From the NCBI RefSeq assembly GCF_000582535.1, contig NZ_CP006932.1:625102-657101 (forward strand): a stretch of 32,000 nt of DNA, written 5' to 3'. The notes beneath the pieces were generated by a model, which saw only the letters and a list, made by a program, of their open reading frames with translations, was not told where the DNA came from and did no database searches. This document shows, one piece after another, positions 1 to 32,000 of this stretch. Within the stretch, counting starts at the first letter, position 1. Every line of letters starts with the position of its first letter. The translations under genes were made by a program, and so were the position numbers. This DNA is from Candidatus Saccharimonadota bacterium. GTDB taxonomy: Bacteria; Bacillota_I; Bacilli_A; Mycoplasmatales; Hepatoplasmataceae.

Positions 1-2031
1 AATTTTAGAAAATACATATTGAGTGTTAGTATCTAAATTATTTTGTAAAAATTCTAGTTGATAATTCTGTGTTCCATTAATTACACCATTTGAGATAACA
101 TTTAAAGTAACAAAAGAGGAATTATATATATTCTCGTTTTGATCAATTAATCAAATTCCATTATTTACATCATATTGCGTGAAATTTGTTTCATTTTCAT
201 TTGGTTTCAAATTATCAATTTCAATATTAAATTCAAATGATGTTGTGGTAATTGAATTTTCTATAATAAAAATAGAATTTTCTTTAATTATTGGTGTTGT
301 TTTTTCTGTTTGAAAATACATAGGATCTTGATCAATGGTATATTTATATTCACCATTTTCATAAAAATATTGAATTGAATCAATTTGATAATTTGTTTCT
401 GAATTTAAATCTGTTAGTGTAATTTCATAGGAATCATCAATTACAAATTCTTGCGAATTATAAATATTTTGATCTAAATCAGTATAATTTACTTTAATTT
501 TTCGTTCAGAAGAAGTGTAATCTAATAAATTAAATTCTTCACCATTTTGACTAAAATCTAATAAAATTGTTACATCTTCTTGATTTGGATCTAAAATTTG
601 ATAATTGGAAATTAAGTAATCAGAATCAGAAGAAGGAAATATTGAAAATATTGAACTAAATTCCTTTAAATTGGAATTATCATAATAATTTGTTAATTGA
701 TAATTAGAATTATCACCACAACCATATAAAATATCACTTTCTCCATCATTATTTAAATCAGCTAATAAATAACTATTTTTAGAACCAAAATAAAAATCTT
801 TTAATTTAAAATTATTAGTATTAAAAATTAATTGAGGAAAATAAATTCCATTTTCATTTAAATTATAATTCCCAAGTTGACCATATTTATTTGATCCTCA
901 AATATAAAGACTATCTGCATATTGATCATTATTTTGATCAATTAGCACACCCGAATTATATAAACTAATTGATAAATCAATTATATTTCCGTTTCAATTA
1001 TCTTGTCCTTGTGGTGTTATTTTTTGTGGAAATAAAGAATTATTTGTTGTTCCATTTCCCAGTTGGCCATTACTATTATCTCCTCATATATAAATATTAT
1101 CACCATAATTATCAGAATCTATATCATCTATAATAATTGAAATATTATTTGCACTTGCTTCTAAATCAATTATATTTCCGTTTCAATTATCTTGTCCTTG
1201 TGGTGTTATTTTTTGTGGAAATAAAGAATTATTTGTTGTTCCATTTCCAAGTTGGCCATTACTATTATCTCCTCAAGTATAAATGGTATCACCATAATTA
1301 TCTTGATCAGTATCTATTAAAACAGAAGAAAAATATTCCCCTAAGGCAATATCAACAATATTTCCTCCTCAATTATTTTTTTCTTTTGGAGTTACTTTTG
1401 TTGGAATAGATATAGTTCCTCCTATTGTTCCATTTCCAATTTGGCCTTTGCTATTATCTCCTCATATATATAATGTATCAGCATACCCATCATTATTAGT
1501 ATCAACAGAAATTGCTGTATTAGTATATGATAAATCTAAATCAATAATCTCTCCTTTTTTATTATTTTTAGAAGAATAAGAAATTACAGGAAATAAAATA
1601 TTATTTTCACTATCATTTATTTGATTTGAATTATTATCTCCTCACACATATAATGTATCTCCATAATTATCATTATCGGTATCAACTAAAACAGACGAAT
1701 TATATCCGTCAAGCGATAAATCAACAATATTTCCATTTCAATCTTCTTGATTTTTTGGAGTTATCAAAATAGGTTTTGCGATATTTACATTTTCAGAACC
1801 ATTTCCAATTTGACCATATTGATTATCTCCTCACATATAAAGAGTATCTGCATAATTATCATTATCGGTATCAATAATAATTCCAGAATGATAATATCCT
1901 GCATCACCACTTATAATGTTATTTTGATCATAAAAATCAGAATTAATATTTTTATTGTTAAAGTTTATTTTAAAAATGCTTAAATTTAGAAACAAAAAAG
2001 GAAGCATCAAAAAAGCTACAAATTTTCTCAT
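1..2031 (-). CDS. Secreted RCC1-like 7-bladed beta-propeller protein with a C-terminal non-repeat domain; partial, C-terminus runs off the window start
   Basis: ATG at 2031. The frame stays open to position 1: 677 codons with no TAA/TAG, checked triplet by triplet, with several TGA=Trp. N-terminus MRKFVAFLMLPFLFLNLSIF looks like a signal peptide. Seven repeats of about 62 aa carry H-S-G...D-x-D-x-D-x-Y-A-D-T-L-Y-x-W-G-x-N-x-x-G-Q-x-G-N-G. The W of each WG is a TGA, which is why the track stops at ...ADTLYM. Confidence 0.8.
973..1275 (-). repeat. Intragenic direct repeat: two 114-bp copies (973-1086 and 1162-1275), 113/114 identical, offset 189 bp (63 codons, one propeller blade)
   Basis: Direct comparison of the two stretches shows a single mismatch (c at 1060, a at 1249). 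Both encode WGDNSNGQLGNGTTNNSLFPQKITPQGQDNWNGNIIDL. The other blades are much more diverged at nucleotide level. Confidence 0.9.
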
Positions 2032-2054
2032 AATAAATCTCTTAAAGAAAATAA

Positions 2055-2084
2055 AAATTTAAAAAATTTAAATTTTTTAAATTT
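2055..2084. promoter_or_regulatory. 30-nt perfect palindrome aaatttaaaaaatttaaattttttaaattt in the divergent intergenic region between the propeller gene and metG
   Basis: The sequence equals its own reverse complement. It lies between divergent starts at 2031 (-) and 2175 (+). It is pure A/T, so chance occurrence is not negligible. Confidence 0.4.
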
Positions 2085-2162
2085 ATTTTAATATATTATA
2101 AAATTTAATAAATCCCTTACAAGATTATTATATTAAAATTTAAAAAAATAGATAATATTTAA

Positions 2163-3655
<1,493 letters not shown>

Positions 3656-3659
<4 letters not shown>

Positions 3660-4567
3660 TTAAACTCTAAATTTGTATCAATTAATTTAACTTTGCTGAA
3701 ATCAATTTTATTTAAATTTGCAGATTTTAATTTTACTGATTTAAATTCTGCTCCTTCTAAATTTGCTTTTGCAAGATTTGCATAACTAAGATCAACATTT
3801 TCTAGTCTTGCATTTTTAAAATTCACATAAGCAAGATTTGTATAAGATAAATTAATATTTTTAAGATTAGCTTCACTAAAATCAACAAATTTTAAGTTTG
3901 ATTTATTAAAATTAATATCTTTAAGGTTGGATTTAATAAAACTTGAATAAACTAAATTAGAAGATGATAAATTTACATCATTTAGTCTTGCTTCATTAAA
4001 TAAAGATTTTTTAAGATTGCAATGATCTAAGGAAACTTTATCTAAAATAGATTTATTAAAATTAGAATTAAGTAATCCTAAATAATTTATTTTTACTTCT
4101 TTAAAATTTGCTTTTGTAAAATTAACTTTTACAAAATTTTCATTTAAAAAACTAAATAAAAATTTTTTATTATTTATTTCTACATTATTAAATTTTGCAT
4201 CAGTAAAATTAACTTTTGTTAATCTTACTTTTTTTAAGTTTACATCAGTAAGACTTGATTTATTAAATTTTGCATCAGTAAAATTAACTTTTACAAAATT
4301 TGTTTTTATCAAATTTGTATTAATAAAATTAGAATCATTAAGATTTGATTTTAAAAAATTTGCTTCTTTTATATTTGAATCTTCCAAATTTGCTTCTTTT
4401 AAATTTGTTTTTTTAAAAATTGAAAAATCTAAATTTGCTCTACTTAAATTAATTTTGTTCAAATTAGATTTTAAAAAAACTGAACCTTGTAAATTCTTTT
4501 CAGAAAAATTTACTCCTGTTAAATTTTTTTTCTTTAATTCTGTTTTATTAATATTATTATTATCCAT
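3656..4567 (-). CDS. Pentapeptide-repeat protein (303 aa), almost entirely A(D/N)LxX-type repeats; predicted right-handed quadrilateral beta-helix
   Basis: Intact ORF in the track. It contains about 55 consecutive pentapeptides (ANLEDSNIKEANFLKSNLNDSNFINTNLIKTNFVKVNFTDAKF...) and has no signal peptide. An AAGGA RBS sits 5 nt upstream of the ATG. The ATG lies 11 nt after the helicase stop. The 3' end overlaps the metG stop by 4 nt (convergent). Confidence 0.9.
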
Positions 4568-4578
4568 ATTTTTCCTTA

Positions 4579-7500
4579 TTAATTATTTTTGATTAAATTT
4601 TCAATATTTTTTAATTCTTGTTTTTGATTATTAAATCAATTGTTTATTCAAACACGATAGAATTTATATCCTCTTTCATTTAAAAAATCTTGTTTTGAAA
4701 TATCTCTTTTTCGGACAGATTTATAAGAATTTTTGATTATTTCATCTGTTTCGATCAAAAGACTTACATTATTATCTTGGTCGTAAATTAAAAAATCAAT
4801 ATTATATCCATAATTATCATCTTGATTTGCTACATTTAAATTATATTTATTTGTTATTTTTTTTAATTCAAAATAAAAATCTTTTTCAAAATTTGATTTA
4901 AATTCTTTTAATTTAAATCTTTCATTTAATGATAAATTATTATTTAATTCCATACAGTATTTTAAAAATCTATAAAGTATATATATTCCACTTTCAAGAT
5001 TGTGTTTATGTAAATTATTACGAATAAAAAAATTTTCAAAATCTATTTGTTTTAATGAAGTTACTACATACATTTTTAATCTTGATCTTGTAATTGCTAC
5101 ATTAATTCTATTTATTCCTCCTTCTTGATTAATTGGTCCAAAATTAAAAAGAACTTTTCCTTCTTCATTTTTTCCATATAAAGTAGAAAAAATAATAATA
5201 TCTCTTTCATCTCCTTGCACATTTTCAATGTTCTTTACAAATAAATTAACATCTCTACTATTTATTCAATTTGCAAATTCAAGATCAGAAAAACCAATAC
5301 TTGCAATTTGTTCTAAAATATATTTTTCTTGTCTTGAATTCATTGTAATTATTCCAATTGATTTATCTTTAAATTTTTCTGCATTTTTAATTGAAATAAG
5401 AATTTCAATAATCTTATCTGATTCTTTTTTATTCAAACTATTTTTATATAATGGATCATTTATTTGATAATATTCAATTGGTTGATAATCTATATTTTTA
5501 TTATTTTTAGTAATAAAAGTAAGATTACTATTATAAAAAATTTTATTAGAATATTCAATTAATTCCTTATAATCAGAACGATAATGATGTTCCAACATTA
5601 TATGAGGAAATTTTGCTTTTGCATAAGTTAATAAAGATAATTTATTATCTATTAAATTATCATCTTCATATTTTTCAAGTTCTTCTGTTGTATTTCTAGA
5701 AATAAAAAAATTTGTTGGTGATAATTGTTTTTCGTCTCCCAAAATTACAACTTTTTTAGATCTTTCTATTGAAGGTAAACTTCTCTCAATAAACATTTGT
5801 GAAGCTTCATCAAAAATTACTAAATCAAATTGATCTTCTAATGTAAAAATACTTGAAATTGTTTCAGGATTTAATAATCAAATTTTATATAAATTTTTGA
5901 AATCTTGTGCTTCGTTTTGTAAAAATACTTTTACTCCTCATTTTTTCTTAACATTAAAAATTATTCTTTTAAATTGATCACTTGTTTTTCTAAAATTAAT
6001 TCAAAAATTCATTGCAAGATAATATTTTGCAATTTTGCTAAATTTATCAATTTTATCTTTTCTTAAATTTAAAAAATCCTTGTAATTATCTTTTCATTTA
6101 AAAACTTGTTCTTCAATTTTAAATAAAAAGTCAAATTTATTTATTCTTTCACGAAAGATTTTAAATTCAATAATTTCTAATAATTTGTCATATTTTATTT
6201 TATTTTTCTTAGTAAAATCTAAAAATTCTTTTAAAAAATAGAATTGACCATCAGTAAAATTTTTTATTATTTGAAATTCTTTAAAACTTAAATTTAAGTT
6301 AGCTTCCAGATTTTTATATTTTGTTATTAAATTTTTTTGTTCTTCTAGATTTTTATTAAATAAATTATTATATTTTAAAATAATTTTATTTTTTAAAAGA
6401 TCATAATCTTTTATTTCATTAAAAGACTTTTTAAGAATAATAATCATTTTAGCAATACTTTGTTCTACTTGTAATTCTTTTTTTTGATTTCCATATTTTC
6501 GATCATATTTAATTTTATTAATCAAAAATTCCTTCTTTGCTAAATCAAAATCACTTTTTAAATTTTTATATTCTAATTTAAAATTATCATTTTCTAGTAA
6601 ATATTTAGAAAATAATTTTTCCTTAAAATCATTTTTTAACAGTGAAAAAAAATATTTTTTCAAAATAGGATGAATTTTCGAAAAATAAATTAAATCATGA
6701 GAATAGGTAAACAATTTTTCAAAAAGATCTAATGAATGAGATGCGACAAAAGAATTAAGTTTATCATTTTCAAAATATTTTAATATTTCGTCATATCTAG
6801 AATCATTTATATTTTTTCACAAATCATTCCAAATAAGTTTTAAATTTTTTTCTTCTAAAATTAATTCTTCTTTTTTAATATCAATTAAACTATTAAAGTA
6901 ATCAGATACTTCTGCATTATTTTTGATTACAAAAGAAGAACCATATTTTCTTGTTATTTTCTCTCTTAATTCAATAATTTTATTAATTTTTAAAGCAGAA
7001 TGATTTTTTAATAAAAATTTTATTTCATCTAAAAAAATACTAAAATTATTTTTTTTTGATCCTTCTTTTAAAATAAAGGAATTTATTTTTTCATTATCAA
7101 TTTTCAATTTTAAAAAATTATCAAAATTCTTAAATTTTCCATAATGTTCTTCCATTATTTCTAAGATTTTTTTATTTTCAATTGAAGGGATATTTTTATG
7201 AAAATCAATTAAATCCATTTCTTCAAGGATATTAATAATTTTTTGTGATAAAATATCTAATTTATTTATTTCATCTAATAATGATTTGTTATCAATAAAA
7301 TTTACTTCTTCTTGTTCTAAAATTTCTTTGCTAGTTTCATAAGAATGATTTATTTGTTCATAAAATTCTGATTTATTGTTTATATCAGTAAGATAAAAAG
7401 CAAATCTGTTTAATTTTTTTAATCTTTTATAAATAACATCCAAAGCAGCTCTTTTTTCCGAAACAATTGCCACTCTTTTATTTTTTAAAATTGCATCATA

Positions 7501-8640
7501 AATAATTGAAAGAATAGTTTGTGATTTTCCTGTTCCGGGAGGTCCTCAGATAACTAAATTATCAATATCTTTATCATTAATTTTTTTAAGTGCTAAAAAT
7601 TGTTGATCATTTAAGTTATCAACATAAAATATTTTTTTTTCATCTCGATTATAATTATTTTTTTGGGAATATTGATTATTATCAAAAAAATCTAAATTTT
7701 TATTATCATCTTTTTTAATATTTGTTGTTGTACTATATTTTTTTAATTGTTCAGTAGAATATCCACTTTCTAATATTAAATTTAGATCTCTTTTAATTGC
7801 ATTATCATATTTATCAAAAAAACCTATTGTATAAGTTTTTTCTATTGAAAAATTAAAATTAAATTTAATAATTTTTTCATAATTTTTAAACTCAATTACT
7901 TCATCATGATAATTTAAAAAATATTTATCAATTAATTTTTTATCTTTTTTAAAATTTTTAAATAATAATTTAATATTTTCTAAGAAACTTTTCTCAAGAT
8001 TATAATAATAATCATCTATTTTTAAAAAATTTTCTATAATAAAATTATTAGTTAATATATCTCTTGTATTATCAAAATTCATTATAACTTTATGATTAGA
8101 ATGATCAAATTTTAAAAAAATTGGAATTAAAAAAATTGGTGATCTTACAGGAATAATTTTATTTCCATTATTAAAATTTTTAAGAAAATAATAGGGTACA
8201 AAATAAAATGTTGCATATCCTATTTCATTTTTTATTTTTTGATTTTCTTTTTCAAGATTATTAAATTGTAAAAAATTTTTTTCATCAATACTTTTTTTGA
8301 AATTAGAATTTTTATTTTGTTTTTTAAGATAAATTTTTTTATTATTTTTTAAATAGTAAAAGTTAAAATTTTTTATTGAAAAAGTAGCATTTTCTAAATT
8401 TGTTAATTTTAAATTTAATTTTAAATCTTTAATATCATTATTTAGAAAATAATTAATTTTTTCTAATTGCTCTTGCTCAATATTATAAATGGAAAAATTA
8501 TAATTTGTGCTCTTCGAAGTTCATATATTACGGTTTCTTTTGCTTAAATTTGTTAATTTTTTTTGAAAATTTTGTAATTCAAACTCAAATTTTTTTGTAA
8601 TAGGAAATCGTTTTATATTAACCTTTTCTACATTTTTCAT
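4579..8640 (-). CDS. Large SF1 (Upf1/DNA2-like) helicase, 1353 aa, with a DUF4011-like N-terminal region and a C-terminal PD-(D/E)xK / DUF559-Vsr-like endonuclease domain
   Basis: Five track fragments (4648-5220, 5266-5796, 6094-6714, 6817-7473, 7546-8082) and the region 8083-8640 are all in one frame. Every junction was checked and interrupted only by TGA. ATG at 8640 has an AGGAG RBS. The 'stop' at 4648 is also TGA, and the true TAA-TAA is at 4579. Motifs: SPIFLIPIFL (DUF4011-like), Walker A VIWGPPGTGKSQ, motif II FDLVIFDEASQM, VQGDERDIIIFS, INVAITRSR. The C-terminus has YNIDFLIYD...LLIETDE....RD...FL...GYKFYRVW. A K/E/N-rich coiled-coil-like insert of about 450 aa lies between Walker A and motif II. 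Confidence 0.85.
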
Positions 8641-8772
8641 TAAATTTTTTTCTCCTCTAAATCTACAGAAAATATTTAAAAATAAATAACTATTTAATAA
8701 TCTTAAGTTAAAATTATTATATATTTTTTGAAATATATCTTATAATTTACGAATTATAATAAAAATAAATTA

Positions 8773-8778
8773 TATAAT
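8773..8778 (+). promoter_or_regulatory. Candidate -10 box (TATAAT) 7 nt upstream of the 8786 ATG, with no Shine-Dalgarno in between; possible leaderless transcript
   Basis: The sequence reads tatataatttcaaaaATG. There is no purine-rich SD. TATAAT-like hexamers are common in such AT-rich DNA, so this is weak. Confidence 0.3.
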
Positions 8779-8785
8779 TTCAAAA

Positions 8786-9505
8786 ATGAAAAAAGAACAA
8801 TTAGAATTTATTAAAAAAGAAAATTATGAATATTATTTAAGATTAAAAACAAAAATTGAAGAAAATTATACACCTAGCAAAATTATTAAATATGCAAATT
8901 TTTCATCTGCTTTTTTCTATTATCTTGGATATGTAATTCTTATTACATTATTTCAAAATGCAGCTGCTCTTGCTAGCTCTAGAAAAAGAAATTTTAATAA
9001 TTCTTTAATATATGCTTTATTAGGTTTTAATATTTTTTTCTTTTTATATTTAGGTGAAAATAATAAATATAAAAAATATTATCAAAAAGAACTTGAAAAA
9101 ATTGAAATACCAGAGCAAATAAAAATAAAAATTAATAATCAAAAATTATTAAAAAAAATAACAGAAAAAGATTTCGAATATATCAAAAGAGAAAAATTAT
9201 TTAATGTTAATTATCCCAATAATAAAAATTTAATAGGTTTTGTATATGGTTCAAGTATTAGATCTAAAAGTTTATTTAAAGATATACATGCAAATATCGA
9301 GAATATAAGCGGAGGAAAAATAAACACATATAATATTTTATTAAATGAAGCACGAGAAGAGGCAATTGAAAAAATGATAAAAGATGCAATATTAAAGTAT
9401 GGTAGTTTTGAAGGCAAAGCTATCTATAACATTAGATTATCTACATCACAAATATCAATGGGAGCAAGTGAAATTTTAGTTTATGGAACTCTTGTATATG
9501 AATAA
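8786..9505 (+). CDS. Membrane-anchored YbjQ/UPF0145 (DUF74)-domain protein (239 aa)
   Basis: Intact ORF ending in TAA. Two hydrophobic helices are present (FSSAFFYYLGYVILITLF, LIYALLGFNIFFFLYLG). The C-terminal ~105 aa match the YbjQ pattern: GFVYGSSIRSKSLFKDI..NIENISGGKI..Y..LL.EAREEAIEKM...A...GA.AI.NIRL.....SMGASEILVYGTLV. Confidence 0.8.
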   Translation: MKKEQLEFIKKENYEYYLRLKTKIEENYTPSKIIKYANFSSAFFYYLGYVILITLFQNAAALASSRKRNFNNSLIYALLGFNIFFFLYLGENNKYKKYYQKELEKIEIPEQIKIKINNQKLLKKITEKDFEYIKREKLFNVNYPNNKNLIGFVYGSSIRSKSLFKDIHANIENISGGKINTYNILLNEAREEAIEKMIKDAILKYGSFEGKAIYNIRLSTSQISMGASEILVYGTLVYE

Positions 9506-9512
9506 TAAAAAA

Positions 9513-11279
9513 TTACTGAATAAAAATAACAGCAAATTTTTTATTATTTCTTTCCATTTTATCAACTAGTTCTTTTATTTTACTATCATCCACATAATCT
9601 TCTTGTTCAAATTGTTCAAAATTATTTAAACCTTTTTCTCCGATTTTTTTATAAAGTTGAGCTAATGAACTTATTGGTCTAAATTCAAAATAAGTTTCGT
9701 AAATTTGACTTGGAATATATTCTTTATTATTGTTATAATAAAGAATTTTTTTAGACTCTTTAAAAATATTTTCTTCAAACTCTTCTTTTAAATATTCTTC
9801 AATTCCAAATACAATTTGTAATAATTTTAAAGTTTCTTTTTTAGTTATGTTTGCTTTAATATCTTTTTCTGTACGATTTAAAAAATGAATTCTTGTATTT
9901 CCAATATTATCTCTTTCAAAAATATTTACTTTAAAATTTTTATCATATAAAAAAGGAGAATGAGTTGCAAATACAAAATAGATATTTTTAAAAATATCTT
10001 CATTTTCAGAAATTAAATTTTTAAGATATTTTTTTAATTCTATTTGTAATGGTATTGAAAGATTATTTTCTGGTTCATCAACCATTATAATTTTCACATT
10101 TTTTGGATCTTGATAAATTATTGAATTAATAATAAAAATAAAATCTAAAAAAGATTTAGTTCCATCACTACTATCAATTCCAGTTTTATTTCCTATTAAT
10201 CAATTTTTCTTAGAATCAAAATTTAAAATTATTTTATTATTTAAAACATTTACTTTTAAATTAAAATCAATAAATTGAAATTTCTCTAAAATTTTATTTA
10301 TTTTAGATGTTATTCTTGATTCAATTTCTTTTCTTTTTTCATTTTTAAAATTTCCAGAAGGCATCTGATAATAAATTTTTAATTCTTCTTTATTTGGATA
10401 AAGAAAATTAAATATTTTATTTATTTTTGCTTTTTCTGAAAATGAGCTATCACTATTTATTTTTTCAAACAAATAACTTAAATTATAAATATATTCTAAA
10501 TTTCCATTTTTTAATGCACTTTTAATATAAATAATTTGCGGTTTTTTTGTTAATGTTTGTGATATTTTTAAAAAACTATTAAAAATTATTTCTGATGTTA
10601 TATGAATTCTATTATTATTAATGTTAATATAACTAAAATCTGTTACCTTTTCAAATTTTCCATATTTAGCAAAAGAAATAACACTTTGAATTTTGCTATA
10701 GATTTTATTTAATAAAGTTGAATTTTTTAAGCTATTTTCATAATCTTTTATGTCATTATAAAAATTTTTATAAAAATTATCATTATTGGGATTTTTTAGA
10801 TAATCAACTACAATTTTTTTATAAATTGAATTTTCATCAAGTGAATATAAATAATTATTTCCATTTGAATCAGAACCTATTGTTCTTCCATTATTACGAA
10901 AAAAATTCATATATTTATTCTTTATTTCATTTGAAAATAAATTATTTAAATTTCTCTCGAGATCATTTAATTCTTCTTCTGAAAATTTATAGTTTAAAAT
11001 TACTTTTGAAACTATATCTTCTTCACTTTCTAATTTATAATTTATTCTTTCGCTTCCTTCAATTTTTCTTAAAAATTTGGTTTTATTATTTTCATTATTT
11101 TCATTGATAAAATTAATTCCTTCTAAAAAGGATGTTTTACCGGAAGAATTAATTCCCAATAATAAATTAACATTATTACTATATAAATTAACAATTTGTT
11201 TGTTAAAAATACTTTTAATTCCTTCTATTTGAAAAATCATTCTATTTTCTTCAATATTCATAAAATATAAATTCTCCAT
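9513..11279 (-). CDS. ABC-type / OLD-like AAA ATPase (AAA_15/AAA_21-like), 588 aa
   Basis: Track fragments 9513-10097 and 10200-11279 are in frame and joined through TGA at 10200-10202 (...FDSKKNWLIGNKTGIDSSDGTKSFLDF...KIIMVDEPENNLS). Motifs: Walker A GINSSGKTS, signature-like SSDGTKS, Walker B IIMVDEPE, H-loop FATHSPFL. A long helical insert lies between the lobes. The real start may be the internal MIFQIEG (11240). Confidence 0.8.
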
Positions 11280-11360
11280 TTCTTCTAAATTCTATTTAAT
11301 TTAATTAAATTTATATTGTCTTTTAAATTATATATAATTTAATAAATTGAGGGGTTATAA

Positions 11361-12752
11361 ATGAAAAAATATTATGTAGGAATTCTAATTCCATTGTTAG
11401 GTGTTATGCCAATAAATAAAAATTTAATTAATAAAAATGAAGAAAATGCTTTTGAAAATCAACAAATTATTGATATTTCAGCAGGAGGACATCACTCCGG
11501 TACTATAATTGATACAGATAATAATGGTTATGCAGATACCCTTTATATGTGAGGAAATAATTACGTAGGCCAAATAGGAAATGGAAGATCTGGAGGGATT
11601 GTTGAATCTCCAGAAAAAATTGATTTTGATTGAAATGGAAATTTAATTAATTTAGAACTTGGTGTAATTCATTCTGGATTAACAGTTGATAGTGATTATG
11701 ATGGTTATGCAGATACATTATATATGTGAGGATATAATTTTGATGGAGAAATTGGGAATGGAACATGAGGAGATCAAAACATATCTAAAATTCCTGAAAA
11801 AATAACACCACAAGGACAAGATGATTGAGGGGGAAATATAATTGATTTATCTTTATCTGCATTAAACAGTGGAGTTACTATTGATACTGATTATGATGGA
11901 TATGCTGATACATTATATATGTGAGGAAAAGATAATGTAGGACAAATAGGAAATGGTTCTTCTGATAATTTAATGAAAATATATCCAACATTAGTATTTC
12001 CTGAAATTGATGATTGAAATGGTAATTTAATTGATTTAAATCTTGATGGATATCATTCTGGATTAACAGTAGATAGTGATTATGATGGTTATGCTGATAC
12101 ATTATATATGTGAGGAGATAATGGAGATGGTCAAATAGGAAATAACACTTTTGATATTATTTATTCTCCTGAAATTATAAATCCAGTTGATAGTAATTGA
12201 AATGGAAATATAATTGATTTTGATTTAGGGGAAAATAGCACAGGAGTTACTATTGATACTGATTATAATGGATATGCAGATACATTATATATTTGAGGTA
12301 ATAATTTCTATGGACAAACAGGAAATGGAATTAGTGGATATGATTATGATAATTTTCCTACTCCTACAAAAACAGAATATGATTTTAAAGGAAATTTAAT
12401 TGACTTATCATTAGGTGGATCACATGTAAGTATAACAATTGATAGTAATTATGATGGTTATGCTGATACACTTTATGTTTGAGGATATAATAACGAAGGA
12501 CAAATTGGAAATAATAAAGAGGGAGTTAGTGAATTAGAAGATACTCCGATTATAATTACTCCTGTTGATCAAATTAATTGATCAGGAAATATTGTTGAAT
12601 TATCATTAGGTTTTAATACAACAATGATTTCTGTAGATCAAAATAATGATCAAATAGCAGATTCAATTTGAATGTGAGGACAAAATACTTTTTCAGAAGC
12701 TGGACAAGATGGATCAATTAGTAAAGTATTAACACCACAAAAATTAATATAA
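11361..12752 (+). CDS. Secreted RCC1-like 7-bladed beta-propeller protein (463 aa), paralogue of the 1-2031 gene
   Basis: ATG at 11361 follows a GAGGGG RBS. The frame was verified open to TAA at 12750-12752, with 16 in-frame TGA codons. The hydrophobic N-terminus is MKKYYVGILIPLLGVMPI. Seven blades each carry D-x-D-x-(D/N)-G-Y-A-D-T-L-Y-x-W-G-x-N-x-x-G-Q-x-G-N. Confidence 0.85.
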
Positions 12753-12760
12753 ATTATTTT

Positions 12761-13534
12761 TTAAATTCGATAAAACTTTTTTGCATTACTATTTGAAATA
12801 GTAATTAATTCTTCCATTTTTAAATCTCTAATTTTTGAGAATTCTAACATTAAGTACTTTAAGTAAAAAGGATAATTAGTTTTCCCTCTAAAAGGAACAG
12901 GAGTAAGATAAGGGCAATCTGTTTCAAAAATTATTTTATCAAGAGGAATAATTTTTGCATAATTTTTAATTTCTTGGGCATTTTTAAATGTAATAATTCC
13001 ATTAAAACTAAAAATTAAATTTTTAAATTTTAGAAAGTTATTAAACATTTTTTCATTTCCAGTATAAGAATGAATTATATAATTTAAATTTGGAAATTTA
13101 GATATTATTTTATAAATATCTTCATAAGCATCACGACCATGAATAACTACAGGTAATTTAAATTTATTTGCAATTTCTAATTGAAAAATAAATCATTTTT
13201 TTTGTATTTCTTTTTCTTCTTCTTTTTTAATTCTTGAATAATCTAATCCTATTTCGCCAATTGCTTTTATTGTTTTCTTATTATCAAAAATAATTTTTTC
13301 TAAAATTTCTCCTTTTAATTCATCTAGTTCATTTACATCAAAAGGATGTAAACCAAGAACAGGAATAAGCTTTGGATATTTTTTATTTAAATTTAAAATT
13401 TCTTGAAGTGAAGAAAAATCTGTTCCAATATTAAATACATATTCAAGTTCTGATAGTGATTTTTCAATAATCTTATCTAATTCTTCTTTATAATATCTCT
13501 GTAAAAGATGAGCATGTGTATCTATTGCTTTCAT
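12761..13534 (-). CDS. tatD: TatD-family metal-dependent DNase/hydrolase (257 aa)
   Basis: Fragments 12761-13048 and 13193-13552 are in frame and joined through TGA. Motifs: MKAIDTHAHL, GEIGLDY, LPVVIHGRDA, IIHSYTG, FETDCPYLTP. I prefer the ATG at 13534 (AGGA upstream), because the track's TTG at 13552 would overlap mnmE. Confidence 0.9.
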
Positions 13535-13536
13535 TT

Positions 13537-14877
13537 CTATTTTCCTATACAAAAAGTACTAAATAATTGATAAATATAATCTTCATCTAATTCTTTTCCT
13601 AAAATTTTATAAAGATCTCTAAGAATTGTTTCTATTTCAAATGAAATAATATCTTCTTGATAATTATCATCAATCATCGATATTATATTATTTAATTTCG
13701 CTGCAATATTTTTAAAATTATTAATTTGATTATCTGTAAGCAAAATAGCATTTTCTTCTGTAAATTTTGCTATCAATTTTGTTTCAATAAATTTAATTAT
13801 TTCTTTTTCAAGTAAATTTATTTTATTTTCTTTTGCAGATATTTTAAGAAAATTAAAATCTATTTTTATTTTTTTAATTTGATCTTTTTTATTTATTACT
13901 TTAATTATTTTATTTTCGTAATCCTTTAAAATATCTTTAAAAGAATTTAATTGCTTATTAATTGATTTTGTACCATCTATTAGTAAAATAATAAGATCTG
14001 CTTCTTTTAGAGTTTTTAAAGATTTTTTTATTCCAATTTTTTCAACTTTATTACCATATTTTCTTAATCCTGCTGTATCTTGAAAAGTAATTAAATGATT
14101 GTTTAAATAAATAGAAGATTCAACAACATCTCTTGTTGTTCCCTTATAATTTGAAACAATTGCTCTATCTTCTTTTAAAATTTGATTAAGTAAAGTTGAT
14201 TTTCCAGCATTTGGTTGTCCAATTAAAGCAATTTTGATTCCTTTTCCAATTTTAATTATTTTATTAGATTCATATATTATTTGTGTAAATTTTTGCTCTA
14301 ATAATTTTAATTCTTGATTCATTTTTTTTAAATTATAAATTGGTAAATCTGTATTCTCGGGATAATCAATTGCAATTTGAATTCTTGAAATTATATCTTC
14401 TAATTTTTTGATTATTTGATCTATAAATTCACCTTGTTTATTATTTAAATTTTTTGTTGCTTGATTTGAAAGTGTTTGATCATTTGTAAGAATTAAAGTA
14501 TTAATAGCTTCTGATTGAGTAAGATTAATTTTTCCATTCATAAAAGCTTGCTGCATAAATTCACCAGGATTTGCTTGAATAATATCCATTTTACTTAATT
14601 TAGAAAGAATTTTATTAGCAACTATCATCGAACCGTGAAAATGAATTTCACAAACATCTTCTCCTGTAAATGAATTTGGTTTTTCAAAAATTAAAACTAG
14701 CGTATCATCAATAAATTCTTTTGAAAAAAATAATTTATAAAATCTTACTGAATTTGCTTCTAATTTTATGTTCGGATATAAATTTTTAAGAACAAAAAAA
14801 GTAGATGGTCCAGAAATACGTATTATTCCTACATTTTGATTAATTGGTTTTGTAACCAATGAATATATTGTTTGCAA
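13537..14877 (-). CDS. mnmE: tRNA modification GTPase MnmE/TrmE (446 aa)
   Basis: Motifs: IIRISGP near the N-terminus, G1 GQPNAGKSTL, G3 DTAG, NKKD, and the diagnostic C-terminal CIGK. The preferred start is TTG at 14877, 7 nt after GGGAG. The track's GTG at 14907 would overlap the upstream small gene. Confidence 0.92.
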   Translation of the reverse strand: MQTIYSLVTKPINQNVGIIRISGPSTFFVLKNLYPNIKLEANSVRFYKLFFSKEFIDDTLVLIFEKPNSFTGEDVCEIHFHGSMIVANKILSKLSKMDIIQANPGEFMQQAFMNGKINLTQSEAINTLILTNDQTLSNQATKNLNNKQGEFIDQIIKKLEDIISRIQIAIDYPENTDLPIYNLKKMNQELKLLEQKFTQIIYESNKIIKIGKGIKIALIGQPNAGKSTLLNQILKEDRAIVSNYKGTTRDVVESSIYLNNHLITFQDTAGLRKYGNKVEKIGIKKSLKTLKEADLIILLIDGTKSINKQLNSFKDILKDYENKIIKVINKKDQIKKIKIDFNFLKISAKENKINLLEKEIIKFIETKLIAKFTEENAILLTDNQINNFKNIAAKLNNIISMIDDNYQEDIISFEIETILRDLYKILGKELDEDYIYQLFSTFCIGK

Positions 14878-14896
14878 ATTAAAACTCCCTTTATTT

Positions 14897-15151
14897 TTAT
14901 ATTGCACTAATTATTGATCAATTATCAGGTCATCAATTAGTTCCTATAAATGTATCACAGAAAGCAATAAATAAAGCAACAATCAAAACAACAATTACTA
15001 AATATTTACAAAATATGTAAATTCCTTTGAAAACATATTTGAAAAAAATTTTTAAAAAAGCAATAAATAATAAAATTAAAATTATGGCAATTATTATTCA
15101 AAAAAGCATAATTCAATATCATGCTCATTCACTATAAAATGATCCTACCAT
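14897..15151 (-). CDS. Small Trp-rich two-TM membrane protein (84 aa), tandem paralogue A
   Basis: Absent from the ORF track because it contains 6 in-frame TGA codons. Under table 4 it reads MVGSFYSEWAWYWIMLFWIIIAIILILLFIAFLKIFFKYVFKGIYIFCKYLVIVVLIVALFIAFCDTFIGTNWWPDNWSIISAI, ending in TAA. It shares FYS(D/E)W.WYWI..FW and LFIAFCDTFIGT(D/N)WWP motifs with the 15222-15506 gene. Confidence 0.6.
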
Positions 15152-15193
15152 ATAAATTTCTTCATTTCTTCTTTTAATATATTATATAAACAA

Positions 15194-15220
15194 AAATAAA
15201 GTTAGTAACTAACTTTATTT
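15194..15220 (-). terminator. Perfect 12-bp stem / 3-nt loop hairpin directly after the stop of the 15222-15506 gene; candidate intrinsic terminator
   Basis: aaataaagttag-taa-ctaactttattt is perfectly self-complementary. It is followed on the minus strand by UUGUUUAU. The stem is AU-rich, so it is weak by E. coli standards. Confidence 0.5.
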
Positions 15221-15221
15221 T

Positions 15222-15506
15222 TTAAGAATTTGCTCAATCTATTAAATTTCAATCGGATGGTCATCAATCAGTACCAATAAAAGTATCACAAAATGCGATA
15301 AACAAAAGAACTGAAATAGCAAGACCGATAATTGGTCCTATTATTTTAAATATAAGAGCAATTGAAAATTTAAAAATGAATTTAAAAATTATAAACAAAA
15401 ATGTAAATGCAAATATTGCAATTAGCAATCAAAATAGAAAAATTCAATACCAATCTCAGTCGCTATAAAAAGCACCGACTTGATTTACTGCAGCTAAAAT
15501 CTCCAT
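15222..15506 (-). CDS. Small Trp-rich two-TM membrane protein (94 aa), tandem paralogue B
   Basis: Invisible under the standard code (7 TGA codons). ATG at 15506 lies 6 nt after AAGGA. It reads MEILAAVNQVGAFYSDWDWYWIFLFWLLIAIFAFTFLFIIFKFIFKFSIALIFKIIGPIIGLAISVLLFIAFCDTFIGTDWWPSDWNLIDWANS, ending in TAA. Confidence 0.6.
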
Positions 15507-15550
15507 ATTTCATCCTTTATCATTTTATGTATAACGATATTATAACTAAA

Positions 15551-16483
15551 TTAAGAATATTTATTAAAAAAATCTAGACTTAAAAGATATTTTTCTTTTA
15601 AGGACAATACATCTTGACAAATTTCTAAAAGCTTATTATCTGTAATCATTCTTGAATAAAATTTACTTTTTAATTTGTCTTTTAAATTATTAATATTAAT
15701 AATAATAAGTTCATCTGAAATATTATTTTTCAAATGAGGATTTAACAATTTAAAAACATAATGATAAATTGCAACTTGTCTTCAATAATCAAAATTATCA
15801 CCCTCGGATGATGTTTTAAGATCACAAATATGAATCATTTTTGTATCTTTATTTATAAGTAAAAAATCAATTTCTCCTGTAAAAATTCCATCAGGATGAT
15901 AAAATTTCAAATTATGGCCAATTACAACAAAATTATTTTGATCTAAATGATTTAAAAATTCCAAAACTTCTGTAGATTGTGTGGAAATAGGTATACTTTC
16001 TTCATTTTCTAAATAATTTACAATATCACTTTCAACTTTTTTTCCATAGTCTATTGATTCTTGTAATTTAATTTTTCCTAAAATTTTAAGAGTTTGATTA
16101 TAAATTGTTTGTTTAGTAAACATTTTTATTTTTTTTTGAATTAAATCTAATTCATATAAAATTCTTTTACCTTTTTCAGAATTTCAATTTATTCAATTTC
16201 AACCAAAATTATTTACCATATCATTTAAATCAATTTCAAATTTTTGTTCTCTTTTTATTTGATTTAATTTATATTCTCCTAATAATGGAAGAATATAAGG
16301 TTCATTAAATTTATTCAAAAATTCAGATAAACTAGAATTACTAGGAATATTTAAAAATTCATTACTTTGTTCAAGATAATAAAAATCTAATTTTTTATAT
16401 GGTTGATATAATTTGTCTTTTTTTATTAATTTTAATTTGATTTTTTTCTGTAATTCAGGATAATAATATCTAAAGTTTTTCAT
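15551..16483 (-). CDS. PD-(D/E)xK nuclease-fold protein, RecB/Cas4-like motif set (310 aa)
   Basis: Fragments 15551-15748, 15782-16123 and 16199-16483 are in one frame, with junctions interrupted only by TGA. The motif order is GEIDFLLIN...IHICDLKTS (D...D-x-K) followed by W-R-Q-V-A-I-Y (QxxxY). The ATG directly abuts the rsmI stop. Confidence 0.6.
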
Positions 16484-17317
16484 TTAATCTTTATCTTTCA
16501 TATTTTTTAGTAAATCATAAATTTGATTTTTTTTAAATTTTTGTTCAAATAAATTATAAATCATTAAAATCTCCTTATCTTTTAAATTTAAATTACGAAA
16601 AAAATGAAGTTGCTCTTTAAGATCTTCTAATTCTTTTTTATTATTAAATAGGTTTTTTGTTGGAATAAGAACAACAAATTCTCCTTTTAAATTATTTTTT
16701 ATTAAAAAATCATTAATTTTTATTTTTTCTATTTCTTCAAATTTTTTTGTTAATTCACGAGCAATTATAATTTCTAGATCATCTTGATAATAATTTGCAA
16801 TTATTTTTAAACTATTAATAATTCTCTTAGGAGATTCATAAAAAATAATAAGATCAACACTTTTTTTAAGTTTTTCAATTTGGAAAAATATCTTATTTTC
16901 TGTTCTTTCAATAAAACCTAAAAAAGCAAATGAATTATAAATAATTCCACTTGCACTTAAAGCTGTAATTAAAGCACTTGCTCCAGGAATTGGGATAACA
17001 TCAATTTCTTTTTCTTTTAAAAAATTAATTATAATCTGTCCAGGATCAGAAATGGTTGGAGTCCCAGAATCAGAAATTAAAGCACAATCAGAAATTGCTA
17101 ATTTTTCAAAAACAAATTGTTTTATTTTTGATTCTTTAAATTTATGAAGAGAATATAATTTCTTTTTTTTTATTTCATAATGATTCAATAATTTTTGTGA
17201 ATGCAAAGTATTTTCACAAAAAATAAAATCAACTGATTTTAAAATTTCTAATCCTCTTATTGAAATATCTTTAAGATTTCCAATCGGTGTTCCAACAACA
17301 AAAAATTTATTGCTCAT
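16484..17317 (-). CDS. rsmI: 16S rRNA (cytidine1402-2'-O)-methyltransferase RsmI (277 aa)
   Basis: Intact ORF. Motifs: N-terminal FVVGTPIGNLKDIS.R, ISDSGTPTISDPG, IPGASA; tetrapyrrole-methylase fold pattern. Its position after tmk/holB is typical of Firmicutes and Mollicutes. Confidence 0.9.
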   Translation of the reverse strand: MSNKFFVVGTPIGNLKDISIRGLEILKSVDFIFCENTLHSQKLLNHYEIKKKKLYSLHKFKESKIKQFVFEKLAISDCALISDSGTPTISDPGQIIINFLKEKEIDVIPIPGASALITALSASGIIYNSFAFLGFIERTENKIFFQIEKLKKSVDLIIFYESPKRIINSLKIIANYYQDDLEIIIARELTKKFEEIEKIKINDFLIKNNLKGEFVVLIPTKNLFNNKKELEDLKEQLHFFRNLNLKDKEILMIYNLFEQKFKKNQIYDLLKNMKDKD

Positions 17318-17831
17318 TTTTTCCTTTTAAATTAAAATAATTATTTAAAAGATAATTAAAAAATATTTCGTTTTCAATTATATTTGTATTTATTCCTAAA
17401 TTAATTAATTTTTGATCACTTAAAGAAATTTTTGTAAGTAAAAAACAATTAACTAATTGTTTTGTATATTGATCTGCTTCTGTAAAAAATTTTTTAATTT
17501 TAATTAAATCATTACTTAGAAATAAATTTTCAAAATCTAGATTTACTTTAAAATTATCATAATTAAATTTACGATCTTTAATAAAAGAAAGTAAAAATTC
17601 TAAATTATGATTTCATCGATAATAACTAATTCTTAATTCTTTTTTATTTTTAACAAGATTTAAAATTGTAAATACCAATTTTTTAAAATTTCCATAATTT
17701 CACTTATCGATATTTTCAATTAATTTTCAATTTAAAATTAAATCTTCTTTATTGCTTTCCTCAGAAAATAAATCTTCTTTACTATAATTACTTATTTTTT
17801 GATTTATTTGTTTTTCAATTATTACTTTCAT
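17307..17831 (-). CDS. Hypothetical protein (174 aa) in the holB (DNA pol III delta') position; no AAA+ N-terminal motifs visible
   Basis: Not in the ORF track (4 TGA codons). The frame was checked open from ATG 17831 to TAA 17307. It begins MKVIIEKQINQKISNYSKEDLFSEE... and overlaps the rsmI start by 11 nt. Assignment rests on synteny only. Confidence 0.5.
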
Positions 17832-17833
17832 TT

Positions 17834-18472
17834 TTAAAACCTTTTATTAAGATCTTTTATTATTATGTCTATTATTTTTTCTAATGATTCTTCTCCATTT
17901 ATTAAAATAAATCTTTTAGGATTTTTTTTTGCTAAATCTAAATATCTTTTTCTAATATTTTTATGAAAATTTAAATCATAAGTATCAAATTTATTGATAC
18001 TTCTTTTATTTTTAATAATTCTAGATTGTGCTAATTTAGGATCAATATCAATTAAATATGTTGTTCTAGGATTAACATTTAAAGTTGCAAGAGTATTTGT
18101 AATTTTAATTTGATGATCTTTAATTCCCTTTAAGCCTTGATAAACAAAAGTTGAATCTGTAAATCGATCACATATTACAATTTTTTTTGCTTTTAAATTA
18201 GGATAAATAAATTTCTGAATATGTTCAGCACGATTTGCTTGAAGAAGAAAAAGTTCTGTAATTGGTAAAATATCATAATTAACTATTAAATCTCTTGTTT
18301 TAAGAAGAAATTCATTTCCTGAATTTCCTGGTTCTCTTGTAAAAATAACTTCTCTATTTTTAAAAAGGTATTTATTCTTAGTAACCAAAAAAATCTTTTT
18401 TAATTGATTAATTATTGTTGTTTTTCCAGCTCCGTCTATTCCTTCAATTGTAATGAAATTTTTATATTCCAT
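17834..18472 (-). CDS. tmk: Thymidylate kinase (212 aa)
   Basis: Intact ORF with P-loop FITIEGIDGAGKTT, REPG and DRF motifs. Confidence 0.95.
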   Translation of the reverse strand: MEYKNFITIEGIDGAGKTTIINQLKKIFLVTKNKYLFKNREVIFTREPGNSGNEFLLKTRDLIVNYDILPITELFLLQANRAEHIQKFIYPNLKAKKIVICDRFTDSTFVYQGLKGIKDHQIKITNTLATLNVNPRTTYLIDIDPKLAQSRIIKNKRSINKFDTYDLNFHKNIRKRYLDLAKKNPKRFILINGEESLEKIIDIIIKDLNKRF

Positions 18473-19068
18473 TATATCTCCTCTTGATTATTAAAAATAT
18501 ATTGAATAGTATCTATATTTAAATAACTTATACTTAAATCTTTTGGGACACCAATTTTTATTTTTGTAAATAAAAATTTACGATCATTAAAAATCTTTTT
18601 CAATTCTTTTTTAAAAACTTTAATTATAAGTTCACTTTCTAAAGATGGAGGGGTAAAAAAACTTATTTTTGTAACATTTTCATTATCTTGTAAAAGTTTT
18701 GTTAATCTTAAAATAATATTATTAAGAAAAATATTATTTAAATAATCACTTTTTTTATTGAAATTTAAATTAAAAAACTTTAGATCTTGATTTTGTAAAT
18801 AATTGTAAATTTTAAAATAATCATTAAAATTTTCGATAATATAAAGAACTTGTTCTTCTAATTTACAATTACTACATTCCTCACCCTCATAAAAAAGATT
18901 ACAAATATTACATAATTTTATTTCATTTATTAAATTTGATAATTTATTTAATTTATTTAAAGTTTCTTTTTTATTTTTAATAAATTCAATTGCTAATCTT
19001 TGTCCTTGTTTTGGACCAATAGATGATCAAAGTGTTAATTCATTTATTAAAATATCTAAATTTTTCAT
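18472..19068 (-). CDS. recR: Recombination protein RecR (198 aa)
   Basis: Not in the track (TGA at codon 14). The frame was checked open. The N-terminal helix-hairpin-helix region reads ELTLWSSIGPKQGQRLA. A C4 zinc finger CNICN...CSNC is present. The TAA overlaps the tmk ATG by 1 nt (TAATG). Its position after dnaX is canonical. Confidence 0.85.
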
Positions 19069-19075
19069 TTTTAAA

Positions 19076-20872
19076 TTAAGAATTTATAATTTCTAATTTA
19101 TCTCCGAATATTTTCTTATATTTTGCGATTGCTTCTTCATTTACAATCTGATCAATTTTAATTTTTTCAGCAACTTTTTTATCTTCTGAACGTAATTTTT
19201 TATAAATTATATTAAGTTTATTTCAATCACTTGAAAGAATTGGAAGTAAAATTACATTTTCTCCGAATAATTCTTTTGTAAAATCTAAAAATGTTTCTTC
19301 CAATGAGAAAATTTTGAAATTAGTATATTGTTGAGGATTTGGTAATCCAAAAATAATAATTGAATCTTTTGATGAAACAAGAATTTTACCTTCCAATAAT
19401 ACAGAAACATATTTTTTTACATTTTTTTTATTTATATAAGAAGAAAGATAATTAAAACGATCAACAAATTTTTCTGTTTTCTTTTTATTATAATCAAATA
19501 AAACAGTAAGATAATGTTTAATATTAACAAAATCTGTAATTACTTTTTGATCATTTTTGCTTTCTGTAATTTTTATTTTTTTTATTTCAAAATCTGTATT
19601 TAAATTTTTAAAATTATTTTCTTTAATAAAATTTTCAATTTCTTTTGTTTTTGCGTCTTCTATTTCTTTTTCTTCGTTTAAAATTGATGCTTCATTAAGA
19701 TCTTCTTCAAAAAGAAGATCTTCTTTTTTATCTAAAGAAGATACTTTTAATATTTTATCTTCTTCTTGAGATAATTCTTCTTCTAAGCTTTCTTCTTCTT
19801 TAATTTCATCTTTTTCTTCTTGATCAATATTTAAAGAAGAAATCTTTTCATCATTATTTTCTTTTTCTTGATAATAATCATTACTTAATTTATCTTTATC
19901 TTCATTATTTATAAATAAATTTATCAAAGATAATTTCAATAAATAAGGATCTTTTACATTAATTGAAAGATTAATTAAATTATTTAATAATTTTTGATGT
20001 TTTAAATTTTTTTCCAAAATTTGATCAGTAAGATAATTAATTAAAATTAATAAAAAATTCTTAAAATCAACTTCTGATTTTTGAATAAAATTAAGCATTT
20101 TTTGATTATCTTTTAAATACAAATTTAAAAGATTATCTGGTAATATTCCTAATATTTTTGTTATTTTATCTTGATTTAATTCTTTTGAATACAAAAATAT
20201 TGTTTCTAAATAAGAAATTGCATCTCTTAATGAACCGTTTGCAATTTTTGCAACATATTTCAAACTGTCATCTAAAATTTTTGCTTCTTCCTGTTCTGCA
20301 ATTTCTGTTAATTTTGTAAAAATTTCCTTTTCACTTAAAGTTTCTAAATTTAAAATAATCAAACGAGAAAGAACAGTTTCTGGAATTTTATTAATTTCTG
20401 TAGTTGCTAATAAAAAAATTGTTTTTTCAGGTGGTTCTTCCAATGTTTTAAGTAAAGCATTAAATGCTGATTTGGAAAGCATATGAATTTCATCAATAAT
20501 ATAAATCTTATAAAAAGAATTAGTAGTTGCATAATTTGCTTTTTCTTTAATATCTCTGATTTCATCTACTCCATTATTAGAAGCAGCATCAATCTCAATT
20601 ACATCAAAGCTAGAAAAACTATTTATTTCATTACAAGATTGACAATTATTACATGGATTATATGATTCCTTGCTTCTTTCTTTACAATTTATTGATTTTG
20701 CAAAAACTCTTGCAAGTGTTGTTTTACCTACTCCTCTAATCCCATAAAAAAGATAGGCATGGTTAATTTTATTTTGTAAAATTGAGTTTATTAAAATTTG
20801 CTTTACAATTTTTTGTCCACAAATTTGATCAAAGTTTTTTGGTCTATACTTAATATATAATGAATTTGTCAT
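19076..20872 (-). CDS. dnaX: DNA polymerase III subunit gamma/tau (598 aa)
   Basis: Motifs: GIRGVGKTT Walker A, zinc module C-x..-CNNCQSC, IDEIHML, SRL. The track stop at 19223 is TGA; reading through adds 49 aa to TAA at 19076. An acidic low-complexity linker (EEKDEIKEEESLEEELSQEED) lies mid-protein. Confidence 0.93.
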
Positions 20873-20950
20873 TTTAATCGATAATTTATTGTTTAAATAT
20901 ATTAATTATTATAAAACTTATTAATTAATAATTAATAAATATAAACAAAA

Positions 20951-21024
20951 AGTCGCACATGACACTTCCCGATGTGGCTGCTTTGTTTCCAACCTGACCA
21001 AATTACAGGGTTATCATTGCGACT
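20951..21024 (-). ncRNA. ffs: Small (4.5S-type) signal recognition particle RNA, about 74 nt
   Basis: The minus-strand RNA is AGUCGCAAUGAUAACCCUGUAAUUUGGUCAGGUUGGAAACAAAGCAGCCACAUCGGGAAGUGUCAUGUGCGACU. The 5' AGUCGCA/AUGA pairs with the 3' UCAU/UGCGACU. It has the conserved domain IV GGUCAGGU...GGAA...AGCAGCC, is the most GC-rich patch in the window, and sits directly upstream of dnaX as in Bacillus. Confidence 0.85.
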
Positions 21025-21046
21025 ATAAAATTATAACATTTATTAT

Positions 21047-22288
21047 TTAAAATTTATTAAATGGAAGGTATTTTTGTAACACTTTTGGAATAAGGATTGA
21101 TTGATCTTTTTGATAGTAATTTTCAACAATTGCTGCAAATAGGCGATCAATTGCAAGTGCGGAACCATTATAAGTATAAAGGTACTCTTTTTCTTTAGTT
21201 TTATCATCAATAAATCTAGCATTCATTCTTCTAGCTTGAAAATCTCCGATTATTGAAAGCGAAGAAATTTCACGATATCTTTTTTGTCCAGGAAATCAAA
21301 TTTCAAAATCTATTGTTTTTTTAGAAGCAAAAGATAAATCACCTGTACAAAGATTTACTAAACGATAAGAAATATCAAATTGATCTAATAATTCTTTTAT
21401 TAGATCAATCATTTCTTTGAAATCATTTTCAAGATCTACTTTTTTTCCAATTTTAACAATTTCAACTTTACGAAATTGATGTAAACGAATAATTCCTTTT
21501 GTATCTTTTCCAGCAGAAGCAACTTCTTTACGAAAACAATTAGTAAATGAACAATATTTTAAAGGTAATTGTTTTTGATCAACAATTTTATTTGCTACTA
21601 AATTTGTAAGAGGAACTTCTGCAGTTGGAATTAAAAATTGCTTATTTTTAAGCTCAAATAAATCATCTTTAAATTTTGGTAATTGAGCTGTATTATAAAG
21701 AACTTTCTCATTTACAATTAAAGGAGAATCAATCATTTTATAAGATTTTTGTATACTAAAATCAAGCATAAGTCTCTCAAGTGCAAAAATAACTTGTGCT
21801 GCTTTATCTTGATAAATAACATGTCTTCTTCCAGAAATAAAAATTGCTTCTTCTTCCAAAATAAGTTTTTTTTGCTTTAAAATATCTAAATGAAATATTT
21901 CATTTGTTTTATGATTTTTAACTTTCTTTTCTAAGATAATTTTATTATCTTTTTCATTTTTTCCAATAGGAATATCATCAAAAGGAATATTTGGAAAAGA
22001 ACTTACAATATTTATTACTTTTTCAAATAAATTTCTTTTGTTTTCACTATTTTTTTTAATTTTGCTTGAAAGTTTTTTTGCTTCTAATTTTAAATTAGGA
22101 TTTTTAGGAATCTTTTTTGATAAATCATTTAATTTATTTCGATCATTTTCATCAATTATTAATGTTTTTTTATAATCATCATAATAAAATAAAAAATTGG
22201 TAAACTCTTTTGCTAAAAAATAGCCTTTTCGCTCGAACATTTTTAAATAAAAATCTTTATTATTTGCTAATTCTTTTAAATTAAACAT
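21047..22288 (-). CDS. serS: Seryl-tRNA synthetase (413 aa)
   Basis: Track ORF 21296-22288 continues through TGA to TAA at 21047. Class II motifs are present (FRKEVASAGKDTKGIIRLHQF, YREISSLS, NGSALAIDRL). Confidence 0.95.
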
Positions 22289-22300
22289 ATTTAATCTTTT

Positions 22301-24796
22301 TTAATTTTGAACCTTTACTGCTTTATTTTCTTCTAAAATATTATCTTCAATATCTCTTACAATTGTAATTCCTGTAATTTTATTTTCCTCTCTTAATTTT
22401 ATTGTAGTTACTCCTTTAGTATTTCTTCCAGATTGTGAAATATTAGAAACATTGGTACGAATTATTGTTCCATCATCTTTAATAATCATTAAATCTTCAT
22501 TTCCAAGTACTGTTTTTAAACCAATTAAACGTCCAGCTTTTTCAATATTTAAAGTTTTTACACCTTTTGCTGCTCTTTTTGTTAATCTGTATTCATTTAA
22601 ATTTGTTAATTTTGAAAATCCTCGTTCAGAAATTGAAAGAATAAGATTTCCATTATTTGATGTTGCAAAACCAACAACATTACCACCAGAAGAATCAATT
22701 CCTTTTACTCCTTGTGTTACTCTTCCCATTGTTCGAATTTGATTAGATTTAAATCTTACAGCTTTTCCTGCTTGATTTCCAATTATAATATCAATAATTT
22801 CATTTTTAGGAATTTTAGTAACTCCGATTAAACGATCTTTTTCAGTTAATTTTAAAGCTTTTTTTCCGTTTATATTTATTCTTGTAAATTCATCTGCTGA
22901 TGTTTTTTTAATTAATCCATTTTTTGTAAAGAAAATAAAATCATATTTTTGATAATCTTTTATTGCAACAATATCTTCTACTCTTTCTCCATTATGATCA
23001 TCGATATTTTTAATAATATTGACAATTGGAATTCCTTTTGCATTTTTGCTATATTTTCTTACTTCGTAACCTTTTAAACGATATACTTTACCAAAAGAAG
23101 TAAAAAATAATAAATCTAAATGAGTATTTGCAAAAATAATTGTAGAAATAAAATCATTATCACTTGTTTTTGCTCCTCTAGAACCTATTCCTCCTCTTTT
23201 TTGTAAATTATATTCATCTACTTCTAATCTTTTAATATAACCTTTATTAGAAAGAGTAATAATAATATCTTTCTGCTCAATCAAATTTTCATCTGTAATT
23301 GTTGTATAATCTTCCAGTGAAATTTTTGTTAATCTTTTATCACCATATTTTTCTTTAATCTCATTAAATAATTTAATTAATTCTTGTTTTTGTCTATCTT
23401 TAGAAGAAATTATTTCTTCTAAATTTTTTATTTCTAAATTAATTCTTGTAAACTCTTGATTTAAATTAGAAATTTCAAGTCCCGTTAATCTTTGCAAACG
23501 CATCTCCAAAATTGCTTTTGCTTGATTATTATTTATTTTTAATAAATTTATTAAATTATTTATTGCAATATCAGTTGTTTTTGAAGCTTTAATTTTTTTA
23601 ATTACATTATCAATATTACTTAAAGCTTTTTTTAATGCTTCTAAAATTTCTAAACGATCTAATGCTTTTTTTAATAAAAATTTAGCTTTTTTTAATAAGA
23701 CTTCTAATTGATGATCAATATAAATTTCCAATAATTCTTTTAGATTAAATAGTTTTGGTCTACTATTTTTTAAGGCTAAAAGATTAACAGCAAAAGAAGA
23801 TTGTAGTTGAGTTAATTTATAAAGTTTATTTACTTCAACTTTTACATCAGCATATTTTTTAAATTTAATAACAATCCTTATTCCTTCGCGATTTGATTCA
23901 TCTCTTAAATCACTAATTGAACTAATTTGACCATTTTTAACAAGTTCCGCAATTCTTTCAATAAGTAATGATTTATTAATCATATAAGGAATTTCTGTAA
24001 CTATTGCTTCATCTTTTGCTTCATTTATTTCAACTTTTGATCTAATTACAATTCTTCCTCTTCCAGTTTGATAAACATTTAATAAATCATTTTTATTTAC
24101 GATTATTCCCCCAGTTGGAAAATCAGGACCACTTATTATATCAAGTAAATTATGAATTTCAATTTCTTTATCATTTAATAATAAAATTGCTCCATTTAAA
24201 ATTTCATTAATATTATGAGGAGGAATTGATGTTGCCATCCCAACAGCAATTCCTGTTGATCCATTTAATAATAAATTAGGAATTTTACTAGGTAATACAG
24301 TTGGTTCTGTTTCTGATCCATCATAATTTTCTTGAAAATCAACTGTTTGTTTATTAATATCTTCAAGCATTAAATTTGAAATCTTAGCAAGTTTAGCTTC
24401 TGTATATCGCATTGCTGCTGCTGAATCACCATCAATAGAACCAAAATTACCCTGTCCTTTTACTAAAGGATAACGAAGTGAAAATGTTTGTGCCATTCTA
24501 ACAAGTGAATCATACACAGCAGAATCTCCATGAGGATGATATTTAGCAATAACTTCTCCTACAGCACGTGCTGATTTCTTAAATGACTTACTATAATTCA
24601 TATCAAGACCATACATTGCATAGAGAATTCGACGATGAACTGGTTTTAAACCATCGCGAGCATCAGGAATTGCACGAGATACAATTACAGACATCGCATA
24701 ATCAATAAAAGAAGATTCCATTTCTTTTACAATTGATATTTCTTTTATATCTTCTTGATAATTTTTTTCTAAATTATTTTCATTTTCCATAATCAT
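22301..24796 (-). CDS. gyrA: DNA gyrase subunit A (about 830 aa)
   Basis: Motifs: [17 protein letters not shown] (catalytic Tyr) and a C-terminal beta-pinwheel repeat region. The ATG at 24790 (MENENN) has better spacing to AAGGA than the ATG at 24796. Confidence 0.97.
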
Positions 24797-24805
24797 ATCC
24801 TTAAT

Positions 24806-26749
24806 TTAATAATCAAGTTTTGCATATAAAGCATTTTTTTCAATAAATTTCTTTCTTGGTAATACAATATCACCCATAAGTTCAGAAAAAACACGATCTG
24901 CATCTTGGGCATCTTCAATAGTAACAAGCAGTAATTTACGATTAGAAGGATCCATTGTTGTTTCTCATAATTGTAAATCATTCATTTCTCCTAATCCTTT
25001 ATATCTTTGAATAGAAATTTTGCTATTTTTTTCTAATTTTTCTAAAAATTTTTCTTTTTCTTGATCAGTATAAATATATTTTGAAGATTTTCCTTTTGTT
25101 ATTTTATAAAGTGGTGGTTGAGCTATATAAAGATGTCTATGTTCTATTAATTCTTTAAAATATCGAAAGAAAAAAGTAAGAAGTAATGTTCTAATATGAG
25201 ATCCATCAACATCAGCATCTGTCATTATAATAATTTTTCCATATCTAATTTTTTCAATATTAAAATCTTCATTAATTCCTGTACCAATTGCAATAATTAA
25301 AGAATTTATTTCATTATTATTAAATAATTTATCAATTCTTGATTTTTCTGCATTTATTACTTTTCCTCTTAATGGTAAAATCGCCTGAATTTCACGATTT
25401 CTCCCCATTTTAGCACTTCCTCCCGCAGAATCTCCTTCTACAATAAAAAGTTCCGTAATTTGATTATTTTTTGAAGAACAATCCGCTAATTTTCCAGGAA
25501 GTGTACTTGAAAATAAATTATCTTTTCGTCTAGTTAATTCTTTTGCTTTTTGTGCAGCAACTCTTGATTTTGAAGCCTGTTTTATTTTGGCGATAATAAG
25601 TTGAGCTTGTGTAGGATTTTCTAATAAATAATTTTCAAATTGTTCTGAAATAATATTATTTACAATTTTTCTTACTTCAATATTAGCAAATTTACCTTTA
25701 GTTTGCCCTTCATACATTGGATCAGGATGTTTAACAGAAATAACAGCAGTAAGTCCTTCTTTTACATCATCACGAACAAAAATTTCTTGTTCCTTTTTAG
25801 GTAATTGTTCTTTTACATATTTATTAATAATTCTTATAATAGCATCAAAAAAACCTTGAACATGTGTTCCACCTTCAATTGTTGAAATATTATTTACAAA
25901 GGAAAGAATTTTTGGTTGATAAGCTGTTGTATATTGCAATGCAACATCAATTATAATGTCATCTTTTTTTCCACAAGAAGAAACAACTTCTTTTGTAATT
26001 AAATCGTAGCCTTTATTTAAATAACTTACAAAATCTATTAATCCATTTTTAAATTGATATTTAATTTTTTTTGGATCTTGATCTCTATTATCAGTAAATT
26101 CAATTAATAAATTCTTATTTAAATAAGCATTTTCTTTTAATTTTTTATTAATTATTTCAAAGTTAAAACTATCAACACCTTCATTAAAAAGCGAAAAATC
26201 AGGTTTAAATGTAACTTTTGTTCCTTTATGATCAGTTAAACCTAAATCTTTTAATCCACTAGATTTTGTTCCTCCTTCTTTAAATTCAACACTATAAGCA
26301 TGCTTATTTCGAAAAGAAACAACTTCCAAAAAATCTGAAAGAGCATTTACTACTGAAGCCCCTACTCCATGTAATCCTCCAGAAACTTTATAACCAGATT
26401 TTTCTCCACCAAATTTTCCACCTGCATGCAATTTTGTAAACACTGTTTCTAAAGTTGAAATATTTGTTTTAGGATGAACTTCAACAGGAATTCCTCTTCC
26501 ATCATCAGTAATTGTAATTGATTCATCAGGATTTAAAATAACTTCAATTTTAGTTGCATAATTTGCTAAAACTTCATCAATTGAGTTATCAATAATCTCT
26601 CATACTAAATGATGAAGTCCTTTATCATCAATATTTCCAATATACATTCCTGGGCGTTTACGAACTGCTTCAAGTTCTTCTAAAACTTGAATTGAATCTT
26701 GATTATAGTTATTTTCAATTTCCTTTGTTGTTTCATTTTCATTTTTCAT
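24806..26749 (-). CDS. gyrB: DNA gyrase subunit B (647 aa)
   Basis: ATG at 26749 follows an AGGA RBS. The N-terminus has [13 protein letters not shown] and HHLVWEIIDN (W=TGA). Further motifs: [36 protein letters not shown]. The track stop at 24965 is TGA; the true TAA is at 24806. Confidence 0.97.
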
Positions 26750-26756
26750 GTTTTTC

Positions 26757-27776
26757 CTAAATTTCAATAAGTTGAACTTTTTGTTTTAATTTATCTTCTA
26801 ATTTTGCTTTTGGTGATGTAATAAAAGAATTTAAATTTTTATCAATTAATATCTCTAAAAGTAAATTTGAATTTTTTTTATCTAATTCTGAAAATATATC
26901 ATCCAATAGTAAAATAAATTCTAAATCATATTGTTTTCTTAAATATTCAATAAATGAAATAGCAAGTAATAAAATTGCCATTTTCATTTGTCCATCTGAT
27001 GCAACTTTTAGATAAATATCTTTATTATATGTAATAAGATAATCATCTTTTGTAATTGTAATTGGTGGTTTTAAAAGTAAATTTTCTAAAATGTTATCAT
27101 CTTTTGTAATTGCTTTTTTATAAACAACATTTAACTCTTTTTTAAGATATTTTTTTGTGTTCTTTTTATAAAAAGAATTTAAATTAGAAATTTTTTTTGT
27201 TCTAATATTTATTATTTCTGTTTCAAGATCACTAAGCGAATTTACAATCTCTGATTTTAACGATCTATTAATTACAATAGAATTATTATTAATATCTTGT
27301 AAAGAAATTAATAATTTATCAAAATCCATTAATAATTTTTCATAAATCTTATGATCTAATTTTATAAGCATATTAAATAAACTTTGTCTTGTTGTTTTTT
27401 GATATTTAAAATTATTTATTAATTTATTATTTATAAAAATGGGAATTGAAACTATTTTTTTATTTAAACCAACATTTTCTATTCCATTAAGTAATGATTT
27501 CTTTTTAATTGAAGAAAGTTCAATATCAAATTCTTTTCAAAGCTTATTAAAATCAGTTAATTTTAAGTTAATTTTTGCAATATTTTGCTCTTTTCTAATG
27601 AGATCTTGGAATTTTTTAGTACGAAAAGAAGAATTTTCTAAAGCATAAAAAAATGCCTCCAAAATACTTGTTTTTCCGCTGCCATTCTCTCCTAAAAAAA
27701 CATTTATTTTTTTTTTAAAATAAATGTTTTTTTCCTCATGATTGCGAAAATTTTGTAAATTAATTTCTTTAATCAT
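26757..27776 (-). CDS. recF: DNA replication/repair protein RecF (339 aa)
   Basis: Fragments 26757-27371 and 27537-27776 are in frame and joined by TGA. Motifs: N-terminal LQNFRNH...[15 protein letters not shown] Walker A, signature-like ASDGQMKM, Walker [13 protein letters not shown]. Confidence 0.85.
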
Positions 27777-27843
27777 TTGAAATAAATTATACCTTTTTTA
27801 AAGATTTTAAAGTAAGTTATTTATTAAAGAAATAAATAAAAAA

Positions 27844-30800
27844 TTAAGATTCTTTTTTTGCTTTATGTTGAATTATTACATGTTTTATAAGTTCCGTCGT
27901 CATCGTAAACATAGCTGAAAACACTCAATAAAGAGCTAGAAGGACGGGAACAATTAATCCCATAAAAACAAATACACCGATCATTATATTTTGTGTTTTA
28001 TTTTGTTTTTTCATTGCTTTTTTTGTTTGCTCATCTATTCTTTTAATTCCTTTTCGTTTATTTGAAAGCATTCTTGGTAATTTACTTGATAAACCTTGAG
28101 CAAAACCAACAGCAATACCAACAAATAAATAAGCAAAGAATAAACTACCAACACTAAACATTCCCGAAATAGAAGAAATAGAAAATGAAAATTGACCAAC
28201 AGAAATTATTTTATAAACAGGAAGAGCAGAAATAATAATCCAAATAGAAAGAAATATCGGCATCGTAACAAAAATCGTTCCCAAAGAAGCAAATGGATTA
28301 ACATTATTTTTTCGATAAAGTGCCATTACTTCTTGTTGTTTACGTGCTTTCATTTGTTTATTTTTTTTATCATATTGCTGATATTTTGCATTTATCTGAG
28401 CAACTTGTGTTTGTACTTCTTGCATCTTAGATTGGTTTTTATTTGATCCAAAAGACATCGCATATCCTAGTCCTCTTAAAAGAAAGGTAATAATAAATAT
28501 TCCTAAAATAACTCCCCAAACAGCACCAACAGGGAAAACAGATTGAATTATAATTGATAATTGTGCAAGCGGTCAAACAAAAAGACCATACATTGGACCA
28601 TATGCGGGATCTCACGCATCTTTTCAATCTCCTAAATCATCAGTAAATATTTCATGATTAGAATTAAGTCCATTACCTTCGGCTTGATTTAATATTTGGT
28701 AAAGAGAAGCAACAATCCCAAAATTAGCAGTTGTTTCAACTAATGGGTTAATTGAAGCTGTTTCTGATTCTGTTGTAAAAGTTGTACTTATACCTATAAA
28801 AGGTGTATAAAATTGGATATCTCCACTTAAAATACTTTTTTCAGAAAGATCACTAATTTCATTTCCTTCATTATCTATGTATTTAAATTCATAACCAATA
28901 TTAATGTATTGATTATAATCAATTAAATAATTAGCAATTAATTCACCATTTTCTTCTCTAAATAAATCATTAAAACTATTTGCAAAATCATTACTATTTG
29001 CATAATATAAAAATGAATTAGGGTCAAAATTAGTTTCAGCACCAGATTTATTTGAAGCTAATTCTATTAATTGTCAATCACCATTATCATCTTCTTCCAT
29101 AAATGCTCATCCCGAAGCATCAGTACGATTTGCTTGTCCTGCTTTTGTTCCTTCGATTCAATCAGAAGATCTTAAAACATCAACATTTTGATATGTTGTA
29201 TATTCTTCATCATCAGTTGAATCATAATCAAAATTACTTTCGTATGTTGTCTGTCCATTATATGTTTCATTTTCATAATTATATCCAGTGATTAATTGCA
29301 TTGATCTTTGACTAGGATAAAAAACTTCAGAAGGATCTGAAACACTTTTTGAATTAATAACATCATAAGATGTTCCTACAATTAAATTAACAGACTGTAA
29401 ATTTTGTCAAATTCCATTTGTTGAATTTAAAACATAAGGAGAATTTAAGAAATTAAATCCAATTGTATAATCAACTTTTTCTCCATTTGGTGGACCACTA
29501 TCTTCATAAAATAAATAACTAATAATACCATCAACAGTTCTCTCAACATTATCAGGAATAGTAATATCTTCAATTGTTTCATCAACATTACTATAATCTA
29601 AACTATAGTTTATTTCTTGTTCAAAATCATATTGATAATTTTCTGTTAAAATTGAAAAATTATCTGTAATAGAATTAAATTGACCATTATTATTAGTAGA
29701 AACATAATAAGCTAAAATATTTGTATAAAATTTAACTTCACTTTCATAAAGATCATATTTATCTTGATTTATTTCTTCTACAGTTTCATCTTGATCTTCA
29801 ATTATTTGATGTGAATAAGCAATACCATTAACTGGAGCTCAATTTAATGGATTTATTAAATCAGATGAATTAACATTACCTGTTTGCTCATAACTATTAA
29901 TAAATTGATCTTCTGAAGAATTATTTAAATCAGAAAAATCAAATAATGGACCAGTATAGTAGGCAAATCCTCTTTGAATATTTGTATAATAATCATCACC
30001 ATTAACAATTCCATCACCATTACTATCAATTGCATTTAATTCATCATCATAAGAATAAGCTTGAATATAAGAAAGATATTGATCACTATATGTTTGATTG
30101 CTTGTATTTCCTGCTAAATAAGCATAAAATTCTATTCCATCTATTTTTTGATCATCATTCCCATAAGGATTTGTATCAGCATTATAAATATCATAATCTT
30201 CTAAATTAAAATTACTATCATTTAATGCATATTGATAAAATTGACTTTTTACATCACTTGAAAAATAATCAAGATTAAAAGGCATAATTAAATATTGATT
30301 ATTTATTAAATCAACATTTGTTCAATCATAATCTAAAAAGGCAGTAGAATAATAAGTACTAAAAGAAAGATTAGCAACAGAAGATAATAAAGAAATTTGA
30401 TAATCAGCAATATTTTCTCCAGGAGTAGTGAAGAAATTATAATCAATATCATCAGGATCAACATTATCATTATTTATTCCTAATAAATAATTATAGTTAG
30501 GACGATAGACTTCAAAAGGTAATAAAAAATTATCTTCTTCTAAATCATCTGTAAAAGGATTATCACCCTCTGCGACAATTTGATAAGAAAAGGTTGATTT
30601 TTGTCCTTTATACATATTAGGTACAACTGATTGTTTATTACCATAAAATTCAAGTCCCCTTGAAACTTGTTGAGTTGTTGTATGAATAAATTCAGCAGCA
30701 CAACCTCAAAGTGTAACTACTGTTAAAAATGAAAATAAAATTCACTTACTATATTTTCTAATTAATTTAAAAATTTTTGAAAAAGAAAAATCACCAGATT

Positions 30801-30849
30801 CATCTGATTTTTTAACTTCTTCGTAAAATGAGTGATTACCTTTTGCCAT
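27844..30849 (-). CDS. yidC: Membrane protein insertase YidC with a ~680-aa extracytoplasmic N-terminal extension (1001 aa total); probable lipoprotein
   Basis: Fragments 27925-28458, 29839-30285 and 30322-30615 are all in one frame. I checked every codon in 27844-27927, 28459-29838, 30286-30321 and 30616-30849: no TAA/TAG, many TGA. The N-terminus is MAKGNHSFYEEVKKSDESGDFSFSKIFKLIRKYSKWILFSFLTVVTLWGC (TM plus lipobox-like LWGC). The C-terminal ~260 aa form the YidC core (YGPMYGLFVWPLAQL..., KMQEVQ..., ALYRKNNVNPF, basic tail). The true TAA is at 27844. Confidence 0.8.
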
Positions 30850-30865
30850 TTATAAATATTTCAGT

Positions 30866-31186
30866 TTAAATAAATTTATTTAATAAATTTATAATTATCT
30901 GTTCTTTTTTTTCAAAACTTAAATCATAGAAAGGTTTTTTTACAATTATTATAAAATTTTTCTTAATTAAATTTAAATTTTGAAAATTCCCTATAATGTT
31001 TTTAATTTGTCTTTTTTGCTTATTTCGAAAAACTGCATCACCATGTTTTTTGGGGATTGAAATTCCTATTTTTGTTTCATCATTAGGAAGATAAAAAATG
31101 GAAAAATATTCTGAATATCATTTTTTACCTTCTGATAAAACCTTTTGAAATAATTGTTTATTTTTTAATGAATAAATTTTCTTCAT
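30866..31186 (-). CDS. rnpA: Ribonuclease P protein component (106 aa)
   Basis: Not in the track (TGA at codon 23). It reads MKKIYSLKNKQLFQKVLSEGKKWYSEYFSIFYLP...IGISIPKKHGDAVFRNKQKRQIKN (RNR-type motif). It sits between rpmH and yidC. Confidence 0.85.
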
Positions 31187-31200
31187 TAGCTTAAAAATAA

Positions 31201-31335
31201 TTAATTAGTAAGTTTTTTTCGTCCCTTACTTCTTCTTGACTTTACTACTTTCTGACCCTGTTTAGTTGCCTTTCGAGCACGAAATCCATGAGTTTTTGCT
31301 TTTTTACGCTTATTAGGTTGATAAGTTCTTTTCAT
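31201..31335 (-). CDS. rpmH: 50S ribosomal protein L34 (44 aa)
   Basis: Reads [44 protein letters not shown], the classic L34 sequence; too short for the track cutoff. Confidence 0.95.
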
Positions 31336-31793
31336 TTCTACTCCTTATATTATTAATTAATAAATATGTATTATATTATATAATAATTCCTCTTAATATT
31401 ATAAGTTTGAGAAATAATTAGTTATTGAAAATTTAGCAAATATTTTATCTATTTTATATTTAAGATCTTTATTTAAAATAGTTACAAGTTTAATTTATTA
31501 TTTTTAATTTCTTTTATAAGATTTTCAAGTTATAAATCAAATAACAATTAAATTATCAAATAAAGTTTTGTAATAATCCTTTTAAAAAACATTTTTAATA
31601 ATATTTTTTAATAAATTTATTAAAATAATTTAATTTAGAAATTTTTAAAGTAAGTTTATAATCAAATGATTTTAATTTTTCATCTTCAATTAGTAAATTA
31701 ATAATTTTGTCTAAATTTTTTTAAAGATTAATCGATAAATTTCTATATTTAAGTTATATTTAAAATTAATAAATTTCGCAAAATAAGTTAATT

Positions 31794-31965
31794 TGTGGAA
31801 ATTGTTTATAATGTGTGGAAAAATAAAAAATATTAATTATCCTGTGGAAAACTTTTACTTTTTTAAATATTAATATTTAATAATTAAGATATTAAACAAA
31901 TTAAAATGTTTAAAAGTTTTCCACAGGGTTGTGGAAAAATAATTAATATTTATTACTTTTCCACA
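31794..31965. promoter_or_regulatory. Chromosomal origin (oriC) DnaA-box cluster: six 9-mers TGTGGAAA(A/T) / TTTTCCACA
   Basis: Boxes lie at 31794-31802, 31814-31822, 31853-31861 and 31930-31938 (TGTGGAAAx) and at 31917-31925 and 31957-31965 (TTTTCCACA). Five differ by one mismatch from the consensus TTATCCACA; the 31794-31802 box (TGTGGAAAT) differs by two. They follow about 450 bp of gene-free, extremely AT-rich DNA after rpmH. dnaA is expected just beyond the window end. Confidence 0.8.
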
Positions 31966-32000
31966 ATTTAAAAAATGTTTATTATAATTTTTATATACTT

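What the first reader, a model, noticed from the sequence alone, without database searches (positions are those of the whole stretch)
3656..8640. Two-gene operon: giant SF1 helicase-endonuclease fusion translationally coupled to an all-pentapeptide-repeat (DNA-mimic fold) protein
Seen in sequence:
- A single 1353-aa ORF is visible only under table 4. It combines a DUF4011-like N-terminus (SPIFLIPIFL), a Upf1/DNA2-type helicase core (GPPGTGKSQ, DEASQM, QGDERD, ITRSR) split by a ~450-aa coiled-coil-like insert, and a C-terminal D...E-x-D / GYxxxR(V/F)W module typical of DUF559/Vsr-like PD-(D/E)xK nucleases.
- Its TAA is followed 11 nt later, with an AAGGA RBS in the gap, by a 303-aa protein that is pentapeptide repeats from end to end.

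Established knowledge: pentapeptide-repeat proteins such as Qnr, MfpA and AlbG fold as DNA-shaped beta-helices and act as DNA mimics. As I recall it, the DUF4011 plus SF1 helicase plus Vsr-like nuclease architecture is the one reported for the single-gene anti-phage system called Hhe.

Inference: coupling such a helicase-nuclease to a dedicated DNA mimic has, to my knowledge, not been described. The mimic could act as an immunity or antitoxin-like cap on the nuclease. It could also be a decoy that senses phage anti-DNA-mimic or DNA-binding factors, or a partner that targets gyrase. A streamlined Mollicute genome spending about 5 kb on this pair argues for strong selection.
Basis: partly seen in the sequence, partly recalled or inferred. 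Interest (0 to 1): 0.82.

Follow-up and report, generated by a model that had tools for sequence, protein, structure and literature searches.

The report
Helicase-nuclease gene with pentapeptide-repeat partner
A tiny isopod-gut bacterium (Candidatus Hepatoplasma) keeps a large defence-type helicase-nuclease gene followed by a rod-shaped repeat protein that sits next to it only in this genus; the pairing is real, but a working link is unproven and the 'DNA mimic' idea does not fit.

Summary
On the minus strand under table 4 lie a 1353-aa ORF (8640..4579, 10 in-frame TGA) and, 11 nt later, a 303-aa all-pentapeptide-repeat protein (4567..3656).

The large protein is an intact Upf1-like SF1B helicase with an all-helical ~495-aa insert and a C-terminal MTES_1575/Vsr-like nuclease. 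It aligns end to end with PADLOC candidate PDC-S37. It shares only the motor and nuclease with Hhe, and it falls far below the NCBIfam Hhe and ProA cut-offs.

The organism is a Candidatus Hepatoplasma. The gene pair and its whole neighbourhood are syntenic in four Hepatoplasma lineages. None of 109 helicase homologue loci scanned elsewhere carries a PRP, and the PRP has no close relative outside the genus.

- The 11-nt gap equals the genome's median same-strand gap.
- The PRP is strongly basic (net +18 to +29, pI 9.7-10.1), unlike the acidic DNA-mimic PRPs.

Best reading: a chromosomally fixed defence-type helicase-nuclease with a genus-specific, co-transcribed β-helix accessory of unproven role. 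This is a new variant of a known kind, of moderate interest.

The parts
8641..8785 (.). Divergent intergenic region between the helicase start (8640, minus) and the YbjQ-domain gene start (8786, plus). It contains a promoter-like TTGAAA-16-TATTAT at 8783..8756 (minus) and a GAGGAG upstream of the ATG.
   Evidence: The promoter scan is uninformative at this GC content (55 sites found against 64.9 expected).
4579..8640 (-). Helicase-nuclease gene, 1353 aa plus stop, with 10 TGA=Trp codons. PDC-S37/Hhe-superfamily protein.
7636..8640 (-). N-terminal DUF4011-like domain (aa 1-335, including SPIFLIPIFL 167-176).
   Evidence: Family alignment invariants G141, P168, N198, G273. 23 of 26 aligned homologues hit PF13195. 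The window protein has no direct Pfam hit.
7369..7617 (-). RecA1 N-terminal half with Walker A GPPGTGKS (aa 342-424).
   Evidence: AAA_11 stretch 342-424. Invariant G366-S373.
5881..7368 (-). Insert of about 495 aa splitting the motor (aa 425-920). It is the least conserved part within the genus.
   Evidence: Only 22-52% invariant per 50-aa block, against 62-80% in most motor blocks. The equivalent region of modelled relative P0010 is all α-helical with 30-40-residue helices.
5041..5880 (-). Rest of RecA1 plus RecA2 (aa 921-1200): DEASQ 944-948, GDEKQL 968-973, QGDERD 1142-1147, ITRSR 1183-1187.
   Evidence: AAA_12 1010-1195. Invariant columns. Motif positions. Upf1/Senataxin/IGHMBP2/DNA2-like fold of family member P0010.
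4597..4890 (-). C-terminal MTES_1575 / DUF559 / Vsr-like PD-(D/E)xK nuclease (aa 1251-1348): D1282, E1297-T-D1299, R1312-D1313, G1324, R1329, W1331.
   Evidence: Pfam 8.2e-15. Motif alignment. PDB 3hrl weak hit. Aligns to IE1727-C-D1729 of Klebsiella Hhe.
4568..4578 (-). 11-nt intergenic gap TAAGGAAAAAT with an AAGGA Shine-Dalgarno-like motif.
   Evidence: Gaps of 8-16 nt in the other lineages; AAGGA is kept only in H. scabrum.
3656..4567 (-). Pentapeptide-repeat protein gene, 303 aa plus stop. 58 repeats, consensus [V/S/A]-N-[L/F]-[K/N/S]-[K/D/N], basic (net +18, pI 9.7). Its last 4 nt overlap the convergent metS (2163..3659, plus).
4118..4177 (-). Loop and register break of the β-helix (aa 131-150). 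I131-N-N-K-K135, F140 and E143 are invariant in four lineages.
   Evidence: Low pLDDT of 65-79. Invariant columns. Register shift.

Best explanation
Identity of the large protein. This is a chromosomally fixed member of the DUF4011 / Upf1-like SF1B helicase / MTES_1575 (Vsr-like) nuclease superfamily. It is closest to PADLOC candidate PDC-S37 and is a cousin of the antiphage protein Hhe. It has been retained as a syntenic gene across the genus Candidatus Hepatoplasma.

Inferred mechanism:
- The N-terminal DUF4011 domain and the fast-evolving helical insert engage or sense a nucleic-acid substrate.
- The ATP-driven motor translocates 5'->3'.
- The C-terminal PD-(D/E)xK nuclease (D1282, E1297, D1299) cuts DNA.
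- The most likely purpose is to restrict foreign DNA (phage, plasmid, ICE).

The partner. In the Hepatoplasma lineage the gene acquired a downstream partner with which it forms an isolated two-gene transcription unit. The partner is a 303-aa, 58-repeat, polycationic right-handed β-helix with one conserved protruding loop. I take it to be a lineage-specific accessory subunit. It would be a protein- or nucleic-acid-binding rod that tethers, targets or gates the helicase-nuclease, not an acidic DNA mimic.

Shown: the genes, domains, motif integrity, fold, synteny, genus restriction and charge. Inferred: the defence role, any physical interaction, and the direction of regulation.
For: The helicase-nuclease looks functional. 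All SF1 motifs and the nuclease acidic residues are intact in four lineages at 61-63% identity.

Family assignment:
- A colinear match to PDC-S37 spans residues 19-1352 against model positions 7-1340 of 1550, E 6.5e-121. All 26 aligned family members hit PDC-S37 better than Hhe.
- The Hhe and ProA profiles match the C-terminal part.

Links to defence and mobile elements:
- The C-terminal 416 aa finds relatives on 614 plasmid records. One is Klebsiella hhe, beside two DUF262 genes and IS elements on a conjugative IncF plasmid.
- 27 loci lie on IMG/VR viral contigs.
- One close relative sits next to TraG.
- A Glu-to-Ala nuclease mutant (E1731A) abolishes E. coli Hhe defence (bioRxiv 10.1101/2022.06.16.496414). 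A Klebsiella Hhe IE1727-C-D motif aligns with IE1297-T-D here. That E1731 is the same Glu was not tested.
- The insert is the fastest-evolving region, as expected of a sensing domain.

The pair:
- It is flanked by opposite-strand genes on both sides, so the PRP must be co-transcribed or driven from inside the helicase gene.
- A helicase followed by a 301-303-aa PRP at 8-16 nt is seen in three of the four lineages. In the fourth (L086) the contig ends 101 codons into the downstream gene.
- Both genes evolve faster than the neighbouring housekeeping genes: 49-54% and 61-63% identity, against 66-85%.
- The PRP loop INNKK..F..E and the N- and C-terminal coils are invariant.
- PRP domains fused to nuclease domains exist elsewhere: P0125 carries PLDc_2 and P0206 carries HNH_2.
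Against: - There is no direct evidence of interaction. No complex could be modelled, because the tool refuses fused sequences and sequences containing TGA codons.
- Adjacency is weak evidence here. The whole trmE-tatD-AAA15-ybjQ-helicase-PRP-metS block is syntenic, and 11 nt is the typical gap.
- The helicase family works without a PRP everywhere else: 0 of 109 scanned loci carry one, including the nearest table-4 relatives L003 and L004. No partner gene is widely conserved in the family.
- A fixed position in all four lineages, with no island or mobile-element context, is atypical for defence genes. DUF4011 genes are core genes in P. aeruginosa (PMC10250203).
- PDC-S37 is, to my knowledge, only a candidate system.
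- The proteome as a whole is basic (pI 8.5-9.8 for neighbouring proteins), so the PRP's charge is partly compositional.
Confidence: 0.42

Rival explanations
1. The PRP is functionally unrelated to the helicase-nuclease. In a compacted 0.6-Mb genome it simply landed, and became fixed, in the slot between the helicase gene and metS. It serves some other role, such as binding another protein or nucleic acid.
For: - Tight or overlapping same-strand spacing is the rule even between unrelated housekeeping genes (gaps 7, -1, 10, -11, 0, 5, 11, 12 nt in L001).
- The entire neighbourhood is syntenic.
- Helicase relatives never have a PRP.
- The SD-like AAGGA is not conserved in L002 or L085.
- The PRP has no PADLOC hit.
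Against: - The two genes form an isolated two-gene unit bounded by opposite-strand genes. The PRP therefore depends on helicase transcription or on a promoter inside that gene.
- The PRP is found only in the window and at this locus in the DNA examined.
- Both genes show similarly relaxed conservation compared with their neighbours.
Confidence: 0.33
2. The PRP is a DNA-shaped mimic that caps the nuclease or helicase DNA groove as an immunity or antitoxin factor. Alternatively it acts as a decoy for phage DNA-binding factors, or it targets gyrase as Qnr and MfpA do.
For: - The Rfr β-helix fold is shared with HetL, QnrB1, AlbG and MfpA.
- It is adjacent to a DNA enzyme.
- Aravind and colleagues note that PRPs in conflict systems might affect nucleic acid-protein interactions (PMC7159879).
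Against: - Net charge is +18 to +29 and pI 9.7-10.1 in all four lineages. Outward-facing repeat positions carry 43 K/R against 27 D/E. By established knowledge, DNA-mimic PRPs are electronegative.
- NCBIfam scores fall well short of the cut-offs: Qnr 85 against 240, MfpA 49 against 360.
- It is 303 aa with no C-terminal dimerisation helix.
- Relatives of the helicase, including the closest ones, need no such immunity partner.
Confidence: 0.07
3. The helicase-nuclease is a genome-maintenance enzyme (repair, recombination or replication-conflict resolution) of a reduced genome rather than an immune gene. This holds whatever the PRP does.
For: - It has a fixed syntenic position in four lineages with no presence/absence variation and no island or mobile-element context.
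- DUF4011 genes are chromosomal in M. hominis and core genes in P. aeruginosa (PMC12228374 and PMC10250203).
- The nearest relatives are in other table-4, ~20% GC genomes among aminoacyl-tRNA synthetase genes.
- The fold is like DNA2 and Upf1.
Against: - All the closest named profile families are antiphage (PDC-S37, Hhe, ProA, Mokosh MkoA/C).
- Relatives are frequent on plasmids and viral contigs.
- The M. hominis gene tolerates disruption by an ICE.
- It is less conserved than housekeeping neighbours.
- A weakly AriA/PtuA-like AAA_15 ATPase lies next door.
Confidence: 0.28

Closest known systems
PADLOC candidate PDC-S37 (PDLC05009)
   Same: There is a colinear, near full-length profile match (19-1352 against 7-1340 of 1550, E 6.5e-121, for the 99%-identical P0001; 1.7e-121 for the window protein). 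All 26 aligned family members hit it best. The domain order is the same.
   Different: PDC-S37 is listed as a single-gene candidate and, to my knowledge, is not experimentally validated. The model is about 200 positions longer at its C-terminal end. Here the gene is a fixed core locus with an added PRP partner.
Hhe (E. coli/Klebsiella DUF4011 antiphage protein; NCBIfam NF042953, PADLOC PDLC02194)
   Same: The architecture is shared: DUF4011 N-terminus, split SF1 motor with a large insert, C-terminal Vsr-like nuclease. Identity is 32% over 919-1346 against 1361-1776, and 30% around Walker A. The ExD motif aligns (E1297/D1299 with E1727/D1729).
   Different: Hhe is 1911 aa, with an insert of about 830 aa against about 445 here. 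The window protein scores 291.6 bits against the 2000-bit cut-off. Hhe is plasmid- or island-borne and solitary, with no PRP.
ProA (NCBIfam NF058533, 'anti-phage protein ProA')
   Same: It is the best NCBIfam hit (1.3e-110), covering 573-1351 against 995-1704 of 1903.
   Different: It scores 370.9 bits against the 1500-bit cut-off, and the N-terminal 570 residues are unmatched. I could not find the source paper, so nothing can be said about partners or mechanism.
Topoisomerase-protecting DNA-mimic PRPs (Qnr, MfpA, AlbG, McbG)
   Same: They share the right-handed quadrilateral β-helix of pentapeptide repeats. A conserved loop interrupts the helix, loosely recalling the Qnr loops.
   Different: They are acidic, 180-220-aa dimers with a C-terminal helix (established knowledge). 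This protein is basic, 303 aa, lacks a terminal helix, scores far below the family cut-offs and is not linked to gyrBA, which lie 18 kb away.
HetL / cyanobacterial Rfr-type PRPs
   Same: HetL is the best structural hit (3du1, E 5e-11) and the best NCBIfam hit (122 bits). The nearest sequence relatives are cyanobacterial PRPs at 26-32% identity.
   Different: It is below the HetL cut-off of 260 bits. The similarity is at repeat level only. The organism, context and charge all differ.
Helicase-plus-restrained-nuclease defence complexes such as Hachiman HamAB
   Same: The concept is shared: a helicase surveys DNA and controls a nuclease effector, with a partner protein modulating activity (PMC12278908 abstract).
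   Different: There is no homology. Here the helicase and nuclease are fused in one chain, and the partner is a repeat β-helix of unknown activity. This is an analogy only.

Membership tests
Hhe (NF042953 equivalog) | Full-length profile score at or above the curated cut-off (2000 bits) | tested here: not met
   291.6 bits. Only 936-1346 matches model positions 1280-1676 of 1797. BLASTP to Klebsiella Hhe aligns two segments only.
Hhe (NF042953 equivalog) | DUF4011 N-terminal domain | tested here: inconclusive
   The window protein has no PF13195 hit at E<=0.1. It aligns full-length with homologues, 23 of 26 of which hit PF13195. Invariant G141, P168, N198 and G273 are kept.
Hhe (NF042953 equivalog) | Intact SF1 (AAA_11/AAA_12) ATPase motifs | tested here: met
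   Walker A 366-373, DEASQ 944-948, GDEKQL 968-973, QGDERD 1142-1147, ITRSR 1183-1187.
Hhe (NF042953 equivalog) | C-terminal Vsr-like nuclease with the catalytic Glu needed for defence (E1731 in E. coli hhe) | tested here: met
   MTES_1575 8.2e-15. E1297-x-D1299 aligns with E1727-x-D1729 of Klebsiella Hhe. Equivalence to E. coli E1731 is inferred, not checked.
Hhe (NF042953 equivalog) | Confers phage resistance as a single gene | not testable with these tools
   Needs recoded expression and phage challenge.
PDC-S37 (PADLOC candidate) | Colinear full-length match to the PDLC05009 profile | tested here: met
   19-1352 against 7-1340 of 1550, E 6.5e-121 (P0001, 99% identical). Window protein 1.7e-121. 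No curated cut-off is available.
PDC-S37 (PADLOC candidate) | Stand-alone (single-gene) organisation in defence-island context | tested here: not met
   Here it is a two-gene unit in a syntenic core locus between ybjQ and metS. Relatives are solo.
ProA (NF058533 equivalog) | Score at or above the curated cut-off (1500 bits) | tested here: not met
   370.9 bits; the match covers 573-1351 only.
Pentapeptide-repeat family (PF00805 / Rfr fold) | Tandem A(D/N)LXX-type repeats forming a right-handed quadrilateral β-helix | tested here: met
   160.8 bits against a cut-off of 20.2, in 8 stretches. 58 repeats in perfect 5-residue register. AF2 pLDDT 92. Foldseek hits to HetL, Qnr, MfpA and AlbG.
DNA-mimic topoisomerase-protecting PRPs (Qnr/MfpA) | Family profile score at or above cut-off | tested here: not met
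   Qnr 85.3 against 240. MfpA 49.3 against 360. QnrB 41.8 against 460.
DNA-mimic topoisomerase-protecting PRPs (Qnr/MfpA) | Electronegative, DNA-like surface | tested here: not met
   Net +18 to +29 and pI 9.7-10.1 in four orthologues. Outward positions carry K/R 43 against D/E 27.
DNA-mimic topoisomerase-protecting PRPs (Qnr/MfpA) | About 180-220 aa with a C-terminal dimerisation helix | tested here: not met
   303 aa. The model ends in β-coils with only a 3-residue helical turn at 290-292.
DNA-mimic topoisomerase-protecting PRPs (Qnr/MfpA) | Protects gyrase from poisons | not testable with these tools
   Biochemical assay needed.
HetL (NF047416) | Score at or above cut-off (260 bits) | tested here: not met
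   122 bits.

The most novel reading that the evidence does not exclude
The Hepatoplasma PRP is a dedicated second subunit of a PDC-S37/Hhe-type helicase-nuclease. That would make a new two-component variant in which a cationic β-helical rod, through its invariant INNKK loop, tethers the enzyme to nucleic acid or gates the nuclease. It would be the first functional pairing of a pentapeptide-repeat protein with an SF1 helicase-nuclease, fixed as a core gene in a 0.6-Mb symbiont genome.
Probability: 0.25. Interest if true: 0.6.

Novelty: new variant of a known kind. Interest (0 to 1): 0.4.

Why it matters
If the PRP really partners the enzyme, it would give pentapeptide-repeat proteins a role outside gyrase protection. 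It would also show how a single-gene defence-type helicase-nuclease can recruit a lineage-specific accessory.

Independently of the PRP, the locus shows something unusual. A roughly 4-kb Hhe/PDC-S37-type gene is kept intact and syntenic across a genus with genomes of about 600 kb. That is uncommon for genes that elsewhere ride on plasmids and viral contigs. It raises the question of whether this family has a genome-maintenance function, or whether even extreme symbionts pay for nuclease-based immunity.

The evidence for a functional link between the two genes is only positional, so the practical value today is as a well-defined, testable candidate.

Tried and rejected
1. Structure of the window helicase. 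I modelled family member P0010 instead.
2. Structure from an MSA of the four Hepatoplasma PRPs. I used distant PRPs as the alignment.
3. Complex prediction. No multimer mode is offered, and fused constructs are not admissible.
4. Source of the NCBIfam name 'ProA' and of PDC-S37. Four literature searches found nothing. One apparent 'ProA' hit was the word 'proactively'.
5. Promoter and terminator scan. It was uninformative at 20% GC (55 sites against 64.9 expected, 0 terminators).
6. Neighbour clustering across 86 loci. It was noisy because my table-4/table-11 choice mis-assigned GC-rich loci. It still showed no partner family in more than 6 loci.
7. Protein searches with the PRP. They returned only repeat-level matches and did not return the known Hepatoplasma orthologues. 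Those libraries evidently lack them, so 'no close homologue' also rests on the metagenome DNA-pattern scan.
8. The listing of cluster members gave no organism names for the nearest non-Hepatoplasma helicases.
9. Rejected idea: the AAA_15 ATPase as part of the same system. It is absent next to the nearest relatives and is separated from the helicase by an opposite-strand gene.
10. Rejected idea: low-complexity artefact for the PRP. The perfect 5-residue register and the confident β-helix model rule it out.

Full report
**What is in the sequence**

The window is 21.3% GC, and long ORFs appear only under genetic code 4. Both genes of the finding lie on the minus strand.

- The large ORF starts at ATG 8640, preceded by GAGGAG, and ends with TAA at 4581..4579. 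It is 1353 aa and contains 10 in-frame TGA codons.
- Eleven nucleotides later (TAAGGAAAAAT) a 303-aa ORF runs 4567..3656. It has no TGA codon.
- Its last four bases overlap the convergent metS (2163..3659).
- Upstream, the helicase gene diverges from a YbjQ-domain gene (8786..9505, plus strand).

The two genes therefore form an isolated two-gene unit.

**Organism**

The helicase has full-length homologues in three other lineages:

| Homologue | Identity | Source |
|---|---|---|
| P0001 | 99% | Logan contig |
| P0002 | 63% | Candidatus Hepatoplasma scabrum |
| P0003 | 61% | Ca. H. crinochetorum |
| P0004 | 61% | a fourth Logan lineage |

The window is therefore from a Hepatoplasma, a Mollicute of the isopod midgut gland with a genome of about 0.6 Mb.

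**The helicase-nuclease**

Pfam finds three domains:
- AAA_11, split into two stretches, the first at 342-424.
- AAA_12 at 1010-1195.
- MTES_1575 at 1251-1348 (E 8e-15).

All SF1 motifs are invariant in a 26-member family alignment: GPPGTGKS 366-373, DEASQ 944-948, GDEKQL 968-973, QGDERD 1142-1147, ITRSR 1183-1187.

The nuclease keeps D1282, E1297-T-D1299, R1312-D1313 and the GY/W..R.W tail in all four Hepatoplasma orthologues. Some distant relatives have lost the acidic pair.

The N-terminus gets no direct DUF4011 hit. It aligns with homologues of which 23 of 26 hit PF13195, and it keeps the invariant G141, P168, N198 and G273.

Between Walker A and motif II lies an insert of about 495 aa (425-920). 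The window protein could not be modelled, because of its length and its TGA codons. The 1197-aa relative P0010 gave a good AlphaFold2 model (pLDDT 84, pTM 0.82). In that model the equivalent insert is entirely α-helical with 30-40-residue helices. The motor resembles Senataxin, Upf1, IGHMBP2, Aquarius and DNA2, so it is SF1B, Upf1-like.

Within the genus the insert is the least conserved part, at 22-52% invariant per 50-aa block. Most blocks of the motor reach 62-80%; the nuclease blocks reach 46% and 68%.

**Which family it belongs to**

- PADLOC's best hit is the candidate PDC-S37. The match is colinear over nearly the whole protein: 19-1352 against 7-1340 of 1550, E 6.5e-121 for the 99%-identical P0001. 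All 26 aligned relatives hit PDC-S37 better than Hhe.
- Hhe matches only the C-terminal motor plus nuclease. The score is 291.6 bits against the NCBIfam cut-off of 2000.
- BLASTP to a 1911-aa Klebsiella plasmid Hhe aligns 919-1346 with 1361-1776 at 32% identity, and the Walker A region at 30%.
- NCBIfam 'anti-phage protein ProA' is the best NCBIfam hit, but at 370.9 bits against a cut-off of 1500. I could not find its source paper.

The protein is thus a member of the Hhe/PDC-S37/ProA superfamily, closest to PDC-S37. It is not Hhe.

A Glu-to-Ala mutant (E1731A) of E. coli hhe abolishes defence (bioRxiv 10.1101/2022.06.16.496414). In the Klebsiella Hhe the IE1727-C-D1729 motif aligns with IE1297-T-D1299 here. 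That E1731 is the same Glu is inferred, not tested.

**The PRP**

- Pfam Pentapeptide scores 4e-48.
- The sequence is 58 pentapeptides in perfect register, at 6-131 and 145-300. The consensus is [V/S/A]-N-[L/F]-[K/N/S]-[K/D/N].
- A single register break occurs at residues 131-150. This loop has low pLDDT, but I131-N-N-K-K135, F140 and E143 are invariant in four lineages.
- AlphaFold2 gives one continuous β-helix (pLDDT 92, pTM 0.88).
- The nearest structures are HetL, designed solenoids, Np275/276, QnrB1, AlbG and MfpA.
- NCBIfam scores are far below every cut-off: HetL 122 against 260, Qnr 85 against 240, MfpA 49 against 360. There is no PADLOC hit.

The protein is polycationic in all four lineages, with net charge +18 to +29 and pI 9.7-10.1. 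The outward-facing repeat positions carry 43 K/R against 27 D/E.

The neighbouring proteins are also basic (pI 8.5-9.8), so part of this is AT-driven lysine bias. Even so, a DNA mimic must be electronegative. That is established knowledge for MfpA and Qnr.

**Is the pairing conserved, and is it meaningful?**

In three of the four Hepatoplasma lineages the helicase is followed after 8-16 nt by a 301-303-aa PRP orthologue at 49-54% identity. In the fourth (L086) the contig ends 101 codons into the downstream gene.

The whole block trmE-tatD-AAA15-ybjQ-helicase-PRP-metS is equally syntenic, however. In addition, same-strand gaps in the annotated H. scabrum locus have a median of about 10 nt: 7, -1, 10, -11, 0, 58, 46, 44, 5, 144, 11, -26, 12, 29. 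The 11-nt 'coupling' is therefore ordinary for this genome. The AAGGA motif is absent from two lineages.

Outside the genus no PRP accompanies a helicase homologue:
- 80 genome loci and the two nearest relatives (L003, L004; both ~20% GC, table 4) have none within ±7 kb.
- None of 27 viral-contig loci has one.
- The Klebsiella hhe locus has none.
- No other partner gene recurs in more than six loci.

The PRP also lacks close relatives:
- The best protein hits are 26-39% identical and share only repeat-level similarity.
- A metagenome DNA-pattern scan found only 25-34% matches, none beside a helicase.
- Caveat: the protein libraries did not return even the known Hepatoplasma orthologues, so their coverage of this protein is incomplete.

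The PRP is therefore a genus-specific addition to a family that otherwise works alone.

**Defence or housekeeping?**

For defence:
- Every named profile relative is antiphage or a defence candidate.
- The C-terminal 416 aa finds relatives on 614 plasmid records. One is hhe, beside two DUF262 genes and IS elements on a conjugative plasmid.
- Relatives occur on viral contigs and beside TraG.
- The M. hominis DUF4011 gene tolerates disruption by an ICE (PMC12228374).
- The gene evolves faster than its housekeeping neighbours: 61-63% identity against 66-85%.

For a core, maintenance-type role:
- It has a fixed syntenic position with no island context in four lineages.
- DUF4011 genes are core genes in P. 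aeruginosa (PMC10250203).

I favour a defence or anti-mobile-element role retained as a core gene, at modest confidence.

**Verdict**

The most likely picture is an active PDC-S37/Hhe-type SF1B helicase-nuclease, fixed in the Hepatoplasma chromosome and co-transcribed with a genus-specific, basic, loop-bearing β-helix. That β-helix may be an accessory subunit (tether, targeting or gating). It could equally be an unrelated gene that landed in a compact genome.

The 'dedicated DNA mimic' reading is the least compatible with the data. This is a new variant of a known kind. Interest is moderate (0.4), because the only evidence for a functional link between the two genes is positional.

Noticed in passing
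window 9513-11291 (-): A 588-aa AAA_15/AAA_21 ABC-type ATPase has weak PADLOC matches to AriA (1e-12), HEC-01A and PtuA. It is conserved at 59-60% identity immediately upstream (beyond ybjQ) in all four Hepatoplasma lineages. It could be a second defence-like gene. It is absent beside the nearest non-Hepatoplasma helicase relatives.
   Followed up: partly
window 8786-9505 (+): A 239-aa protein has a hydrophobic N-terminal half and a C-terminal YbjQ_1 domain (9.5e-20). It is divergent from the helicase gene. It is present in three lineages but not called in H. crinochetorum.
   Followed up: partly
window 11361-12752 (+) and 1-2058 (-): Two RCC1-repeat (β-propeller) proteins start with hydrophobic, signal-peptide-like N-termini, judged by eye from the translations. 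The slot between tatD and the AAA_15 gene is variable: an RCC1 gene here, nothing in H. scabrum, and a different 729-aa gene in H. crinochetorum. They may be surface or host-interaction proteins.
   Followed up: partly
window 27844-30849 (-): A 1001-aa YidC carries the 60KD_IMP domain only at 781-988. It is preceded by an acidic, N/D/Y-rich extension of about 750 aa after one TM segment. It sits between rnpA and a recF-like gene, where dnaA-dnaN would usually lie.
   Followed up: no
window 15551-16483 (-): A 310-aa protein has no Pfam hit yet is among the most conserved in the region (83-85% identity across the genus). It contains a PD-(D/E)xK-like pattern (GEIDFLL ... ICDLKTS), judged by eye.
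   Followed up: no
window 20937-21033 (-): A bacterial small SRP RNA (Rfam RF00169, 57.7 bits) lies between serS and dnaX.
   Followed up: no
window 4187-4346 (PRP gene): A 75-nt direct duplication (2.1 copies, 76% match) encodes the repeated KVNFTDAKFN segment. This is evidence of internal repeat expansion in the PRP gene. Period-15 and period-30 arrays run throughout the gene.
   Followed up: partly
P0125, P0206 (distant PRP hits): Some cyanobacterial-type PRPs are fused to nuclease-type domains (PF13091 PLDc_2; PF13391 HNH_2). PRP-nuclease associations therefore exist elsewhere as fusions.
   Followed up: no
L001 14077-14988; L002 14065-14973: The PRP orthologues of H. scabrum and H. crinochetorum each contain one TGA (Trp) codon, whereas the window's PRP has none. 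In the locus tables they are listed without any Pfam hit despite being strong Pentapeptide matches. Neither PRP protein search returned them.
   Followed up: partly
L004 6570-7982: The nearest 1265-aa helicase relative (P0006; table-4, 22% GC contig) lies directly downstream of a TraG/T4SS coupling-protein gene. This suggests carriage on an integrative conjugative element.
   Followed up: no
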